Notes under the pieces: model-generated
What the model was told of the DNA's origin: nothing
The model's input: only the letters and a program-made list of their open reading frames with translations
Databases searched by the model: none
Source: an uncultured Pseudomonadota bacterium
Lineage (GTDB): Bacteria; Myxococcota_A; UBA796; SXON01
DNA: 64,000 nt
Assembly: GCA_903900265.1 (NCBI GenBank)
Contig: CAIUMM010000226.1
Span: 6,893-70,892 of the forward strand
Reading direction: 5' to 3'
Program-made: the position numbers and the translations under genes
Shown here: in pieces, positions 1 through 64,000 of the stretch
Layout of the letters: the number at the start of each line of letters is the position of its first letter
How positions within the stretch are numbered: the stretch's first letter is position 1

Positions 1-159
1 AGATTCCACCGCGACCGTATACGGAAGATCGCTGACGACCACCACCGGGCTCAACGCGACCGCAGACGGTCGGGAGATCTCTCCGCCTACCTGCACACGC
101 GCGAGCGTCGCACATCCGCAAAGCAACAGCGTTCCCAGCAAATTCAGCGTTCGCGACAT
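1..159 (-). CDS. lipoprotein, 5' part only (gene runs off the left edge of the window)
   Basis: Minus-strand ATG at 159-157, open to position 1. My translation MSRTLNLLGTLLLCGCATLARVQVGG... has a signal peptide ending in a lipobox (LLCGC). It is absent from the ORF track because no stop lies in the window. Confidence 0.5.
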   Translation of the reverse strand, partial: MSRTLNLLGTLLLCGCATLARVQVGGEISRPSAVALSPVVVVSDLPYTVAVES

Positions 160-236
160 GGCCGCCCCTTACCGCGCCGATGCAACCTTGTCGCCATGCG
201 TTAGACGCCGACGCGTAGCACTTGTGGAGACTACCC

Positions 237-890
237 ATGCTTCTGCTCCTCGTCGCCCCCGCGCTCGCCGGCGTCTACAGCCAGCTCACCGCCGCCCCGG
301 CCGTCGTCTGGGCAGGCGCAGACTACAGCGCCGCCGAGATCTACGTGCCCGAGACCTTCACCGACCCCAACGAGAAGTTCTACTTCGCGCCTGGCGGCGG
401 GCTCCTCGACGTGGTGCGGCGGTTCAAGGATCCGCAAGAGGCGTTCAAGCTGCTGACCGAAGACTGGAACACCATGCTCCAGAACACGATGTTCAAGGAG
501 TTCGAGGAGGTGCTGCAGCGCAACCTCGTCGCCGATCTGCCTACGCCCGCCGGTCAGACGATCCACAAAGATCCGTACTTCTACTCCAACTACGAAGCCA
601 AAACCCACCCGAGCGCCTTCACCCGCGAGACCGTGGTCGGCTTGGTCAAGAAGTACAAGCTGAAGGAGAAAGAGGGCATCGGCCTCGCGTTCGTCGTGGA
701 GCGCCTTTCGGCCGACGACAAAGAGGGCTGCGTGTGGCCCACCTTCTTCGACATCAAGAAGAAAGAGGTCATCGAAACCGAACAGATGTGTGAAAAGCCC
801 GGCGGCGGCGAGTTCCGCAACCGCTGGCTGCGCCCCGTCACCAGCGTGTCCCAGAACGTGCTCAAAGAGCTGAAAGACGACGCGAAGTAG
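237..890 (+). CDS. secreted hypothetical protein
   Basis: Track ORF 222..890 (TTG). ATG 237 is preferred because GGAG lies about 8 nt upstream. N-terminus MLLLLVAPALAGVYS is signal-peptide-like. Codons are GC3-rich. I recognise no domain. Confidence 0.6.
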   Translation: MLLLLVAPALAGVYSQLTAAPAVVWAGADYSAAEIYVPETFTDPNEKFYFAPGGGLLDVVRRFKDPQEAFKLLTEDWNTMLQNTMFKEFEEVLQRNLVADLPTPAGQTIHKDPYFYSNYEAKTHPSAFTRETVVGLVKKYKLKEKEGIGLAFVVERLSADDKEGCVWPTFFDIKKKEVIETEQMCEKPGGGEFRNRWLRPVTSVSQNVLKELKDDAK

Positions 891-896
891 CGGGGA

Positions 897-1805
897 TCAG
901 CCCAGCTTTGGGAAGGCCCGACGCCACTCCTCGGGCGAGAAGCACGCGCAGTAGAGGGCGAGGGTCGCGAAGCTGAAGCCGCCGACCTCCATCGACGCCT
1001 CGATCCCCACGTGCATGCCAAACCCAACCGCGAGGATGAGCAAGCGCGCGTCGAGGCGGTTGAACAGTGACCGCAAGCGCCCAGTCCGCGTGCGGGTGTG
1101 CCGGAACCACATCGCCAGCACCAGCAGCGGCGCGGTGATCTCGAACATCCACGACACCACCGTCGCGACGCGCGTGGTCCACGCCACCGGCGCGAGCCAC
1201 AGCATCGGAATCCGCTGCCACGTCGGCTGCTGCAGGATGTACCAGAGCGCCATGTGATCGCCCCACGGCACCCAGTGCGCGCTCACCTTCTGCAACGCCG
1301 AGCTCAAGTACATCACGGCGAGCTGCAGGATCATCAGCCACCGAACGGCCGCGATCGAGGTTGAATCCGGGGAGCGCAGCACCGACAACCGGCGGTGCGC
1401 CCCGGACCACCCCAATAAGAACAGCTCGCTGGTGAGCAGCTCGTCGTAGGAGCCGCCGGCGTGGCCGTTGAGATCGGCGAGCACCCAGAACCCCAGCCAG
1501 GTCGCCCACGTCGCCCAGCGCGTCAGGCCCAGCGCCATCGCGAGCGACGCGAGCACCGTCCCGACCGCCAGCGGGTACACCAGCTCCGGCACAGCCCCGC
1601 CGAAGGAGCGCAGCACGCCGCCGTCGATCGCCCGCATGCCGCCGTGGGCCGCGTCGAGCCAGACCAGCTCGAGCGCGCCGGACGCGTACAGATACACGAT
1701 ATGAAATCCAACAATCAACGCGACACCGATGCGCACCAAGGCCACGGAGAGGCCGTCCTCGCGCCGCGCGCAGAGCTCCACCCATCGCGACCACCACGCG
1801 CTCAC
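897..1805 (-). CDS. HTTM (vitamin-K gamma-carboxylase-like) polytopic membrane protein
   Basis: Track ORF 897..1973. Trp-rich multi-pass membrane protein (LVRIGVALIVGFHIVYLY, WLGFWVLADLNGH, LMILQLAVMYLSSALQK) matching my memory of the HTTM family. Start set to GTG 1805, which overlaps the upstream stop as GTGA. The first 56 codons of the track ORF lie inside the upstream gene. Confidence 0.7.
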   Translation of the reverse strand: MSAWWSRWVELCARREDGLSVALVRIGVALIVGFHIVYLYASGALELVWLDAAHGGMRAIDGGVLRSFGGAVPELVYPLAVGTVLASLAMALGLTRWATWATWLGFWVLADLNGHAGGSYDELLTSELFLLGWSGAHRRLSVLRSPDSTSIAAVRWLMILQLAVMYLSSALQKVSAHWVPWGDHMALWYILQQPTWQRIPMLWLAPVAWTTRVATVVSWMFEITAPLLVLAMWFRHTRTRTGRLRSLFNRLDARLLILAVGFGMHVGIEASMEVGGFSFATLALYCACFSPEEWRRAFPKLG

Positions 1806-2461
1806 CGCGAACGCTCGACGACGACCGGGCGTATCCACGCGCCCTTGGGGGCAGTCCCGTCGAGCACCTGCTTGGGCGACGGCGTGCGCTGCTGGTAAAA
1901 CCGGCAGCGGATCGCCGACGTGTCCGACTCCGCAAAACGACGTTGCGCGAGCGCCTCGCAGGCGCGCTTCCACGACGCCTCATAGCCGGGCCAGCTCCAG
2001 CGAAAGACCGACGCGCGCATCCGCTCTACGCCGAAGGCCGACGCCATCCACGCGTGCGCCGGATCCCGCTCCTCGAAGATCGTCTCCCAGCCCTGCTCGG
2101 GATCGGGCGATTCCGCGACGCGCTCCTGGATCTGCAGCCGCGAAGGCGTCGTATGCGGCGCCACAAACATCTGCCAGGACTGGCGCGCGTGGGCCCACCC
2201 GAGGTAGCGATGAAAGGGCCGCACCACGGTGGAGCGCACCTGACTCCAACCAGAAGCAAAGGTCCAAAGCTGCTCTTCGAGCACCGGCTCATCGACGCCG
2301 ATGATGTCGGCCCAGGCCTTGAACTCGTCCTGTACCGTGGCCTCCTTCCAGGCCGCGCGCTTCAACCCGGCGGACGTGTCCGGCGTCGCGTCTACGACCA
2401 TCGCCACCGCGTGCCAAAGCACGGCCGCGGCGATCAAGTGACGCGTCCACGACGGCTGCAC
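1802..2461 (-). CDS. membrane-anchored hypothetical protein, translationally coupled to the HTTM gene
   Basis: Track ORF 1802..2611, but its 5' end lies inside ybiT. GTG 2461 is preceded by AAGGAG at 5 nt. N-terminal hydrophobic anchor (HLIAAAVLWHAVAMVV), Trp-rich soluble part, no motif recognised. Confidence 0.6.
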   Translation of the reverse strand: MQPSWTRHLIAAAVLWHAVAMVVDATPDTSAGLKRAAWKEATVQDEFKAWADIIGVDEPVLEEQLWTFASGWSQVRSTVVRPFHRYLGWAHARQSWQMFVAPHTTPSRLQIQERVAESPDPEQGWETIFEERDPAHAWMASAFGVERMRASVFRWSWPGYEASWKRACEALAQRRFAESDTSAIRCRFYQQRTPSPKQVLDGTAPKGAWIRPVVVERSR

Positions 2462-2481
2462 AAGGACTCCTTGGGTTGCGA

Positions 2482-4059
2482 CTACTTCTTCCGCGAACGA
2501 GCATACTCCGCGTAGCCGCCCGAGAACACTTCCACCTTGCCGTTCTCGACGAGCAAGATCTTGTTGGCGACGCCTTCGACCAGATCGCGGTCGTGGGAGA
2601 CGAAGATGCACGTGCCCTGGTAGGCCTCGATGCCGTCGCGCAGCGCCGAGATCGCCTCGAGATCCAGGTGATTGGTGGGCTCGTCCAGCAGCAGGACGTT
2701 GTACTTCAGCAGCATCAATCGGGCCATCAAGCCACGCACGCGCTCACCGCCCGAGAGCGTCGCCGTCGGCTTGTCGCCGTCTTCACCGGAGAACAACATC
2801 CGACCCAGCGCGGAGCGCACGCCTTCTTTTCCAGCGTCGGGCTTCTGCTCGAACATCCAGTCGAAGATCGTGAACCCAGGCGGGATCACGTGCTCATGCT
2901 CCTGAGGGAAGTACCCGACGTTGGTCTCGTGACCCCACTTGATGTTGCCGCGGAGCGACGGGATCTCGCCGATCAGCGTCTGGACCAGCGTGGTCTTTCC
3001 GGCGCCGTTCTTACCGATGATCGCGACCTTCTCGCCGCGCGTGAGGCTGAAGTGCAGGCCCTGGAAGATCGTGGTGTCGCCGTAGCCGCCGGCGAGCTTG
3101 TGCACTTCGAGCACGTCGCGGCCGCTGGGGCGCTCAAACTCAAAGCGGATGTACGGGCGCTGGATGTTCGAGCGCTTGATCTCGTCCGGGCGGAGGCGCT
3201 CAATCTCCTTTTTACGGCTCGCGGCCTGCGAGGAGCGCGTACCTGCGGCGAACCGGGAGACGAAGTCCTGAAGCTGCTTGACCTTCTCCAGCTTCTTGAT
3301 GTTCGCGGACTCGACCTGACCGCGAATCTGCGACTTCTGCCGCACCATTTCGTCGTAGTTACCGGGGTACTGGATGATCGTCTGGTAGTCGATGTCCGCG
3401 ATGTGCGTGCACACCTCGTTCAAGAAGTGACGGTCATGGGAGATCACGACCAGCACGCCGTTGTAGCTGTTGAGGAAGTCCTCAAGCCACGCGATGGACT
3501 CGATGTCGAGGTTGTTGGTCGGCTCGTCGAGCAGCAGCGCGTCGGGGCGCCCGAACAGCGCCTGCGCCAGCAGCACGCGGACCTTGAAGCCGCCTTTGAG
3601 CTCCGAGAGCGGGCGCTCGTGCGAAGACTGCTCGATGCCGAGGCCCTCCAAGAGCACCGAAGCGTCGGGCTCCGCGGTGTAGCCGTCTTCTTCCGACACC
3701 ACGCACTCCAGCTCGCCCAGACGCTCGCCGTCTTCGTCGCTCATCTCGGGCTGGGCGAAGATGCGGTCTTTTTCCTGCATCGCGTCCCAAAGGCGCGGAT
3801 TTCCGGAGATCACGACGTCCAACACCCGCATGGTGTCGAACAGGCTGTGGTCCTGCCGCAGGATGCCGAGGCGCTTGGGCCGGTACACATTGCCCTGATC
3901 CGCTTCGATGTCCCCGTTGAGGATCTTCATGAACGTGGACTTTCCAGCCCCGTTCGGCCCGGTCAAGCCGAAGCGCTTGCCTGGACCAAATGAGGTGTTC
4001 ACTTCTTCAAAAAGAAGCTTTCCACCGAAGCCTTTGGAAACATTAGATACAGTGATCAT
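2482..4059 (-). CDS. ybiT: ABC-F family ATPase (two ABC cassettes, no membrane domain), YbiT-like
   Basis: Track ORF 2482..4143; start at ATG 4059 (MITVSNVSKGFGG...). Walker A GPNGAGKST and GKNGAGKTT, second signature LSGGE, no TM segments. Collinear with E. coli YbiT as I remember it (LDEPTNNLDI, ISHDRHFLN, YPGNYDE). Confidence 0.9.
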   Translation of the reverse strand: MITVSNVSKGFGGKLLFEEVNTSFGPGKRFGLTGPNGAGKSTFMKILNGDIEADQGNVYRPKRLGILRQDHSLFDTMRVLDVVISGNPRLWDAMQEKDRIFAQPEMSDEDGERLGELECVVSEEDGYTAEPDASVLLEGLGIEQSSHERPLSELKGGFKVRVLLAQALFGRPDALLLDEPTNNLDIESIAWLEDFLNSYNGVLVVISHDRHFLNEVCTHIADIDYQTIIQYPGNYDEMVRQKSQIRGQVESANIKKLEKVKQLQDFVSRFAAGTRSSQAASRKKEIERLRPDEIKRSNIQRPYIRFEFERPSGRDVLEVHKLAGGYGDTTIFQGLHFSLTRGEKVAIIGKNGAGKTTLVQTLIGEIPSLRGNIKWGHETNVGYFPQEHEHVIPPGFTIFDWMFEQKPDAGKEGVRSALGRMLFSGEDGDKPTATLSGGERVRGLMARLMLLKYNVLLLDEPTNHLDLEAISALRDGIEAYQGTCIFVSHDRDLVEGVANKILLVENGKVEVFSGGYAEYARSRKK

Positions 4060-4182
4060 CGGGTGCTCGTGCGGGTCGGGCGGATAACGCGCGGTGGGCA
4101 AAGGCGCCCCCTGAACCTCCATCCGGTTAGGCAACGACGCCAAAACGTCGCAACGCTACGCTCCCGATCCCAAGGTCCTCCC

Positions 4183-6327
4183 ATGCCCAACCACCCGCAC
4201 CGCGACGCCATCCTCGCGGCCATCCTGCAGGCGATGCGCGCGCGCGTCGGAGAGTCCGAGAGCGCCGAGGCCACGACCGCGTTCGCGACCGCAGCGCTCG
4301 CCCAGACGCGCACCTCTAGCGTAGAGAACGTGCCGCCTTCCGCAGCGGCCGCAGGGTTGAGTGAGCTCTGGGACTTCGTGCGCGACGCCCAGCCGGTCGG
4401 GCCGAACGTGAAGGTGCGCGCCGAGGGGAGCGGCGCGGTGCTGCTGTCGTCGATGGCCGACCAGCCGTTCATCGTCGACACGATTCGCAAGGCGCTGCGC
4501 GCCCGAGGCGCTATAGACGTAGCCGGTGTGCACGTGATCCTCCGTGTCGCCCGCAGCGCAGGCCCAGTCCGCCTCGGTGCAGACGGGGAGGGTCGGGCTG
4601 AGTCGGCGCTGCGCTTCCGCTTTGACGGCGTACCGAGCAGCGAACTACCCGCGATGGAGGACGACCTTCGGGATCGGTTGCGCCTCGCGTGCAGCGTGGT
4701 CGGTGATTTTGAGAGCATGACCGCGGCCATCGAAGCGACGGCCGACTCCGCACTTCAGGCGTCGGGAGAGGATGCCATTGAAGCGGCCGAGTTTCTGCGC
4801 TGGATGCTCGCAGAGAACTTTGTCATCCTCGGCGTCACGCGCACCGCGGTAAACGCGCCGGATCTGAGGCTGGGCGCCGATCGCATCGTCAGCCCGCTCT
4901 GGCCCGCGGCCGGGACCGGCAGCTTTGCCGGCATCGTGCAAGTCCGCAAAGGCAACGTCGAAGCTCCGGTACACCGCAACGGTCGCGTCGACGTCATCCG
5001 CATCGCCCTCCCCGGCAGCCAGACCGTGGTGCGCGGCCTGTTCACGCACCGCGCGCTGACCCAACCGTGCAGGCACCTGCCGATCTTGCGCCGCGCCCTC
5101 GCCGGGGTGCTCGCCGACACCCGCCAGCGCCCGAACAGCTACCGGTACCGCGGTCTGGCAAACATCTTCGACTCCCTGCCTACCGAATGGCTTTTTTCGG
5201 CAACCGCCGATCAGATCCGGTCGGTGATCGAGCTGGTTTTTGACGCCGAGCAAGACCAGCAGGTGCGCGTGCACGTGGCCCAACAGGACGAAGGGAGCAC
5301 GACGTTCACGCTCATCTCCATCCCCGAGCGCCGCTACTCCGAGGAGCTGCGCGATCGCGTACAGCAGCAGCTCGCTTCGGTGACCGGCGCGAACTACACC
5401 GACTCGGGCTTGTTCGCCGGCCGCTACGACTCAGTGCTGTTGCAGGTCTATCAGACCGGTACCCGAGCGTTGACCGCCGAGGACTGCGCTGCGCTGCAGC
5501 AGCAGATCACCGCGCTGACCACGCCGCGGGGGGACCGCGCAGGGGCGACCCCGGGCGCCTTCCGGGACAGCGCCGGCGATTGGACCGCGACGACCGAGCC
5601 CGCCGCCCGCTCGGTGACCGTGCTCATGGATCTGACCGGCGCGAGCGCAGCGCAGGTGGCCGACGCGTGGCGAGCAGCGATCGCCCGCACGCAAGGCTCG
5701 CAGATCCTCACCGATCTGCGCGACGCCAGCGCAGAACCCGCGGGCAAAGCCTTCGCGTGGACGCTGTACACCGACGGCATCGAAGCCCTCGTCGCGAGCT
5801 GGCTCAGCGCAGCGCGTGACAGCGCTGCCGACGCACACGCAGCAGACTTCAACACCGCGCTGAGCGCGCTCGCCCTCCATGCCGGCGAGGCCCCTGCCCG
5901 CCCGGGAAACGCCACCATCGCGCAGCACGTCGCCAATGGCATCCCCGAAGCCCTCGCTATGCGCATCGTCGACGCCTCGAACGCCCTCTACGCCGACGAG
6001 ATCTGCGTCATCGCGCAGGCCAACAACGCGTCCATCGCGGACGCAGCCCAGCGCTACGCGGCGGTCGGTCAGACCACCGGGCTGATCGCGGTGATCGGCG
6101 CCGCCCCGCCCGGCGAATCGCGCTGGGCCCCCCTCGCCCGGCACATCCTACGGCTACGCTACACCGCCCTCCTGAGGGTGCTGGTGCTCGGGGTGAGCGG
6201 CCGCGGGGGAGCAGCCACCCCGGAGACGCTGACGCGCATCGCAACCATCCTGCAGCGCGTCGTCGGCGCGAACCCCGACGTCGCTGCGCTGGTCGCCGCG
6301 GAGCATCAGATCCGCGCGGTGCGGTAG
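4183..6327 (+). CDS. NAD-specific glutamate dehydrogenase (large bacterial GDH)-like protein with regulatory regions only; catalytic core apparently absent
   Basis: Track ORF 4063..6327; ATG 4183. The N-terminal part resembles the ACT-like region of ~1600-aa NAD-GDH (AEFLRWMLAENFVILGV, FTLISIPERRYSEELRDRVQQQL). The C-terminal ~150 aa resembles its C-terminal helical region (GIPEALAMRIVDASNALYADEICVIAQ...ESRWAPLARHIL). I found no dehydrogenase or Rossmann segment in between. Confidence 0.6.
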   Translation: MPNHPHRDAILAAILQAMRARVGESESAEATTAFATAALAQTRTSSVENVPPSAAAAGLSELWDFVRDAQPVGPNVKVRAEGSGAVLLSSMADQPFIVDTIRKALRARGAIDVAGVHVILRVARSAGPVRLGADGEGRAESALRFRFDGVPSSELPAMEDDLRDRLRLACSVVGDFESMTAAIEATADSALQASGEDAIEAAEFLRWMLAENFVILGVTRTAVNAPDLRLGADRIVSPLWPAAGTGSFAGIVQVRKGNVEAPVHRNGRVDVIRIALPGSQTVVRGLFTHRALTQPCRHLPILRRALAGVLADTRQRPNSYRYRGLANIFDSLPTEWLFSATADQIRSVIELVFDAEQDQQVRVHVAQQDEGSTTFTLISIPERRYSEELRDRVQQQLASVTGANYTDSGLFAGRYDSVLLQVYQTGTRALTAEDCAALQQQITALTTPRGDRAGATPGAFRDSAGDWTATTEPAARSVTVLMDLTGASAAQVADAWRAAIARTQGSQILTDLRDASAEPAGKAFAWTLYTDGIEALVASWLSAARDSAADAHAADFNTALSALALHAGEAPARPGNATIAQHVANGIPEALAMRIVDASNALYADEICVIAQANNASIADAAQRYAAVGQTTGLIAVIGAAPPGESRWAPLARHILRLRYTALLRVLVLGVSGRGGAATPETLTRIATILQRVVGANPDVAALVAAEHQIRAVR

Positions 6328-6354
6328 CCCGCGCGGACCGAATGCGTCCAAACC

Positions 6355-8010
6355 TTAAGGGCTGACCGGGAGCGCCAGCGGCTGCTCGTCCGAGGACGAA
6401 GGCTGCGCCGGTGCATCATCCCAACCGTCTTCGAGTCCGGGAGCGGGCGCCCAAGTGTCCGGGTTGGCGGAACGGTACTCGACGTCGCTCACCCAGTAGC
6501 CATCCACCCACTCGTTGCCGTCGAACCACCCAGGGATCCACGTGCTTCCAGGACGATCCTCCATCGGCTCCCAGTACCCACCCTCGTAGATGCCGTCTTC
6601 GTCGTACGCCGCGCTGACCCAACGGTAGCCCTTGCGCATCGCCGGACGCCAGAACCCTTCGATCCAGTCGGCGCCGTCCCAGTAGCCGGCCTCCCAGACG
6701 TAGCCGGCGGGCGCCTGCGCGTTCGGTTCCCAGTGGCCCCAAACGTAGGTTCCGTCTGCCGTCCAGCGACCGTCCCTCCACGCCCACGAGGAGCCGCGGC
6801 TGGGGATGCGCCAGTAGCCTTCGATGTAGGTGTCACCCACCCACCAGCCGGGCACGTACACCCAATGGCTCCCCCAAGAAGCAGGCGCCGGACCCGCCGG
6901 GGTCCAGTGACCAGGGACCCACCAGCCGTCATAATGACCGGGCACCCACACCCAACCCGCACGCGCAGGCGGCGACCAATCGTAAAGCCAAGCGTGAACC
7001 GCGTAGTTGAAGGTCACCACCGCGACGGTCGCGTGCACCCACCGGTAGTACGGATGCACCCACCAGTGCGTGTACCGCGCGCTGTAGTAGCGGGCGGGCG
7101 GCGGCGCGTGCCGCGCGTCCGGGTACGCGCGCACATGATGCGGGGCCGGCCGGGCGTAGCGATGATCGCGACTGTGGTAGGGCGAAGGCGGACGAGGATC
7201 CCGCGCCCGCTCTACCGCAGTGCGCTCCGCAGCGGGACGGGCCGTGTGTGCGGCGTCAGCGCGGGCAGGGACCGGCGTAGAACGACCATCCGGTGCGGGT
7301 CGGGAGACCGTCTGCCGCTCCACACCGCTGCCGGGAGCGCGATCGGGGGAGCGTTCCGCGCTGGCTGCGGACGGGTTGCGCTGTGCATCCCCCTCAGAGG
7401 TCGGCGTCGGGCGCATCGGCTGGGTCGTAGTCGTCGGCGTGCGCGTGTCGGATTCGGTCGAGCGCGCAGGGTCCGAAGTCCGCGTAGGTTCGGGAGCGCG
7501 CGTCGCGGGGTCCGAAGTCCGCGTAGGGTCCGAAGTCCGCGCAGGGTCCGAAGTCCGCGTAGGTTCGGGAGCGCGCGTCGCAGGCTCAGAAGTCCGCGTA
7601 GGTTCGGGAGCGCGCGTCGCAGGGTCCGAAGTCCGCGCAGGGTCCGAAGTCCGCGAAGGGTCCGAAGTCCGCGAGGGGTCCGAAGTCCGCGTAGGTTCGG
7701 GAGCGCGCGAAGGTTCCGAAGTCCGCGAAGGCTCCGGAGAGCGCGGGGGCGTAGAAGGCGTGCGCGCGGGCGCAGGGGGCGTGCGCGCGGGCGTTGCGGG
7801 CGTGCGCGTGGGCGTGGCGGGCGCAGGCTTGGAAGGCGTGGCCGGCTTCGCGGTCTCCTTTTTCGCGGGAGGCGCTTTCTTAGAGTCGTCCCGCTTTTTT
7901 CCGTCTTCTGCCGTGGGGGCACCGGCGTGCGCCGACGACACCGGGGCGCTCAACGTCGCACCAAGGAGGAGGAACGCCAACCAATGGGAGGAGCGAGGGA
8001 GCAACATCAT
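6355..8010 (-). CDS. secreted repeat protein: Pro/Thr/Ser/Arg-rich tandem repeats plus C-terminal Trp/Tyr/Gly-rich (WxxGxW-type) repeats
   Basis: Track ORF 6355..8112; ATG 8010 gives MMLLPRSSHWLAFLLLGATLSAPVSSAHA (signal peptide). The central part is hexapeptide repeats ([ST]RTSDP, ATRAPEPTRTS[DE]P). The C-terminus has repeated GYWxG/WVxGxW units (YVWGHWEP, GYWDGADWIEGFWRP, WVDGYWV). Confidence 0.75.
   Translation of the reverse strand: MMLLPRSSHWLAFLLLGATLSAPVSSAHAGAPTAEDGKKRDDSKKAPPAKKETAKPATPSKPAPATPTRTPATPARTPPAPARTPSTPPRSPEPSRTSEPSRAPEPTRTSDPSRTSDPSRTSDPARTSDPATRAPEPTRTSEPATRAPEPTRTSDPARTSDPTRTSDPATRAPEPTRTSDPARSTESDTRTPTTTTQPMRPTPTSEGDAQRNPSAASAERSPDRAPGSGVERQTVSRPAPDGRSTPVPARADAAHTARPAAERTAVERARDPRPPSPYHSRDHRYARPAPHHVRAYPDARHAPPPARYYSARYTHWWVHPYYRWVHATVAVVTFNYAVHAWLYDWSPPARAGWVWVPGHYDGWWVPGHWTPAGPAPASWGSHWVYVPGWWVGDTYIEGYWRIPSRGSSWAWRDGRWTADGTYVWGHWEPNAQAPAGYVWEAGYWDGADWIEGFWRPAMRKGYRWVSAAYDEDGIYEGGYWEPMEDRPGSTWIPGWFDGNEWVDGYWVSDVEYRSANPDTWAPAPGLEDGWDDAPAQPSSSDEQPLALPVSP
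7471..7745 (-). repeat. in-frame coding tandem repeat (18-bp unit GGGTCCGAAGTCCGCGNA interleaved with a ~39-42-bp composite unit)
   Basis: Direct reading of 7471-7745 shows more than 10 near-identical 18-bp units with no spacers. They encode the RTSDP/PEPTRTS peptide repeats of the 6355..8010 CDS. Confidence 0.85.
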
Positions 8011-8102
8011 GCCATCCAGGGACAAAGGGATTCTAAACACGGCCGCGCGGTTGATGCACACCCGTGCCAAGCTAACGCCCCAAACTCGCCGGTTATTCAC
8101 GT

Positions 8103-8141
8103 CCAAAAGCAAACCCCTCCCCGGCGTGTGCCGGAGAGGGG
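8103..8141 (-). terminator. rho-independent terminator candidate downstream of the cyclophilin gene
   Basis: On the minus strand: CCCCTCTCCGG-CACACG-CCGGGGAGGGG hairpin (8141-8114), followed by TTTGCTTTTGG (8113-8103), about 35 nt after the stop at 8177. Confidence 0.6.
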
Positions 8142-8176
8142 CTGCTTATACCGTCGGAGGACCGCGGTACCGCGAA

Positions 8177-8767
8177 CTACGCGGGGCGATCGCCGCGGTA
8201 GACGAGCACCTGGATCAACTTGACCGGGGTGAGCGGCTTGTTGTTCTGGTTCTGCGGGACGCGGGTGATCTGGGGCACGAGCGCCATGCCGTCGATGACC
8301 TTGCCAAACACGGCGTGCTTGCCGTCGAGCCAGGGGGTCACGACCTCAGTGAGGAAGAACTGGCTGCCGTTGGTGTTCGGGCCCGCGTTCGCCATCGAGA
8401 GCAAGCCCGGACGGTCGTGGCGCAGCTTGAGCGCAGCGGCCTCGTCCTTCCACTTGTAGCCGGGGCCGCCGGTGCCTTCGCCCTTCGGGTCCCCGCCCTG
8501 GATCATGAAGTCCTTGATGACGCGGTGAAAGATCGTGCCGTCGTACATCGGGCGCTTGGACTTGACACCAGTAGGATCGGTCCACTCGACCGCGCCAGTC
8601 GCGAGGCCGACAAAGTTCGCGACGGTGCGCGGGGCTTCTTTCTCGTAGAACTCGACTTCGATGTCGCCCATGCTGGTCTTGAAGAGCGCGCGGAGCGGGC
8701 CTTCGCCGGGGACGGATTCGGAGGCGGGAGGAGCGGGGGAATCGGGAGCGTTGCCGAAGCTGAACAT
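8177..8767 (-). CDS. peptidyl-prolyl cis-trans isomerase, cyclophilin type
   Basis: Track ORF 8177..8779 (TTG); ATG 8767 has GGAG 6 nt upstream. Cyclophilin motifs: [41 protein letters not shown]. Confidence 0.9.
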
Positions 8768-8816
8768 GAAAAACTCCAAGGGCGGAGAGCCCGGAAGGGG
8801 TGACGAAATCCGAAGA

Positions 8817-9584
8817 TCAGATGGTCAGGCCGCCGTCGATGTCGATGCACCGGCCGGTGAAGTAGTCACACTCGAGGATGAACCGCACGCCGGCGTAGAT
8901 CTCGCCGGTGGTGCCGACGCGACGCAGCGGGACCGGCTTGACCATGGCCTCGAAGGCCTCGGGCTTCATCCCGGCGAGGATCGGCGTATCGACAAAGCCG
9001 GGCGCGATGGCGCCGGTGCGGATGCCGTAGGGAGCGAGCTCCATGGCCCACAGCTTGGTGTCGGCGACCAACCCGGCCTTGGCCGCGGAGTAGTTGCCTT
9101 GACCGCGGTTGCCGTGGCGCGCGACCGAAGAGATGTTGACGACCACCGAGGGGCCGACCTTGCGCTCGATCGCCTGAGCGGCGAACTCGCGGGTGAGCAG
9201 GAAGGGGCCGGTGAGGTCGATGTTGAGGACCTCGTTCCACTTCGAGAGGGGGAACTTGACGACCGCGCCGGTCTCTTTGTCCAGCTTGACCAGCAGGCCG
9301 TCGCGGAAGATGCCGGCGTTGTTGATCAGGCCGTTGAGCCCGCCCAGTGCCTCTGCGGCGTTCTTGACGAGGGCGACCACGTCTTCTTCGCTGCCTACGT
9401 TGGCCTTGAAGCCGACGACCTTGGTGCCGTGCTCGGCGGCGAGCGCGATGGTCTCGGCGATGCCCGCCTCGTTGACGTCACAGAACGCGACGTTCGCGCC
9501 GTCTTTGGCGAGGTTGAGGACAAACGCCCGGCCCATGCCAGAAGCGCCGCCGGTAACGAGGATGTTCATGCCCTTGACGTTCAT
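8817..9584 (-). CDS. short-chain dehydrogenase/reductase (SDR), FabG/3-hydroxyacyl-CoA dehydrogenase-like
   Basis: TGGASGMG cofactor motif, NNAG, catalytic S...YSAAK. ATG 9584 is preceded by GGAG at 5 nt. Confidence 0.85.
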
Positions 9585-9674
9585 AGAGACTCCGAAGGTG
9601 GGTAGCTGTAGAAAGCGCCCGCCATCTAGCCCGTCTGAGAGCGCCGGGCGACCCGGGGCGCCGCGCGAGACCGG

Positions 9675-10133
9675 CTACTTTCCGGGTACGTAGTCGAAGC
9701 CGCCTGCAGGGAACGTGAGCAGCAGCACGCACTCGCTGGGCCCAAGGCAACGATCGTAGTGAAACTGCGATCCCGGTTGGTACCACCAGGACCCCGCCGA
9801 CAGCGGCGCCGCCGCGGCGTCGGCCGTCGCGCCGTGTCCGGGGGTGCCGCTGACGACAACCCCGTAGTAGTCGTTGGTGTGCGCGTGCTGGGGAGACGCG
9901 GAGCCGGGGGGAAACTTCATGAAGAAGCTCACCGGGCCGTTGCGCACGTCACCGTGTACGACCGCCATCTGAACGCCTGCGGGGTTCTTCGGGTCCAAAG
10001 GCTTCCAGGCAACCGCTGCTACCGCGGTGACCGAGGCCAAAGCGGCGACAGGTGCCGCCGGGGCTACCGGAGCGGGGGCCGGAGCATCGGCTGCGAGCGC
10101 CGCGCCGACGGAGAACAACAGCGCGACCATCAC
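9675..10133 (-). CDS. secreted cupin-like hypothetical protein
   Basis: Signal peptide MMVALLFSVGAALAADA; His-containing beta-rich core (FPPGSASPQHAHTNDYYGVVVSG). The start overlaps the alaS stop (GTGA/TGATG). Confidence 0.55.
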   Translation of the reverse strand: MMVALLFSVGAALAADAPAPAPVAPAAPVAALASVTAVAAVAWKPLDPKNPAGVQMAVVHGDVRNGPVSFFMKFPPGSASPQHAHTNDYYGVVVSGTPGHGATADAAAAPLSAGSWWYQPGSQFHYDRCLGPSECVLLLTFPAGGFDYVPGK

Positions 10134-12766
10134 GCCCCCACCAACCCCGGCACCGCCGCCAACATGGCTGCAATGCCCGACACATCGGTGCCGCCGGCCT
10201 GCGCGACATCCGGACGACCGCCACCCTTGCCGCCGACCAGCGCCGCGAGGGCACCCGCCAGCTTGCCGGCGTTGTACTTCGACCCGGCCAGATCCTTGGA
10301 CACCGCGACCACCAACTTCACGCCGGTCTCATCCGAGGTCGCGAGCACGACGACGCTGCTCCCGAGCGTGTCGCGGAGGCGTTCGGCCTCGTCGCGCAGG
10401 GTCTTGACGTCGACCTCGAGCGCGGCGGCGAGCACCTTGACGTCGCCGACCATCACCACCTTTTGGGTGAGATCACCCGCTTGCAGGCGCGCGAGCTCGC
10501 GCTTGGCAGCGTCCAGCTCCTTCTGGATACGAGCGCGGCTCTCGAGCAGCTGCTCGACGCTGTCCTGAAGGCGGTCGGGGTTCGCTTTGAGCGTGGTCGC
10601 CAGCGCACGAACGCCGTCTTCCTGCCCGTGCAGCCAGCCGAGCGCGCCCAGCCCGGTCTGGGCTTCGACGCGGCGAATGCCCGCGGCGATGCCAGCTTCG
10701 GAGAGGATCTTGAACAAGCCGATGTCGCCGGTGCGGCGAGCGTGGGTTCCGCCGCAGAGCTCTTTCGAGAACGCGCCCATCGTCAAAACCCGCACGCGGT
10801 CGCCGTACTTCTCGCCGAACAAGCCCATCGCGCCAGCCTTGCGGGCGTCGTCGATCGCGAGCACGTCGGTCTCGACGGCGTCGTTTGCGCGGACCTGCTC
10901 GTTCACGCGGTCTTCGACCTGACGGAGCTCTTCCGCGGTCATGCCCTTGTGGTGCGAGAAGTCGAACCGCAGGCGATCAGGGCCGACCAACGAGCCCTTT
11001 TGGGTGACGTGGGTGCCGAGCACCTCGCGCAGCGCGGCGTGGAGCAAATGCGTAGCCGAGTGGTTGGCGCGCGTGGCGGTGCGCGCGGCGTGATCGACCT
11101 CGGCGGTGACCGTGTCTCCCACGCGTACGATGCCGGTCGCGACGGTCACGTGATGCACGTGAAGGTCGCCCACCGGCTTGGAGGTCTCGGTGACCTGAGC
11201 AAGGAAACCGCCATGGCTCAGGCGCCCGACATCTCCTGCTTGTCCGCCGGATTCCCCGTAGAACGGCGTGCAGTCAAGCACGATCTCGACGTCCTCGCCG
11301 GCGACCGCGGTCGAGACCAGCGCGCCTTCGCTGACGATCGCGACCACCTTGCCGTCGCTGCGCTCGGCGTCGTAGCCGGTGAATTGCGTGGGGCTCTGCT
11401 GCGCGAGCGGCAGCCACACGCCTTCGATGAACGCGCCGCCAGCGCCCTTCCATGCCGCTTTGCCCTTGGCTTTCTGCTCAGCGAGCAGCGCCTTGAAGCC
11501 CTCTTCGTCTACCGCTGCGCCCTTCTCCGACGCGATCATCTGCGTGAGATCGATGGGGAAGCCGTAGGTGTCAGCGAGCTGGAACGCGGCGGCGCCGCGC
11601 ACGAGCGTCGGGCTCGCTTCAAGCTCACGCTCGAGGAGCTGCATTCCGCGCCCAAGCGTAGACGCAAAGCGCTCTTCTTCGCTGTGGGTGACGTCGCGCA
11701 CAAAGCCGGAACGCTCGACGAGCTCGGGGTAAGCGGCGCCGAAGTGATCGATCACGGTGCCGACGGTCTCGGTCAGAAACCCAGGCTTGAGGCCAATCTT
11801 GACGCCGTAGCGGATCGCGCGGCGCATGATGCGGCGCAGCACGTAGCCAATGCCGATGTTCGAGGGCATCACCCCCTCGGCGATCAGGAAGGCCGCCGCC
11901 CGACTGTGGTCGGCGATGACCTTCAGCGCGGTGTCGATGGTGGCGTCGGTGCCGTAGGTGTGGCCGGCCAGCGCAGCACCGCGGTGCAGGATCGGCAAGA
12001 ACACGTCGGTGTCGTAGTTGGAGTACACGCCCTGCACCACCGCGCAGATGCGCTCGAGGCCAGAGCCGGTGTCGATGCTCGGGCGCGGCAGGGGCGTCAG
12101 CGTGCCGTCCGCCGAGCGGTCGTACTGCATGAACACGAGGTTCCAGATCTCGACGTAGCGCGGATCTTCTCCCGCCGGGCCGCGCAGATCGTCGGAGATG
12201 CTCGGGCCGTGATCGTAGTGGATCTCGGTGCACGGTCCGCAAGGGCCGGTGTCGCCCATCGACCAGAAGTTGTCCTTCTTACCGAGCTTTTGAATGCGCT
12301 CTGCGGGGAAGCCCATGTCGTCGCGCCAGATCGCCAGCGCCTCGTCGTCCTCTTCATAGACGGTGACCCAGAGGCGGTTGGGGTCTATCTGCAGCTCTTT
12401 GGTCAGGAAGTGCCAGGCGAATTGGATCGCCTCGCGCTTGAAGTAGTCGCCAAAGCTGAAGTTTCCGAGCATCTCGAAGAACGTGTGATGGCGAGCGGTG
12501 TGCCCGACGTTCTCGAGGTCGTTGTGCTTGCCAGACACGCGCAGGCACTTCTGCGAGGTGGTCGCGCGGCGGTAAGGCCGGGGATCGCGGCCGAGGAACA
12601 CATCCTTGAACTGCACCATGCCGGCGTTCGCGAAAAAGAGCGTCGGGTCATTCGGGATGACGAGCGGGCCCGAAGGCTGCACCGAGTGGCTCTCGCGCTC
12701 AAAAAAAGCGAGGAAGCGGCTACGAACTTCGGCGGAGGGCAAGAAAGGCGTGACGTGGGCAGGCAT
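10130..12766 (-). CDS. alaS: alanine--tRNA ligase
   Basis: 878 aa. Class II AlaRS N-terminus (FLAFFERESHSVQPSGPLVIPNDPTLFFANAGMVQFKDVFLG), editing domain (HSATHLLHAALREVLG), C-terminal DHHA1-like tail. Confidence 0.97.
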   Translation of the reverse strand: MPAHVTPFLPSAEVRSRFLAFFERESHSVQPSGPLVIPNDPTLFFANAGMVQFKDVFLGRDPRPYRRATTSQKCLRVSGKHNDLENVGHTARHHTFFEMLGNFSFGDYFKREAIQFAWHFLTKELQIDPNRLWVTVYEEDDEALAIWRDDMGFPAERIQKLGKKDNFWSMGDTGPCGPCTEIHYDHGPSISDDLRGPAGEDPRYVEIWNLVFMQYDRSADGTLTPLPRPSIDTGSGLERICAVVQGVYSNYDTDVFLPILHRGAALAGHTYGTDATIDTALKVIADHSRAAAFLIAEGVMPSNIGIGYVLRRIMRRAIRYGVKIGLKPGFLTETVGTVIDHFGAAYPELVERSGFVRDVTHSEEERFASTLGRGMQLLERELEASPTLVRGAAAFQLADTYGFPIDLTQMIASEKGAAVDEEGFKALLAEQKAKGKAAWKGAGGAFIEGVWLPLAQQSPTQFTGYDAERSDGKVVAIVSEGALVSTAVAGEDVEIVLDCTPFYGESGGQAGDVGRLSHGGFLAQVTETSKPVGDLHVHHVTVATGIVRVGDTVTAEVDHAARTATRANHSATHLLHAALREVLGTHVTQKGSLVGPDRLRFDFSHHKGMTAEELRQVEDRVNEQVRANDAVETDVLAIDDARKAGAMGLFGEKYGDRVRVLTMGAFSKELCGGTHARRTGDIGLFKILSEAGIAAGIRRVEAQTGLGALGWLHGQEDGVRALATTLKANPDRLQDSVEQLLESRARIQKELDAAKRELARLQAGDLTQKVVMVGDVKVLAAALEVDVKTLRDEAERLRDTLGSSVVVLATSDETGVKLVVAVSKDLAGSKYNAGKLAGALAALVGGKGGGRPDVAQAGGTDVSGIAAMLAAVPGLVGA

Positions 12767-12875
12767 GGCGATTTCCGGAGGTTGCGCGATCTATGCGCGG
12801 GACGGCTCGGGGACAAGCCGAGCGGCGTCGTCTGGCGCAGATGCCGCTCCTCTCGCCCCGGCTCCCCGCAGCGGT

Positions 12876-14594
12876 TCAACGCTCCGGCTGCGCGTCTCCC
12901 GCGAGCGCGTACAAGCTGTGGATCACGCCTTGAATCTCGGCGACGTCGGCCGCTGGAGCTCGCGCCTCGTGCAACGCGCTCAAGAGACGTTGGAACACCC
13001 CGATCGCGCCGACCAGATCCCCCTTCTGGTTCGCGAGCAGCAGCCCTAAGTGCTTGAGCGCCTCGGGGTGCGCCGGGACCCGCGCGAGCGCGGCGCGCGC
13101 CGCCCGTTCGGCGCCGGCGATGTCGCCGTCGGCCGCGCGCAAGATCGTGAGGTTGACCCACTTCTCTGCCGATAGCACCACCGGCGAGGCCGAAGCCTCC
13201 GCGTTCAGCGGCGCGATCGGCCCTTTGCAGCCGGCGAGGCCTTGTTGAATGTACGCGAGCAGCGCCCGCGGCGCCCAAGGCCGGCAGTACACCAGCGGCT
13301 CGACCATCTCCGGCGTAGAACGACCATAGAGATGCGGCCGTGCAGCCTCCAGGTTCGCGCGCACCCAACGACCGAGCGGCGCGGCTGGATACACGCGCCC
13401 GCCCGCCGCATAAGCGAGGCCGAGGCCGTCGGGCAGCGCGGCGTCGTACATGCGCGCGGCTTCGAGCGCGCGATCGACGCTGTCCACCGTCTCTTTGGGA
13501 TGCGCGCCGAGCAGGATCGAGCCGCCAAGCACCCGATGTCCGCGCCGCAGGTACAGCTCCACCAGCCGGTCGATGCTTGTCCGGTTCGCCGGGCCCGCGC
13601 CGGCGCGCAGCAGCGCATCGTCGAGGTGGCCGAACTCAAAAGCGAGGCTCGACGGATCGACGCCGACGTCGGCAAACGCGTCCAGCAGCGCATCGTCGAC
13701 TGGCGCGGGCTGCAAGAACCCCAGCACATCGACGCCGACCTTGGCGTCCGCGAGCGCACGCAGCACGGCTACGGCATGACCGGCGTGCGGCACGTTGAGC
13801 TCCGACGCGGTCAACCACACCCGCCGCACCCCTTTTTGGGCCAGCTGCACGATCTCCGCGACGATCGCGCTCGCCGGGCGCGGCCGCACACTGCCCCCTA
13901 AAAACGAAGCTTCTACGCAAAAATGACAGCGTCGATCGCATCCTTCTGAGTGCATCACCGGCACCCGACCGCCTCGGGCCACCGCGAGCCGCAGGTAGCT
14001 CGGCATCCGCGGCGTCGGCCCAGAGGGCATACGCTCGGGCAGCCGGTCCGGCAGCCGGTCCGGCAGCCGGCCGGGCTGCGGTACCGAGCCCGCGCGCAAG
14101 ACCTGCGGGTGCTTCGGCAGCGCCTCCGGGAACGGCACGCCCGCCGCCATCGCGCGCCCTAGCGCGAGCACCAGATCCTCGGCAGGCCCGACGATGCCGT
14201 AGTCGACGCCCAGATAGCCAAGGATAGAATCCAACATCGTCGCGACCGCTGCACCGCCGATGAGCACCGGCACCCCGCGCTTTTGCACCACTCGCACCAA
14301 CCGCCGGACCGCCGGCAAGTAGAACGCGGTATCGATGTCGCCGGGGCCGTCTACGGTGCGCACCACGAGCGCATCGTCGACGTTGCGCACCGAAAATCCG
14401 ACCAGATCCGGCTGGAAGGCGTCGAGCGCGCCAGCGAGCGCAGCGCTCGGGCGTGGCTCCAGCCACGGGGCGATCACCCGCGCGTCGCAGCCAGCGAGCC
14501 GGAACGCGTGGGCGACCCGCTCAGCGCCATACGGCGCGACCGGCGTCGCGGTGATCGCAGGGTTGGCGTAGACGAGCAGGATCCGCGGTTTCAC
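12876..14594 (-). CDS. B12-binding-domain radical SAM protein with C-terminal TPR-like tail
   Basis: N-terminal Rossmann-like B12-binding region (ILLVYANP...VGFSV). CX3CX2C cluster CDRRCHFC. C-terminal helical repeats (ALARVPAHPEALKHLGLLLANQKGDLVGAIGVFQ). Confidence 0.8.
   Translation of the reverse strand: MKPRILLVYANPAITATPVAPYGAERVAHAFRLAGCDARVIAPWLEPRPSAALAGALDAFQPDLVGFSVRNVDDALVVRTVDGPGDIDTAFYLPAVRRLVRVVQKRGVPVLIGGAAVATMLDSILGYLGVDYGIVGPAEDLVLALGRAMAAGVPFPEALPKHPQVLRAGSVPQPGRLPDRLPDRLPERMPSGPTPRMPSYLRLAVARGGRVPVMHSEGCDRRCHFCVEASFLGGSVRPRPASAIVAEIVQLAQKGVRRVWLTASELNVPHAGHAVAVLRALADAKVGVDVLGFLQPAPVDDALLDAFADVGVDPSSLAFEFGHLDDALLRAGAGPANRTSIDRLVELYLRRGHRVLGGSILLGAHPKETVDSVDRALEAARMYDAALPDGLGLAYAAGGRVYPAAPLGRWVRANLEAARPHLYGRSTPEMVEPLVYCRPWAPRALLAYIQQGLAGCKGPIAPLNAEASASPVVLSAEKWVNLTILRAADGDIAGAERAARAALARVPAHPEALKHLGLLLANQKGDLVGAIGVFQRLLSALHEARAPAADVAEIQGVIHSLYALAGDAQPER
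14041..14076 (-). repeat. 12-bp tandem repeat x3 inside the radical SAM CDS (encodes PDRL-PDRL-PERM linker)
   Basis: agccggtccggc agccggtccggc agccggccgggc read directly; in frame. Confidence 0.8.
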
Positions 14595-14655
14595 GGCCTA
14601 CCGGTAGCGCGGCGACCGCGAATCGGCCCGGCCCTTCGGTCGGTTAGCAGTCCCG

Positions 14656-14862
14656 ATGCGCTCCAACCGTTGGGCCTACATGCGGGCCCCGAACTACAAC
14701 CCGCCGAATGACGACTGCCCGCAATGCACCAGCCCGTCGAAGACCTACTACATGGGAGGCAAGACCGTGACTACTGAAGGGAACGCTCCCCAAACCGTGC
14801 ACCGGTGGAAGTGCGAGCACGGCCATGTCTGGACGGTCATCGAAGCCCCAACCCCGCGATAG
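14656..14862 (+). CDS. small zinc-ribbon-like protein (68 aa)
   Basis: CPQC ... CEHGH pairing. GC3 is higher in this frame than in the overlapping frame of the track ORF 14805... No convincing RBS; ATG 14680 is an alternative start. Confidence 0.5.
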   Translation: MRSNRWAYMRAPNYNPPNDDCPQCTSPSKTYYMGGKTVTTEGNAPQTVHRWKCEHGHVWTVIEAPTPR

Positions 14863-14870
14863 GTGCCCCC

Positions 14871-17753
14871 GTGCTCATTCTCCTTGCTCTTTTCGGCTGC
14901 GATACGCCCACCTGCCTCGACGGCGACACCACCTGCAGGATGCCCACCCCCTGCCCCGAGGTGTCCTACACCTGCGACGGCGGCACGACTGAGGTGCACG
15001 TGCTCGAACCGGGGGATCGGCATCCGGGCGGCATGGCCGCGCTCGCGTCGGCCGGAGACGTGATCCTCGGCAACGACAAGGTCGTCGCGGTGATCGAAGC
15101 GCTCGATCACCCGCACTACATCGCTCCCGCCGGCGGCGCGCTGCTGGACTTGTCCATCAAGGGCCAGGACAACGACTCCTTGCGCCACATCTTCACCGCT
15201 ACGGGCTTACTCCCTGAAGAAGCGGCGCACTACACCTCGCTCGAGGTGATCGACGACGGGGACATCAAGGCGGTGCAGCTCATCGGCACGCTGGACGGCT
15301 ACCCCGATGTTCCGATCGCCACCCGCTACGAGATCCACCCGTGCGAACCTGGCATACGCGTGCGCACCGAGATCGCCAACGGCACGCCCGATCCCATGTC
15401 GTTGTACCTCACCGACGCGTTCTACTGGGGTGACCGCGGCAGCCTCGCGTTTACGCCCGCGCCCGAAGGCGGGTTCACGCATCCTTCCTTCGGACTCACC
15501 ACGATCGGAGATGCGTTCTTCGACGTCCCCTACATGATCTCCGGCCTGCACAGCGCCCCGGCGACCACCTACGGCGTCGTGTCCTGCGATGAAGAGACCG
15601 TCTCCGGTTTTCAGAGCGTCTACGTCTCGGGGATGGGGCCAGCGCCCCGGGTTTTCCCGTCCCGCGATTGGCAGGTCTACGAGCGCTTCATCCTCGCCGC
15701 CGACGGCCCGTCGATCTCCGGCGGCGCCGACATCGCGCTGGAGCTGCGAAAGCAGCTTTGGGACGAAGACTACGTCACGATCACCGGCACGATCGAGGCT
15801 CCCGGCGGGCACGTCGGCGATACGATGCGCGCGACGGTGGAGCTTGAATCTGGGGAGACGCCATGGACCGACATCCTCCCCAACCCCGACGGCAGCTTCT
15901 CGGCGCGCGTCCCGGCCGGTCAGACCTACACCGCGAACGTCACCGCGTTCGGTCACACGGTGCTCTCGCAGCCGATCAACGACGGCGGAAAGGTCAGCGC
16001 GGACCTCGACATCGGCACGCTGAGCCTGCCGGCGGTCGGGGAGGTCACGCTCTCGGCGACCATCGACGGCGAGCCCGATGAGGCGCTGATCTTCGTCGTT
16101 CCCGCGGACGATGCCACCGAGCTTGCCGTGGGCGCGACCACCTTCGGCGGCGTCTGGGACACCTGCGCGCCGCTGTTGGGCCTGCCGCACGGCGGCTCTC
16201 CGGGCTGCAACCGCGTACTTGTCAACGCCGACACGACGATCGCCCTGCCCGACGGCACCTACGACTTCTACAGCGCCGCCGGCCCGTTCACCACGCTGGG
16301 CGCGGTGCGGGGCGTGCGGGTAGAAGCGGGCACCGCAGCGTCGGTCACCGTCGCGATCCAGACCCTCGATCTACAGCCTCCCGGCACGCTGAGCGCCGAT
16401 TTTCACGTGCACGGCGGGGCCAGCTTCGACTCTGAGATCCCCGACACCGATCGCGTGCGCGCGTTCCTCGCGTCGCGCATCCAGATCCTCGTCACCACCG
16501 AGCACGATGTCGTCAACGACTACGCCGAAGCGATGTCCGACCTCGGCGCATCCGCGCGCTTGCATCTGATCACCGGCACCGAATCGACCGGGCACATCCT
16601 GTTCAAGTTCCGCTCCGACTACGACTTTCCCGAGGTCATCGGCCACTGGATCTTCTGGCCCCTCCGCTACGACGAAGACGCGCCCTACCGCGGCGCCGCA
16701 TGGGACGAAAAAGCAGAGCCCGGCTTGCTGATGACCCACCAAAGGGACGCCGGCTGGGACGACGACGCCGGCGTCAGCCAGCTCAATCACCCCTTCGGAG
16801 GCTCTCAGTTCGGCCGCGACTACAGCTGGGCGTCGGCGGCGGGCTTTGACCTCACCCAGCCGTTGAAGACCGAGTACGACGGCACCGGCCAGAGCTTGTA
16901 CTTCCACACCCCGGACGGCGCCGACTACTCCAACGCGGCCTACGACGTGCAAGAGGTGATGAACGGCTCGAAGAACGAGAACTTCATGCAGTACCGAGCG
17001 CTGTGGTTCTACCTGCTGAATCAGGGCATCGTGCGCGGCGGTACGGCCAACTCCGACAGCCACAGCCTCACCGAAAACGTGCTGGGCACGCCGCGAAACA
17101 TCGTGTATTCCGCATCGACCTTCGATCATTTTGACCTCGCAGAGTTCGACGCCGACGTCCGCGCCGGTCACATCCTCGGCACCAGCGGCCCGGTGGTCGA
17201 GGTCAACATCGGCGCGCATGTGCCCGGTGTTGAGGTGTTCACGCCCACCGCCAGCGACGTGCTCCACGTCCGTGTACGCGCCGCGCCGTGGGTGCCGGTG
17301 GACGAAGTCCGCATCATCGTGAACGGCGAGGTCGCGCGCACGCTCACCGACTTGCCCGAGCCCAGCGATCCTTTCGGCGTCGAAGGGCTGGACCGCGTCG
17401 ACATGGACATCGCGCTAACGGACATCCTGCCCGCGACCGGGGACGCCTGGATCGTCGTAGAAGCCGGCACTCCGCTCGCCGCCAGCGACGATCTGGACTG
17501 CAACGGCGTCCCGGACACCGGCGACAACAACGACGACGGCGTGATCGACTGGCGCGACGTCGCGGATCTCACCGAAGACCCCGAGCAGGACTGCTTCACC
17601 ACCGTCGGGCCGCTCGCTGAGCCTCCCGAGCCGGATCGGGGCACGACCGACTGGTACTACCGAACCGTCACGCCCGGTGGCTATCCGCTGGCGTTCACCA
17701 ACCCCTTGCTGCTCGATCGGGAGAGCGGTGGGATCTTTCAGGCAGGTGAATGA
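14871..17753 (+). CDS. lipoprotein with PHP-type (CehA/McbA-like) metallohydrolase domain
   Basis: Track ORF 14805..17753. GTG 14871 gives VLILLALFGC (lipobox), and frame GC3 supports a start after the small ORF. PHP-like His clusters ADFHVHGGASFDS, TTEHD, NHPFGG, ANSDSHS. Confidence 0.75.
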   Translation: MLILLALFGCDTPTCLDGDTTCRMPTPCPEVSYTCDGGTTEVHVLEPGDRHPGGMAALASAGDVILGNDKVVAVIEALDHPHYIAPAGGALLDLSIKGQDNDSLRHIFTATGLLPEEAAHYTSLEVIDDGDIKAVQLIGTLDGYPDVPIATRYEIHPCEPGIRVRTEIANGTPDPMSLYLTDAFYWGDRGSLAFTPAPEGGFTHPSFGLTTIGDAFFDVPYMISGLHSAPATTYGVVSCDEETVSGFQSVYVSGMGPAPRVFPSRDWQVYERFILAADGPSISGGADIALELRKQLWDEDYVTITGTIEAPGGHVGDTMRATVELESGETPWTDILPNPDGSFSARVPAGQTYTANVTAFGHTVLSQPINDGGKVSADLDIGTLSLPAVGEVTLSATIDGEPDEALIFVVPADDATELAVGATTFGGVWDTCAPLLGLPHGGSPGCNRVLVNADTTIALPDGTYDFYSAAGPFTTLGAVRGVRVEAGTAASVTVAIQTLDLQPPGTLSADFHVHGGASFDSEIPDTDRVRAFLASRIQILVTTEHDVVNDYAEAMSDLGASARLHLITGTESTGHILFKFRSDYDFPEVIGHWIFWPLRYDEDAPYRGAAWDEKAEPGLLMTHQRDAGWDDDAGVSQLNHPFGGSQFGRDYSWASAAGFDLTQPLKTEYDGTGQSLYFHTPDGADYSNAAYDVQEVMNGSKNENFMQYRALWFYLLNQGIVRGGTANSDSHSLTENVLGTPRNIVYSASTFDHFDLAEFDADVRAGHILGTSGPVVEVNIGAHVPGVEVFTPTASDVLHVRVRAAPWVPVDEVRIIVNGEVARTLTDLPEPSDPFGVEGLDRVDMDIALTDILPATGDAWIVVEAGTPLAASDDLDCNGVPDTGDNNDDGVIDWRDVADLTEDPEQDCFTTVGPLAEPPEPDRGTTDWYYRTVTPGGYPLAFTNPLLLDRESGGIFQAGE

Positions 17754-18511
17754 TGTGGTGTGACACGCTGGAAAACGGACTGGCCAACGGGCAAGTTCAG
17801 GTCGGGCTCATAGACGGCGATCTCGGCGTCGCGCAAGCCCTATGCCCGCAAAACCGACTCGGACTCGCGGTAGGCGGCGGAGCGATCGTCGAGACCACGA
17901 ACTTCTACGGCCACATCGCGGGCAGCGGCACCCTGCGCGGTACGCTCGCGGTGTCCAAACGCACCGCGTTGTACGCCGCGATCGAGGGATTTCGCTACGA
18001 CGCGGTGCTCTCGCCGATCGCGTCCAGCGCGATGGGCCTCGGCTACACCGACATCGGCGCAAGCGGCCAGATCGTGCAGACCGACAACCTTGCGCTCGCG
18101 GTGCAAGGCAAGGTCGTGTTGCCGACAGCGTTCACGCTGAACCAGAACGGCTGGCCGCTCGCTGCGGATCTCGGGCTCGCGGCGGGCTGGAGCCCAGCGG
18201 ACAACGTCGTGGTGCACGGATCCGTGCTCGGCCTCGGGGGACTGGCGTTGGGCGGCGGGCCGCAATTCCCGCACGCCGGCGTGCACGTAGACGCAGGCTT
18301 GGAGTGGCGCGCGACCCCTGGTTTTGGCGTAGTCGTCGACGCGCTCGGAGGCTTTGGCTACACCGCGCCCGTCGATGTGTTCGCCGCCGGGGTCGGCTTC
18401 CGTGGCGCGGTCGGGGAGCACGCAGGTTTGGCTTTAGAAGCCACGGTACCCCTTGTCGGTCGGGAGCGCACGCTCGCCGCTTTGGACCTACGCTTCGACT
18501 GGAGGCTCTGA
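17750..18511 (+). CDS. beta-strand-rich hypothetical protein (outer-membrane-barrel-like pattern but no signal peptide)
   Basis: ATGA overlap with the upstream stop. Alternating Gly/aromatic strands; C-terminus ...LDLRFDWRL. N-terminus MMWCDTLENG lacks a signal peptide. Confidence 0.55.
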   Translation: MMWCDTLENGLANGQVQVGLIDGDLGVAQALCPQNRLGLAVGGGAIVETTNFYGHIAGSGTLRGTLAVSKRTALYAAIEGFRYDAVLSPIASSAMGLGYTDIGASGQIVQTDNLALAVQGKVVLPTAFTLNQNGWPLAADLGLAAGWSPADNVVVHGSVLGLGGLALGGGPQFPHAGVHVDAGLEWRATPGFGVVVDALGGFGYTAPVDVFAAGVGFRGAVGEHAGLALEATVPLVGRERTLAALDLRFDWRL

Positions 18512-21349
18512 GCGCAACACCTGCTCGGCGTCCGCGACGGCCCGCGCGCGCGCGCCCGGCAACCAGGTTGATGCGTCCGCGGTCCGGGCCAGCACCTGAC
18601 GCGCCGCCGTGATGCGCGTCGCCCGATTGGGATGGCCCAACGCGAGGAATACGCTCCGCAACGTGTCGGCTCCAATGCCCGGAGCCGGGAACCATTCCGG
18701 CGTGGCGAGCCGCTCCAGCAGCGCCGCCGGTAGCTCACCGGGGACCGCGCGCACAAAGGGAGCGAACGCAGTCAGATCCCGGCATTCGAGCACGATGAGT
18801 CCACGCAGCGCATCCCGCGCGATCCCCGAGACGTCCTGCTGCCGCAGCAGCCCGGCCTCGACGCGGAAGCCGACGGCGACTTCGCCCGCGAACGGCACGC
18901 CGGCGAGATCCCCGACGCTGTCAATCTCGTCGGCCAGCTGCAACGCGAGCGCCGCGTTCGACTCTTCAATCGCGAGCTCAGCGCGCTGGCAGAGCACCAG
19001 CAGACCGGGGCGCCGATCGCCCGAATCCTCCGACCGGGCCTGCGCCCGATCCAGCAGGTCGAGCGCGCGCACGGGCTTGCCGGCGATGCGCGCCAACCAC
19101 GCCAGACCACAGAGCGCCTCGACCTCGCCGCTGGCGTCCCGAGCCTCAACCGCGCGCTGGAGCAGCCGATCCGCGAGCGCCTGCGCGCGCGAGATCTCTC
19201 CCTCATCGAGGTGCAAGCGCAGCCGCGCCGTGACGACCTCCGGCCACACCGCCTCGCCCTCTGCGAGCCCGACCAGCCCTTCGGAAAGCAGGCGCGCAGC
19301 GTCCTCGCGGGCACCGAGCATCAAGCGTGCGAGCCCGCGACTCGCCAACGCGCGGGACGCCTCCGGCTGGTTTCCTTCGGCGCGAGCAGCGAGCAGCGCG
19401 CGAGCGTACGCGTCTTCGGCGCGGAGCGGCTGTCCAAGCGCGCGCAACGCATCCCCATGCACCAGATGCAGCGTACGACGCAGCCGAGCGGCTTCCTGCG
19501 GGCTCAATTGCGGCTCGGCGACCGGCGCCAGCGCCAACGCTCGCTCGCACAGGCCACGCGCCGTCATCTCGCCGCTGCGCGCACGCGCCCGGGCCGCGGC
19601 GCTGACCAAGAGCGGGTAGGCACCCACGGCATCTCCGGCTCGCAGCAGGTGACTCGCGACGCTCTCAGCCACGGTTCCAGGTCGGCGACGGTACCAGGCC
19701 TGCAGGGTCTCAGCGGCTCGGCGATGCAGCGCTACCCGCGCGGCCCCGTCGAGCGCCTCGTACACCGCCTGCTGGCGACGCGCCGGAGACAACGAGAGCG
19801 ACGTCACCGGCGGCGCGCCCTCGCTCGTGCGCGTCAACAGACCGGCGTCCGCGATGTGCGACGCCGCACCCTCCGCTGTGCCCTCGTCGCTGTCGATCAG
19901 CTGCGCGAGCAAGCCCACGGGAGCGGTCCCGAGCACCGCCATCGCCGCCGCCAGCTGCGCTGAGCGCGCCGGCAGGGCCGCGAGCCACGCGCGCGCCATC
20001 GCGACCTCGTCATCCGGGAGCGGAAGCGGGTCGCTCTGAAAGGTCTCGACCGACGCCACGGCGCGGAGCATCCCGTCCACACCGCGCTCCAGCCATCCCT
20101 GACGGACCATCGCCTGGAGCGTTCTCACCGCTGTCCCGGCTTGGCCGTCCAGCTCCCCGTGAAAGCGCCGGGCGAGATGCGCGGCTACGGCACCGTGAAT
20201 CCCGCGATCGCGCAGCAGCTCGCGCAGCTGCTCGCGGTCCAGCGCAAGCAGACTCAGCTCCGGCGCGTCCGATGCGGGCACCCCGAGGACGACGCGGACG
20301 GGCGCGTCCGCAGGTCCAAGCCCACCGCCCTCTACGTTGCCGTCGACGCGGATCGAAACCCCAAGCGCGGCCCCGAGCTCGAAGATCGCCGCGGCGGCGC
20401 GCCGGCGTCCGCTCCCCGGCGGCGCAGCGATGCGAATCGTACCGCCCTCCCCGGCGAGCGCTTGTATACGCGCGCGCACCGCTGTCAGCAGCGGCTCGCG
20501 CCCAACGAGCGCGGGGGGAGGCACGACGTCTAGCGCCGCGACCGCGTCCTCCGCCGACGCAAAACGCCGGGCCGGGTCCTTCTCAAGCAGGCGCATGCAC
20601 ACGCGCTCGACCGAGCGCGGGATGCGAGGGTCGAGGTCGGTCACCGGGCGCGGCATCTCGGTCAGGTGGCGGACCAAAAAACCCGCGATGGTGTCGGCGG
20701 CGATCGGCTTCCGTCCCGTCAGCATCAGGTAGAAGACCGCCCCGAGCCCGTAGAGATCGGTGCGCGCCGTGATCGCGTCCCCGCCGATCTGCTCGGGCGC
20801 CATGAACGCCACCGTGCCGACGAGGCGGCCGACCATGGTGAGATTGGAGCGAAAGCTGTCGTTGTCCTTCACGCCGCCGAAGTCCGCCATGTGCACATGA
20901 CCTTCCCGGTCGAGCAACACATTGGCGGGCTTGATGTCCCGGTGCACGATGCCGAGCGCGTGCATGGCCGTGAGCGCCTCGGCCATCTCCCGGAAGATCT
21001 GCACCGCACGGGCGATGCGATCGGGGGGAGGATGCGCCTCCCACGACTCAACGACCGCGGCGAGATCCGCGCCGTCCACCAGCTCCATCGCGAACCACGG
21101 CAAGCCTCCGCTGTGACCGGTGTCAAAGGCGCGCACTACGCGAGGGTGGTCCAAACGCGACAAGGTCAGGTACTCCCTCCGCATGCGCTCCTCCTCCTCT
21201 GGGGAGAGCTTCGCGGGCAGGAGCACCTTCAGCGCGGCGGGACGTCCAGAGTGCTGGTGCGTGCACCGATAGACCGCCGCCAAGCCGCCTTGTCCGATAA
21301 GCTCGTGGACGATCCAGTCGCCCACGCAAACGCCGACGTCTGGCAGCAC
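18488..21349 (-). CDS. Ser/Thr protein kinase fused to a degenerate NTPase-like region and TPR-like repeats
   Basis: Hanks kinase motifs GQGGLAAVY, ALKVL, HRDIKPANVLL, DFGG, MAPEQ. The downstream region has a P-loop-like APPGSGRRR (no Lys-Ser/Thr), then a long helical repeat region. Confidence 0.85.
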   Translation of the reverse strand: MLPDVGVCVGDWIVHELIGQGGLAAVYRCTHQHSGRPAALKVLLPAKLSPEEEERMRREYLTLSRLDHPRVVRAFDTGHSGGLPWFAMELVDGADLAAVVESWEAHPPPDRIARAVQIFREMAEALTAMHALGIVHRDIKPANVLLDREGHVHMADFGGVKDNDSFRSNLTMVGRLVGTVAFMAPEQIGGDAITARTDLYGLGAVFYLMLTGRKPIAADTIAGFLVRHLTEMPRPVTDLDPRIPRSVERVCMRLLEKDPARRFASAEDAVAALDVVPPPALVGREPLLTAVRARIQALAGEGGTIRIAAPPGSGRRRAAAAIFELGAALGVSIRVDGNVEGGGLGPADAPVRVVLGVPASDAPELSLLALDREQLRELLRDRGIHGAVAAHLARRFHGELDGQAGTAVRTLQAMVRQGWLERGVDGMLRAVASVETFQSDPLPLPDDEVAMARAWLAALPARSAQLAAAMAVLGTAPVGLLAQLIDSDEGTAEGAASHIADAGLLTRTSEGAPPVTSLSLSPARRQQAVYEALDGAARVALHRRAAETLQAWYRRRPGTVAESVASHLLRAGDAVGAYPLLVSAAARARARSGEMTARGLCERALALAPVAEPQLSPQEAARLRRTLHLVHGDALRALGQPLRAEDAYARALLAARAEGNQPEASRALASRGLARLMLGAREDAARLLSEGLVGLAEGEAVWPEVVTARLRLHLDEGEISRAQALADRLLQRAVEARDASGEVEALCGLAWLARIAGKPVRALDLLDRAQARSEDSGDRRPGLLVLCQRAELAIEESNAALALQLADEIDSVGDLAGVPFAGEVAVGFRVEAGLLRQQDVSGIARDALRGLIVLECRDLTAFAPFVRAVPGELPAALLERLATPEWFPAPGIGADTLRSVFLALGHPNRATRITAARQVLARTADASTWLPGARARAVADAEQVLRSEPPVEA

Positions 21350-21389
21350 AGCACTCAGAATGAACCTCCGTCCTCGGAAGGTAACGGGC

Positions 21390-24300
21390 TCAGCCGTGTA
21401 TGGGTTGCAACCAATCCACGTCGAGGAACCGTTCGCCGTCTTCCCGACCGAGATTGGCCGCGAGCGAGCGCGCGAGCGCGTCGGCCACGCGACGATGCCG
21501 CGCCACGGCAGCTTCGTCGGTCGCGTGCTGAGCGGCCAGACAATGCCCCTTCAAACTATAGTATCGAAACCCAGCCGCGTCCGCGCGACGGATCGCGCTC
21601 TCGCCACGCCGCGTCGCCTCCCCGTGATCCCCGAGCTCCGCGTAGACCCGCGCGAGCGAGAGATCCAGACGGCATTCCTGATAGGGCCAGCGGGTGCCCG
21701 GATGGTCGAGCGCCTCCTGAAGCAGCAGATGCGCCAAGGTCCGGTCCTTGTCATGGGCCGCGAGACGGGCGCGCCAAGCGAGCAACAACGGCGAAAACCC
21801 CTCCGTGTCGTGCCGCGCCATCAGCGGCTCCAGCTGCGCGATCGACTTCCGCACCAGCTCGTAATCGGCGAGCGCCCACCCCGCGCGGATCACCGATACG
21901 TGAACCACGACCTCTTCGTCCCGGTCGTCGAGCGACCGAGCGATCTCCATCGCCGCGTTCGCCTCGGCCAGTGCTTCGGTGTAACGCCCAAGATCGACGA
22001 GCAGCAGGGACTTATGGTGACGCCCACGCGCCATTCCCAGCGGGTGGTGGGTCTCTCGCGCGAGCTGGCAGGTCTTCTCCGCGAGCTCGAGCCCGCGGCG
22101 GAGGTTGCCGGTGAAGTGGTGGATCTCCACGAGGTTGACGCGGGCCATGGACAGCGGCCCCAACATACCGACGCGCTCAAAAACCTCGGCAGACTGTTCA
22201 AAATAGCGGCGCGCCTCGCCCGCTTGTCCCCGACACAGCGCGACCAGACCGAGGCCGTTGTAGCCCCATCCGAGGCTACGATCGTCGCGCACGCTCTCCC
22301 CGACCGCGAGCGCTTCTACCCAGTACCGACGGGCTCCTTCGAGGTCTCCCCGCGCCCAATGCACGCCGCCCAGACCATGCAGCGGCATCACGCGCAGCGT
22401 AGGGTCGCTCACGCGCTCCGCGAGGCGCAGCGCCTCGCGATGGTCCGTCTCGGCAGCGGCGATGTCCCCGTCATGGCGCCAACGCTTTCCGCGCGCGGTG
22501 TACACGCGGGCCAGCAAGCGCTCGTCGGAGATCTCCTTCCCCAGCTCGACGGCCTGCTCCAGCGCCTGCCCGACCTCGGCCCAGCGCCCCAGATGTTCGA
22601 GCGCTTCGGCGCGCTGCAGCAGCGTCTCGGCGAGCAGACGATCCGCGTCGTCCAACGTGATGTACTCGCGGGCATCGGGCTCGATGTTCAACGCGCGGTC
22701 CAGATAGCCGAGCGCCTCGGCCACGAAGGACCGCCCCAGCAGACGCTGACCGGCGCGGAGCAAGTAACTGTACGCTTTACCCGGGACTTCTCCCTGCTCA
22801 AAGTGCCACGCGAGCGCCTCGACCACGAGGTTCGCGCGACGCCGGAAGGTGCGCTCCAGCGCCTCGCCGATGCGCCGATGGTACTGAACCCGGGCGATCG
22901 GGGGCACCTCGGCCTGCAGCAGATCCCGCACACGCGCCTGGGAGAGATCGATGTGCTCTTCGCCCTCCACACGGCGCTCCCGCACCAAGCCCGCGTCGAT
23001 GAGCTCGTCCACCGCCGTCAAGATCGCGTGCTCATCCAGCAACGACGCCGCGGACAGCAGCGCTAAGGTCATCTCTTGGTTTCCTACCGCGAGGACATGG
23101 GCGATCTCCCGGGCATTGACGGTCAGCGCGTCGATGCGGGTGACGAGGCCCGCTCGGACCGAGCGCGGGATGGGCAGCGCGATGCGCTGCACCGTGGCTT
23201 CATCAATCGCGAGTCGGGCGCGGCCCTCGATCGGCCGGATCGTGCCTTGCTCGACGAGCCCCCGGATCATCTCGTTGATGAACGCAGGATTTCCCTCACC
23301 TTCTTTATGAAGCCGCCGCGCCAGCACACGCGCCGGACCATCATCTGGCAGCAGCGCCAGCACCAATTCCTCGACCGCCGCCGGGCTCAATGGCCGCAAC
23401 GGAAGAAGGACCGGCGTGACACCGGTGTTCGCCCCGCTGCGCAGGCCCTCGAAGCGCTCATCGGACGCGCCTGGAGCGCGGGTGAGCAACCAGACGAGCG
23501 GCTCCGACGCGAGGCTGAGCGTGTTGCGCACCAGATATTCGATGAGCTCCACGCCGACGTCGTCCGCCTCATGGGCGTCTTCGATGACGATCAGTCGCGG
23601 AGGCGAGTTGCTCAACATCTCGCGGAACGCCGCGTAGACCCCGTAGCGCTCGATCTTGTCCTCGGCCTCGAGGCCGTAGAGCTGCTGCAAGGTGCGCGGC
23701 ACCTGCACCGTCTCGCGGCGCAAGGTCTCCACCAGGCTTGCAAATGAGGCCAGCGGGCCACCGGCGCCGCTCGCGCGGATCTTCAGCGTAGCGACGCCGC
23801 TGCTCCGCGCCAGATCACGCGCGAGGCGCGCCATGCGGGACTTGCCCAGCCCCGGAGCGCCCTCAACCAGCACGATCGACCCTTTGCCCTCGCGCGCCGC
23901 GGCGACGAGTTGGCCCAAAACCGCGGACTCCTCCGCCCGCGCGACCAGCACCGGAGGCCAGGAGCCGTCATCAAACTGCAGCGCGCCGGCATCCGCCCCC
24001 TCAAGCACATGCAGCAGGTGCGTAGCGCTGGCGAACCGATCACCCGGCTCTTTTTGAAGCAGACGCAAGCAAATGTCCTCCAGCTCCGGCGGCACGGAGG
24101 GCGCCAGCTCCCGCGGCGGTCGCGGCGGGCGATGCAGATGCTTGTCCAGATACCCAGCCAGCGTGCGCGCGTTGAACGGCCGCCGTCCCGTTAGCATCAA
24201 GTAGAGCACGGCCCCTAAGGAGTACAGATCGGTGCGCGCGTCGATGCGCTCGCCGTTGATCTGCTCGGGCGCGATGTAAGCAACCGTCCCTAAGACCTCC

Positions 24301-24884
24301 CCGTGGGCGGTGAACTCGGTGACGCCCGACTCTTTCACCACGCCGAAGTCCATCAACTTTACCGTTCCATCCGGCAACAGCATGATGTTGGCGGGCGTGA
24401 CATCCCGGTGCACCAAGCCCCGCAGGTGCACGTACTCCAAGGCGCGCGCCACTTGAATCAGCACCTGCCGCACGCGCTCAAAACGCTCCGCCGCAGGCAG
24501 CTCCTGCCACTGCTCTACGGCGACGCGGAGATCCTGCCCGTCGACGATCTCCATGACAAAGTAGGGTCTGCCCTCGCTCTTGTCGTGGTCACCGGGCGCC
24601 TCGGTTTGGGCGCCCCCGGGACGTTCTCCTGCGTCTACGCCCGTCCACCATCCCCAGTCGTAAACCATGGTGATGTTCGGGTGATGCAGCTTCGATAGCG
24701 CGCGGAACTCGCGACGAAACCGACGTTCAACCTCTTCGGCGCTCCCGGTGGGATTCATCAACTTGATCGCCCGCCGCTCGCCGGTCTCGGGCCATCGCGC
24801 CTCGTAGACCGAAGCCATCCCGCCGCGCCCAAGCAGGCGCACCACATCCCAGCCGCCAACCCGACTCCCGGGAGCCGGATCCAT
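21390..24884 (-). CDS. Ser/Thr protein kinase fused to AAA/STAND-type NTPase and TPR repeats
   Basis: Track ORF 21390..25202; start at ATG 24884 (MDPAPGSRVGGWDVVRLLGRGGMASVYEA). HRDVTPANIML, DFGVVKE, YIAPEQ. Intact Walker A GAPGLGKS and Walker B-like LIVIEDAHEAD. C-terminal TPR-like repeats. Confidence 0.85.
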   Translation of the reverse strand: MDPAPGSRVGGWDVVRLLGRGGMASVYEARWPETGERRAIKLMNPTGSAEEVERRFRREFRALSKLHHPNITMVYDWGWWTGVDAGERPGGAQTEAPGDHDKSEGRPYFVMEIVDGQDLRVAVEQWQELPAAERFERVRQVLIQVARALEYVHLRGLVHRDVTPANIMLLPDGTVKLMDFGVVKESGVTEFTAHGEVLGTVAYIAPEQINGERIDARTDLYSLGAVLYLMLTGRRPFNARTLAGYLDKHLHRPPRPPRELAPSVPPELEDICLRLLQKEPGDRFASATHLLHVLEGADAGALQFDDGSWPPVLVARAEESAVLGQLVAAAREGKGSIVLVEGAPGLGKSRMARLARDLARSSGVATLKIRASGAGGPLASFASLVETLRRETVQVPRTLQQLYGLEAEDKIERYGVYAAFREMLSNSPPRLIVIEDAHEADDVGVELIEYLVRNTLSLASEPLVWLLTRAPGASDERFEGLRSGANTGVTPVLLPLRPLSPAAVEELVLALLPDDGPARVLARRLHKEGEGNPAFINEMIRGLVEQGTIRPIEGRARLAIDEATVQRIALPIPRSVRAGLVTRIDALTVNAREIAHVLAVGNQEMTLALLSAASLLDEHAILTAVDELIDAGLVRERRVEGEEHIDLSQARVRDLLQAEVPPIARVQYHRRIGEALERTFRRRANLVVEALAWHFEQGEVPGKAYSYLLRAGQRLLGRSFVAEALGYLDRALNIEPDAREYITLDDADRLLAETLLQRAEALEHLGRWAEVGQALEQAVELGKEISDERLLARVYTARGKRWRHDGDIAAAETDHREALRLAERVSDPTLRVMPLHGLGGVHWARGDLEGARRYWVEALAVGESVRDDRSLGWGYNGLGLVALCRGQAGEARRYFEQSAEVFERVGMLGPLSMARVNLVEIHHFTGNLRRGLELAEKTCQLARETHHPLGMARGRHHKSLLLVDLGRYTEALAEANAAMEIARSLDDRDEEVVVHVSVIRAGWALADYELVRKSIAQLEPLMARHDTEGFSPLLLAWRARLAAHDKDRTLAHLLLQEALDHPGTRWPYQECRLDLSLARVYAELGDHGEATRRGESAIRRADAAGFRYYSLKGHCLAAQHATDEAAVARHRRVADALARSLAANLGREDGERFLDVDWLQPIHG

Positions 24885-25038
24885 CAACGTGGCGGACTTG
24901 GCAGCGACCTCGATCACCCGTTCATCTCCCTTTCCCTCCCATTCTATACTCCCGACGACGAGTCTGCTGCTCGGGTTCTCCACCGGCTGAACACCCAGCC
25001 GGCTGGAGGCGCGATATGCTGAGCCAAAGGAGTTGTTG

Positions 25039-25800
25039 ATGAAGCTCGAGGCATTTGCATGGACCGACCCGGGGCCGGTGCGCGAGAACAACGAAGACAG
25101 CTTCTTTGTAGAAGAAGACGGCGGGCTGTTCGTCGTCGCCGACGGCATGGGTGGCCACGCCGCGGGTGAAGTTGCGTCTCGAATCGCCGTCGAAACCCTC
25201 AAAGAGCTGCTTCAAGGCTCATTGGACCCGGAGGAGACCCGCCTCGAGCGCGACGTGCAGGACCCCGCGGATGTGTTGCGCGAGCGGCTGCGCTACGCGA
25301 TGAATCAGGCCAGCGCCAAGATTCGGCGGGAAGCCCAGATGAACCCTGCGTATTCAGGAATGGGGACAACGCTCTGCGTGCTGATGATCGAAGGGGACGC
25401 CGCCCACATCGCCCACGTGGGCGATTCGCGCATCTACCTCGTTCGCGAGGGTGAGATCCATCGCCTGACCCGCGATCACACCGTTGTTCAGCAGGAGATC
25501 GACGCCGGACGGCTCACGCCCGAGATGGCGCGCCAGGTTCCCCACCGCAACTACCTGACCCAATCGGTCGGGTACCATGGCCCCGTGGAGCCCGACACCG
25601 CCACCCGCCCCATTCAAGCAGGGGACCTCTTCGTGCTCTGCAGCGATGGTCTGACCGATCCGCTCGATGACCCGCAGATCGCCGAGATCTGCGCGCAGGC
25701 GCACCCGAACGACCTCGCGGAGACGCTCGTGCGCGCGGCGCTCGACGGCGGCGGCGAAGACAACATCACCGTCATCACGGTGCGCGTCGTCGAGGACTGA
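25039..25800 (+). CDS. PP2C-family Ser/Thr protein phosphatase
   Basis: AGGAG 6 nt upstream of ATG 25039. Motifs RENNEDSF, VADGMGGHAAGEVAS, LCSDGL, GGEDNITV. Confidence 0.92.
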   Translation: MKLEAFAWTDPGPVRENNEDSFFVEEDGGLFVVADGMGGHAAGEVASRIAVETLKELLQGSLDPEETRLERDVQDPADVLRERLRYAMNQASAKIRREAQMNPAYSGMGTTLCVLMIEGDAAHIAHVGDSRIYLVREGEIHRLTRDHTVVQQEIDAGRLTPEMARQVPHRNYLTQSVGYHGPVEPDTATRPIQAGDLFVLCSDGLTDPLDDPQIAEICAQAHPNDLAETLVRAALDGGGEDNITVITVRVVED

Positions 25801-25812
25801 AGGCTACCCGAC

Positions 25813-28014
25813 GTGCTCGACCTGCTCATGACGCTGCTGCCCGAGGGGCTTCGTGCCCGCGCGCGGGAGCTCCAAGAGGCCCACCTCGCGTCTGCAGGAG
25901 CGCCAGATTCCGAGCTGCCGGCGTCCGCAGACGAGCAGCACTGGAAGCTCGCTGCGTCCGGCGACTATGCCAACGCAGACCGGCTCGGGCTGTACGAACG
26001 GCACGTGCGCAGCCCGTTCACCGCGTGGTTGGCGGTCGCCACCCTGCACAAGAGCGCCACAAAGGGACCCCGGTGGGAGATCGAATACCGGGTCATGGCG
26101 ATGCTCGGGCGCATCGGTCCGGAACTTTTTGAGCCTTTGACGGTTTTTTTACCTCTGTTCCCCGTTTGGGCGACGGCAGGGATCCTGCAGGGCGTTGACA
26201 CCGTAGACGCGCACCAACCGTTCACGCCCGCCTTCCTCGACGCCGTGGCCGATTGCCTCCTTAGCTCCTCCGCGAACGCTCGAAAAAACGCGTACCAATT
26301 GCTCGCGCGGCGCGGACGAGAAGGCGAACAGGCCGTCGCGCGACTTCGTGCCCGCATCACCCCGACGCAAGCCGCGCGACTCGATGAACGTCTCTCGCCG
26401 GCCTCCGCCCGTCGGACGTCCTCGGGGACGCTCGCCGGCGCGCTCGCAGCCCTCGAGCGGGGAGACGACACGGGCGCCGTCGCCGATCTGCTCGCCGTTT
26501 GGAGCCTTCGCAGGCTGCGCAGCCTCGAACCCTGGATCCTGACGCTGAGCGAGAGCACCACCCCGATCGAGCTCCCGAGCGGGTTGACCGCGGAGGAGCG
26601 GGAGCGCGCGTGGGCAGCCTACTGGCTGACGGAACCGCTGCAGCGCAGCCACCTGCTGCTCGTCCCGTGGCCTTCAAACTGGCGGTTGGCGCAGCTGCGC
26701 GTGGGCGCGATGCTGGAGGGGCCCGACCCTCGAACACCCGAAGCGCTGGTCGCGTTGTACGGCGCATATACCTCGGGAACTTCGTACCCCTTCTGGCGCG
26801 CAGCGGCGCGGGTGCTCGGCGAGCAGGGAGACGCCCGCCACATCGCAGCAGCCACTCGTCTGGCGCAATCGCGCGTCCGAGCTGGCCCATCCGCGTTTCG
26901 AGCGCTGCTGCGCGGCGAGCCGGTCTCCGCGCGAAGCGCGTCGATCGCGCCGGAGCCCGAAGAAGAGCTGCTGCTCGACCGCATCGGGCAGCGCGTCCAG
27001 AGCCGGAGGCAGAGCTTGGCCTCTCGCGGTCCCAGCTTGAAGGACCTCGAAGACCTGCTGGCCGGTGTCTACGCCGATCCCGAGAGCGATGAAGCCCGCG
27101 CGGTCTACGCGGATGCGCTCTCCGCGGCGAACAACCCCCGCGGCGAGTTCATTCATCTGCAGCTCGAGATCGCCCGGCGCACCGCAGCCGCGGGTCCGAA
27201 TCCCCCGGACACGGCTTCGCTTGAGCGCTCGGCCAAGATCCTGCTCAACAAGCACGGCGAGCGATGGGTAGACGGGGTCGATCGCGCGTTGCTGAAGTCA
27301 AGGCGCGTTTTCCATCGAGGGTTCCTGACGCGCGGCTTCTGGGGGGACGTCGGGACGACGATGTCGCATCCCGCATGGCGCCTCATCGACACGTTCTGTG
27401 TCGCTGGGTACCCGCATCACGCAATCCAGCGCTTGTGTGAGGCCGAGCACCTCACTCGCATCCGGGCGCTGTACGGCATCGATGTGTATCGGCTCCCTGA
27501 GCTGTTCAGCACGCGCTACCCCGAACAACTGATCACGCTCGGGCTCATGGCGAGGCCCAGCACCCTGCCCACGCCGCAACGGTTTCCGAACGTGCGCCAC
27601 CTCGCGCTGGTCCAAGATCGGGCGATCGGCTTCTCGGAGGAGACGCTGCGGGCGTGGCCCAAGGTTGAAACGTGGACCTTCTACCATGGGCCCGAGTACG
27701 TCGAAGAGATGACGCGTTGGCGCCCCCCCGCTGCGGTGACATCGGTCACCAACACCGCGAGCGCCGGCGACCTCGGGCCGGATCCGGCGGGCTGGACCGC
27801 GACGCTGACGCCGTCCTCCGACGGGCGGCTGCGCTGCGTAGAGCTGCGGTGGTACGGCGGTAACGAATGGGAGCGACGTCGGCTGCTGCCCATGCTGGGT
27901 GCGTTCACCGAGCTGCAGTCATTGGTGGTGCACGCCCCGCGGAGCCTCACCGCCGAAGAGCGGGAGACCGCACAGGTCGAGGTCGCGCGCCTGAATGGCG
28001 TGTGGGCGGAGTAG
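25813..28014 (+). CDS. hypothetical protein with internal TIGR02996-type repeat-companion motif and leucine-rich C-terminal region
   Basis: 733 aa. LLAGVYADPESDEARAVYADALSAANNPRGEFIHLQLEIAR matches the Gemmata/myxobacterial motif (...DD..RLVYADWLEE.GDPRGEFI.LQ) as I remember it. The start lies 13 nt after the PP2C stop. Confidence 0.65.
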   Translation: MLDLLMTLLPEGLRARARELQEAHLASAGAPDSELPASADEQHWKLAASGDYANADRLGLYERHVRSPFTAWLAVATLHKSATKGPRWEIEYRVMAMLGRIGPELFEPLTVFLPLFPVWATAGILQGVDTVDAHQPFTPAFLDAVADCLLSSSANARKNAYQLLARRGREGEQAVARLRARITPTQAARLDERLSPASARRTSSGTLAGALAALERGDDTGAVADLLAVWSLRRLRSLEPWILTLSESTTPIELPSGLTAEERERAWAAYWLTEPLQRSHLLLVPWPSNWRLAQLRVGAMLEGPDPRTPEALVALYGAYTSGTSYPFWRAAARVLGEQGDARHIAAATRLAQSRVRAGPSAFRALLRGEPVSARSASIAPEPEEELLLDRIGQRVQSRRQSLASRGPSLKDLEDLLAGVYADPESDEARAVYADALSAANNPRGEFIHLQLEIARRTAAAGPNPPDTASLERSAKILLNKHGERWVDGVDRALLKSRRVFHRGFLTRGFWGDVGTTMSHPAWRLIDTFCVAGYPHHAIQRLCEAEHLTRIRALYGIDVYRLPELFSTRYPEQLITLGLMARPSTLPTPQRFPNVRHLALVQDRAIGFSEETLRAWPKVETWTFYHGPEYVEEMTRWRPPAAVTSVTNTASAGDLGPDPAGWTATLTPSSDGRLRCVELRWYGGNEWERRRLLPMLGAFTELQSLVVHAPRSLTAEERETAQVEVARLNGVWAE

Positions 28015-28020
28015 CCGAGC

Positions 28021-28827
28021 TCAGGGTTTCCAGCGGTCGTGGAGCCAGAGCCAACCCGCGGGCTGCTCGCGAATTCGCTCGGCGTACCAGGCGTTCGCGG
28101 CGTCGGTCAGCGCCTGTACGTCCAGCGCCTCGTCTCCGGTGCGCGCCGGCATCGAAAACGGGGTGATCGAGAACCGGTGCCTCCCCACCCCGAGGCGCTG
28201 CTGCCAAACCCCGTAGACCGGACGCCCCGTGCGCAGGATAGTGACGGCGAACCCCGTCGAGGTGCGACACGCGGCTCCAAAAAACGGGCTATTTATGCCC
28301 TTGTTGAACCGCTGGTCCTGGATGAACAGCAGGGCGCAGCCGCTCTCCAACGCCGCGTAGCCATCGGCGAGGGTCGCCCCGGTCGACAACCCAAGCAGGC
28401 CATGTCGAGCCCGGAGCGCGGCGATCTGCTCGCGCGCCCAAGGGTCCGCAGGAGGCTTCAAGAACAGCGCCGTCGGCGTCGCGTCCGCTAAGGCCAGCAG
28501 CGAAATATCCCAGCTCCCGCCGTGCCCTGCCAACAGGATGGACCCGGGCTGCAGCTGCTCTACCCCCACCGCCTCCACCATCGAAACCCCGGTACGCTCC
28601 GAGACCAGCAGCTCGATGTACCCCAACACGATGTTGTGCACCATCGCCGTCAGCGTCGCGCGCACTCGCGCCTGCGACCACTCCGGAGAGGCCCGACGTA
28701 GGTTTCGGACGGCCACGCGCTTCCGAATCGGCAGCACCGTCCACCAGGCCCACGCGAGGAACCACGCCAAACCGCTCGCGACTCCGAGCGGCAAACGCGC
28801 CAAAATGACGAGGACCGCCCCGCGCAA
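28021..28827 (-). CDS. lipid A biosynthesis acyltransferase family protein (LpxL/HtrB-like)
   Basis: Track ORF 28021..28923; the only start after the upstream stop is TTG 28827. N-terminal TM helix, HGGSWD (HX4D/E) motif, FIQDQRF...SPFFG region typical of the family. Confidence 0.75.
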   Translation of the reverse strand: MRGAVLVILARLPLGVASGLAWFLAWAWWTVLPIRKRVAVRNLRRASPEWSQARVRATLTAMVHNIVLGYIELLVSERTGVSMVEAVGVEQLQPGSILLAGHGGSWDISLLALADATPTALFLKPPADPWAREQIAALRARHGLLGLSTGATLADGYAALESGCALLFIQDQRFNKGINSPFFGAACRTSTGFAVTILRTGRPVYGVWQQRLGVGRHRFSITPFSMPARTGDEALDVQALTDAANAWYAERIREQPAGWLWLHDRWKP

Positions 28828-28828
28828 C

Positions 28829-31033
28829 TCACTCCCCGCCGACAAGCAGCGCAAGGCGCTCGCGCAGCTCCGCCTCGCCGGAGTGCAGCACGGGCTCGAC
28901 GCGCAACGCCCAAACCGACTCATCGGGAGGCAAGCGCGCGGCGTCCTTCTCCGTCGTGATCATCACGTGGGTGTCGCGCCACGCCTCAAAGGCCTGCAGG
29001 TCGATCCATACATAGCGGTGATGATCGGGAAACACCCAGGTTCGGTCTATATTTACGCCAAGCTGGCGCAGCTGGGCAAAAAAGCCCTCGGGATGCGCGA
29101 TCCCCGCAAACACCCCGGCCGGGCGATCGGGGAGCGCGTTCAAGGGCAAAAGCTGACGACGAAACAGCCACCCGACGGCGCGGTACCGTGCGCGCACCAC
29201 CAACGTGTCTGGGCGTACAAAGCGCCGAATCATCGCAGGGACGGCCTGTTCGGGCTCGGCATGGTTGAGCCAAAGCACGTCGGCGCGGGCGATGCTGGAC
29301 AACGGCAACCGTCCCGAGCCGGCGGGGATCATCCCGCCGCCCGCTGGAAAACGAACGTCCACCACCACGACCTCGAGATCGCGCGCGACCTCAGCGACCT
29401 GCAGGCCGTCGTCGAGCACCGCGACCGCCGCATGCGTTTGAGGGGATGCCTGCGTAAAAACCCGTGCGACCGCCGCCGCCCGATCGGGGCTAGAGACCAC
29501 CGGCAAGCCACGCCGCGCGAGCATCGCCAGCTCATCGCCCAGCTTGTCGGCCTCGCCGTCGGTCCGAAGATCGCGGCCGGCGTCTCGCCCAAACCCGCGC
29601 GACACGACTACGCCGTTCATCACGCCGGCGATCCACGCCGCGACAGGCGTCTTCCCCGCACCGCCGGCGGTCAACGCACCGACCGAAACTACGTGGCCGC
29701 CCTCGATCCGACGCGGGCGCGCGAGGGCAAACCGTGCGGCGACGCCGACGCGCCAAAAGGGGGCCAACGGGAGCAGCCAGGGCCGAAGCACGCGCTCGTC
29801 CGGGACGTCGGCCTCCCACAGCAGCTCGAGCGCGCGCACCGCGTTGTCGGCGGCACGAGCCCCTTTGGGCGTTGCCCTCGGGCTCTGCAACGCCGCGTCA
29901 AACGCCGAGGCCAAGGCAGCTGGGGTGCGCGCCACAAAGCCGGCGACGCCGTCCCAAGCGCCCGGCGTCGAGTGCACGTAGGGCCCATGCACCACCGGGC
30001 AACCCGAGCCCAGCGCTTCTGCTGGAGAGTGTCCGCCCACACTTGGGGTGAACGTACCCCCGACAAACGCCGCGCTGGCGCGCTGGTAGAGCGTCCCCAG
30101 CTCGCCGATGGTGTCGAGCAGCAGCACGTCCACGTCGGGCTCCACGCGCGCGCCGATGCGCGTGCGGCGACGGACGACGAGACCGGGCGACCGTGCAGCC
30201 TGAGCGGTGATGAGCGACCAGACCGCCTCAAACCGGCGCGGATCCCGAGGTGCGAGCACCAACAACGGCCGTCGCCCTCCAGCTTGCGTCTCCGGCAAGG
30301 CCGCTACGGCCTCCAACACCGATAGCTCCTCGCCTTCGTGCGTGCTGCCCGCGACGATCGTTGGCCTGGACCACTGCAGCGCCGGTACCCCAACCGGCGC
30401 CTCGGCCTTGAGGTCCCCGACCGAGAAGCCCCCGAGCAGCGACGCCGTCGCCGCGTCCGTGGTGATCCATTCGACGTCCCGGGTGAGCGCAGCCCACAAG
30501 GAAGGCCAGGCGCGCAGGCGCGCGAGGCCGGGCCCAATACGCGCGTTCACGACCGCCACCGGGATCTGACGCACACGACACATCCCCAGCAACACCGGCC
30601 AAAGCTCGGCTTCTACGAGGACCAGACAGCGCGGGCGCACTCGATCCAGAAAAGCCCCCACGGCGAAGGGGTGGTCTATCGGCGCGAACACGCTCTGGTC
30701 GGCACCGACGGCCTGCTCTCGAGCGGTGTCCGATGTACACGTTCGGATCACACCGAGCGCAGGTTGTGCCTCGCGAAGGGCCCGGATCAACGCCGCGCAC
30801 ACTCGACCTTCGCCCAAGCTCGCTGCGTGGATCCACACCGCCCCGGGCTCGACCTCCGGCGAGACCAAACCCCAGCGCTCCCGGCGTCGACGGCGCAACC
30901 TCGGGTGCACGATCAACAGGGCGGCGAGGACCGGAGTGAGCGCCCAAAGGAGAGCGCGGTATGCGAAAAAAAGCAGCGAGAACACGGTACCGGAGCCTAT
31001 CCGATCCCAGCCCCTCGTCGTGCGTTCGTGCAA
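28829..31033 (-). CDS. waaA-lpxK: bifunctional fusion: Kdo transferase (WaaA/KdtA) N-terminal half plus tetraacyldisaccharide 4'-kinase (LpxK) C-terminal half
   Basis: N-terminal half: VWIHAASLGEG and a GT-B-like fold. C-terminal half: LpxK P-loop VVSVGALTAGGAGKTP and FPDHHRY near the C-terminus. ATG 31033 leaves only 28 bp to divergent holB; GTG 30985 is an alternative start. Confidence 0.85.
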   Translation of the reverse strand: MHERTTRGWDRIGSGTVFSLLFFAYRALLWALTPVLAALLIVHPRLRRRRRERWGLVSPEVEPGAVWIHAASLGEGRVCAALIRALREAQPALGVIRTCTSDTAREQAVGADQSVFAPIDHPFAVGAFLDRVRPRCLVLVEAELWPVLLGMCRVRQIPVAVVNARIGPGLARLRAWPSLWAALTRDVEWITTDAATASLLGGFSVGDLKAEAPVGVPALQWSRPTIVAGSTHEGEELSVLEAVAALPETQAGGRRPLLVLAPRDPRRFEAVWSLITAQAARSPGLVVRRRTRIGARVEPDVDVLLLDTIGELGTLYQRASAAFVGGTFTPSVGGHSPAEALGSGCPVVHGPYVHSTPGAWDGVAGFVARTPAALASAFDAALQSPRATPKGARAADNAVRALELLWEADVPDERVLRPWLLPLAPFWRVGVAARFALARPRRIEGGHVVSVGALTAGGAGKTPVAAWIAGVMNGVVVSRGFGRDAGRDLRTDGEADKLGDELAMLARRGLPVVSSPDRAAAVARVFTQASPQTHAAVAVLDDGLQVAEVARDLEVVVVDVRFPAGGGMIPAGSGRLPLSSIARADVLWLNHAEPEQAVPAMIRRFVRPDTLVVRARYRAVGWLFRRQLLPLNALPDRPAGVFAGIAHPEGFFAQLRQLGVNIDRTWVFPDHHRYVWIDLQAFEAWRDTHVMITTEKDAARLPPDESVWALRVEPVLHSGEAELRERLALLVGGE

Positions 31034-31061
31034 CCCCCGGCGCTTCGGTTATCCCTCCGCC

Positions 31062-32048
31062 ATGGAAATCCACGGCAACGCTTCGGTGCGTGCACGCCTG
31101 TCCCGTGCGGCGCAAGATGCACGTTTGCATCACTGCTTCGTCTTTGAGGGGCCCGAAGGCGTAGGCAAGTTCAGCTACGCCATGGAGTTTGCTCGGGAGA
31201 TCAACTGTCAAGCGGCGCTGAACGCCCGCCCGTGCGGCGTATGTGATGCGTGCCGGTGGATCAGCGCGGGGACCCACCCCGACGTCCTCGTGGTCAGCCC
31301 GGATCCCGAAAAAGCCACGCCGATCATCACCGCGGCGCAAGCGCGCGAGATCGTCAACTCCATCCAGCTTCAACGCCACTCAGCGGCCTACCGGGTGATC
31401 ATCTTGAACCCCGCCGACGCGTTGAACGAAGAAGCCGCGAATATCCTCCTCAAGACGCTCGAAGAGCCGCCCGCGCGCACCCAGTTTCTACTGGTGACCG
31501 CCCGGCCGGCGTCGTTGCTGCAAACCGTGCGCTCGCGCAGCCAGCGCGTACGCTTTGGCCCGCTCTCCGAAGCCGAGATGTCCGCCTGGCTGACGGAGCG
31601 CGGCATGGATCACGCGCTGGCCTCGGCCGCAGGAGGCAGCCCCGGCCGCGCTCTGGCCCTCGCCGGCGGCGAAGCCGAAGCCCGCCGCGAGGTGCTCGAC
31701 GCCCTGTGTGGCGCCGTCGGACAGCCCTTACACGCGCTCTTCTCGTTCAGCGAGTCCACCTCCAAGAACGCCGAAGGCGGCGCGGAGCGCGCCGAGCTGG
31801 TGCTGCAGGTGCTCGAGGAGCTCCTCGCCGACACCGTGGCGCTGGCGAATGGCCGCCCGCTTCGGCACGGCGATCGGGAGCAGCTCCTCCGTCGATGGGC
31901 GCGCGGCATGTGGCCGGATGGCGTGGGTCGCATGCAGCAGGAGATCAGCCTCGCGCGCGACCGGCTCCGCTTGAACGTGCAGGCCAGGGTCGCGCTTGAG
32001 GCGCTGCTGGCCCACTTGAACCTCGAACTTTCCCACGTGCCCGCATGA
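31062..32048 (+). CDS. holB: DNA polymerase III delta' subunit
   Basis: Track ORF 30726..32048; ATG 31062 (MEIHGNASVRARL...). Motifs HCFVFEGPEGVGK, Zn module CGVCDACRWISAGTHPDV, LLKTLEEPP, SRSQRVRF. Confidence 0.9.
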   Translation: MEIHGNASVRARLSRAAQDARLHHCFVFEGPEGVGKFSYAMEFAREINCQAALNARPCGVCDACRWISAGTHPDVLVVSPDPEKATPIITAAQAREIVNSIQLQRHSAAYRVIILNPADALNEEAANILLKTLEEPPARTQFLLVTARPASLLQTVRSRSQRVRFGPLSEAEMSAWLTERGMDHALASAAGGSPGRALALAGGEAEARREVLDALCGAVGQPLHALFSFSESTSKNAEGGAERAELVLQVLEELLADTVALANGRPLRHGDREQLLRRWARGMWPDGVGRMQQEISLARDRLRLNVQARVALEALLAHLNLELSHVPA

Positions 32049-32860
32049 ACGATATCGCCCCGCCCGTGCTCCCGGGCACACCGCTGATTGACTCCCACTG
32101 CCACCTCGACACGCGGGTTTGGGAGGACGATGCGGGCGTCGATGCCGTCGTCGCGCGCGCCCACGCAGCCGGGGTGAGCCACATGATCGCGATCGGATCC
32201 GGCTATGGCTTCACCAGCGGTCATCGGGCTCACGCCGTCGCCGCGCGCCACGCCGCGGTGCACGCTGCGGTCGGTCTGCACCCCCATGACGCCGCGGAAT
32301 TCACCGACGAACGCATGGCGGATTTGATCGCGCTCGGAACCCCCGAGACTCCGATCCTCGCGCTCGGCGAGATGGGCCTCGACTACCACTACGACTACGC
32401 GCCCCGCGACCAACAGCGGCTGGCCTTCCGCGCCCAGCTCGCGTTGGCGCGGGAGCTAGGGCTGCCCGTGATCATTCACGACCGGGAGAGCGGCGGGGAG
32501 ACCCTCGACGTGCTCGACGAGATGCGCGCCTGGGACACCGGGGTGCTGTTTCACTGCTACACCGGGGATGTCGCGTACATGCAGGCGATCACCGCTCGGG
32601 GCGGGCTGATCTCCATCCCGGGCATCGTCACGTTCAAGAACGGCGACACGATGCGGGAGGTCGCGGCCAAAGCCCCCATCGATCGCATCCTCATCGAGAC
32701 GGACAGCCCGTTTTTGACGCCCATCCCCTTTCGGGGACGGAAAAACGAGCCCGCGTACGTAGGCTACGTCGCCGCGAAGATCGCGGAGGTCCGTGGGACC
32801 ACGCCCGAAGCGATCGCAGAGGTCGCCGCTGAAAATACGCGACGATACTTCCGCTTTTAA
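32045..32860 (+). CDS. tatD: TatD-family metal-dependent hydrolase (YcfH type)
   Basis: ATGA overlap with the holB stop. Motifs LIDSHCHLD, GEMGLDYHY, VIIHDRES, LFHCYTG, ETDSPFLTP. Confidence 0.9.
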   Translation: MNDIAPPVLPGTPLIDSHCHLDTRVWEDDAGVDAVVARAHAAGVSHMIAIGSGYGFTSGHRAHAVAARHAAVHAAVGLHPHDAAEFTDERMADLIALGTPETPILALGEMGLDYHYDYAPRDQQRLAFRAQLALARELGLPVIIHDRESGGETLDVLDEMRAWDTGVLFHCYTGDVAYMQAITARGGLISIPGIVTFKNGDTMREVAAKAPIDRILIETDSPFLTPIPFRGRKNEPAYVGYVAAKIAEVRGTTPEAIAEVAAENTRRYFRF

Positions 32861-32899
32861 AACTTCTTGGGCAAACCACGGTCGCTTTGAGGGCGCGCC

Positions 32900-32915
32900 C
32901 GGGACTTGGGGTCCC
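32900..32915. terminator. short perfect hairpin between convergent genes (possible bidirectional terminator)
   Basis: CGGGAC-TTGG-GTCCCG read directly between the tatD stop (32860) and the small-ORF stop (32939). No U-tract. Confidence 0.25.
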
Positions 32916-32938
32916 GAGCGTATCCCCCGGTCGCGACG

Positions 32939-33103
32939 CTACTCCTGCGCGGCCTTGGCGGCGGCGTTGGCGTCAGCCTCAGGCGTGTGCACGGGGAACA
33001 CAGGGGTGGAGCCCTTGTTCTCACGAGCGCGACGGGCGGCCTTGCCCGCATTCTGCTTACGGAGTTCGCGGCGGTATTCGGTGACGGCGGTCTTGGAAGC
33101 CAT
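32939..33103 (-). CDS. small basic protein (54 aa), not in ORF track (below length cutoff)
   Basis: My translation: MASKTAVTEYRRELRKQNAGKAARRARENKGSTPVFPVHTPEADANAAAKAAQE*. GAGG lies 6 nt upstream of ATG 33103 and TAG at 32941-32939. Codons are GC3-rich with CGT/GCT/AAG usage. Confidence 0.55.
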   Translation of the reverse strand: MASKTAVTEYRRELRKQNAGKAARRARENKGSTPVFPVHTPEADANAAAKAAQE

Positions 33104-33265
33104 GAGAAACCTCGAGAGGGTAAATCGGTATAGAAACGGCCCCGCTGGCTAACGAGTGTCCGCGCCCTCGTCAATGTAAACTATGTCAGCCGCCCTCGCC
33201 GACGGTGCACCATCGGCTTAGCCTTGTCACGTCAAGTGTCCCACTCGACGTTGAGAGGAGCCCCC

Positions 33266-36200
33266 ATGTTGAACCGTAAGTATTCACTCATTCTTCTACT
33301 CGCTGCCACAGCGGCTTTCGCCCCAAGCCGCGCGTACGCGTGGCCCGAAGACGATGCGTGGGTGGCGTTTCAACAATCGGGCGCCCCGATCCTCGATGTG
33401 GTGGGCGACGCCGAGCAAGGGGACGGCGGCGTACACGGCAGCGTCGACATCGTGAGCGACACCAGCCCCGAGCCAGACGCCGCTGCAGGGTACTGGTACG
33501 CCGATGACGACGCCCTGTACTTGCGGATGCGCATCGACGAAGACCCGCGGAATGGAGCCGAGAATGTGCGCGCGTCCAACTGGGGCTTTCTCATCGACAT
33601 CGATGGTGGCGACGACTTCGAGTACCTGCTCGCCCTCTCCGGCGCCTCTCCGACCATCTCGATCTACGACAACGCCGACAACGACCCCGGCGTAGACGCC
33701 GTCGCCGCCGACTTTCTGAGCGCCGAAGCAACGGCACGCTCCTCCGACGTGTTGCGGATCTCCACCGCCGACACCAGCGTGCATGGCGCGCCCGACTACT
33801 TCATCGATCTGGCGTTCTCCCGTGCCGATCTCGTCGTAGCCACCGGCGCGGATCTCGACGGAGACCTCCAGTTCGTCATCGCGACCAACGATGATCCTAC
33901 CGACAACCAGCTGAATAACGACTGCGCCGGTCACGATGATACCGCCGCCCTTGGCACGCTCGCCCAGTGCCTCACCGACGTCGTCGGCATCGACCGGGAC
34001 GCTGACGGCCTCTCGGATCCGGAAGAGGACGTCTACGGCACCGACCCGCTGGACGCGGACAGCGACGAAGACGGCTTGAACGACCAGCAGGAGCAGGACG
34101 CCGGCACGAACCCCAACAACTGGGACTCCGACGGCGACGGCCTGTCCGACGGCCTCGAGCTCGGCGTCACCGCCCCCACGCGCGACACCAACACCAGCCT
34201 CGGCCACTACACCGCCGACGCCGATCCCGCTTCGACCACCAACCCCCTGTCCTCGGACACCGACGGCGGCACGCTTGAAGACGGCAACGAGGACCTCAAC
34301 GGCAACGGACGGGTCGACCCCTGGGAGACCGATCCGAACTACCGATTGGACGACGTCGACTCCGACGGCGACGGCATCCCCGACAGCGTCGAAGCCGAGT
34401 GCGACGGCACCGGCGGCGACTCGGACCGCGACGGCGACGGCATCTCCGACGCGACCGAGGGCGTCGTCGACACCGACGGGGACGGCGCGGCCGACTTCTG
34501 CGACGAAGACGACGATGACGACGGTCTCCCCTCGGCGGACGAGACCACCGACGACACCGATGGCGACGGCCTGACCAACGACCACGACACCGACAGCGAC
34601 GGCGACGGCATCGATGACGGCACCGAAGGGACGGGAGACGACGACGGCGACGGCACGTCCAACAACCTCGATCCCGACAACAACGATGGTCCCAACGCGG
34701 ACCCCGACGCCGACGGCCTCACGAACGCAGAAGAAGCCGCCTGCGGGTCCGACCCGCTCAACGCCGACTCCGACGGCGACACCATTCCCGACGCCGAAGA
34801 AGCCTGCGCCGACGCCGACTGCGACGGCCTGCCCGACCGAATCGACGCGAACAACACCGACGGGACCTGCGACTCGGCGGTTGACGACACCGCGACCGAC
34901 GACGGCTGCGACGACGTGGACGGCGACGGGGTGTTGGACTGCGGCTACTACGCCGGTGGGTCCTGCAGCACCGCGCCCGGATCGGCAGGCCTGATGGTCA
35001 CCCTCGTGGGCGGCCTCGCACTCGCCTTCCGCCGGAAGCGCGGCCGCAAAAGCAGCCGTGGCGGCCAGATCGGCGCGGCGATGGTCGGCCTGAGCATGGC
35101 GGCGTCGGGCTCGGCGCAAGCCGCCGACGAGCTCGATGCACAGCGCTTTCGGCCCTCACTGGACAGTCGGACCACGTTGGGCGTTGAAGACTCGCAGGTC
35201 GCGCCCACCGGTTTTGGAGGGGCTGCCTACCTGAACTACGCGCAGGACCCGTTGGTCTACCGCAGCCTCGACGGCTCGGGCGCTGACCTTCAGCTGGTCG
35301 GCCCGTTGTTCACCACCGACCTGCAGGCGCTTTATACGTGGAAGCCGATTCGGATCGGCGTCGACGTCCCGCTGAGCGCCTACGGCAGCGATGTAGGAGG
35401 CGGCGGGGCCACCATGGGCGACATCCGCTTCGACGCCAAGTTCATGGCGATAGACCGTCTCAAGACCGGGTACGGCCTCGGTCTGGACGCGCGGCTCTCC
35501 GTGCCCACCGGCGATCCGCGTCACTGGTTGGGAGACGGCACGCCCACCACCCAGATCACCGCGATCGGCTCGGTTGGAAAGACCTTCATGGGCACGGCAA
35601 ACTTCGGGTTTCGCTCTGGCCCCGCGACAACGCTCTCCAACCTGAATTGGGGAAACCGGCTCACCTGGGGTGTGGGCGGCTCTGCGCCGGTCCTCGACGA
35701 ACTGTCGGTGTTCGCCGAGCTGGACGGCGAGGTCGTGTTGGTCAAAGACACCCTGCTTGACCCCGCATCTACCCGCATCCCCGGCGAGTGGCGCGTCGGC
35801 GCACGGTATCAGGTCCGTCCGCGTCTACAGGCCACCATCGCCGGCGGCGGCGGCTACACCGCGGGTATCGGAAGCCCCGACTTCCGCATCGTCTTCGGCA
35901 TCAGCACGCTCCCGGCCGTGAAGGGCAGCACGCGGGACGAAGCCGACACTGACGCGGACGGCATCCCGGACGACAAGGATCTGTGCCCGAACCAAGCCGA
36001 AGACATGAACGGCAAGAACGACTCGGATGGTTGTCCCGACGCCGGCCTGACCCCGACGACCATCACCGTGATCGACACCCAAGGGCGAAAGATCACCGGA
36101 GCTGCGGTCGACCTCACCGACGGCCCCGAGAACGGAAGGTACATCCTACAGTCTGGGTACTTCACCCGCTCCATCCCCCCGGGCCCCTACAGCGTGCACG

Positions 36201-36904
36201 CCGGCGCAGAGGGCTACGGCGACGTGATGGACCGCATGGTGGTGCCCGACGCCGAGCGCTACGAAAAGACGATCACGCTGGGCGCCGACCTTGGCTTCAT
36301 GCCGCTGACGGTGATCGCACGCAACGAGGCCGGCAAGCCCGTCGACGCTTTGGTGACCGTGTTTGGAGCAGGTAAGAAGTTCCAAACCGGCCCGGACGGC
36401 ATCGGGGAAGGCAGCTTGAAGCCCGGTCCGACCGAGATCTCGGTGTGGGCGGAGGGGTACCAGCCCGAGCGGGTCAAGACCGTGGTCGAGCCCAACGCGC
36501 GCGTCGAGGTCACGCTGCGTAAGTCGCGCGTCGAGGTCCGCGACAACGAGGTGATCATCCTCGACAAGGTGTTCTTCGAGCTGGACTCATCCATCCTGAA
36601 GGCCGAGAGCATCCGCATCCTCGACGACGTGGCGGCCACGCTCATCGCGCACCCCGAGATCGAGCTGATCGAAGTACAAGGCCACACCGACGATCAGGGC
36701 AGCGACGAGTACAACATCGGCCTGTCCCAGCGTCGCGCCGAGACCGTCAAGTCCTACCTCAGCAATCAGGGTGTCGAGGGCAAGCGGCTCATCCCGAAGG
36801 GCTTCGGCGAGACCACCCCCCTGCAGCCCGGGACCAGCGAAGAAGCGCGGGAAGCCAACCGCCGCGTGGCGTTCAAGATCGTGCGCGGACCGAAGGTCAA
36901 GTAG
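33266..36904 (+). CDS. large exported protein: N-terminal domain + thrombospondin type-3 repeats + internal MYXO-CTERM-like tag, then beta-barrel-like region + CarboxypepD_reg-like domains + OmpA C-terminal domain
   Basis: Track ORF 33224..36904; GAGAGGAG precedes ATG 33266 (MLNRKYSLILLLAATAAFAPSRAYA). Many DxDxDGxxDxxE units (about 33990-34930). GGSCSTAPGSAGLMVTLVGGLALAFRRKRGRK at 34955-35050. OmpA_C motifs (FELDSSILK, GHTDDQGSDEYNIGLSQRRAE, NRRVAF) at about 36560-36880. Confidence 0.8.
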   Translation: MLNRKYSLILLLAATAAFAPSRAYAWPEDDAWVAFQQSGAPILDVVGDAEQGDGGVHGSVDIVSDTSPEPDAAAGYWYADDDALYLRMRIDEDPRNGAENVRASNWGFLIDIDGGDDFEYLLALSGASPTISIYDNADNDPGVDAVAADFLSAEATARSSDVLRISTADTSVHGAPDYFIDLAFSRADLVVATGADLDGDLQFVIATNDDPTDNQLNNDCAGHDDTAALGTLAQCLTDVVGIDRDADGLSDPEEDVYGTDPLDADSDEDGLNDQQEQDAGTNPNNWDSDGDGLSDGLELGVTAPTRDTNTSLGHYTADADPASTTNPLSSDTDGGTLEDGNEDLNGNGRVDPWETDPNYRLDDVDSDGDGIPDSVEAECDGTGGDSDRDGDGISDATEGVVDTDGDGAADFCDEDDDDDGLPSADETTDDTDGDGLTNDHDTDSDGDGIDDGTEGTGDDDGDGTSNNLDPDNNDGPNADPDADGLTNAEEAACGSDPLNADSDGDTIPDAEEACADADCDGLPDRIDANNTDGTCDSAVDDTATDDGCDDVDGDGVLDCGYYAGGSCSTAPGSAGLMVTLVGGLALAFRRKRGRKSSRGGQIGAAMVGLSMAASGSAQAADELDAQRFRPSLDSRTTLGVEDSQVAPTGFGGAAYLNYAQDPLVYRSLDGSGADLQLVGPLFTTDLQALYTWKPIRIGVDVPLSAYGSDVGGGGATMGDIRFDAKFMAIDRLKTGYGLGLDARLSVPTGDPRHWLGDGTPTTQITAIGSVGKTFMGTANFGFRSGPATTLSNLNWGNRLTWGVGGSAPVLDELSVFAELDGEVVLVKDTLLDPASTRIPGEWRVGARYQVRPRLQATIAGGGGYTAGIGSPDFRIVFGISTLPAVKGSTRDEADTDADGIPDDKDLCPNQAEDMNGKNDSDGCPDAGLTPTTITVIDTQGRKITGAAVDLTDGPENGRYILQSGYFTRSIPPGPYSVHAGAEGYGDVMDRMVVPDAERYEKTITLGADLGFMPLTVIARNEAGKPVDALVTVFGAGKKFQTGPDGIGEGSLKPGPTEISVWAEGYQPERVKTVVEPNARVEVTLRKSRVEVRDNEVIILDKVFFELDSSILKAESIRILDDVAATLIAHPEIELIEVQGHTDDQGSDEYNIGLSQRRAETVKSYLSNQGVEGKRLIPKGFGETTPLQPGTSEEAREANRRVAFKIVRGPKVK

Positions 36905-36922
36905 CCAACCGGCGGGAGCGAC

Positions 36923-37537
36923 CTAAAAGTAGGCGCTCTCGCCGATGTCGGGGCACCAGCTCGCATCACCTGCACCCGACACTTCGCCGTCCAGCGGCGC
37001 GGTGTCCTGCGACTCGTAGGGGAACTGGCCGGAGAACAGCGAAAGGTCCACATCGACCGCGTAGTCCGCGCCATCGCCCCCGGACACGGTGACGTCGAAG
37101 GTACCCGGCGCGCCGGTCCAGAAGTGGCCGCTGTAGCAGTACCCATCGTCGCAGTCGGCGGACTGCGACCATGCGCCGTCGCCGAACGCGCAGTTCAGCA
37201 CTACGGTCGCCGGGGCGGCGAACCACGTAGTCGCGTCGGGCGCGGTGTACGCCGCATACAGGAAGATCGAGCACGTACCCGACGGCGTCAGCACGCCAGG
37301 GTCCAGCTCCCGATCATTCGACAGCGCGCGTCCGACGTCAGAGCAGGTCGCCGAGGAGGCGCCGGGGATGAACATCGCGAGCTGGCCGTTGCTCGGGCTG
37401 TCAAAAGCGAAGCCTGAACCTCCCGCCGTCGCGACATCCCCAGCGTCCGTCGTCAGCGCGCCCCATCCGCTACCCGCGGAGTCATCGGCCGCAGCCGCGC
37501 AACCCACGCACAGGGAGAACAACCACGCCCAGCGCAT
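36923..37537 (-). CDS. lipoprotein, hypothetical (Cys-containing, Asp/Gly-rich)
   Basis: Track ORF 36923..37714. ATG 37537 overlaps the prfB stop (TGATG) and gives MRWAWLFSLCVGCAAAADD (lipobox). Confidence 0.7.
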   Translation of the reverse strand: MRWAWLFSLCVGCAAAADDSAGSGWGALTTDAGDVATAGGSGFAFDSPSNGQLAMFIPGASSATCSDVGRALSNDRELDPGVLTPSGTCSIFLYAAYTAPDATTWFAAPATVVLNCAFGDGAWSQSADCDDGYCYSGHFWTGAPGTFDVTVSGGDGADYAVDVDLSLFSGQFPYESQDTAPLDGEVSGAGDASWCPDIGESAYF

Positions 37538-38662
37538 CACTCCTCGCCCCCAGACCCGAGCGTTCCGTTGGCTCGTGCGACAAGATAAGCATCCATAAAC
37601 GGTTGCAATCGCCCATCCAACACAGCGTCCGTATCGCCCGTCTCTGTTCCGGTGCGCACGTCTTTCACCAAGCGGTAGGGATGAATCACGTAGTTGCGGA
37701 TCTGGCTGCCCCATTCGATCTTCTTCTTGGAAGCGTTGACCAGATCGCGCTCCCCCTCGCGCCGCTCAATCTCCTGCTGATACAACCGAGCCTTCAGCAT
37801 CTTCATCGCCGTCGCGCGATTCTTGTGCTGACTACGCTCGCTTTGGCACTTGACTACGATACCGGAGGGCACATGTGTCAGGCGCACGGCTGAGTCCGTC
37901 GTGTTGACGTGCTGCCCGCCAGCGCCCCCCGAGCGCATCGTATCCATGAGGATGTCGGCCTCATTGACCTGGATGTCGATCTCATCCGCGACGTCCGGAT
38001 AGGCCGCGACCGACGCAAAGCTGGTCTGGCGACGCGCGTTGGCGTCAAAGGGGCTGATGCGGACGAGACGGTGCACGCCGATCTCGCCTTTGAGGTAGCC
38101 GTAGGCGTATTCGCCGTGGATCTCGATGCTGACCGACTTGATCCCCGCCTCTTCGTTGGGCTGCTCGTCGATGACGACGCTCTTGAAGCCCATGCGGTCC
38201 GCCCACCGCAGATACATGCGCTTGAGCATCTCCGCCCAGTCATTGGCGTCCGTGCCACCAGCGCCAGAGTTGATCTCAAGCACCGCGTCCGCTTCGTCGC
38301 CCTCTTCACCGAGCATACGCTGCGTCTCAAGCTTCCGCACCGCAGCATCAATGTCGACGATCGAAGCTGCTGCTTCGGCCTCCAAGGAGGCGTCCTCGGC
38401 TTCGTCCGCCAGCTCGACCAGCGTCTCCACGTCCTCCATCTTGCGATGGACCGAGAGAAACTTTTCAATGCCGCGCTCGAGCGTGGTCTTTTCCCGAAGA
38501 ATCCCTCTGGCCTTGGCGGCATCGTTCCAAAACTCGGGGATGCCCGCCTGTCGCTCCAAATCCGCCACGCGCTCCTGCTTGGAGACTACGTCAAAGATGC
38601 CCCCGGAGGGCGTCGACACGCACTCGCAGGGATGAAACGTTGGCACGAAGATCGGGGAGCAT
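37537..38662 (-). CDS. prfB: peptide chain release factor 2, expressed via programmed +1 frameshift
   Basis: Frame 0: ATG 38662 MLPDLRANVSSLRVRVDALRGHL then TGA at 38593-38591. Frame +1 continues DVVSKQERVADLE... to the stop at 37537 (track ORF 37537..38724). SPF and GGQ motifs (RISPFDANARRQTSF, SGGAGGQHVN). GAGAGG lies 5 nt upstream of the ATG. Confidence 0.95.
38591..38606 (-). other. prfB: prfB programmed +1 ribosomal frameshift site
   Basis: The minus strand reads CC GGG GGC ATC TTT GAC. This is an internal SD-like GGGGG, then CTT TGA C, the same slippery Leu-stop context as E. coli prfB (AGG GGG TAT CTT TGA C). Confidence 0.9.
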
Positions 38663-38689
38663 GACAGCCTCTCGCTACAGGGGCGCTGC

Positions 38690-39157
38690 CTATCCCGACT
38701 GGTGAGCCCGGGCGATGAGCCCACCCGTAGAAGCCCCCAACATCTGCAGCATCCGACCTTCCGCCTCGGTCATCTCCACCGCGTCCTCCGGCAGGATGTG
38801 GTCGTATCCAAGCAGATGTAGGAACCCATGGACGAGAAGGGTGCGTACCTCCTCGGCTATGCTGTGACCATACTCACCCGCCTGCCGAGTAGCTGTATCA
38901 ATCGAGATGACAATATCACCGAGGATCTCTGGATTTATATCTGCAATATCTCCCTCACCCATCGCAAAAGACAACACATCGGTGCTTGCATCAACGCCCC
39001 GCCATTGTCGATTCAGCGCGTGGATGAACGCGTCATCGCAGAGCACGATGGAGAGCTCGGATGCGCCAAGATCGGCGTGCGTCATCAACGCGTTCGCATC
39101 GATCCGGACGGCCTCGTCGGCCCACGTGGTCCCTTCATGACGAACCTCAACGCTCAT
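38690..39157 (-). CDS. ybeY: rRNA maturation endoribonuclease YbeY
   Basis: 155 aa. Motifs TDVLSF and HGFLHLLGYDH (Zn site). ATGA overlap with the upstream stop. Confidence 0.93.
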   Translation of the reverse strand: MSVEVRHEGTTWADEAVRIDANALMTHADLGASELSIVLCDDAFIHALNRQWRGVDASTDVLSFAMGEGDIADINPEILGDIVISIDTATRQAGEYGHSIAEEVRTLLVHGFLHLLGYDHILPEDAVEMTEAEGRMLQMLGASTGGLIARAHQSG

Positions 39158-41601
39158 TCGTCGGACTCCCGGCGATGAACCCCGGGTAGCTGCTCGGCAG
39201 ACTCGTAGTCAATCATCCCCGAAGCGGCCGGAGAGCTGCTCGCAGCATCGGGGCTGCCCGGGGGCGGCGGCGACAAAGGGTTCAGGATCTCGAGGGTGAT
39301 GGTCCCCTGACGCGGCACAGGCACAAACCTCCCCTTCCCCGAGGAGATCGACGCCGTAGCGGGGTACTCGATGCGGTGATGGTAAATGCCAAGCAGCACC
39401 ATCGTGAACGTGTCGGCGATCTGGTACAGCTCTTTCAGGGTGAGCGGGCACTGTTCGAGCTGACCATCGACCATCACGCTGTTGACGATCTGCTGGATCA
39501 TCGCCCGAATGCGGGCTTCGCTGGGGTCCTTGATCGTCCGGCACGCGGCTTCGACCTTGTCCGCCAGCATGATCACCCCCGCTTCACGCGAGTCCGGCTT
39601 GGGTCCGGGGTACCGGAACCGCGCCTCGTCCACAACGTCATCCGGACCGGCGTGCTCCTTCGCTTTCGCGTAAAAATACTGGATCAGCCCGGTGCCGTGA
39701 TGCATGAAGATCTGGTCGATGATCGGCCGCGGAAGCTTGTACTGCTCGGCGAGCGCCCCGCCTTCAATGACATGATTGATGATCAGCTGCGCGGAGTGTT
39801 CGGCCGACAAGCGATCGTGGCGATTCCCGGACTCGCGCTGGTTTTCGACAAAATACTGAGGCTTCAGCCCTTTACCGATATCGTGAAAATAGCAGGCTAC
39901 CCTGGCCAACAGCGCGTTGGCTCCGATGGCCTCGCACGCTGCCTCCGACAAGGAGCCGACGATCACCGAGTGATGGTAGGTCCCCGGCGCACGCAGCATG
40001 AGCTGGCGCAGCAACGGATGGTTGAGGTTGGATAGCTCGAGCAGCTTGTAGTCCGTCGTAAAGCCGAACACCTCAAACGCCGGGATCGCCAGCAGCGCGA
40101 GGGCCGCGTTCAAGAAGCCCGCCGCCAGCGCGATCGACGCGAGGATGACCACCGACATCAGGTCAGGCACCGACTCCCCGGCGGGCCCCTGGCTCCGAAC
40201 CAAGGTCATCAACACGACGGCGCCGGCGCCTAATAGCCCGGCTTGAAGGCCCGCCCGCACCACCGCGAGGCGCTCGCGAGCCTGGCCCACGCCCGCCGCC
40301 GCGACCAGAGCGGTCATCAAGTAGAACACGGCGAGCAGCGCGCTCTGATCGGTCATCGCCGCGCAACACAGCGAGGCGACCATCGCCCAGATCAACGCGC
40401 TCTCGCTGTTCACCAACACCCGAACCACCATCGCACCGGCGGCGACCGGGGCCAACAACGCCAAACCTGAAGCGTCCAGACCGGGCAACACCCACGCGGC
40501 GGCGGTCGCCGACAACACTCGAGACACCGCGAGCACGGAGACAAGCACGCCCCCCATCGCGAAGAGGTCGTCATCGCGCTGCGAGAACTTCCGGATGGTC
40601 GCGCGCGCAAACCCAAGCGCCGTCAACAACAGCATCACCACGTACGCGAGCCACGTCCCAAACATCAGACGACCGCCGCCCTGATAGGCCGCCGCGAGCG
40701 CCTCCAACATCTGCACCTGATTGGCCCCGACGACATCCCCCGCACGAACAATGCGCGTGCCGCGACGAACCTGCACATCCACGACGGGGATCGCATCGCG
40801 GGCTTCGGCCTGACGCTGACCCGTGAGCACCGGATCGAAGCGAAGGTTCGGTCGGATGCCGGCGCGGGCGATGGTCGCAGCAGCTTTCACGAGGTCAGGC
40901 TGACGGCTGCCCGCAAATCGTTCGAGCACATAGAGGCTCACCGCTTGCCCAGCCTCCTCGGTGGTTCGAACTTGCCCGTAGTCGTCGAGCATGACCTCGT
41001 CGACCTCCTGTCCCCCCAACAGGTTTCGAATGGCGATCGGACGGGGTGGGCTCGGCAAATCGGAGCGGTCTTCGATGACACTTCGCCGCATCGCGACGCC
41101 AAGCAGCTCCAGCGTCATCTCCTCTGCGTCGGTGCTGTAGCCTCCGTCGGCGATGGGCAAAAGGTCAGATATGCCCACCTTCAAGTCCAGCGCAGTGGCA
41201 AAGTCGGCGAGCACCGGATCGGGAGCGTCGACTTGGCCACGCTTGGGCACCGCGCGCGCACCAGCCTCCGCCGCATACCGCCGGCGGGCCATGTCGAAGG
41301 CCTGTGTGATGCGATTCTCGACGCGCCGAAGCGCGGTGATATCCGCCTCAAAAACCGGATCAACGCGCTGCTCAGCGGCGCCCTGCCGCTCGTCCGTCGT
41401 GTCCTGATCCCGAAAGGTGTAGGAGATCGGAGCGACTACGTCGTGGGGAGACAGATCCCCCACACGCAGCGTGACATCCGGTGCGGCCGCAAAGTCCGTC
41501 ATGAACCCGGCGCTCAACAAGCACACCAACGCCAGCACACCGGGGCGAACCACGCCACGGCGCACCGCATAGGCCTTTAGCTGCTCAATCGCGGTTGCCA
41601 T
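39154..41601 (-). CDS. 7TM-HD (HDIG) membrane phosphohydrolase, PgpH/YqfF family
   Basis: Track ORF 39154..41646; ATG 41601 (GTG 41565 is an alternative). Large extracytoplasmic N-domain, seven hydrophobic helices, C-terminal HD domain (HHSVIVGSL, YFHDIGK, HHG). Confidence 0.85.
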   Translation of the reverse strand: MATAIEQLKAYAVRRGVVRPGVLALVCLLSAGFMTDFAAAPDVTLRVGDLSPHDVVAPISYTFRDQDTTDERQGAAEQRVDPVFEADITALRRVENRITQAFDMARRRYAAEAGARAVPKRGQVDAPDPVLADFATALDLKVGISDLLPIADGGYSTDAEEMTLELLGVAMRRSVIEDRSDLPSPPRPIAIRNLLGGQEVDEVMLDDYGQVRTTEEAGQAVSLYVLERFAGSRQPDLVKAAATIARAGIRPNLRFDPVLTGQRQAEARDAIPVVDVQVRRGTRIVRAGDVVGANQVQMLEALAAAYQGGGRLMFGTWLAYVVMLLLTALGFARATIRKFSQRDDDLFAMGGVLVSVLAVSRVLSATAAAWVLPGLDASGLALLAPVAAGAMVVRVLVNSESALIWAMVASLCCAAMTDQSALLAVFYLMTALVAAAGVGQARERLAVVRAGLQAGLLGAGAVVLMTLVRSQGPAGESVPDLMSVVILASIALAAGFLNAALALLAIPAFEVFGFTTDYKLLELSNLNHPLLRQLMLRAPGTYHHSVIVGSLSEAACEAIGANALLARVACYFHDIGKGLKPQYFVENQRESGNRHDRLSAEHSAQLIINHVIEGGALAEQYKLPRPIIDQIFMHHGTGLIQYFYAKAKEHAGPDDVVDEARFRYPGPKPDSREAGVIMLADKVEAACRTIKDPSEARIRAMIQQIVNSVMVDGQLEQCPLTLKELYQIADTFTMVLLGIYHHRIEYPATASISSGKGRFVPVPRQGTITLEILNPLSPPPPGSPDAASSSPAASGMIDYESAEQLPGVHRRESDE

Positions 41602-42559
41602 CACCCTCTCGCGTATGGCGACGATCGTAGGCGCGCACGATTTCACTCACCAACGCGTGCCGGACGACATCCCTGTCGGAGAAGCGAACCATCGCGATGC
41701 GGTCGATGCCTTCCAGAATTCCAACCGCATCCAGCAAGCCCGAGCGCTGATGACGCGGCAGGTCAACCTGAGAAGGGTCACCGGTCACCGCGGCGCGCGA
41801 GTCTGTCCCCAAGCGGGTCAGGAACATCTTCATCTGCTCTGGCGTCGTGTTTTGAGCTTCGTCAAGGATGATGAAGCTGTTGCTCAGCGTACGACCACGC
41901 ATGAACGCAAGCGGAGCGACCTCGATGACGCCCTTTTGAAACAATCGCGCGCCGCGCTCGTCGTCCACCATGTCATGCAACGCGTCGTACAACGGACGCA
42001 AATACGGATTGACCTTCTCCTCGAGATCTCCAGGTAGATAACCGAGCTTCTCCCCAGCCTCCACGGCTGGGCGACACAAAACGATACGTTTCACTTTATC
42101 GGATAGCAACGCCGCCACAGCGACGGCCATAGCAAGGTACGTTTTGCCGGTACCCGCCGGCCCGAGACCAAACACAATGTCGTTGTTGTCGAAGGCGTGG
42201 ATGTACTGTTTTTGGGTAGGAGTACGCGGAAAGATACTGCGCCGCTTCGGTCCCACCAGCACCACATCTCCGTGGTAGTCTTGGAGGCGCGCATCGGGTT
42301 CGGCGCGCAACAAGCGCACCGCCTGCTCTACGTCGGGCCCAGTGATCGCCACGCCGCTCGCCGACAGTGCGTAGAGCTGCTCCAACGCACGCGCAGCCGT
42401 CGCTACCGCCGCGGGCTCTCCGGTCACACGCAACTGCCCGCCTCGCTGGGCCACCCGCACGCCCGCGGCCTTGCCGATCACGTGCAGGTTTCGACCAAGC
42501 TCGCCGGCGACTTCGCGAAGGCGATCTGCATCGTTGAAATCCAGAAGTTGTTCGAAGAT
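41585..42559 (-). CDS. phoH: PhoH-family ATPase (PhoH-like/YbeZ)
   Basis: Walker A GPAGTGKT, LCRPAVEAGEKLGYLPGDL, ILDEAQN. The track starts at GTG 42481, but the in-frame upstream sequence IFEQLLDFNDADRLREVAGELGRNLH looks like the conserved PhoH N-terminus. It is preceded by AGGAG at 5 nt, which suggests an ATC start at 42559. The 5' end is uncertain. Confidence 0.85.
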   Translation of the reverse strand: MFEQLLDFNDADRLREVAGELGRNLHVIGKAAGVRVAQRGGQLRVTGEPAAVATAARALEQLYALSASGVAITGPDVEQAVRLLRAEPDARLQDYHGDVVLVGPKRRSIFPRTPTQKQYIHAFDNNDIVFGLGPAGTGKTYLAMAVAVAALLSDKVKRIVLCRPAVEAGEKLGYLPGDLEEKVNPYLRPLYDALHDMVDDERGARLFQKGVIEVAPLAFMRGRTLSNSFIILDEAQNTTPEQMKMFLTRLGTDSRAAVTGDPSQVDLPRHQRSGLLDAVGILEGIDRIAMVRFSDRDVVRHALVSEIVRAYDRRHTREGDGNRD

Positions 42560-42684
42560 GAGGGCTCCTCTCCAGACGGACTGGGGTGCAGGGAACGGAC
42601 GACCTATTCAATATAGTCCCTTGTCGTCCTCCGCCGGCGCCGTGCCCGTGCATGTTGACCGCAATTTCGGATAGCCGTGCCCAC

Positions 42685-43632
42685 ATGATCGTCGGAATTC
42701 CCAAAGAGACCCTCCCTGGAGAGGGCCGCGTCGCGTGCGTCCCCTCCGGTGTGCGTACGCTGCGCGCCGCCGGACACGCTGTCCTCATCGAACAAGACGC
42801 CGGGCTGCGCAGCGGGTTCGGCGACGACGAGTACATTCGAGCCGGCGCTGAGGTCGTCGGAACCGCCGAAGATTTGTACGAACGCGCGGCGTTGATTTGG
42901 AAGGTTTTAGCGCCGTCCACCTACGAGAGCAGCTTGTTTCGGAGCGGTCAACGCCTGTTGGCGTTGCTGCCGAGGGGAGCCGCGCTGCCGAAGGACGCGC
43001 GCGCCGTGGACGGGCTGCTCTGGCCCGGGCCCGCCGGCGACTTTCCCGCGCGCGTCGCGATGAGCGAGATCGCCGGGCGACTCGCCGTGGAGGCCGCGAG
43101 TCACGTACTTCAGCAGCCAAACGGCGGCCGGGGGCTGCTCTTGGGTGGCGTCGCCGGTGTGCCCCCCGCGGAGGTGGTCATCCTCGGCGCCGGTGTGGCA
43201 GGGCGGGGAGCCGCCGATCTCGCCCTCGGAATGGGCGCGCGCGTCACCGTCCTCGACACGTCCCTGCCCGCCCTCCGTGCGCTGCGAACCACCACCCTCG
43301 TTGCGACCCCGGCGGCGATTGAGCGGGCGCTCGCGCAGGCGGACGTCGTCATCGCAGCCGTGCGCGTACCGGGAGAGCCCGCCCCGCGCCTGTGCCGCGC
43401 CGCACACTTGACGCTGATGCAACCTGGCGCCGTCGTCGTGGATCTGTCGATCGCCGAGGGCGGCGCGTTCGAGACCACGCCACACACCTCGTTGCACGAG
43501 CCCAGCGTCATCGTCAACGGAATTGTGCATATCGGAGTGCCCAACTTCGCTGGGGCTGTACCGCGCACCGCCTCCGTTGCGTTGTCGCACGCGTGGATAG
43601 GCTGCGCGATGCAGCTCGTCGCAACCCAGTAG
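42685..43632 (+). CDS. alanine dehydrogenase / PNT-family NAD-binding protein (short form)
   Basis: Track ORF 42586..43632; ATG 42685 (MIVGIPKETLPGEGRVACVPSGV...). Rossmann motif VVILGAGVAGRGAA. About 315 aa, shorter than canonical Ald. Confidence 0.75.
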   Translation: MIVGIPKETLPGEGRVACVPSGVRTLRAAGHAVLIEQDAGLRSGFGDDEYIRAGAEVVGTAEDLYERAALIWKVLAPSTYESSLFRSGQRLLALLPRGAALPKDARAVDGLLWPGPAGDFPARVAMSEIAGRLAVEAASHVLQQPNGGRGLLLGGVAGVPPAEVVILGAGVAGRGAADLALGMGARVTVLDTSLPALRALRTTTLVATPAAIERALAQADVVIAAVRVPGEPAPRLCRAAHLTLMQPGAVVVDLSIAEGGAFETTPHTSLHEPSVIVNGIVHIGVPNFAGAVPRTASVALSHAWIGCAMQLVATQ

Positions 43633-43634
43633 CC

Positions 43635-44807
43635 TTAGTTGGCCTTTTCCTTGAGCATCTTGACCGCCATCTGGGTCAAGGTGCTCGAAACGTTCTTGTT
43701 TCTGGAAAGTGCGCCGAGGTCCCGCGCCTGTAGTCTCCCGACGAACGGGATGCTGATGGCGACCGGAGTACGCGGATTACCCACCAGCGCCACCTGCACC
43801 GGGTACTTTCGAATCCACTCTTTGTTGGCCGCAAGCTCACGTAAGATCTCCGGGTACATGTTCCGGTTTCCGGCATGAGCGAGCACCTCGGCGTCGGTGA
43901 GACGCCCGCTCTTGACCACAGCCGAAGCCACCATCTTGGACCGGTCGCGAATCAGGATGTTTCGCGCCTCTTTGTTTCCAAGAAAAGCAAGCTTGATCTT
44001 CTTTCCTGTGCTCATCGCACGAATGCGCTTTTCGATGCTCAGGCGCACTTCTTCATTCGCGTCCCCGTCATCCAAAAGATCGAGGCTGAACTCGTCGTCG
44101 TTCTTGAAATCAAAGGAGAAGCCAGCCACACCGCCGTTGAGGCTGTTCAAATCGAACATTGCTAGCTTCTGCTGGGCTTCGAGCATCGGCGACACCCGTC
44201 CCTCGAGGGCGGCGGCGATCTCCGCCTCCACGTCAAACGCAGGTGGCGGCGGCGCAGCCACCGCCTGTCCCCTCGTCTTGGGGCGTTCGGGAGGGAGCAG
44301 GGGTTCATCTTGGTTCATCCGCAAGAACGCGAGCACCCGCTCGAGCGTCGCGTCCGGACAGTCCGGGTTGGCGTGCAAGCCCACCGCGATCTGTGGCGTG
44401 ATCAACAATCGCGTGTGGTTATCGGCGATGAGCTCACACAGCAGCGCGTCGGCTCGCTCGGCGATCAGCACCGCCGTCCGATCGTTGGCGCCGCGAATCT
44501 GCAGCAGCTCCGCGTCCAGCGCTCCGTCCGTGCGCACCGTCGCGAGCAGCTCCAACACCTTGGGATGGGTGCGCTGACTCAGCGCACGCTCTAAGCCTGG
44601 CAGGGTACGCAGCGTCGCGATGGCCGCGTCCCGCACCTCGGGCTCCAAGTCACAGGCGAGCACGTACAGGGCGCTCAACACCGCCTCGCCCTCCGCGCCC
44701 GGGAGCGCCCCCTTCGCGCACGAGAGGCGCACCGAACGCGGCGAGCCCGGCTCGATCAAACGACGGAGGTCGTCATCAATCGCAAGCTTGTCCCATGGGA
44801 TACTCAT
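43635..44807 (-). CDS. conserved hypothetical protein with HEAT/ARM-like helical repeats
   Basis: Track ORF 43635..45011. ATG 44807 overlaps the coaX stop (ATGA) and gives MSIPWDKLAIDDD... Helical repeats; conserved-looking C-terminus (LGNKEARNILIRDRSKMVASAVVKSGRLTDAEV...VALVGNPRTP). Confidence 0.65.
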   Translation of the reverse strand: MSIPWDKLAIDDDLRRLIEPGSPRSVRLSCAKGALPGAEGEAVLSALYVLACDLEPEVRDAAIATLRTLPGLERALSQRTHPKVLELLATVRTDGALDAELLQIRGANDRTAVLIAERADALLCELIADNHTRLLITPQIAVGLHANPDCPDATLERVLAFLRMNQDEPLLPPERPKTRGQAVAAPPPPAFDVEAEIAAALEGRVSPMLEAQQKLAMFDLNSLNGGVAGFSFDFKNDDEFSLDLLDDGDANEEVRLSIEKRIRAMSTGKKIKLAFLGNKEARNILIRDRSKMVASAVVKSGRLTDAEVLAHAGNRNMYPEILRELAANKEWIRKYPVQVALVGNPRTPVAISIPFVGRLQARDLGALSRNKNVSSTLTQMAVKMLKEKAN

Positions 44808-45586
44808 GTCGACTCCTCTACTGGCTTTTGATCGAACCACAGGCGAAGTCCAGCGAGCGTGAGGTGCTCGTCCACGTCGTCGATCTCCGCGCAGGCGCGC
44901 CCGACGAGGTTCGCCAACCCACCGGTCGCAATGCAAGGGACCCGGCTGCCCGCCCCAAGCTGCGCCTTGCAGCGACGCGCGAGCCCGTCCACAAGGCCTA
45001 CGTAGCCCCAAAATAAGCCAGACTGCATCGCGGATACCGTGTTCGTGCCGATAGGCACCACCGGCTCCATGATCTCTACGCGCGGCAAGCGGGAGGTGCG
45101 CTGGAAGAGCGCGTCTGCCGAGATCTGCAGCCCCGGCGCGATGGCGCCGCCCACATAAGCACCGCTGGCGTCCACCGCGTCAAAGGTCGTGGCGGTCCCA
45201 AAGTCGACGATCAGGAACGGAGGCTGAAAGCGGCTCCGCGCGGCGATGCAGTTCACCACGCGATCCGGCCCAAGCTCATGCGGGTTGTCTACCCGAATCG
45301 CCATTCCCAGATCAGCCCCCTTGCCGAGCACGCGCGCAGGCAGCTTCAAGTAGCGGCGCGTGGCCTTCTCAATCGCGTAGATCGTGCTCGGCACCACCGA
45401 GCAGACCGCGACCCCGCGAATCTGCGAAGCCGGCACGCCTTCGTGTGCAAACAACTGGATTAGAAGAAGCCCAAACTCATCGGTCGTGCGCTGGAGCGTG
45501 GAGATACGCCAGGTGTGAACGACGGTTGCGCCTTGGTAGAGGCCAAGGACGGTGTTGGTGTTGCCGACATCAATCACGAGGAGCAT
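44804..45586 (-). CDS. coaX: type III pantothenate kinase
   Basis: Track ORF 44804..45817; ATG 45586 (MLLVIDVGNTNTVLGLY). Also VDFGTATTFD and an ASKHA-fold pattern. Confidence 0.9.
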   Translation of the reverse strand: MLLVIDVGNTNTVLGLYQGATVVHTWRISTLQRTTDEFGLLLIQLFAHEGVPASQIRGVAVCSVVPSTIYAIEKATRRYLKLPARVLGKGADLGMAIRVDNPHELGPDRVVNCIAARSRFQPPFLIVDFGTATTFDAVDASGAYVGGAIAPGLQISADALFQRTSRLPRVEIMEPVVPIGTNTVSAMQSGLFWGYVGLVDGLARRCKAQLGAGSRVPCIATGGLANLVGRACAEIDDVDEHLTLAGLRLWFDQKPVEEST

Positions 45587-45641
45587 ATGCGCGCTTATCG
45601 CGTCAGCGGGCGCGTACGCAGTTCCGCAATAAGACCACACC

Positions 45642-46283
45642 ATGGCCAACCCCACCGCCCCGTTCGATGCGGCAACTGAGCGCATCCTTCCTTCGTCCCG
45701 AGTGTGTCGGGTCCATCTCTTCCGGCACGCCGAGGTGGTCGGCGCGGGCGAGCGCCTCTGCAGGGGACAGATCGACGTGCCGTTGTCCGCGCGCGGGGAA
45801 CAGCAGACTCTGGCCACCGCAACGCGTTGGCGAGGCCCCTACGACCGGGTTTACACCTCCGATCTACAACGGTGCGCGGCGCTCGCGCATCAACTACAAG
45901 GGGCAAGCCCGCTCGTCTCGACCCCGAGGCTCCGCGAACAAAACATGGGAGATTGGGAGGGCGTCTCCTGGGCCGAGCTGACTCAGCGCGACCCCACCGG
46001 GACCTCGGCCTACTGGGACGACTACGTCAACGCCCGTCCTCCCGGAGGCGAGTCCTTCGGCGCGCTCAGCGACCGCGTCACCGCGTGGTGGTCGGACGAG
46101 CAACCGGAGGGGAACATCGCGATCGTGACCCACATCGGATGCATCCGGGCGCTGGTGTGCAGCTGGCTGGGCTTGGGGGCCCACGAAGGTCTACGCTTTG
46201 CGCCGGACTACGCGTCCCACAGCGAGTGCTTGCTTGCAGATGCTGGTGTCGTCATTGTCAAATTTGGGGAAACGGCGAGTTGA
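45642..46283 (+). CDS. histidine phosphatase family protein (phosphoglycerate mutase/CobC-like)
   Basis: RHAEV (RHG-type) motif, YTSDLQRC, IVTHIGCIRAL. The 3' end overlaps the convergent glycosyltransferase by 26 nt. Confidence 0.8.
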   Translation: MANPTAPFDAATERILPSSRVCRVHLFRHAEVVGAGERLCRGQIDVPLSARGEQQTLATATRWRGPYDRVYTSDLQRCAALAHQLQGASPLVSTPRLREQNMGDWEGVSWAELTQRDPTGTSAYWDDYVNARPPGGESFGALSDRVTAWWSDEQPEGNIAIVTHIGCIRALVCSWLGLGAHEGLRFAPDYASHSECLLADAGVVIVKFGETAS

Positions 46284-47241
46284 TGCGACGAAGCACCTTC
46301 TCGTAAACCCGGCTCGTCGCCTCGGTCATGCGTTGGGCGCTGAACTGCGCCGCGCGGGCGACGCCTACCCCCACCGGGCTCAAAAGCGCCTTGCGCATCC
46401 CCGACGCCAGAGCGTCTACGTCTCCCGGAGCGACGAGCACGCCGGTGTCGCCCAACACCTCAGGGATTCCCCCCGCGGCGGACGCCACAACGCGACACCC
46501 CGCGGACATCGCTTCGATCACCGCCTGTCCCATGCCCTCTTCCAAGGACGGGTGTACAAAGACATCGATGGCAGCCAGAAACCCGGCAACATCTGGGAGC
46601 TGCCCGATCAGATGTACGCGATCAGCGAGCCCGAGCCGGGCGATGTGCGCGGAGAGCGCGGCGCGGAGCGGTCCCTCCCCGGCGATGAACAACGAGCCCG
46701 GGAGCTGCTTCATCGCGTCGATCGCCACACGATGCCCCTTGTGCTCGACGAGCGCACCTACGCAACCGAAGCGTGGGCCGGGAGCTTGGAGCCAGCGCGC
46801 ATCGGCAGCGCCGCACACCGCCGCCACGCCGTCCGGCACGACGTCTAAACGAGCAGCGTCTACCCCAAGCGCGCGCATGACGGAAGCCACCGCCTGACTG
46901 ACGGCGATCACATGCTCGGCACGGCGATACTTCCACGCAGAAGGCACAAAATCAACACGGCGATGTATCACGGTGCGTTGGCCTGCCAACAGCGCGATCA
47001 TCGCCGAGTGGGGCGTGTGCGCAGCGACAAACGGCAAGTCTTTGCACTGTCGCAGAGTCCAAACATTGAGGGGATGCTGACCGGGGCGCAACGGTACGAG
47101 CGGCGGACCGATGCGCTGCGCGAGCGCACCATCCGGCACGCCGGCCCATGCATCCAACGGACGCGCCTGAAGCAACAATTCAAGTTGACGCTGCCCTCCT
47201 CGCCACTCCGTGGAGGTGTCAATGTGAAGCACCCGCGTCAC
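46258..47241 (-). CDS. glycosyltransferase, GT4/group 1 family
   Basis: Track ORF 46258..47760. GTG 47241 overlaps the upstream stop (GTGA) and gives VTRVLHIDTSTEWRGGQRQ. C-terminal EX7E region HPSLEEGMGQAVIEAMSAG. Confidence 0.8.
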   Translation of the reverse strand: MTRVLHIDTSTEWRGGQRQLELLLQARPLDAWAGVPDGALAQRIGPPLVPLRPGQHPLNVWTLRQCKDLPFVAAHTPHSAMIALLAGQRTVIHRRVDFVPSAWKYRRAEHVIAVSQAVASVMRALGVDAARLDVVPDGVAAVCGAADARWLQAPGPRFGCVGALVEHKGHRVAIDAMKQLPGSLFIAGEGPLRAALSAHIARLGLADRVHLIGQLPDVAGFLAAIDVFVHPSLEEGMGQAVIEAMSAGCRVVASAAGGIPEVLGDTGVLVAPGDVDALASGMRKALLSPVGVGVARAAQFSAQRMTEATSRVYEKVLRRINSPFPQI

Positions 47242-47600
47242 GCTTTGGAATCCCCCGACTCCAACGCCACCGTGAGCACCCACTCCGGCGCGAGTCCAAA
47301 AACGGTCATGTCGACGCGGTCGCGTACGAACGTCACGCCTTCGGCCTCCAGCAGCGCACGCTGGAGGACCGATCGACCCGGCGCGCCTTGTGCCGCGATC
47401 TGGCCCGAGGATCGCAGGACGCGCTGCCAGGGAACTTCGGTGTCGGAAGGGAGCGCCGCCAGCGCCCACCCCACCTGACGCGCCATTCCAGCCGTACCCA
47501 AGGCGCTCGCCACATGGCCATAGCCCATCACCCGGCCCGCTGGGATCGTGCTCACGACCGCGTAGACCCGTTCCCGAAAGCCGGGGCTCGTCGCCCTCAA
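47238..47600 (-). CDS. alkyltransferase-like (ATL) protein: MGMT DNA-binding domain with Trp in place of the acceptor Cys
   Basis: Track ORF 47238..47876; TTG 47600 overlaps the ABC-transporter stop (TTGA). Motifs FRERVYAVVSTIPAGRVMGYGHVA and VPWQRVL (PCHR -> PWQR). Confidence 0.7.
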   Translation of the reverse strand: MRATSPGFRERVYAVVSTIPAGRVMGYGHVASALGTAGMARQVGWALAALPSDTEVPWQRVLRSSGQIAAQGAPGRSVLQRALLEAEGVTFVRDRVDMTVFGLAPEWVLTVALESGDSKA

Positions 47601-49339
47601 GACAGCCCCGCGCCGAGCAAGGACCGGTACGCGCCACCGGCCGACACAAGCTGCTCGTGCGTGCCGGACTCCACCACTCTTCCGGATTCCATGTACACGA
47701 TCCGGTCCGCGTTGCGCACCGTGGACAACCGGTGAGCGACGACGAGCGTCGTCCGCCCAAACATCAAACGGTCCAGCGCCTCCTGCACCGCCGCTTCGCT
47801 CTGCGCGTCGAGGTTGGAGGTAGCCTCGTCCAGCAACAACACCGCGGCGTTCCGGAGGATCGCGCGAGCGATACAAATGCGTTGGCGCTGACCGCCGGAG
47901 AGCCGCATGCCAAGCTCGTGGATGCGCGTGTCATAGCCGTCGGGAAGCTCACGGATAAACCCATCCGCGTTCGCGCTGATCGCCGCGTCGACGATCGCTG
48001 CGGGCGTCGCATCGGCAACGCCGAAGGCGATGTTCGCAGCGACGGTATCGTCGAACAAAAATGTCTCCTGTGACACGACGGCGATGTGTCGCCGGAGCTC
48101 GGAGAGCCGCAAGGAGCGCGCGTCCCGACCGTCCCAGAGGATGTGTCCGCTGGATGGATCGTAGAGCCGTGGGATGAGGCTCAACAACGAGGTCTTGCCG
48201 CCTCCGGACGGGCCTACCAGCGCCACACGCTCGCCCGAGCGCAAGGTAAGTGACACATCCTCCAACACAGGACCGGCGCCATAGTCGAGCGCAACCGAGA
48301 GGAACTCTATGTTTTTTGGAGCGACCACGGGCTCCGTGCCCGAGACGATCTCCGGCGCTTTGTCCATCAGCGCGAAGACCGTATCGGCCGCCGCTAACGA
48401 CCGCTGCATCAGGGATCCTACCTCGGAGAGGCCGCGCAGCGGCTGATTCATCACCGCGAGCGCCACCAGAAAACCGACGAGGTCCCCCGCCGCCGCCTGC
48501 CCATCGGCGACCTCCATGCCCCCCACCCAGAGCACCGCACCTACGCCCACCGCCGCCACCAGCTCGGTCAACGGCGCAGGCAGGAGCTGCGCAGTCAACG
48601 CCTCGACCTGGGCGGCCTCATGCGCCTCATCCAATCGACGAAACGCGCGGCTGCGGTCCTCCTCTCCCCCAGAGATCAGCACCACGCGCATCCCCGTGAG
48701 CGTTTGCTGGGCGTGGGCCGACAGCGCGGCGGCCGCGTCGCTCGCTGCCCGAGAGGCGCGGCGCACCCACTGTCCCACTCGATGGATCGGGAGGGCCGCG
48801 AGGGGGAGCAGACCGAAGGCGATGAGAGCCAGCTTCGGGTTGGTCACAAACGCGCTCCCAATCAACACAAGCAGCGTCACCGGCTTCTGTACTGCGGTGA
48901 CTACGCCGTTCACGGCGTACTGCAAGGTGTTGATATCTCCCAATAACCGGCTCTGGCGCTCCCCCGAAGGCGTCCGCAGATGCCACGCAAGATCCTGCCG
49001 GAGCAGCTGGTCGTGCAACTTTCCCCGCAGCTCGGTGACCACGCGCCACGCCACCGACCGGGTGATCGAGGCCCGGGCGAAGTTGACCAGCCCGTTGAGC
49101 GCGTACAGCGCAACCACGCCGATCGCGAGCGGAGCTGGGTTACCGCCCTGCACGAGGATGTCATTCAACGTCCAGCGGACGAGAAAAACCGGCACCCCTT
49201 GAAGCACCGAGGCGATCAACACCAGCACGGTGGCCACCGCGAGGCGCCCCCGATGCGGCCAGAACGCACGCCACAGCCGCCGCCCGCTCGAAGCGTGCTC
49301 AGCCACCGGTTGCGTAGGCACCACCCGCCTCTGGCTCAA
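47597..49339 (-). CDS. ABC transporter permease/ATPase, MsbA-like (lipid A/lipid exporter family)
   Basis: 580 aa. Six-helix TMD, then NBD with GPSGGGKTS, LSGGQRQR, LLLDEATS. Sits in an operon with LPS-type genes. Confidence 0.85.
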   Translation of the reverse strand: MSQRRVVPTQPVAEHASSGRRLWRAFWPHRGRLAVATVLVLIASVLQGVPVFLVRWTLNDILVQGGNPAPLAIGVVALYALNGLVNFARASITRSVAWRVVTELRGKLHDQLLRQDLAWHLRTPSGERQSRLLGDINTLQYAVNGVVTAVQKPVTLLVLIGSAFVTNPKLALIAFGLLPLAALPIHRVGQWVRRASRAASDAAAALSAHAQQTLTGMRVVLISGGEEDRSRAFRRLDEAHEAAQVEALTAQLLPAPLTELVAAVGVGAVLWVGGMEVADGQAAAGDLVGFLVALAVMNQPLRGLSEVGSLMQRSLAAADTVFALMDKAPEIVSGTEPVVAPKNIEFLSVALDYGAGPVLEDVSLTLRSGERVALVGPSGGGKTSLLSLIPRLYDPSSGHILWDGRDARSLRLSELRRHIAVVSQETFLFDDTVAANIAFGVADATPAAIVDAAISANADGFIRELPDGYDTRIHELGMRLSGGQRQRICIARAILRNAAVLLLDEATSNLDAQSEAAVQEALDRLMFGRTTLVVAHRLSTVRNADRIVYMESGRVVESGTHEQLVSAGGAYRSLLGAGLS

Positions 49340-50147
49340 ATGTATCGCCGTTCCAAGCGTACCGTTCCACCCCGACGATGCCGGAGGCGTCTACGTCGTA
49401 CACGTTGAAATGAGCGGTGCGCCCCTTTTTGGGCAGGAAGGCGTAACCGGCAGCTCCGGGGTTGAAGATCGGGACGCTGCGGGCGCCCACCGTGGTGCGG
49501 AACCCGTGATGCTCGTGCCCATGCAGCACCGCCTTCACACAGGCGTGCTTGTCGATCAACGCCTCGACCTCGGCCGCGTTGATCAGCGCGCGAGTGTGGG
49601 GTCCGTAGACAGCGCCGCGCCGGTCGCGCAGCGGATAATGCAACCCCAAGATCACCGATTTTGTCGAGTCAGTAAGCGCCTGATCCAGCAGCAGCAGGGT
49701 GGCGGGCTCCGCACGCCCACGCGACATCCAGTCCGCAAAGCACACATCCACGAGGCAGAGCGTCACCGGGCCGATGTCGATGGTGCGGACGGGGCTGAAC
49801 TCGGGGTCAAAACGCTCGCGATACCGACCGGTGCTCTCGCCGGTGTAGAGGTCATGGTTGCCGGGGATGCAGTCAAATGGCATCTTCGCGACGACGGGCT
49901 GGATGAATTCCTTGAAGGCATCAAACTCCGCGTAGGTCGCGGTCGCGGTGAGGTCACCTGTGCAGACCACCCGGTCTGGAGCGAGGCGGAGGAGCGCGTC
50001 AATCACCCCCCTTTGGGAGTCCGCTGAAAAGTGCTTACTTCTACCCATAAGATAGAGGTTCACTGCCCCGAGGAGCCGTTTGTTCCCCAGCTCCGAGAGC
50101 TGAGGGACACGTTCGAGATGGAGATCCGTAATGTGAGCGAGGCGCAT
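49299..50147 (-). CDS. calcineurin-like metallophosphoesterase
   Basis: Track ORF 49299..50288; ATG 50147 (MRLAHITDLHLE). Motifs GDLT, GNHD, LHGHEHH. The 3' end overlaps the annotated start of the MsbA-like gene. Confidence 0.8.
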   Translation of the reverse strand: MRLAHITDLHLERVPQLSELGNKRLLGAVNLYLMGRSKHFSADSQRGVIDALLRLAPDRVVCTGDLTATATYAEFDAFKEFIQPVVAKMPFDCIPGNHDLYTGESTGRYRERFDPEFSPVRTIDIGPVTLCLVDVCFADWMSRGRAEPATLLLLDQALTDSTKSVILGLHYPLRDRRGAVYGPHTRALINAAEVEALIDKHACVKAVLHGHEHHGFRTTVGARSVPIFNPGAAGYAFLPKKGRTAHFNVYDVDASGIVGVERYAWNGDTFEPEAGGAYATGG

Positions 50148-50200
50148 GTTTGTAGACCGTAGCCCACAAGGGGCGCGCCCGGAAGATATGCGGGCATCCA

Positions 50201-50830
50201 ATGATCGACGCCCGAACCCTGTTGGAGCGCGCCGCGGAGCAGCGCCTTTCGTGTGAGTTGATGCCTCGGAACGCCGGAGCGTGGACACGTGCGACCGTAG
50301 AGCGCGTGGAGCGCGGCGGTGTGGTGGTCCGCGTGCCCGACGGAGGCATCCTGCCGGGTGCGGATGTGCGCTGTTGGATTCGCGTCGATGACGTCCCCTA
50401 CACCTTCGATGCGAGCGTCGTACGTACGAGCGTGCCGGTATCGGACCGCACAGAGTCTGGGGTGATGCTGGGTTTTATCGACCGTTTGGAGATCGCAACG
50501 CGCACATCGGGCGGCCTCATCCTCGAAGCGCTCCCTCCAACCGGCGGCCCGGTGTCGCTCTTAGGCGGGTCGGTGCAGGTGGTCGATCTTGAGCCTCAGG
50601 TCTGGACAGTGACGACACCCTCGGACGCGGCGCTGATCTTCGTCGAAGGGGGAAGCCTGCGCCTGCGCATCGCGTTGCCCGATGCGCCGCCGATGGAGCT
50701 CACCGCGCGGGTGCGGCGCCTGACACACGGCAGCGGACACCTGCTCTACGCGCTGGCGATTCAGGACGTGGAAGACGCGGTGCGCTACGCGGACTTGCTC
50801 GACGCCGCACGGTCCACGCTCCAGCTTTGA
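50201..50830 (+). CDS. hypothetical protein, PilZ/YcgR-like two-barrel pattern with degenerate c-di-GMP motifs
   Basis: 209 aa. Two beta-rich halves resemble PilZN plus PilZ. I cannot find a canonical RxxxR...DxSxxG, so assignment is weak. Confidence 0.4.
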   Translation: MIDARTLLERAAEQRLSCELMPRNAGAWTRATVERVERGGVVVRVPDGGILPGADVRCWIRVDDVPYTFDASVVRTSVPVSDRTESGVMLGFIDRLEIATRTSGGLILEALPPTGGPVSLLGGSVQVVDLEPQVWTVTTPSDAALIFVEGGSLRLRIALPDAPPMELTARVRRLTHGSGHLLYALAIQDVEDAVRYADLLDAARSTLQL

Positions 50831-50852
50831 TCGCGGGGCGTTAAGCCGACGC

Positions 50853-51977
50853 ATGGCCAGCACGACCCGCGTTCAGTACGATCTCGCCCGAATCCAGACC
50901 TTCTTCCCCGCGCTCGCAGCGCTTGGAAACCGCTTCGCTGCGGAGCGTCCTTGGGAGGGCCTGACCATTGGGCTGAACATGCACCTGACCACGCTGACCG
51001 CCACGCTGGTGCGCGAGCTGATGCTGGGAGGCGGTCGCTTTGTGCTCGCGGCGGCCAACCCTGCGACCACCGACGGTGCTGTGGTCGAGTACCTCCGTGA
51101 GCTCGGCGTCGAGGTGCACACCGGAGCAGGTCGCTCCGACGCACAAACCGCTGTCGTCGCCGCAAAGCCCGATCTCGTCGGCGACGTAGGCTTCGCGCTC
51201 GGCGAGGAGCTGCTTCGCGCGTCCTTCTCGCCGCCGCTCGGGCTCGTGGAGATCACCGGCACCGGCATCGATCGCCTCCGGAAACGGGCCGCGATTCCGT
51301 TCCCCGTGCTCAACATCAACGATGGAAAGCTGAAGACCGCGATCGAAAACCGTCACGGCGTCGGCGAAGGCCTGTGGCAAGCGTACACCGCGCTCACCGG
51401 ACAGCACCTCGCGGGCCGGCGCGTACGTGTGATCGGCTACGGGCGCGTGGGGGCAGGCGTAGCCGCGTACGCCAAAGCCGGCGGCGCGGTCGTCGAGGTC
51501 GTAGACACCGATCCGGTACGCCAGCTCATCGCGCGGTTTGACGGCCATGTACCTGTAGAACCCGACGCGGTGACCCGGCCGCACGTCGTGGTGACGGCCA
51601 GTGGGACGGCAGGCGCGCTCTCCCTCGCTCACATGGCGAAGCTCCCCGAAGACGCCGTCGTCATCAACGCTGGGCATGGTCCCGAGGAGATCGACGTCGC
51701 GGCCCTCGCCGACGAAGCGACGGAGGTGGACCACATCGGTCCTCGGGTCGTGCGATACCGCCACCCCGCCGGCGGCCACATCGTGGTGCTCGGCCACGGA
51801 AGCCCGCTGAACATCGTCATGAACGCTGGCTCCAACGAGCCCGTCCTCCTGCACTTTACGCTGCTCGCGCTGGGACTTCGTTGGCTGCGGGAAGCGCCGC
51901 GGCCCGCTGGGGAGAACAAGCTTCCCCACCATCTGGAAGCCGAGGTTGCCCGTCTCTGGTTGCCGGGAGTGCGGTAG
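50853..51977 (+). CDS. adenosylhomocysteinase-family protein, short divergent paralog
   Basis: 374 aa. Collinear with the AHCY fold (NMHLTTLTATL, NPATTDG, TGTGIDRL, LNINDGKLKTAIENRHG, IGYGRVGAG, NAGHGPEEID), but many canonical residues are substituted and it is shorter than typical AHCY. Confidence 0.7.
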   Translation: MASTTRVQYDLARIQTFFPALAALGNRFAAERPWEGLTIGLNMHLTTLTATLVRELMLGGGRFVLAAANPATTDGAVVEYLRELGVEVHTGAGRSDAQTAVVAAKPDLVGDVGFALGEELLRASFSPPLGLVEITGTGIDRLRKRAAIPFPVLNINDGKLKTAIENRHGVGEGLWQAYTALTGQHLAGRRVRVIGYGRVGAGVAAYAKAGGAVVEVVDTDPVRQLIARFDGHVPVEPDAVTRPHVVVTASGTAGALSLAHMAKLPEDAVVINAGHGPEEIDVAALADEATEVDHIGPRVVRYRHPAGGHIVVLGHGSPLNIVMNAGSNEPVLLHFTLLALGLRWLREAPRPAGENKLPHHLEAEVARLWLPGVR

Positions 51978-52658
51978 TTGTCGATCTCCGCCACCGGGCT
52001 GGACGAAGCGCTGCTGAACGCCTGGCAGGCGATGAAATCGCAACGTTGGGCAACGGCCCTCGACGCGCTGAACCTGCCGCCGGAGCCCGAGCGTCCCGGG
52101 GCGATGGCACGCCTGCACGCCTTTCGAGCGCAGGCGTCTTTCGAGCTTGGGAAACTTGAAGAAGCCGAAAAAGCAGCCGCAGCGGCGGTAACCTGGGCGA
52201 AGAAAGAGCCAGGCCAAGCGGGCCTCGCGCCCTTACGCGCCTTGCAAGCACGCATCCTCACCAGTCATGCCGCTCACAAAGCCGCGGCGATCGAGCGCCA
52301 AGCGGACGACGCCCTCGCCGATGAGCCGGACAGCACCATCCCTGCAGGTCCAGATGGAGCCGCGATGCGCGTGCGCAAAGCGAACGTGCTGCTCGACCGA
52401 GGGGATCGCGTCGCCGCCGAAACGTTGTCGCTGGCCGTATGGTCCGACCCTGCGGTCCCGCTCCGGGAGCGCATCCTCGCCGCGTTGACCCTCGCGCGCT
52501 GCGGCGACGCAGCGGAGGCCTGGATCACCCGCGCGCACGCGGCGGCCGACGCCGCGGACGACCAGAACCTGCTCGCCGCCGTGGCACGCGCAGCGCGGAT
52601 GACCGGCGTGACCCTCCAATTGATTCATCCCTTCGCGAACCGCGACGGGGCGGGGTAG
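51978..52658 (+). CDS. TPR-like helical hypothetical protein
   Basis: TTG 51978 lies immediately after the upstream TAG. Ala/Leu-rich helical repeats. No other motif. Confidence 0.5.
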   Translation: MSISATGLDEALLNAWQAMKSQRWATALDALNLPPEPERPGAMARLHAFRAQASFELGKLEEAEKAAAAAVTWAKKEPGQAGLAPLRALQARILTSHAAHKAAAIERQADDALADEPDSTIPAGPDGAAMRVRKANVLLDRGDRVAAETLSLAVWSDPAVPLRERILAALTLARCGDAAEAWITRAHAAADAADDQNLLAAVARAARMTGVTLQLIHPFANRDGAG

Positions 52659-52676
52659 ACCCGAAGAGGTGCGGTG

Positions 52677-53144
52677 ATGCGGATCGGAATTTTACGACAT
52701 GCGAGCGCGGAGGACCACGCGCCGACCGGCGCAGACTACGACCGGCGCCTGACGCGCGAAGGCGAATTAGAGCTGGCGCACCAGCTGGATCTCATCCAGA
52801 GCTTTGGTTGGATCCCCTCGATCATCCTCTACAGTCCGCTGGTCCGAACAACGCAGACCGCGCGCGCCGTCGCCGCGCGCCTCCCCGGCGTCCCGATGGA
52901 GGCGACCGACGTCATCCCCCTTGGACTGTTCGAGGAGATCCTCCAAGCCTGTGAACCCCACCGCGCCCCGCTGATCGTCGGCCATGAACCTACGCTCGGG
53001 CGCCTCGTCGCTCGCCTGCTCCACGCACCGCCTTCGGCGACGCCCTTCGAAAAAGCAGGTTTCGCTCTGCTTGAAGTCGACCGCATCCCTGCGTTTCGTC
53101 CCGCCCGCATGGTGTTGTTTCTGCCGCCTCGCCAGATGCGGTGA
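52677..53144 (+). CDS. SixA-type phosphohistidine phosphatase family protein
   Basis: Track ORF 52674 (GTG); ATG 52677 has GAGG 7 nt upstream. Motifs ILRHASA (RHG-type), YSPLVRTTQTA, VGHEPTL. Confidence 0.75.
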   Translation: MRIGILRHASAEDHAPTGADYDRRLTREGELELAHQLDLIQSFGWIPSIILYSPLVRTTQTARAVAARLPGVPMEATDVIPLGLFEEILQACEPHRAPLIVGHEPTLGRLVARLLHAPPSATPFEKAGFALLEVDRIPAFRPARMVLFLPPRQMR

Positions 53145-53201
53145 CTGCGGCGGTGACTACGGAGGCGGAAGAGTATAGATCGCGCCGCTTACGAGACTGC
53201 A

Positions 53202-55430
53202 ATGGCCGTCAACCGCGCTGGCATCGTCGACAACAACGTGACCGCCCTGCTCCGCACGCTCGGGGGAGAGGCGAACGGAAACCCTGATCTGGAGCTACGT
53301 CCAGGCACCTCCCTGACCGGACGACGAGCGCTCGCTCTGTTCCAAACCCAGGTGGAGAGCCGACATCTCGACCTTGCGGCACGAGCGCTCAAAGCACGAA
53401 ATGAGTGTTTTTACACCATCGGGTCCTCGGGGCACGAAGGCAACGCCGTGGTCGCGGCCGCGGCGTCTCCCAAAGACATGGCCTTCTTGCACTACCGCTC
53501 CGGCGCGTTCTTCATCGAGCGTGCCCGACAAGTGCCAGGCGCCACCCCGCTGATGGACATCCTGCTGGGCCTGTGCGCGTCCACGGATGAGCCCATCGCG
53601 GGCGGACGTCACAAGGTGTTTGGGAGCCTTCCCCTCCAGATTCCGCCTCAAACCTCCACCATCGCCAGCCACCTCCCCAAAGCCGTAGGGTGGGCGGTCG
53701 CGATCGAGCGTCGCAAACGACTGCTTCAGTGTGAAGAGAACCGCATCGCGATCTGCACCTTCGGGGACGCTTCGGCGAATCACTCCACCGCGACCGGCGC
53801 CATCAACGCCGCGCAGTGGTTCGCCCACCGCGGCGAGGATTGTCCCGTGCTGTTCGTGTGCGAGGACAACGGCATCGGAATCTCCACCGAGACCGCGCCA
53901 GGATGGATCCAAGCCGCCTACGGCGGGCGCCAAAACCTCGCGTATATTCAGGGAGATGGGCTGGATCTACCCGATGGTTGGGACGCCGCTCAGGCGGCAG
54001 TTCATTGGGTTCGCACCCACCGACGCCCGTTGTTTCTGCACCTGCGCACCGTGCGCCTCCTCGGCCACGCAGGTTCAGACGTCGAGTCCACCTACCGGAG
54101 TCCAGCCGAGATCACCGCCGAAGAAGCCAAAGATCCGCTGCTCTGCACAGCTCGGCTGCTCGTCGCGGCGGGCATCGCGACCGGCGAGGAGCTGGCATCG
54201 CTGTACGAAGGGGTGCGGGAGCGCGTGGCCGCCATCGCAGAAGAGTGCATTCAGCGTCCGAAGTTCAAGACCGCCGCCGAAGTCATCGCCCCGCTGGCCC
54301 CGCACCACCCCGACGCGATTCGGCAGGAAGTGGAACGCAAGCATTCGGCGTCTGAAGCGAAGCCGATCGCGGAAGCCGAAAAACCTCGTCACCTCGCGGT
54401 ACAGATCAACCGCGCGATCGCGGAGATCTTCGCGAAGTACCCCGAGGCACACCTGTTTGGGGAGGATGTAGGAAGGAAAGGCGGCGTCTACCATGTCACG
54501 GCTGACCTCCAAAAGCGCTTCGGAGCCGACCGCGTGATCGACACGCTGCTCGACGAACAGACGATCCTTGGGATGGCGTTAGGCGCCGGACAAGCCGGAT
54601 TGCTCCCTCTGCCGGAGATTCAGTACCTTGCGTACTTCCACAACGCGTGTGACCAGCTCCGCGGCGAAGCTGCGTCACTACAATACTTTTCCAACGGCCA
54701 GTTCCAGAACCCTATGGTGCTGCGCATCGCGGGGTATGCGTATCAAAAGGGCTTTGGCGGACACTTTCACAACGACAACTCCATCGCGGCGCTGCGAGAC
54801 ATTCCGGGTATCATTATTGCGTCACCCGCTCGCGGCGACGACGCGGCCGCCATGTTGCGCACCTGTGTCGCGGCCGCGAAGGTCGACGGCGCGGTCTGCG
54901 TCTACCTGGAGCCCATCGCGCTTTACATGACCCGCGACCTCTATGCGGACGGCGATGGCGAATGGGCCGCTCCCTACCCCGCGCTCGATGAGCACGTCGC
55001 CGTCGGATCCGGACGCGTCTACCCACCGGCGGAAGGCAAGGGTGATCTCACGATCATCACATGGGCGAACGGGCTCTACATGAGCCTCCGCGCCGCCCGG
55101 GTGCTGCGCGAGGAGCACGGCGTCAGCTGCAGGGTGTTGGACCTACGCTGGCTGAACCCGCTCCCCATCGCCGACATTGTCCGCGAAGCAAGCGCGACCG
55201 GGAAGGTCTTAGTCGTTGACGAGTGCCGCCGCACCGGTGGGCTCTCGGAAGCCATCTTTACCGCGCTCGTGGACCAAGGCGTGAACGCCGCGATGGCCCG
55301 AGTCACCGGAGACGACGTGTACATTCCCCTTGGCGGGGCCGCCAATCTTGTCCTGGTACAAGAGCCTCAGATCATCGATGCAGCACGGCAATTGATGGGC
55401 CGCGCTGCTGTTTTGGAGACACACGTATGA
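53202..55430 (+). CDS. TPP-dependent 2-oxo acid dehydrogenase E1 component, fused alpha and beta subunits
   Basis: 742 aa. Alpha part has TPP motif FGDASANHS...VLFVCEDNG. Beta part has FGEDVGRKGGVY, the transketolase Pyr domain and a C-terminal domain (RVLDLRWLNPLP). Confidence 0.85.
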   Translation: MAVNRAGIVDNNVTALLRTLGGEANGNPDLELRPGTSLTGRRALALFQTQVESRHLDLAARALKARNECFYTIGSSGHEGNAVVAAAASPKDMAFLHYRSGAFFIERARQVPGATPLMDILLGLCASTDEPIAGGRHKVFGSLPLQIPPQTSTIASHLPKAVGWAVAIERRKRLLQCEENRIAICTFGDASANHSTATGAINAAQWFAHRGEDCPVLFVCEDNGIGISTETAPGWIQAAYGGRQNLAYIQGDGLDLPDGWDAAQAAVHWVRTHRRPLFLHLRTVRLLGHAGSDVESTYRSPAEITAEEAKDPLLCTARLLVAAGIATGEELASLYEGVRERVAAIAEECIQRPKFKTAAEVIAPLAPHHPDAIRQEVERKHSASEAKPIAEAEKPRHLAVQINRAIAEIFAKYPEAHLFGEDVGRKGGVYHVTADLQKRFGADRVIDTLLDEQTILGMALGAGQAGLLPLPEIQYLAYFHNACDQLRGEAASLQYFSNGQFQNPMVLRIAGYAYQKGFGGHFHNDNSIAALRDIPGIIIASPARGDDAAAMLRTCVAAAKVDGAVCVYLEPIALYMTRDLYADGDGEWAAPYPALDEHVAVGSGRVYPPAEGKGDLTIITWANGLYMSLRAARVLREEHGVSCRVLDLRWLNPLPIADIVREASATGKVLVVDECRRTGGLSEAIFTALVDQGVNAAMARVTGDDVYIPLGGAANLVLVQEPQIIDAARQLMGRAAVLETHV

Positions 55431-56446
55431 GACGTGTCGTATTGGTTTGTCCGGGCCGTGGCTCTTACACGCGCGACCTGCTTGGGACGCTGAGCGGCAG
55501 CGCGAGCCTGCCTTCGGTGCAGACCACCGACGCATTTCGGCGCGCCCTCGGCCGGCCGCCCCCAAGCGAGATGGACGCAGCCGAGAGCTACAGCTCACGG
55601 CTTCACGTCGCGGGAGAGAACGCGTCGGTGCTGACGGCCACCTGCACGCTCGCCGACGCGGATCGGGTAACTCAGGCGGATCAAGTCAGGGTGGTCGGGG
55701 TCATCGGCAACTCCATGGGTTGGTACACCGCGCTCATCGTCGCAGGTGCGCTTCCGGTGACGGAAGGCCTTCGTTTGATCGAGACGATGGGCCAATACCA
55801 AGCCAACAACGTCATCGGCGGACAGCTCGTCTACCCGCTCTGTGACAACGATTGGGCCATGGAGACGACCGAGCCGCTCGAAGCCGCGTTGCGGGACATC
55901 CCCGGCCTGTATGTGTCGATACGGCTCGGTCGCCAGATCGTGTTGGGCGGGACGGAGGACGCCATCCGCGCCGCCATCCGCGTGCTCCCGGAGCGCAAAT
56001 CCGGGGAGCGCATCGCGCCGTTTCAGCTCCCGCTGCACTCGGCGTTTCACACACCGCTGCTGGCCGAGACCGCGCAGCGAGCCCAGTCCGATCTGGGCGA
56101 TCTCGCGTTCGCGCCGCCCGAGGTTCCGTTGGTCGATGGCCGCGGACAGGTTCACTTCCCACGCCACGCTGACCCCGACGCCCTCCGCGACTACACGCTC
56201 GGCGCTCAGGTCACCGCGCCGTATGACTTCACCGTTTCGGTGCGCACCGCGCTTCGGGAGCTGGCCCCGGACGCGTTCGTGTTGTTGGGGCCGGGTGCAA
56301 ATCTCGGCGGCGCCACCGCCCAAGCGATGCTCGACGAGGGCTGGGCGAGGATGCACACCAAAGCCGATTTCCTCGAACGCCAAAGCCGGTCGCCGCTGCT
56401 GCTCAGCTTGCTGCGCCCCGAACAGCGGGCGCTGGTGCTGGGTTGA
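55427..56446 (+). CDS. acyltransferase-domain protein (FabD / PKS AT-like)
   Basis: Track ORF 55223..56446; ATG 55427 overlaps the E1 stop (ATGA). Nucleophile elbow GNSMGWY; downstream LPLHSAFHTPLL (xAFH motif typical of AT domains). Confidence 0.75.
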   Translation: MRRVVLVCPGRGSYTRDLLGTLSGSASLPSVQTTDAFRRALGRPPPSEMDAAESYSSRLHVAGENASVLTATCTLADADRVTQADQVRVVGVIGNSMGWYTALIVAGALPVTEGLRLIETMGQYQANNVIGGQLVYPLCDNDWAMETTEPLEAALRDIPGLYVSIRLGRQIVLGGTEDAIRAAIRVLPERKSGERIAPFQLPLHSAFHTPLLAETAQRAQSDLGDLAFAPPEVPLVDGRGQVHFPRHADPDALRDYTLGAQVTAPYDFTVSVRTALRELAPDAFVLLGPGANLGGATAQAMLDEGWARMHTKADFLERQSRSPLLLSLLRPEQRALVLG

Positions 56447-56934
56447 ACCGCAGCGAGCTCTCCCGCACCGTGCTCGCGCTGAAGGAGGTGCAAAGAGCGG
56501 GATGGGCGCGCGCAGGGCACAAAACCGGCGAGTCGGTGGCCGATCACTCGTGGTCTGTAGCGATGTTGGCGCTGATCCATTGCCCGCCGGAGCTCAACCG
56601 CGAAAAGGTGCTCACGATGGCGGTGCTTCACGACCTCGCCGAGCTGCGCGTCGGAGACATCACGCCCCATGACGGGGTAGCTCCCGCGCGAAAGCACGCG
56701 TTGGAAGATGCGGCGATGGCCGAGTTGCTCGCCGAGCACCCCGATTTGCTGGCGATCTGGCGAGAGGGAGAGCTGCGGGTGTCTCCTGAAGCCAGATTTC
56801 TGAAGCAGCTCGATCGGCTCGATCTCGGCCTGCAAGCTACGCGTTATCAAGAACACGGCTACATCTCCGAGGCCGCGGAGGCCGAGTTTCGAGCATCCGC
56901 GGGGCCTCTGCTCATCGACGCCCCGACATCTTAG
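56443..56934 (+). CDS. HD-domain phosphohydrolase (YfbR/HDDC2-like 5'-nucleotidase family)
   Basis: TTGA overlap with the upstream stop. Motifs ESVADHSWSVAMLA, LHDLAELRVGDITPHD. Confidence 0.75.
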   Translation: MNRSELSRTVLALKEVQRAGWARAGHKTGESVADHSWSVAMLALIHCPPELNREKVLTMAVLHDLAELRVGDITPHDGVAPARKHALEDAAMAELLAEHPDLLAIWREGELRVSPEARFLKQLDRLDLGLQATRYQEHGYISEAAEAEFRASAGPLLIDAPTS

Positions 56935-56952
56935 GCACCCTGACCTGAAGGG

Positions 56953-58329
56953 CTACTCGTCGACGTAGCCCAGCGCCTTCAACGCCTGTACCTGCTCCGG
57001 GCTGAGCGGCAGGGCCGCCGGCGCGGCTCCGACGACCGCCGCCCGCGCCGCGGTGGTCCGTGCGTCCAGCTCGGCCTTCAGACGATCGACCAGCATCCCG
57101 CGGACGGGCGCGAGATCGTTGGACTCCCCTGGGTCGGAGTGAAGATTGTAAAGCTTGGCATTTCCATATCCAAGCACAAGCTTCATCCCATCCGGACTGA
57201 TCAGCGCGCGGTAGTTCCCATACTCGGTGTACACCGATCCCCCCGGCGCGGGGCTCGCTGGGTTGAGGAGGTTCGCCGCGTGGCTGCGCCCTTGCCACCG
57301 CGGCCCCCGCGGCACCCCCGCGAGATCAGCGAGCGTAGGCGCCACATCGATGATCTGCGACCAGTCCGACCGGCGACCGGGCGCCACGCCAGGAGCTTTG
57401 ACAATCCAAGGAATTTGCACGTTTTCCTGCCACACGTCGCCGTGAAACCATTGGCCGTGCTCCGCGAAGGCCTCACCGTGATCCGCCACCACCGCGACGA
57501 TGGTGTTCGAGTCCAACCCGGAGATGACCAACTGCTGCATGAACCGACCGAATTGGGAATCCCAGTATTCGATCTCAGCGTCGTACAGCCCTTTCAAGTA
57601 CGCGATGTCCGCCTCGGTCGCTTTTTCCTTATTCTGAACGAACCGGCGCTCGATCTCCATGTGATCACCGGTCAGCGATCCTGAATATCCAGCCTTGTAC
57701 TTCGAGTACCACGGCTCTGGTGCCCGATAGGAGCTATGGGGATCCATGTAGTGAAGGTACATCAGAAAGGGACGAGCGGGGTCTCGCTCCGTGCCCAACC
57801 ACGCCGACGCCGCGTCCGTCAGCTCCTGCGCGGAGATGCCCTCCGCCATCTGCCCGCCGATGATCCGGTTGACATCAAACCCCTGTGTCAGACCGCGGTT
57901 CGTGTCCACCACCACCGTCTTCTTGAGCGCGACCGTCTGATAGCCCGCAGACTTGAACATCTCGGCCAACGTATCTTCAGACGCCGACAGTTGATCCATC
58001 TCCAACCGTTGGTTGGGATTGTAGCGTAGCACCCGATGCGTCAACGGATCCAGAGAGGTGAGCAGCGACGTCATCGCCGGGACCGTCCACGCCGCCTGAG
58101 TCAACACATGCTCAAAAACAACCGAGCGTCCGGCAAAGCGGTTCAGATTTGGCGTCACGTCCCTCGTCGCACCGTACGGCCCCAGCCGATCTGCGCGCAT
58201 CGCGTCCACGACGACGACCACCACGTTCGGCTTCGGGGCAGCGACGGCTTCGGAAGAGTACGCCGCGGCGCAAAATGCGGCTCCGCACGCAGTCAGCACC
58301 AGAAGAGTGGCGCGTCTACTGCCCTTCAC
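56953..58329 (-). CDS. secreted sulfatase-fold (alkaline phosphatase superfamily) enzyme with Thr at the nucleophile position
   Basis: Track ORF 56953..58551. GTG 58329 overlaps the upstream stop (GTGA) and gives a signal peptide (KGSRRATLLVLTACGAAFCAAAYS). VVVVVVDAMRADRL metal site. The nucleophile segment reads WTVPAMTSLLTS instead of C/S-x-P-x-R. Confidence 0.8.
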   Translation of the reverse strand: MKGSRRATLLVLTACGAAFCAAAYSSEAVAAPKPNVVVVVVDAMRADRLGPYGATRDVTPNLNRFAGRSVVFEHVLTQAAWTVPAMTSLLTSLDPLTHRVLRYNPNQRLEMDQLSASEDTLAEMFKSAGYQTVALKKTVVVDTNRGLTQGFDVNRIIGGQMAEGISAQELTDAASAWLGTERDPARPFLMYLHYMDPHSSYRAPEPWYSKYKAGYSGSLTGDHMEIERRFVQNKEKATEADIAYLKGLYDAEIEYWDSQFGRFMQQLVISGLDSNTIVAVVADHGEAFAEHGQWFHGDVWQENVQIPWIVKAPGVAPGRRSDWSQIIDVAPTLADLAGVPRGPRWQGRSHAANLLNPASPAPGGSVYTEYGNYRALISPDGMKLVLGYGNAKLYNLHSDPGESNDLAPVRGMLVDRLKAELDARTTAARAAVVGAAPAALPLSPEQVQALKALGYVDE

Positions 58330-58634
58330 TGGGCCCCAGCCTCTGGGTTGAACTGCCGGGCGCAGCTGACGGTCTCGATCGGGTCGCAGGTGGCCGCCTC
58401 GATGCACTCCAGCTCGCCATCGATATCCGCGCCCTTGGAAGCATCGAATTCGCACCCTTGCAGGCAGCTGTCCACCGAAGGATACGCCGCGTAGTCGCAA
58501 TTGAAGACGAGCTCTTTGCACATCGTCTCGCACGACGTCTCTGCGGCACACGCGCTCAGCAGCGCGAAAAGCAGCGTGGCGAGCACCGACACGACCTTGC
58601 TGGAGGAGCGGGAAATAGAAGCAACGGCGGTCAT
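58326..58634 (-). CDS. small Cys-rich lipoprotein (102 aa)
   Basis: Track ORF 58326..58817. ATG 58634 overlaps the upstream stop (TGATG). Signal plus lipobox ...LLFALLSAC. Eight further Cys in the mature part. Confidence 0.65.
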   Translation of the reverse strand: MTAVASISRSSSKVVSVLATLLFALLSACAAETSCETMCKELVFNCDYAAYPSVDSCLQGCEFDASKGADIDGELECIEAATCDPIETVSCARQFNPEAGAQ

Positions 58635-59812
58635 CAACGGATCACTCCTGTACCGAGCACCCCGACGCGCGCCACCGATTCCAGCGTGGCACCGGAGGCA
58701 AACTGCGGATGTTCGATTTGGTATCGCAAGAAATAAATAGCCAGCAAGCTGCCACGGGGCCATGCACCCAGCACCGAGGATGGCACCGTCATCGAGCCAT
58801 TGTCGCTGCCCGCACACAACCCTTCGCCCAAGGGATTCCCCGTCACGCCGTCGTAGGCGTCGATCAGGATCAAGAAGGTGCCCGTCCCGCCGAATGGCGC
58901 CCAGGTAAACTCCTGACCGGAGCGGGAGACCTGCGCAGCGAACGCGCTGCGCGAGTCGGTGTAGAGCGTTTCGGCAGGGGTGATCGACGAGAACCCTTGC
59001 GGTGTGAGCATCGCATCATCGAGGATCTCAGCTGACAAGCCTGCGCCGCCATCGATGTCGAGGCCATAAAATGCAGTGCGCGCGTAGTCGTCGTTGGCCA
59101 AACCCGAAGCGACATAGGAGGGACCGCTGTCTCCGCTCGTCTTCACGAGGCCGATGCTGTGCGACCCGGACTGCAAATGGACGTAGCCGCCCGCGTCGAG
59201 GAAGGTGGAGGTCGGCGGAGTGGCTGTGGCCGAGCTTGCGCAGGAGCCGGCAGCTGGGATCCAGGAGACCCACGACCCAGCGACGGGGCGATGAAAAGCA
59301 GCATCGGCGGTGACTTCTAGGTCCGACGTCAGTCCAAAGCAGTCCGGACAGGCAATCTGGAGCAACGAAAATTCGACCAAACCGGCGACCCCAGACTCCG
59401 ACCCGCCGCTGTCCCCGGTCTCGCCCCCAGTTTCGCTGGGGCTGTCGTGGCCGCTGTCCGGCGGCTCGTCCCCAAAGCGGTACGCGCCAGGGAGCGTGAC
59501 GCTGCCAAGGTCGGTGGTAACGGTGAGGTCGACGGTGGCCTCTACGCCCGCGTCGGGCGCGGTCACCGCGATGGACGTCTCGCTCAGCTTGCTGGCGGAT
59601 ACGGTCGCGCTGCCAAATGCGACCGTGATCGTGCCCTCCAAACCTGTGCCCGTCAGGGTGACCGCATTTCCGCCTTCCACGGGCCCAAAAGACGGCTGCA
59701 CCGAATCAATGGTGACCGGCCCAACCTCGGAGTCCGAAAGGTGATGGGTAGGCTCAAGACCCAAGGACCCACAGCCTGAAAGCAGCGCACCCATCCACGA
59801 GATCACGGTCAC
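58634..59812 (-). CDS. lipoprotein with IPT/TIG domain
   Basis: Track ORF 58634..60196. GTG 59812 overlaps the upstream stop (GTGA) and gives VTVISWMGALLSGC (lipobox). IPT/TIG-like PVTIDSVQPSFGPVEGGNAVTLTGTGL. Acidic Ser/Gly linker. Confidence 0.7.
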   Translation of the reverse strand: MTVISWMGALLSGCGSLGLEPTHHLSDSEVGPVTIDSVQPSFGPVEGGNAVTLTGTGLEGTITVAFGSATVSASKLSETSIAVTAPDAGVEATVDLTVTTDLGSVTLPGAYRFGDEPPDSGHDSPSETGGETGDSGGSESGVAGLVEFSLLQIACPDCFGLTSDLEVTADAAFHRPVAGSWVSWIPAAGSCASSATATPPTSTFLDAGGYVHLQSGSHSIGLVKTSGDSGPSYVASGLANDDYARTAFYGLDIDGGAGLSAEILDDAMLTPQGFSSITPAETLYTDSRSAFAAQVSRSGQEFTWAPFGGTGTFLILIDAYDGVTGNPLGEGLCAGSDNGSMTVPSSVLGAWPRGSLLAIYFLRYQIEHPQFASGATLESVARVGVLGTGVIR

Positions 59813-60972
59813 GGAGTCGATTCCTCCATGGTGCCAAGCGGATCGTAGATGAAGTACCCGACGCCGGGAGCGCCGTCCCATTCGTCGGTCACCCAGAGAT
59901 GGATGCGGCTGCCGACCGTGCGCGCGGCGACGGTGCCGATGTCGCCGTTCTCGGTGTTGTTGATGGGGATCGCATCGCGGCGGCGATCCCACTTGCCTTC
60001 CGCGTTTTTCGTGGCCATGCCGAGGAACTGATGCTGGGACATCTGGTAGTTGCCGGACGCTTGCCAATCCCCGAATCCGACGTAGAAAAGATACTCGGTG
60101 TGATCGAGCGCGGCGATGGCGATCGCGACCTGCCCCATGTCGTCCCACGCGCCCGCCGCACCGGCGACGAACACGCTCTGACTCGAAGGCGTCCATGACG
60201 TGAGGTCGCTCGCGTTGAGCTCATACGCGGAGCAGGTGTTGGCGCGAGCGTCGTAACCCGCGAGGTACCCAGTAAATCCAGCGACCGGTCCGAGGTCCAG
60301 CCCCAACGGCCAGCACCATCCGTCCAGACCCGCAGCCGGCTGCATCAGGTCGTACACCGGGTTCTGGGGGAGCGCCGTCCAATCGAGCCCGTCCGGGCTG
60401 GTGAGCACGCCGATGTCCAGGTTGTTCTGTGCGTACGACAGCCCCTGATAAATCAACACGTATTGCGATGTGTCAGGATCCCACGCCACCTGCATCGCGT
60501 CCATGGACGACGCATCCCAACTATCGGGACTGGAGCTCATCAGCGGGTTGGCGTCGGAAGGAATCCAGTCGGTGCCCTCGGCGCTAACGGCGTATCCAAG
60601 CTTCCAACCTTCCGGATTCGTGGCATCCACGCCGGTGTACCACAGCTGGTAAAACGGGTGTCCCAGCACCTCCGTCACCAGAAACGCGCTGTTGTCGATC
60701 TGAGGGGCCCAAGCCTCTCCGGTCGTGGTGAACACCGGGTTGCAGTCGTACGACCAAAAACCGGTTGACCCTCCACCGTCGTCGAGCACCGGAGTGAACC
60801 CGCAGTCGGTGATGTCAGCCGGGTCGACATCCGGAGCCTTTGCGTTCAACGCATAGTCTGGAGCGCACGCGCTGAGGGCGCCAACGCTTAGCGCGCAAGC
60901 GCCGAGGAGGACGAAGGAGGGGAGGACGGCGGTGGGTCTGTGCACCCCAGCATTGTATCGCAAGAAAAGCAA
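59809..60972 (-). CDS. lipoprotein, beta-propeller / glycoside-hydrolase-like (family unassigned)
   Basis: Signal plus lipobox ...SVGALSAC. Trp/Asp-rich repeated blades. TTG 60972 per track. GTG 60945 is an alternative start, preceded by TACAAT 6 nt upstream (possible leaderless transcript). Confidence 0.6.
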   Translation of the reverse strand: MLFLRYNAGVHRPTAVLPSFVLLGACALSVGALSACAPDYALNAKAPDVDPADITDCGFTPVLDDGGGSTGFWSYDCNPVFTTTGEAWAPQIDNSAFLVTEVLGHPFYQLWYTGVDATNPEGWKLGYAVSAEGTDWIPSDANPLMSSSPDSWDASSMDAMQVAWDPDTSQYVLIYQGLSYAQNNLDIGVLTSPDGLDWTALPQNPVYDLMQPAAGLDGWCWPLGLDLGPVAGFTGYLAGYDARANTCSAYELNASDLTSWTPSSQSVFVAGAAGAWDDMGQVAIAIAALDHTEYLFYVGFGDWQASGNYQMSQHQFLGMATKNAEGKWDRRRDAIPINNTENGDIGTVAARTVGSRIHLWVTDEWDGAPGVGYFIYDPLGTMEESTP

Positions 60973-61022
60973 ATCCGATGGACGGTCGCGAATCGAGCGT
61001 CAACGCCCACGGGCCCTTCCGG

Positions 61023-63152
61023 CTACTTGATTTTCAGCTTTTGACCGGGGTAGATCGTAGCCCCAGAGAGACCATTCCACGCTTTCACTTCTGCGATCGT
61101 GCAATTGTAGCGATCAGCGATCGCACCGAGGGTGTCGCCCTTCCGGACCGTGTAGACGGTGACCTTGGCCGTCGACGCAGGCGCTGTAGCCGCCGCAGGA
61201 GCGTTCCCCACCACCAGCTTCTGACCCACCACGATGGTGCTGCCGCTGATCTTGTTCCAGGATTTGAGCTGATCGAGGGTGACGTGCTGGGACGCAGCGA
61301 TGCCCGACAGGGTGTCCCCGGAGCGCACCGTGTAGGTGGTCGGAGCCACAGGGGCCTTGACCTCGGCGGTCTTCGATGCGGTGGTCTTCGAAGCAGAGGA
61401 GCTGGCACTGGCCGTCGAGCTGGCTGCGCTGTTCGCCGAGGTGCTAGCAGGCTTCCGGACCGAAAGGCGCTGGCCGGCGTAAATCTGATTTTCGTTCTTG
61501 ATGCCGTTCCATGCCTTGAGGTTGTCTAGGCTCACGCCTTGCGCACGGGCGATCGCGGCGAGCGTGTCCCCGGACTTCACCTTGTAGGTGACGACCACCG
61601 TAGCCGGGGCCGACGGCGACGGGTTCGACGCAGAAGCGGAAGCAGAAGCCGAAGAAGATGAAGCTCCCCCGCTCTTCGTACTGCCATCGGGGAGGAGCAC
61701 GGGCCCCGCTCCGGAAGTGGGCGTAGTCGTCTTTGCGCTCGGCTGCGGCACCTCGGCGCTGCCATGTGGCGAGGATGGGATGATCAGCTCCATGCCCACC
61801 CGAATTCGCTCGCTGGAGGGAATGTGATTGAGCCGCGAGATGTCCGCCGATGAAACTCCATACTTTTTGGAGATCGTGGACATGCTCTCGCCTTTTTTCA
61901 CGACGTGCCGCTCGTAGGTCAGGCGCTGATCGGGCGGAATCTTCGCGAACTCGGCCAAAAATGTGGGCCCCTGCCCCTTGGGCACCCGCACGCTCTGGAC
62001 CTCGGGATCCGGGGGGAGCGCCCAGCGCCGCAGCGCAGGGTTCAAATCGAGGAAAGCCTCCTCGGTGATGCCCGCACACCGAGCGAGTACGTCGACGCCG
62101 ACGCTCGCAGGGACGTCGACCGCATCGAACACGAACTCCTTCTGGTACTCGATCCCAACAAAGCCGTAGCGCTCGGGGTGGTGTCCCAAAATAGCCGCGG
62201 CGATGAGCTTGGGTACGTAGTTCTCCGTCTCGGTGTGGAGGTAGTCTCCCGCGACGATCGTCCAGAAATCGGTCGTACCGGCGCGGCGCGTGGTGTTCAT
62301 CACCCGCCCCTCACCGCCGTTGTAGCTGGCCCAAGCCAACCACCAGTCCCCTGCGAACATCTTGCTGAGATAGGAGAGATAATCGAGCGCCGCGCGGGTA
62401 GATTTTTCAGGATCCCGGCGTTCATCCATCCACCAGTCCACCCGCAGACGGTATTGACGCCCCGTCGCGGGCATGAACTGCCAAAGGCCTGCGGCCGCCG
62501 CGTAGCTCACCGCCCCCGGGCTGTAGCCAGACTCGATCATCGACAGGTACACGAGGTCGCGAGGCAGCCCGCGCGCTTCGAGCTGCTTGTACATCAACGG
62601 GCGCCACTTGGATGAGCGCTCGAGGTAGTGGGCGTAGTATTTCCGACCTCGGCCGAGGAAGTACACCATCCACCGCTTGACGTCGTCGTTGACCACAACC
62701 GGGATGTCGAACTCTTTGGGGTCGATCATGTCGAGGTGCAGCGGATCCCCGTTGGTCGCCGCGATGGGGTCTAAGTAATACTCCACCGAAGGTTCAGCGC
62801 CGACGCTGCCCAGATCGGCCAGCTCGCTCAGGCGCTGCGCGCTCAGCTCCTCCGCCGCCTCTTTCACCGAAGGCGTCGCGCTCGCGGCCTCGCCCGGTTC
62901 GATGAAATCCCAGATCGACGTGGCTTTCCCGGACGTGCCATCCTCGGGCTCACCGGTCGCGGAGGCATCATCCTCGGCGGGAGCGTCCTCGCCCCCGGGA
63001 TCACCGGCAGCGGGCGCACCTTGGTCGGCGGCACGCGCAAACGGCACGCTCCACGCGTTGAACGCGAGGGCGATCAGCACCGGGAGCGCACGAAGCGACC
63101 GCGGAGGGAGGGCGACTCGCAGGGCGAGGAGGGGGTAGGAGGAGGCAGGCAT
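61023..63152 (-). CDS. lytic transglycosylase (MltD-like) with four C-terminal LysM domains
   Basis: Track ORF 61023..63926; ATG 63152 (MPASSYPLLALRV... signal). SLT motifs YLSMIESGYSP, AAGLWQFMPATG, YNGG. Four LysM units (Y.V..GDTL..IA...). Confidence 0.88.
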   Translation of the reverse strand: MPASSYPLLALRVALPPRSLRALPVLIALAFNAWSVPFARAADQGAPAAGDPGGEDAPAEDDASATGEPEDGTSGKATSIWDFIEPGEAASATPSVKEAAEELSAQRLSELADLGSVGAEPSVEYYLDPIAATNGDPLHLDMIDPKEFDIPVVVNDDVKRWMVYFLGRGRKYYAHYLERSSKWRPLMYKQLEARGLPRDLVYLSMIESGYSPGAVSYAAAAGLWQFMPATGRQYRLRVDWWMDERRDPEKSTRAALDYLSYLSKMFAGDWWLAWASYNGGEGRVMNTTRRAGTTDFWTIVAGDYLHTETENYVPKLIAAAILGHHPERYGFVGIEYQKEFVFDAVDVPASVGVDVLARCAGITEEAFLDLNPALRRWALPPDPEVQSVRVPKGQGPTFLAEFAKIPPDQRLTYERHVVKKGESMSTISKKYGVSSADISRLNHIPSSERIRVGMELIIPSSPHGSAEVPQPSAKTTTPTSGAGPVLLPDGSTKSGGASSSSASASASASNPSPSAPATVVVTYKVKSGDTLAAIARAQGVSLDNLKAWNGIKNENQIYAGQRLSVRKPASTSANSAASSTASASSSASKTTASKTAEVKAPVAPTTYTVRSGDTLSGIAASQHVTLDQLKSWNKISGSTIVVGQKLVVGNAPAAATAPASTAKVTVYTVRKGDTLGAIADRYNCTIAEVKAWNGLSGATIYPGQKLKIK

Positions 63153-63198
63153 GGCGTGGCGCGGGGGAGGAAGCGGAGGATAACCAAACAGCGCTGTC

Positions 63199-64000
63199 AT
63201 GTCCGTTCTTGTCGTCGCAACTGCGAGGGATGAAATTCGCGCAGGGGTCTCCGCACCCCTGTCCCGCGGCGGCGTACCTGTGCGTCCCGTCGCGGATTGG
63301 GAGTCGCTCTGCCGAGCGATATGCGGCGTTGACACGCGCCTCGTGCTGGTGGACTCCCAGCTTCCAAACCTCAATCCCGTCATTCTCGACGCCCTCGCCC
63401 GCTCGCTTTCGCACGCGCCTCGGGTGCGCGTGCTGGGGAGCGCGATGCCGCCGCTGACGCGAATTCCCGCCACAGAAAAAGCCGCGCTGCGCGAGGCCCT
63501 ACGCTTGCCAGGAAAGGGATCGCTGACCGAAAGTGACCGACGGGACGTCCAGTGGATGGGCTTGGGGCGCGAGCCCCTCGATTTGCTGGCGCGCCTCGCT
63601 GCGTCCCCGCTCCCGCTGTGTGTACACGGAGAGCGCGGCACCGGCAAAGAGCGCGTGGCGCGCTGGGTGCACCAGCTGTCACGCCCGTACGCCAACTTTG
63701 TCGTTGTGCCCTCCGGGCAGCGGTGGGAACGCACACCGGGCCGCGGCACGCTTTTTATCGAGAGCGCAGAAAAGCGAGAGTCCGGCGAGATCCGCGCGGT
63801 GGCGCGCGAAGCGATGGCGCTGGGCTGGCGCGTAGCGCTGGGAACTCGCGCCGCCGAAGCCCCCTCGGGTGTCGATTGGGTGCGGGTGATGCTCCCGCCG
63901 CTCCGAGCGCATGTCGCCGATGTCAAACCTCTGGCGATGGCGTACCTCGAGCGACACAGTCAGCGCATGGGACAGCCGCTGTTGACCTTTGACCGCGCAC
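63199..64000 (+). CDS. NtrC-like regulator, partial (runs off right edge): receiver-like domain plus degenerate sigma-54-interaction AAA+ domain
   Basis: Not in the track (no stop in window). My translation from ATG 63199: MSVLVVATARDEIR...LVLVDSQLPNLN...CVHGERGTGKERVARWVH...GTLFIESA...LPPLRAHVADVKPLAMAYL... Confidence 0.6.
   Translation, partial: MSVLVVATARDEIRAGVSAPLSRGGVPVRPVADWESLCRAICGVDTRLVLVDSQLPNLNPVILDALARSLSHAPRVRVLGSAMPPLTRIPATEKAALREALRLPGKGSLTESDRRDVQWMGLGREPLDLLARLAASPLPLCVHGERGTGKERVARWVHQLSRPYANFVVVPSGQRWERTPGRGTLFIESAEKRESGEIRAVAREAMALGWRVALGTRAAEAPSGVDWVRVMLPPLRAHVADVKPLAMAYLERHSQRMGQPLLTFDRA

Follow-up and report, generated by a model that had tools for sequence, protein, structure and literature searches.

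What can a gene encode that carries the two ends of a large NAD-dependent glutamate dehydrogenase (L-GDH) and no catalytic domain between them? The question is raised by an intact ORF of 714 aa on the plus strand of the window, the 64,000 nt stretch of DNA analyzed here, that extends from an ATG at position 4183 to the stop codon at 6325–6327. The first-pass annotation had reported this ORF, and the four motifs quoted there were all found again in the translation. The answer that we favor, and consider reasonably likely as a joint reading, is that the product derives from an L-GDH and, no longer catalytic, has been retained by selection as a sensor or scaffold, after a single in-frame deletion had removed ~830 codons from the orthologous gene in the common ancestor of a small clade of uncultured bacteria. 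An alternative upstream start (GTG at 4063) is possible, but the ATG at 4183 is favored because all homologs, the full-length ones included, begin with MPNHP or MPTHP at the matching position. The N- and C-terminal parts have GC contents at third codon positions (GC3) of 0.84 and 0.87, respectively; these values are specific to this frame and support genuine coding in the 4183–6327 frame. In the JGI annotation, the short forms are called 'NAD-specific glutamate dehydrogenase', a label that would wrongly ascribe glutamate catabolism to the genomes carrying them in metabolic reconstructions; an NCBIfam search of the 714 aa protein gave no meaningful match. The features of the locus are as follows.

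4063–4182, no strand: intergenic region of 120 nt separating the divergent ABC-F and GDH-like genes, presumably with the promoter.
4183–6327, plus strand: coding sequence of the catalytic-domain-less L-GDH derivative, 714 aa (ORF, Pfam, GC3 and six conserved short-form homologs).
4282–4644, plus strand: ACT*1-like domain, residues 34–154; Pfam GDH_ACT1 (PF21075) above the cutoff (26.1 bits, cutoff 23.7); model strands 75–92, helix 97–107, strands 111–148.
4768–5061, plus strand: PAS-like beta-sheet domain, residues ~196–293; helix 196–209 and five strands within 213–287 in the AlphaFold model.
5080–5244, plus strand: helical motif 1 (HM1), residues 300–354, the best-conserved segment; Pfam GDH_HM1 (PF21073), 28.7 bits, cutoff 21.2.
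5266–5520, plus strand: ACT*2 segment; model strands 362–368 and 373–381, helix 387–401, strands 405–412 and 417–425, helix 432–446.
5539–5604, plus strand: deletion junction and disordered linker, residues ~453–474 (blastp and alignment against the full-length L001–L003 proteins; pLDDT).
5605–6324, plus strand: helical C-terminal domain remnant, residues 475–714; Pfam GDH_C (PF21074) matches residues 478–671 (profile positions 82–284 of 339; 36.3, cutoff 26), followed by sequence up to the native C-terminus.
5803–5838, plus strand: loop in the C-terminal remnant, residues ~541–552, with a variable in-frame 5 aa repeat, (R/G)DSAG (alignment).

The N-terminal NAD-GDH region had been proposed to be kept, and the matches to PF21075 and PF21073 above their curated cutoffs bear this out. 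The ACT*1-like domain carries the family-invariant DQPFIVDT loop and helix (residues 93–100), in which D93, F96, and D99 are invariant in all 76 aligned sequences, 70 of them full-length enzymes. The PAS-like domain, with the invariant residues W207, G231, H264, R265, and G285 in the same 76-sequence alignment, lies where mL-GDH180 has its PAS domain (alignment; PMC8175468). ACT2 (PF21076) had no direct Pfam match in the 714 aa protein; the segment at 5266–5520 aligns with a stretch of the relative P0007 that itself matches GDH_ACT2 below the threshold (19.6 bits, cutoff 22.8).

What was lost becomes evident from the comparison with full-length enzymes. Residues 1–463 correspond to residues 1–459 of the ~1541 aa Myxococcota large NAD-GDHs with 69% identity, and residues 471–713 to residues 1289–1541 of the full-length L001–L003 enzymes with 48–49% identity (blastp). 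Between these parts, ~830 residues are absent in frame: HM2, ACT*3, HM3 and the entire catalytic domain, plus ~80 residues from the start of the C-terminal domain (blastp, alignment). In this segment, 222 alignment columns reach ≥90% conservation across the 70 full-length enzymes. The Pfam search that the first-pass annotation had proposed gave no match to the catalytic domain Bac_GDH_CD (PF05088) in the 714 aa protein even at E ≤ 1, and the three families of the HM2-ACT*3-HM3 segment (PF21079, PF21077, PF21078), which are present in P0006–P0008 and further relatives, were likewise absent from it. The dehydrogenase core is thus gone, as had been claimed, yet it did not go alone. The C-terminal domain, which had also been considered kept, is retained from residue ~1289 (full-length numbering) up to its native terminus, whereas its beginning is lost and the remnant evolves ~5 times faster than in the enzymes. 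The cut falls within this domain and not at a domain boundary. The supposed Ala-rich, low-complexity spacer of ~200 aa is in fact part of the C-terminal domain (Pfam GDH_C), and the true junction is a short disordered linker of ~11–20 residues. Because the active site is absent, these comparisons show that the encoded protein, as predicted, would in principle have no GDH activity and could not be a glutamate dehydrogenase.

The AlphaFold model of the 714 aa protein (mean pLDDT 90.7, pTM 0.68) places pLDDT values below 50 at residues 455–465 of the linker, where the P0005 short form has lost 15 more residues, and renders the C-terminal remnant all-helical with high confidence. The pLDDT dips to 70 at the (R/G)DSAG loop, the copy number of which varies from ~1 in the window protein to 2 in P0001, 3 in P0002, and ~9 in P0003. 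In the comparison with published L-GDH structures suggested earlier, a Foldseek search against the PDB returned as the only significant matches the L-GDH180 entries of M. smegmatis, with 7jsr at the top (E = 1e-18). With the short protein as query, a phmmer search of PDB sequences yielded nothing at E ≤ 1; the link to 7a1d and 7jsr required a full-length relative or the fold search.

The origin of the gene can be traced by position and phylogeny. The ABC-F gene on the minus strand, with its Met at ~4062, the HTTM-like gene and further genes upstream follow the same collinear order as in the L003, L004, and L001 loci, where a full-length gene follows, and the divergent ABC-F/GDH arrangement is found in short-form contigs as well as in full-length loci. 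In an NJ tree built from the N-terminal region, the short forms make up a single clade that falls inside that of the Myxococcota L-GDHs, among full-length enzymes. Collinearity and nesting together identify the gene as a deleted ortholog and not, as the first-pass annotation had it, a paralog. Five other short forms (61–97% identity) share the junction and belong to the same clade, which consists of 5 clusters (90% identity) with 17 member sequences. The catalytic-domain-less form is a rare variant of the large-GDH family: among 1.84 billion representatives, one cluster alone (P0004) spans both halves in a single stretch. No further short forms were found in two scans of metagenome contigs, one of which was empty and the other gave a single locus, L009, matching the N-terminal 456 residues only (54% identity), nor in the genome contig collection, where the scan returned full-length relatives only. 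Nine other proteins of ~620–750 aa, considered as independent short forms, turned out to be N-terminal fragments instead; eight of them retain ACT3, usually together with HM2 and HM3, and the fragment P0137 has an Arg-rich, frameshift-like tail. The literature searched contained no catalytic-domain-less NAD-GDH, only generic papers on pseudoenzymes, in line with the earlier view that this form is uncharacterised.

An amino-acid sensor and a decoy subunit are both plausible candidate roles for the short protein. As a decoy or regulatory subunit, it would co-assemble with a full-length L-GDH encoded elsewhere and modulate or poison the tetramer. The subunits of mL-GDH180 contact each other through ACT*2, ACT*3, and the C-terminal domain and not through the catalytic domain, with ACT*3 building an ACT-ACT sheet across subunits (PMC8175468), and two of these three elements, ACT*2 and the C-terminal domain, are retained at least partly. 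However, the short protein has lost ACT*3 and ~80 residues at the start of the C-terminal domain. Furthermore, the short gene sits where the ancestral L-GDH gene was, such that a second copy would require an additional duplication or acquisition, and tblastn with full-length enzymes detected no second GDH piece in the 64 kb window. Pfam identified no GDH among 26 further ORFs of the window, in which the nearest dehydrogenases were of the AlaDh/PNT type and AdoHcyase-like. Relative to the sister enzymes, the short clade evolves 1.5 times as fast in the N-terminal part, 0.66 times in HM1 and 4.9 times in the C-terminal part, the last being unexpected for a conserved partner interface. We therefore regard a decoy function as unlikely.

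A non-functional relic would be a gene killed by the deletion, with an ORF that persists since GC-rich genomes keep long frames open. The enzyme function is certainly lost, the clade is small and the C-terminal part is relaxed, all of which would fit. We computed NG86 dN/dS values for a short-form set consisting of the window gene, L008, L007, and L006, with P0001 and P0003 left out. In the N-terminal module, dN/dS was 0.14–0.21 among short forms (dS up to ~1), indistinguishable from the 0.14–0.20 among active enzymes, values that are approximate at 85% GC3 but subject to the same bias in both sets. In the C-terminal remnant, dN/dS was 0.39–0.60 in short forms compared with 0.16–0.17 in enzymes. 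No bootstrap replicate reached a dN/dS of 1 for the N-terminal module. For the C-terminal remnant, ≤0.1% of replicates did so in each of the three deeper comparisons, where dN/dS was significantly below 1; the remnant is under relaxed yet purifying constraint. Residues that are ≥80% conserved over the 70 full-length L-GDHs are kept in 98% of the N-terminal and 90% of the C-terminal alignment cells. All six short forms maintain the reading frame to the native C-terminus, every indel is in frame, and the high GC3 is specific to the coding frame. The short form is hence under purifying selection despite the loss of catalysis, and selection on the N-terminal half as strong as in active enzymes argues that this half probably has a function of its own and that the protein is not a decaying relic. 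N-terminal constraint, the maintained frame and GC3 largely refute the relic reading, which we consider very improbable.

Still less probable is a split enzyme, in which the HM2-ACT*3-HM3-catalytic segment would reside in a separate gene and both polypeptides would reassemble into an active GDH. We found no direct point in its favor: the missing segment could be traced neither in the 64 kb window nor beside the gene in other short-form contigs, the cut within the C-terminal domain is not where a split at a domain boundary would lie, and the relaxed remnant speaks against its serving a catalytic partner. Finally, although every sequence comes from metagenome assemblies, a chimeric contig or a collapsed full-length gene is refuted and has next to no probability, as the same junction recurs on contigs from several independently assembled samples in five other 90%-identity clusters (61–97% identity); their sequences differ to either side of it and group together as one coherent clade.

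We thus return to the sensor or scaffold derivative. Such a role by itself is something that we infer from sequence and fold. The retained ACT*1-PAS-HM1-ACT*2 module corresponds to the 'sensor' end of the mycobacterial enzyme, a flexible and distal unit that comprises residues 1–499 (bioRxiv 10.1101/2024.12.26.630402), and is tied by the short disordered linker to ~240 residues of the helical C-terminal domain (alignment, model). Large GDHs have ~500 N-terminal and 300 C-terminal residues with mostly conjectural roles, for which allosteric sensing and oligomerisation have been proposed, and the N-terminal ACT-like and PAS domains have been suggested to act as metabolic sensors (PMC8175468). 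The ACT/PAS module may still bind a small metabolite, for which an amino acid or a related nitrogen or carbon signal is the likeliest candidate, and might relay this signal by protein–protein contacts instead of catalysis. The conserved DQPFIVDT loop, H264/R265 and the fold prediction are what points to ligand binding; in the L-GDH literature searched, such binding was not demonstrated for this module in any large GDH. Self-association or partner binding may take place on surfaces of ACT*2 and of the C-terminal remnant, and the faster-evolving remnant probably is mainly a structural or oligomerisation tail. Speaking against such a role, the loss of ACT*3 and of the start of the C-terminal domain leaves the oligomer interfaces of the ancestral enzyme incomplete. 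No functional clue came from the neighboring genes (ABC-F, cyclophilin, SDR, cupin, AlaRS); scans of the region 4063–4182 gave no match to the sigma-70 consensus, promoter and terminator consensus scans were uninformative, and the Rfam and tRNA scans were empty.

The L-GDH GdhZ conveys a nutrient-status signal to the cell-division apparatus in Caulobacter, and loss of the GdhZ-type L-GDH in Brucella leads to division defects (PMC4802739). By comparison, we tentatively propose, as a possibility below even chances, that ACT*1-PAS-HM1-ACT*2 is an autonomous signaling module that functions independently of catalysis, e.g., by metabolite-dependent binding of a target. If so, the clade would amount to an experiment of nature, with the moonlighting function alone outliving the deletion of the enzyme, and the short protein would give simple and tractable access to the ~500-residue N-terminal extension of L-GDHs, the role of which has long lacked an explanation. 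That the enzyme was deleted, yet the N-terminal module remained under undiminished purifying selection, provides evolutionary evidence for its usefulness without catalysis and makes the 714 aa protein a naturally occurring minimal construct with which to screen ligands, determine structures and study interactions.

Among known systems, the closest is the L-GDH180 class, which includes MSMEG_4699 of M. smegmatis (PDB 7jsr/7a1d), GdhB of P. aeruginosa and GdhZ of Caulobacter. It is the direct evolutionary parent, with homologous N- and C-terminal parts, the same genomic position and a matching predicted fold; however, its members have ~1540–1650 aa and the catalytic domain PF05088, whereas the short protein has 714 aa, lacks this domain and is predicted to have no active site for binding glutamate or NAD+ or for catalysis. 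Stand-alone ACT/PAS sensors resemble it in that the retained module consists of two ACT-like and one PAS-like domain, but they differ in that the sole further domain here is the helical C-terminal remnant and not an output domain. Small-molecule binding by ACT and PAS folds typically takes place at domain interfaces and leads to conformational or quaternary change; in L-GDHs, the ACT* domains have a topology that is permuted with respect to canonical ACT (PMC8175468). Pseudoenzymes are catalytically dead enzyme homologs that act as regulators or scaffolds (review PMC10211241). In the classical ones, the catalytic fold is still present and residues of the active site are mutated. The short protein likewise belongs to an enzyme lineage without catalysis in which purifying selection persists, presumably for a binding or regulatory role, but its catalytic fold is wholly deleted and the accessory domains alone are left (Pfam, alignment, model). 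The L-GDH115 enzymes retain the catalytic and C-terminal domains and lack most of the N-terminal sensor region. They are large GDHs of 115 kDa, e.g., that of Nocardia farcinica (PMC8175468). Like the short protein, they are a natural length variant that lost a domain block, but the loss is the opposite one: the short protein has kept the N-terminal sensor region and given up the catalytic domain.

The 714-codon open reading frame (ORF) at window positions 4183-6327 (+) is intact, and all four peptide motifs cited in the first-pass annotation were found in its translation. An alternative GTG start at 4063 would lengthen the ORF; in every homologue, full-length enzymes included, the start MPNHP/MPTHP lies at the position of the ATG at 4183. 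GC3 amounts to 0.84 in the N-terminal and 0.87 in the C-terminal part, with a second-position GC of 0.51-0.56, and this pattern is the coding signature of this 67% GC genome. Three Pfam models matched the protein above their curated cutoffs:

residues 34-154: GDH_ACT1
residues 300-354: GDH_HM1
residues 478-671: GDH_C (profile positions 82-284 of 339)

The catalytic-domain model Bac_GDH_CD gave no match in the 714-aa protein even at E≤1, which, with the three matches, confirms the initial claim that N- and C-terminal regions of a large NAD-glutamate dehydrogenase (L-GDH) are kept without the dehydrogenase core. The Ala-rich segment of ~200 aa that had been placed between the two ends belongs instead to the C-terminal domain, and the real junction is a linker some 11-20 residues long. 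In blastp, residues 1-463 of the short protein correspond to residues 1-459 of the full-length enzymes (69% identity) and residues 471-713 to residues 1289-1541 (48-49% identity), and the multiple alignment contains a single large in-frame gap with identical boundaries in all short forms. The Pfam order in full-length relatives is ACT1, HM1, ACT2, HM2, ACT3, HM3 and the catalytic domain, followed by the C-terminal domain, and it matches the structure of Mycobacterium smegmatis L-GDH180, which comprises ACT*1-3, a PAS domain, HM1-3, a catalytic domain and a C-terminal domain (PMC8175468). On these three lines of evidence, the deletion takes out HM2, ACT*3 and HM3, the catalytic domain in its entirety and some 80 residues at the start of the C-terminal domain. 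In the 76-sequence alignment, 222 columns of the missing block show at least 90% conservation in the 70 full-length enzymes, and the 714-aa protein cannot be a dehydrogenase. A few residues of the linker, GDWTATTE, align with GDG..TATTA, which immediately precedes the ACT*3 region in the enzymes, a tentative hint at two adjacent deletions instead of one; this piece is also lacking in P0005, one of the database clusters of short proteins.

A scan of GTDB species genomes returned five loci with products that resemble the query (66-69% identity) over residues 1-~460 only. In three of the five (L001, L002 and L003, all from uncultured freshwater Myxococcales/'proteobacterium' MAGs) the ORF runs on to 1541-1551 aa, and the ORF of L005 also extends far past the matched part. 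L004 and L005 (CALQBK020000217.1 and CALQBK020000160.1) are syntenic with the Myxococcota-like window and hold the two halves of an L-GDH gene that is split by contig ends; their MAG, HRS-HS13-bin-116, is labelled 'Bifidobacterium breve' and looks mislabelled or contaminated. The upstream neighbours of the short form are an unannotated ORF of 222 aa, a gene for an HTTM-like protein, a small ORF and an ABC-F ATPase gene transcribed divergently (Pfam), in an order collinear with L003, L004 and L001 (68-91% protein identity over the compared stretches), where the full-length GDH comes next at the identical place. The short form therefore sits in place of the enzyme at the ancestral locus, and the gene, called a paralog in the first-pass annotation, is by its collinear locus an ortholog. 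A cyclophilin gene (8177-8779, -) lies downstream of the GDH-like gene, as in the other short-form contigs; in L003 (1447-2052) and L004 (146-736), both full-length loci, it lies upstream of the syntenic block; because of this difference in position, a local rearrangement accompanies the short-form lineage.

Short proteins of 704-752 aa make up five more clusters (identities of 97, 93, 84, 71 and 61%; 17 member sequences), found on contigs of several metagenome samples, and all share the junction and, where the contig is long enough, the ABC-F neighbour. This recurrence with divergence rules out an assembly artefact, the probability of which is negligible. A neighbour-joining tree built on the N-terminal region unites the short forms in one clade, which has full-length enzymes as its sister group and lies within other Myxococcota-type L-GDHs; one deletion in a common ancestor, with later divergence, accounts for this. 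Only one cluster among 1.84 billion 50%-identity representatives covers both halves, other proteins of like length being contig-end fragments or frameshifts, and two scans of the JGI metagenome contig collection gave no further short forms. The short form is thus rare, and its phylogenetic spread, a point raised at the outset, comes down to one small clade. JGI names the proteins of P0001-P0005 'NAD-specific glutamate dehydrogenase' though they have no catalytic domain, a propagating misannotation, and the glutamate dehydrogenase label should not be used. A loop of the C-terminal remnant contains an in-frame 5-residue repeat, (R/G)DSAG (window 5803-5838, residues ~541-552), with about one copy in the window, two in P0001, three in P0002, about nine in P0003 and none in full-length enzymes.

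Selection was assessed by Nei-Gojobori dN/dS on the codon alignment with 1000 codon bootstraps; the method is approximate under strong codon bias, and the comparison between short forms and enzymes stands because the bias affects both classes alike. Over the N-terminal ~460 codons, with dS reaching ~1, the two classes cannot be told apart (short forms 0.139, 0.158, 0.207 and 0.200, 95% CIs within 0.08-0.27; enzymes 0.141, 0.199 and 0.204). Over the C-terminal ~230 codons dN/dS was 0.39-0.60 in the short forms, with CI upper bounds of 0.55-0.81 in the three deeper pairs and the closest pair too similar for excluding dN/dS = 1, and 0.16-0.17 (CIs 0.11-0.24) in the enzymes. A three-point relative-rate test against an outgroup clade gave ratios of short-clade to sister-enzyme branch length of 1.5 for the whole N-terminal module (HM1 0.66, ACT*2 2.3), 4.9 for the C-terminal remnant and 34 for its last 73 residues. 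Where residues show at least 80% conservation in the 70 full-length L-GDHs, the short forms keep them in 348 of 354 cells of the N-terminal and 92 of 102 cells of the C-terminal part, and all indels among the short forms are in frame, the loop repeat included. Because of these rates, conserved residues and in-frame indels, the N-terminal module is under undiminished purifying selection and constraint on the C-terminal remnant is relaxed by a factor of roughly three to five, though the remnant is not neutral. A decaying relic is contradicted by the selection analyses and is quite improbable.

The AlphaFold2 model, computed from the 76-sequence alignment, has a mean pLDDT of 90.7 and a pTM of 0.68 and contains:

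residues 7-68: N-terminal helices
residues 75-148: ACT-like unit (strands 75-92, helix 97-107, strands 111-148)
residues 152-209: helices
residues 213-287: PAS-like sheet of five strands
residues 302-358: HM1 helices
residues 455-465: disordered stretch, exactly at the junction
residues 475-713: all-helical domain

When the model was compared with known structures, as had been suggested, the only significant Foldseek matches in the PDB were M. smegmatis L-GDH180 (7jsr, E=1.2e-18, probability 1.0; cryo-EM entries, E=1e-4); the next matches, among them PAS/GAF sensors and ACT-like domains, had E>5e-3. By sequence, the full-length L003 relative matches 7a1d/7jsr at E=3e-221.

In M. smegmatis L-GDH180 the subunits touch each other through ACT*2, ACT*3 and the C-terminal domain and not through the catalytic domains, and the N-terminal ACT-like and PAS domains have been proposed as metabolic sensors acting via quaternary-structure change (PMC8175468). 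Residues 1-499 form a flexible distal unit not visible in cryo-EM maps (10.1101/2024.12.26.630402), and it is this unit of L-GDH that the short protein keeps. In Caulobacter, the L-GDH GdhZ passes nutrient status to the cell-division apparatus, and a division phenotype is also described in Brucella (PMC4802739). We consider the short protein very probably a retained non-enzymatic derivative of L-GDH: catalysis is lost, descent was by deletion at the orthologous locus, and selective retention and fold are established. Most plausibly it acts as a non-catalytic ligand-sensing or scaffolding protein, in which the conserved ACT*1-PAS-HM1-ACT*2 module would bind a metabolite and signal by protein-protein contact, and the C-terminal remnant would be a tail with a looser role in structure or association, possibly in oligomerisation. 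We moderately favour this sensor/scaffold mechanism as a whole, and would put much less weight on any specific ligand or partner.

The short protein is unlikely to serve another, active L-GDH as a decoy subunit, a reading that needs an extra gene that is not observed and fits poorly with the fast-evolving C-terminal remnant. In the 64-kb window no small or large GDH was found besides the short form; a full-length copy, which the first-pass annotation advised looking for in the genome, did not turn up there even as a fragment, and Pfam searches of 26 further window ORFs gave no second GDH piece. A split enzyme is less probable still, with no support and a cut that falls within a domain.

The short-form clade is tiny and uncultured, and its gene context is uninformative. 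A 585-aa ORF (6355-8112, -) converges on the GDH-like gene across a gap of 27 nt; its features are an internal stretch resembling a signal peptide, long tandem repeats rich in Pro/Thr/Ser (…PEPTRTSDP…) and a C-terminal region of repeats rich in Trp/Tyr/Gly. The codon-position GC phase shifts along its length, a Pfam search gave no match, and gene calls at its position in related contigs vary (168, 259 and 353 aa). At 18488-25800, two large Ser/Thr protein kinases, one of them (1270 aa) fused to AAA_16 and TPR regions, stand beside a PP2C phosphatase, a signalling repertoire typical of Myxococcota, and no FHA/GarA-like gene was seen in the vicinity. Just two other genes of the amino-acid-dehydrogenase type were found in the window, and they encode an AlaDh/PNT-family dehydrogenase (42586-43632, +) and an AdoHcyase-like NAD-binding protein (50853-51977, +). 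Across window positions 1-64000, neither a tRNA gene nor any Rfam family reached the gathering threshold.

A full-text literature search found no description of an L-GDH form without a catalytic domain, and to specialists in large GDHs the short form would be useful as a natural experiment that bears on what the N-terminal extension does. It descends from the L-GDH180 family but lacks the catalytic domain that defines it. The known L-GDH115 variant is its mirror image, with catalysis kept and most of the N-terminal region missing. Like pseudoenzymes, the short protein descends from an enzyme and is maintained by selection without catalysis; in those, however, the catalytic fold is mutated, whereas in the short protein it is deleted.

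Follow-up and report, generated by a model that had tools for sequence, protein, structure and literature searches.

DHTKD1, the mammalian 2-oxoadipate dehydrogenase E1a, is a homodimeric OGDH-like E1. DHTKD1 is an orphan E1 that acts upstream of glutaryl-CoA dehydrogenase (GCDH) in lysine and tryptophan catabolism, and the 2-oxoglutarate dehydrogenase complex supplies the E2o and E3 that it lacks. In the actinobacterial OdhA/KGD 'two-in-one' arrangement, an OGDH-type E1 is joined to a lipoyl-less acyltransferase module (a CAT-fold E2 core), relying on lipoyl groups given in trans by E2p and on a shared E3 (PMC10415282). QncN/QncL/QncM-type systems of natural-product pathways also place an E1-type thiamine-diphosphate (TPP) enzyme outside the classical complexes, where it delivers acyl units to a thiol carrier; the lipoyl domain, E2-type transferase and ACP involved are encoded in the biosynthetic cluster itself (PMC6335953).

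Here we analyze a unit located at positions 53202-56934 of a 64,000-nt stretch of DNA (the window) from an uncultured Pseudomonadota bacterium (GCA_903900265.1 CAIUMM010000226.1:6893-70892), in which a fused alpha-beta E1 is followed by a FabD-fold acyltransferase (AT) and an HD-domain protein. The E1 has the same three domains, TPP/Mg motif, activating beta Glu and pair of active-site His residues as the heterotetramer-type E1s (PDH, BCKDH and acetoin E1 alpha/beta, and their fused forms), but the phospho-Ser position beside the alpha His is occupied by Ala, and in the sampled loci its family never adjoins an E2 or E3 gene, being partnered instead with a FabD-fold protein and/or GCDH. DHTKD1 is likewise an orphan, but it has no FabD-like partner and is OGDH-like, whereas the window E1 is of the alpha-beta type; any shared function would therefore be analogous rather than orthologous. 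The logic of OdhA is matched by coupled bacterial E1-AT genes and by eukaryotic E1-AT fusions, although the present pair combines a FabD-fold transferase with an alpha-beta-type E1. In contrast with the Qnc systems, no lipoyl domain, E2-type transferase or ACP was found here.

Organization of the seven-gene array

The three ORFs reported in an earlier note on this DNA are all real according to ORF calls, Pfam scans and direct reading (Table 1), as are their domain assignments, the two AT motifs (GNSMG and HSAFH) and the ATGA and TTGA overlaps, and the starts of the E1, AT and HD ORFs are identical in an independent gene call on the same public contig. The co-directional array of seven genes that it described (50201-56934) is equally compact on measurement, the first five genes being separated in turn by 22, 0, about 15 and 57 nt and the last three joined by the two overlaps. 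In relatives, a purine-rich run recurs as far ahead of the AT start as the GGAG element lies in the window, and a 4-nt AT/HD overlap is also present in two other loci (L005 and L006).

Table 1. Features of the array, with positions counted from the first nucleotide of the window.
Feature	Position	Strand	Basis
PilZ-domain protein, first array gene	50201..50830	+	PilZ 29 bits
Adenosylhomocysteinase (AHCY)-like paralogue, 374 aa	50853..51977	+	Pfam AdoHcyase_NAD
Hypothetical protein, 226 aa	51978..52658	+	tblastn, clade-conserved
SixA-like histidine phosphatase, 155-156 aa	52674..53144	+	His_Phos_1
Fused alpha-beta TPP-dependent E1, 742 aa	53202..55430	+	E1_dh + Transket_pyr + Transketolase_C
GGAG Shine-Dalgarno-like element within E1 3' end	55415..55418	+	Read directly; 8 nt before AT start codon
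ATGA stop/start overlap E1/AT	55427..55430	+	Read directly
FabD-fold Ser-His acyltransferase (AT), 339 aa	55427..56446	+	Acyl_transf_1, AF2 model
TTGA start/stop overlap AT/HD	56443..56446	+	Read directly; same start in public gene call
HD_3 (YfbR-like) metal-dependent phosphohydrolase, 163 aa	56443..56934	+	Pfam HD_3

The PilZ gene has no tblastn match in any related locus and is not conserved with the module. The AHCY-like protein scores 148 bits against solved AHCYs and, with the NCBIfam model, 192 bits (cut-off 275); its gene precedes E1 in many Myxococcota loci and is kept only inside the clade. The SixA-like gene (56.6 bits with the sixA model, cut-off 74.5) is clade-conserved and also lies upstream of E1 in relatives, with tblastn matches to the 226-aa hypothetical protein, which has no Pfam or NCBIfam match, falling between the AHCY-like and SixA-like genes.

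The HD protein matches Pfam HD_3 with 115 bits (cut-off 22.5), but it reaches only 24 bits (cut-off 122) with the NCBIfam 5'-deoxynucleotidase model NF003009, and its assignment as a curated YfbR-type 5'-deoxynucleotidase equivalog was rejected on this score. It adjoins AT in 55 of 75 loci, all of them within the Myxococcota-like clade of the window, and is absent from every distant-phylum locus. The HD protein is thus an operon passenger of one clade and not, as previously supposed, a member of the conserved unit. On our preferred, tentative reading of the locus, the HD, SixA-like and AHCY-like genes would be clade-restricted operon companions that stand outside the mechanism.

The E1 and acyltransferase proteins

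The Pfam domains E1_dh, Transket_pyr and Transketolase_C are all detected in the window E1 above their cut-offs (114, 66 and 70 bits). The TPP/Mg2+ motif (FGDAS..N / CEDNG), the alpha His in GHAGSD, which aligns with BCKDH His291, the beta Glu (LLDE) and the beta His (GGHFHNDN) are conserved, and a 12-sequence cross-phylum alignment shows no variation in any of them. The two His residues are those with which canonical E1s reductively acylate lipoamide, in keeping with a catalytically competent protein. None of the 708 matching records lies outside the <60% identity band; among the matches listed, for which identities are given, five records of family members in cultured bacteria are 49-56% identical to the window E1, while canonical E1s share at most 30%. 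The best NCBIfam match is PDH E1 beta (145 bits, cut-off 321), the E1 alpha models give 92 bits against a cut-off of 411, and relatives likewise fall below the NCBIfam cut-offs. Judging from these comparisons, the E1 belongs to a widespread family distinct from canonical PDH and BCKDH E1s, and the possibility raised at the outset that it is simply a BCKDH E1 is not borne out.

The AT has the fold of FabD and of the trans and loading ATs of polyketide synthases (PKS), small ferredoxin-like subdomain included, and like them it carries its nucleophile in a GxSxG elbow and its catalytic His in an xAFH motif. Its Acyl_transf_1 match (33.4 bits) is barely above the cut-off of 32.7, but its AF2 model has a pLDDT of 92.8, and the best PDB fold matches returned by Foldseek are FabD (TM 0.75, about 21% identity), with 4rl1 and the PksE-type entry 5dz7 also among the matches. 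Ser96 and His208, located in the GNSMG (residues 94-98) and HSAFH (residues 204-208) motifs, align with FabD Ser92 and His201 and form a dyad that is invariant from bacteria to eukaryotes. The AT nonetheless differs from FabD in having GNSMGWY for GHSLGEY, Met or Leu at the position aligned to Arg117 (FabD numbering), the residue that contacts the malonyl carboxylate, and an invariant Arg for Gln11 (PGQGSQ to PGRGSY). This Arg sits in an active-site loop and might accommodate a dicarboxylic acyl group of greater length. With the fabD equivalog model TIGR00128 the AT scores 54.3 bits (cut-off 260.9), and no acpP, fabH or fabF gene is present in the window. Unlike FabD and the PKS ATs, the AT gene lies outside any fab or PKS cluster, with no nearby ACP gene and obligately linked to E1. 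By both the model score and the two replaced residues, the AT is not the housekeeping FabD, the other reservation attached to the original observation.

Conservation of the E1-AT pair and absence of E2 and E3 genes

E1 lies directly upstream of AT in 69 of 71 informative loci. Counted from the AT side, these represent at least five phyla (Myxococcota, Acidobacteriota, Marinimicrobia, Oligoflexales and Planctomycetota). In 60/75 loci the genes also overlap, by a 4-nt ATGA-type overlap in 45 and by 8 nt in 11. Since they recur to this extent in independent loci, the adjacency and the overlap are beyond chance. Furthermore, three distinct sequences from marine eukaryotic plankton contigs (P0219, P0271 and P0272) carry E1 and AT within one ORF, with an intron in the E1 part. 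The near-universal AT-side co-occurrence across phyla and the eukaryotic fusion support E1 and AT being functional partners in a conserved module rather than chance neighbors. The gene-neighborhood check proposed in the earlier note hence gave a positive answer for E1 and AT, although the direct pairing that it described applies in one direction: AT nearly always accompanies E1, but counted from the E1 side an adjacent AT is found in only 11 of 67 loci, and Legionella and Nonomuraea E1 loci also lack one. With 56/67 loci lacking an adjacent AT, E1 has no intrinsic need of it and evidently functions in its absence from the locus, an ordinary E2 presumably serving instead.

These data bear on the simplest account of the locus, in which the E1 would belong to a canonical branched-chain or pyruvate dehydrogenase complex with E2 and E3 encoded elsewhere, and AT and HD would be unrelated neighbors. 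Standard E1s have the same Pfam domains, and relatives are publicly annotated in the same vein ('alpha-ketoacid dehydrogenase subunit alpha/beta', next to 'ACP S-malonyltransferase'). Nevertheless, the sharp identity gap among the matches listed (49-56% for five records, under 30% for the others), the NCBIfam scores far below cut-off, the failure of the AT in the FabD comparisons and, above all, the conserved adjacency, overlaps and eukaryotic fusions contradict this account, which we regard as highly improbable.

Pfam scans of large ORFs and a six-frame phmmer search, which alone covered the small ORFs, revealed no E2, E3, lipoyl or ACP gene in the window. The phmmer queries were AceF, Lpd, lipoyl domains, GcvH and AcpP, and the E. 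coli aceF-lpd positive control was detected. Extending the search to about 2.1 Mb of flanks from 170 family loci yielded no E2, E3, lipoyl, GcvH or AcpP homolog. The lack of lipoyl, E2, E3 and carrier-protein genes first noticed in the window therefore extends across the sampled family flanks, and the E1 is an orphan with regard to neighboring E2 and E3 genes.

That E2, E3 and lipoyl genes are never linked would also be compatible with non-oxidative chemistry, in which E1 acts as a lipoyl-independent decarboxylase, carboligase or elimination-type TPP enzyme and AT acylates or deacylates a small-molecule product. Phosphoketolase and sulfoacetaldehyde acetyltransferase, which form acyl-TPP without an external oxidant, provide precedents. 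Against this, both lipoamide-acylation His residues are invariant, partner genes for another product were not seen, and the GCDH linkage described below calls for a CoA thioester, at the oxidized (acyl) level, as the product, making such chemistry distinctly improbable.

Linkage to glutaryl-CoA dehydrogenase and proposed route

A GCDH ortholog is found next to E1 in six settings (Ruegeria, Shewanella, Legionella, Marinimicrobia, a eukaryote and a soil clade). The acyl-CoA dehydrogenases of the first five are mutually 36-71% identical (42-71% among the four bacterial ones), and PDB searches with the Ruegeria and Marinimicrobia proteins place both closest to solved glutaryl-CoA dehydrogenases, the Ruegeria GCDH scoring 640 bits with the Burkholderia enzyme and 556 bits with the human one. 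In Ruegeria, a LysR gene borders an operon of overlapping genes encoding an aminotransferase, GCDH, E1 and AT, in this order. A GCDH-like gene also lies at most 2.5 kb upstream in 26 of 46 E1-centered metagenome loci; in the large soil clade this adjacency may reflect a single inherited arrangement rather than many independent events. The linkage to GCDH and to the Ruegeria aminotransferase points to catabolism of 2-oxoadipate to glutaryl-CoA. Neither the window nor any locus of its Myxococcota-like clade has a GCDH ortholog within about 8 kb, and the substrate assignment therefore rests on relatives that are roughly 45-50% identical; by this comparison the window E1 is probably of the 2-oxoadipate type.

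The proposal in the earlier note that the product is a branched starter unit, used for iso-fatty acids or in secondary metabolism, finds no support in these neighborhoods, which contain no linked ACP, ketosynthase or lipid genes and in which GCDH recurs instead. In a broader version of the idea, E1 together with an E2 and E3 encoded elsewhere would make an acyl-CoA, and AT would be a CoA-to-ACP transacylase loading a non-malonyl acyl group toward a lipid, biotin (via pimeloyl-ACP) or a secondary metabolite. The close structural relatives of the AT are all acyl-CoA:ACP transacylases, and loss of Arg117, as observed here, is typical of PKS loading ATs for non-carboxylated acyl groups, with 4rl1 being among the fold matches. 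Moreover, glutaryl-CoA is a known primer used by BioZ toward pimeloyl-ACP (PMC7645780), and the Qnc systems demonstrate that E1-like enzymes feeding an ACP exist (PMC6335953). We nevertheless consider this route unlikely, given that ACP, ketosynthase and other fatty-acid or polyketide genes are absent from about 170 loci, that the linked genes (GCDH and aminotransferase) are catabolic, and that an E1-AT fusion is hard to square with an AT acting only on free acyl-CoA.

Taken together, our preferred reading, to which we assign a probability of about 0.4, is that an orphan 2-oxoadipate-type E1 works with a FabD-fold partner, which transfers the acyl group to CoA, and borrows its lipoyl and E3 functions in trans. 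Its core would consist of two proteins, the fused alpha-beta TPP-dependent E1 and the co-translated Ser-His acyltransferase, and the substrate, product, lipoyl supply, oxidant and role of the AT as off-loading transferase that we infer would be as follows. E1 would decarboxylate a 2-oxo acid, most likely 2-oxoadipate, and reductively acylate a lipoyl arm that a different 2-oxo acid dehydrogenase complex lends in trans, as in DHTKD1 and OdhA. Ser96 of the AT would then receive the acyl (glutaryl) group and hand it to CoA, replacing the E2 catalytic core, and the lipoyl arm would be re-oxidized by a shared E3. A precedent for a serine enzyme that acts on glutaryl-lipoyl thioesters is ABHD11 (PMC12643935). 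Besides the lack of a nearby GCDH ortholog in the clade of the window and the perhaps single origin of the soil-clade arrangement, two points count against this reading: we know of no FabD-fold enzyme that takes an acyl group from dihydrolipoamide, and the AT is optional on the E1 side, leaving its added value unaccounted for.

The optional character of the AT would suit an accessory factor that strips acyl (glutaryl) adducts off borrowed lipoyl arms, or cleaves an acyl-thioester, and so protects the donor complex instead of making acyl-CoA. A Ser-His dyad fits hydrolysis, and acyl-hydrolase variants of trans-AT proteins exist, PksE-type 5dz7 being among the fold matches. The serine hydrolase ABHD11, a thioesterase acting on glutaryl-lipoyl thioesters, keeps the 2-oxoglutarate dehydrogenase complex running when glutaryl adducts form (PMC12643935). 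The product of such a reaction would be free glutarate, and a CoA-transferase would therefore be needed before GCDH, but no linked CoA-transferase gene was seen in the loci examined. Stoichiometric coupling and gene fusion also suggest that the AT is on the main pathway, and a repair role is, in our view, quite unlikely.

With the AT as off-loading transferase, glutaryl-CoA would pass to a glutaryl-CoA dehydrogenase encoded elsewhere in the genome. Gene linkages in other clades suggest that E1s of this family may make glutaryl-CoA from 2-oxoadipate in the breakdown of lysine and tryptophan.

The E1, AT and HD genes and their surroundings

Direct reading of the sequence shows that the gene for E1, a fused alpha-beta thiamine-dependent 2-oxo acid decarboxylase, overlaps that for AT, a FabD-like acyltransferase, in an ATGA stop/start, and that AT overlaps the gene for HD, a YfbR-like protein, in a TTGA stop/start; the starts of all three are the same in the gene calls of an identical public contig. 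Four more same-strand genes lie 5' of E1, encoding a PilZ protein, an adenosylhomocysteinase (AHCY)-like paralogue, a protein with no family match and a SixA-like phosphatase, with intergenic gaps of 22, 0, about 15 and 57 nt along the array to E1. The remainder of the window, from an uncultured host of about 66% GC that the best-matching metagenome-assembled records place in the Myxococcota, holds housekeeping genes, among them AlaRS, RF, a KdtA-LpxK fusion, kinases and an ABC-F protein. Pfam scans and six-frame phmmer searches, the latter validated by a positive control in which E. coli AceF and Lpd were detected, revealed no homologues of E2 (the lipoyl acyltransferase of canonical complexes), E3 (the lipoyl re-oxidising subunit), lipoyl proteins, GcvH or AcpP in the 64-kb window. 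The ORF, sequence, Pfam and phmmer checks thus confirm the earlier note's observation of three overlapping reading frames with no E2, E3 or ACP in the window.

Coordinates of features in the window and at related loci (L numbers, loci of E1 or AT relatives in other genomes or metagenomes)
Feature	Sequence	Position	Strand	Length	Remarks
E1	window	53202-55430	+	742 aa	Pfam E1_dh, Transket_pyr and Transketolase_C
AT	window	55427-56446	+	339 aa	Pfam Acyl_transf_1, borderline (33.4 bits against a cut-off of 32.7)
HD	window	56443-56934	+	163 aa	Pfam HD_3, 115 bits
E1/AT overlap	window	55427-55430			ATGA
AT/HD overlap	window	56443-56446			TTGA
Region of GGAG element and hairpin	window	55415-55437			E1 stop and AT start
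AHCY-like paralogue	window	50853-51977		374 aa	divergent
KdtA-LpxK apparent fusion	window	28829-31033	-	734 aa	one ORF; Kdo-transferase N-terminal domain and lipid A 4'-kinase LpxK
AlaDh_PNT gene	window	42586-43632			ordinary alanine dehydrogenase
AHCY gene	L002	9521-11092	-		Myxococcota clade
AT-HD	L012	8001-9436			Myxococcota-like
AT-HD	L013	2855-4284			Myxococcota-like
E1-AT fusion	L088	4355-9788			with intron
E1 and GCDH-like gene	L094	8905-12277			Legionella adelaidensis; overlapping, no AT
E1 alone	L095	9001-11202			Nonomuraea gerenzanensis
Gene beside E1 (glutathione S-transferase or adenylate cyclase-FHA)	L160	5776-6801			AT-less soil clade
Gene beside E1 (glutathione S-transferase or adenylate cyclase-FHA)	L145	9260-10156			AT-less soil clade
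PF04199 'cyclase' and aldehyde dehydrogenase	L070	9166-12960			Oligoflexales, 3' of AT
PF04199 'cyclase' and aldehyde dehydrogenase	L083	6469-10365			Oligoflexales, 3' of AT

Around the E1/AT junction, a GGAG Shine-Dalgarno-like element stands 8 nt 5' of the AT start and a perfect hairpin with a 6-bp stem (ACACGT-ATGAG-ACGTGT) covers both the stop of E1 and the start of AT; among relatives the purine run at the AT start recurs, and a hairpin is present in only some. Promoter and terminator scans were uninformative, with counts equal to those of shuffled sequences. Two other readings of the window were rejected: anti-phage defence, PADLOC returning no match for the six genes from the AHCY-like paralogue to HD (the PilZ gene lay outside the scan), and saccharopine dehydrogenase as the identity of the AlaDh_PNT gene.

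Conservation of the E1-AT pair

To sample relatives from the AT side, one genome per species was scanned, yielding 224 AT relatives, and 80 loci were taken for context. E1 lies immediately 5' of AT on the same strand in 69 of the 71 loci with enough flank, and the two genes overlap in 60/75 loci, by 4 nt in 45. The pair occurs in Myxococcota, Acidobacteriota/Holophagae (including the cultured Sulfidibacter corallicola), Marinimicrobia, Oligoflexales and Planctomycetota. Furthermore, three distinct sequences on marine eukaryote contigs, which carry septin, metacaspase and ART genes at a GC content of 63-65%, encode E1 and AT as a single ORF whose E1 part contains an intron (L088, also L089 and L090). 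The suggestion that E1 and AT belong together as a non-canonical unit is therefore upheld by their adjacency, overlaps and eukaryotic fusions. Besides E1 and AT, no neighbour is common to all these phyla: the surrounding genes include two-component and chemotaxis genes, MotAB, proteases, NYN and nitroreductase, and extra cross-phylum partners were rejected, the flanks in Acidobacteria, Planctomycetota and Oligoflexales being unrelated to each other.

Sampling from the E1 side gave a different picture. Among 80 metagenome loci with E1s 52-72% identical to that of the window, AT is present in only 11 of the 67 informative ones, and no AT adjoins E1 in Legionella and Nonomuraea. The disparity between the two samples indicates that AT depends on this E1 family, whereas the E1 family is not always accompanied by AT. 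A neighbour-joining tree places the window within a clade having both AT and HD, with other clades having AT without HD, or no AT.

HD follows AT in 55/75 loci, all of them in the window's clade. The neighbourhood comparison proposed earlier accordingly gave a divided answer, in which co-occurrence of E1 and AT extends over several phyla and that of HD is limited to one clade, and the inclusion of HD in the unit is not sustained. HD_3, the SixA-like protein, the protein with no family match and the AHCY-like paralogue accompany E1-AT inside the Myxococcota-like clade only, and the PilZ gene is not conserved with the pair; we treat the former four as operon companions with, at most, a putative role. 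The AHCY-like paralogue, which scores 148 bits to solved AHCYs and falls under the NCBIfam cut-off, is conserved 5' of E1-AT in the Myxococcota clade, and in several relatives a canonical AHCY of 523 aa is also encoded, on the opposite strand, immediately past HD (AHCY genes at L002, also L030, L035 and L037).

Several observations concern individual records. The two exceptions to E1-AT adjacency, L012 and L013, have no E1 in the available upstream flank, which spans 8 kb in L012 and, owing to a contig end, only about 2.85 kb in L013. P0197, a 391-aa predicted protein in which the opening ~155 residues of the E1 beta part run straight into the AT middle, is probably an assembly chimera or deletion and not a natural architecture. 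The Nonomuraea record is listed as a plasmid, yet is 11.85 Mb long and almost unannotated. Many metagenome-assembled records of the Myxococcota-like locus (L009, L016, L019, L022, L026, L033, L034 and others) carry Klebsiella pneumoniae, Bifidobacterium breve or Enterobacteriaceae in their titles, labels that are evidently wrong. Greedy ORF calls in high-GC loci gave many shadow ORFs, and conclusions were based on tblastn and Pfam.

Catalytic residues and distance from canonical enzymes

Alignment of E1 to solved BCKDH and PDH E1s reveals that it keeps the TPP/Mg motif, the activating beta Glu, the alpha His (in GHAGSD, equivalent to BCKDH His291, with the adjoining phospho-Ser replaced by Ala) and the beta His (within GGHFHNDN), all of them invariant in a 12-sequence cross-phylum alignment. 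NCBIfam scores are far under the cut-offs. Against 72,556 plasmid records, all 708 E1 matches fall in the <60% identity band; among those listed, five stand at 49-56% (Nonomuraea, two Ruegeria, Shewanella and Legionella), separated by a sharp gap from the other 25, canonical PDH, BCKDH or acetoin E1s at <30%. By these sequence comparisons E1 has intact catalytic residues and is not canonical; the earlier note was right that it is no standard BCKDH E1. An ordinary BCKDH E1 with chance neighbours is contradicted by the data and very improbable.

The structural model of AT (pLDDT 92.8) superposes on FabD and PKS acyltransferases with a TM of about 0.75 at only about 21% identity. Its nucleophile Ser96 (GNSMGWY) and the His208 of HSAFHTP correspond to the FabD dyad in the alignment and are invariant in the family from bacteria to eukaryotes. 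The malonyl-carboxylate-binding Arg of FabD (Arg117) is replaced by Met or Leu, and the PGQGSQ loop of FabD becomes PGRGSY, its Arg invariant. With a fabD equivalog score of 54 bits against a cut-off of 261 and these replacements, AT is not the housekeeping FabD, as had been anticipated. The family is compact: a search of 1.84 billion representative proteins at E <= 1e-30 gave 168 clusters. Loss of Arg117, together with the invariant active-site-loop Arg, may make the pocket suited to dicarboxylic acyl groups of greater length. Public annotations are generic, naming E1 a 'thiamine pyrophosphate-dependent enzyme' and AT an 'ACP S-malonyltransferase', the latter probably wrongly.

Glutaryl-CoA dehydrogenase linkage and a proposed reaction

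In Ruegeria sp. THAF33, a LysR gene adjoins an operon of overlapping genes in the order PLP aminotransferase, acyl-CoA dehydrogenase, E1 and AT. The order is dehydrogenase-E1-AT in Shewanella, E1-dehydrogenase (overlapping) in Legionella and E1-AT-dehydrogenase in Marinimicrobia, and a dehydrogenase resembling glutaryl-CoA dehydrogenase (GCDH) is divergently adjacent to the eukaryotic fusion. The four bacterial dehydrogenases are about 48-71% identical mutually, and against these the eukaryotic protein reaches 36-51% identity across its long aligned segment. In PDB searches, the Ruegeria protein scored 640 bits to Burkholderia GCDH and 556 bits to human GCDH; nine of the top ten matches of the Marinimicrobia protein are chains named (putative) glutaryl-CoA dehydrogenase, the tenth being Brucella 4w9u, deposited simply as acyl-CoA dehydrogenase. 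Judged by sequence, these two dehydrogenases, the ones searched against the PDB, are clearly GCDHs. A GCDH-like gene lies <=2.5 kb upstream in 26/46 informative E1-centred loci, although in the large soil clade the adjacency may go back to one inherited arrangement. No GCDH-type dehydrogenase lies within about 8 kb in the window or its clade; the acyl-CoA dehydrogenase that Myxococcota loci have 6-8 kb downstream was set aside as a different subfamily (27-33% identical to the GCDH set).

In the large AT-less soil-metagenome clade (L120-L175), a glutathione S-transferase gene lies between GCDH and E1, and an adenylate cyclase-FHA gene 3' of E1. PF04199, the kynurenine formamidase family, makes a link of the Oligoflexales flank to tryptophan catabolism possible; a kynurenine-pathway cluster there was only weakly borne out, by the cyclase and aldehyde dehydrogenase. 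The AHCY-like gene had brought up a methionine/DMSP route (4-methylthio-2-oxobutanoate and a DmdC-type dehydrogenase), which was dropped because the linked acyl-CoA dehydrogenases proved to be of the glutaryl-CoA type.

In lysine and tryptophan catabolism, oxidative decarboxylation of 2-oxoadipate supplies GCDH. In mammals this decarboxylation is reported to be performed by the orphan E1 DHTKD1 with borrowed E2o (the 2-oxoglutarate-type E2) and E3. The Ruegeria aminotransferase, a generic class-I enzyme, fits the preceding step from 2-aminoadipate to 2-oxoadipate. For a protein of FabD fold, a role as CoA-to-ACP starter transacylase may also be considered; the branched starter units proposed in the earlier note find no support, with no ACP gene linked and GCDH and aminotransferase as the linked genes, and we regard such a role as unlikely.

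No E2, E3, lipoyl or ACP genes were found beside about 170 family loci (about 2.1 Mb of flanks), yet E1 still keeps the His residues used in reductive acylation. Non-oxidative TPP chemistry by E1 would need no such partners and is improbable given these residues. The simplest reading is that the orphan E1 would acylate a lipoyl arm supplied in trans, with a precedent in OdhA, which depends on lipoyl groups of E2p, the pyruvate-type E2 (PMC10415282). Where present, AT is co-translated or fused with E1 and so would most likely act beside it, off-loading the acyl group onto CoA via an acyl-Ser96 intermediate and taking the place of the E2 catalytic core. That such chemistry is feasible is shown by ABHD11, a serine hydrolase that acts on glutaryl-lipoyl thioesters (PMC12643935); a repair thioesterase, the other role that this activity brings to mind, is improbable for AT. 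We give a probability of roughly one in three to the tentative reading in which a non-homologous, FabD-fold AT replaces the E2 core and, with the orphan alpha-beta E1 and borrowed lipoyl arms, would constitute the hitherto unassigned bacterial (and algal) enzyme converting 2-oxoadipate to glutaryl-CoA; in its most radical version, the acyl group would pass to CoA with no lipoyl carrier.

2-Oxo acid dehydrogenases are E1-E2-E3 machines and, to our knowledge, the exceptions OdhA and DHTKD1 still rely on a CAT-fold E2 core, whereas the pair described here has a FabD-fold transferase. Literature text searches turned up neither a bacterial enzyme assigned to the conversion of 2-oxoadipate to glutaryl-CoA nor a description of an E1 paired with a FabD-like protein, an absence that is no proof of novelty. 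Candidate E1-AT pairs are found in abundant aquatic groups (Marinimicrobia, roseobacters, planktonic Myxococcota and picoeukaryotes), and cultured hosts for experiments exist in Ruegeria sp. THAF33, Shewanella aestuarii and S. corallicola. If true, the conserved pairing, fused in eukaryotes, would represent a new build of the acyl-transfer half of these machines. Its GCDH linkage also makes it a specific candidate, open to experiment, for the enzyme that turns 2-oxoadipate into glutaryl-CoA when lysine and tryptophan are broken down.
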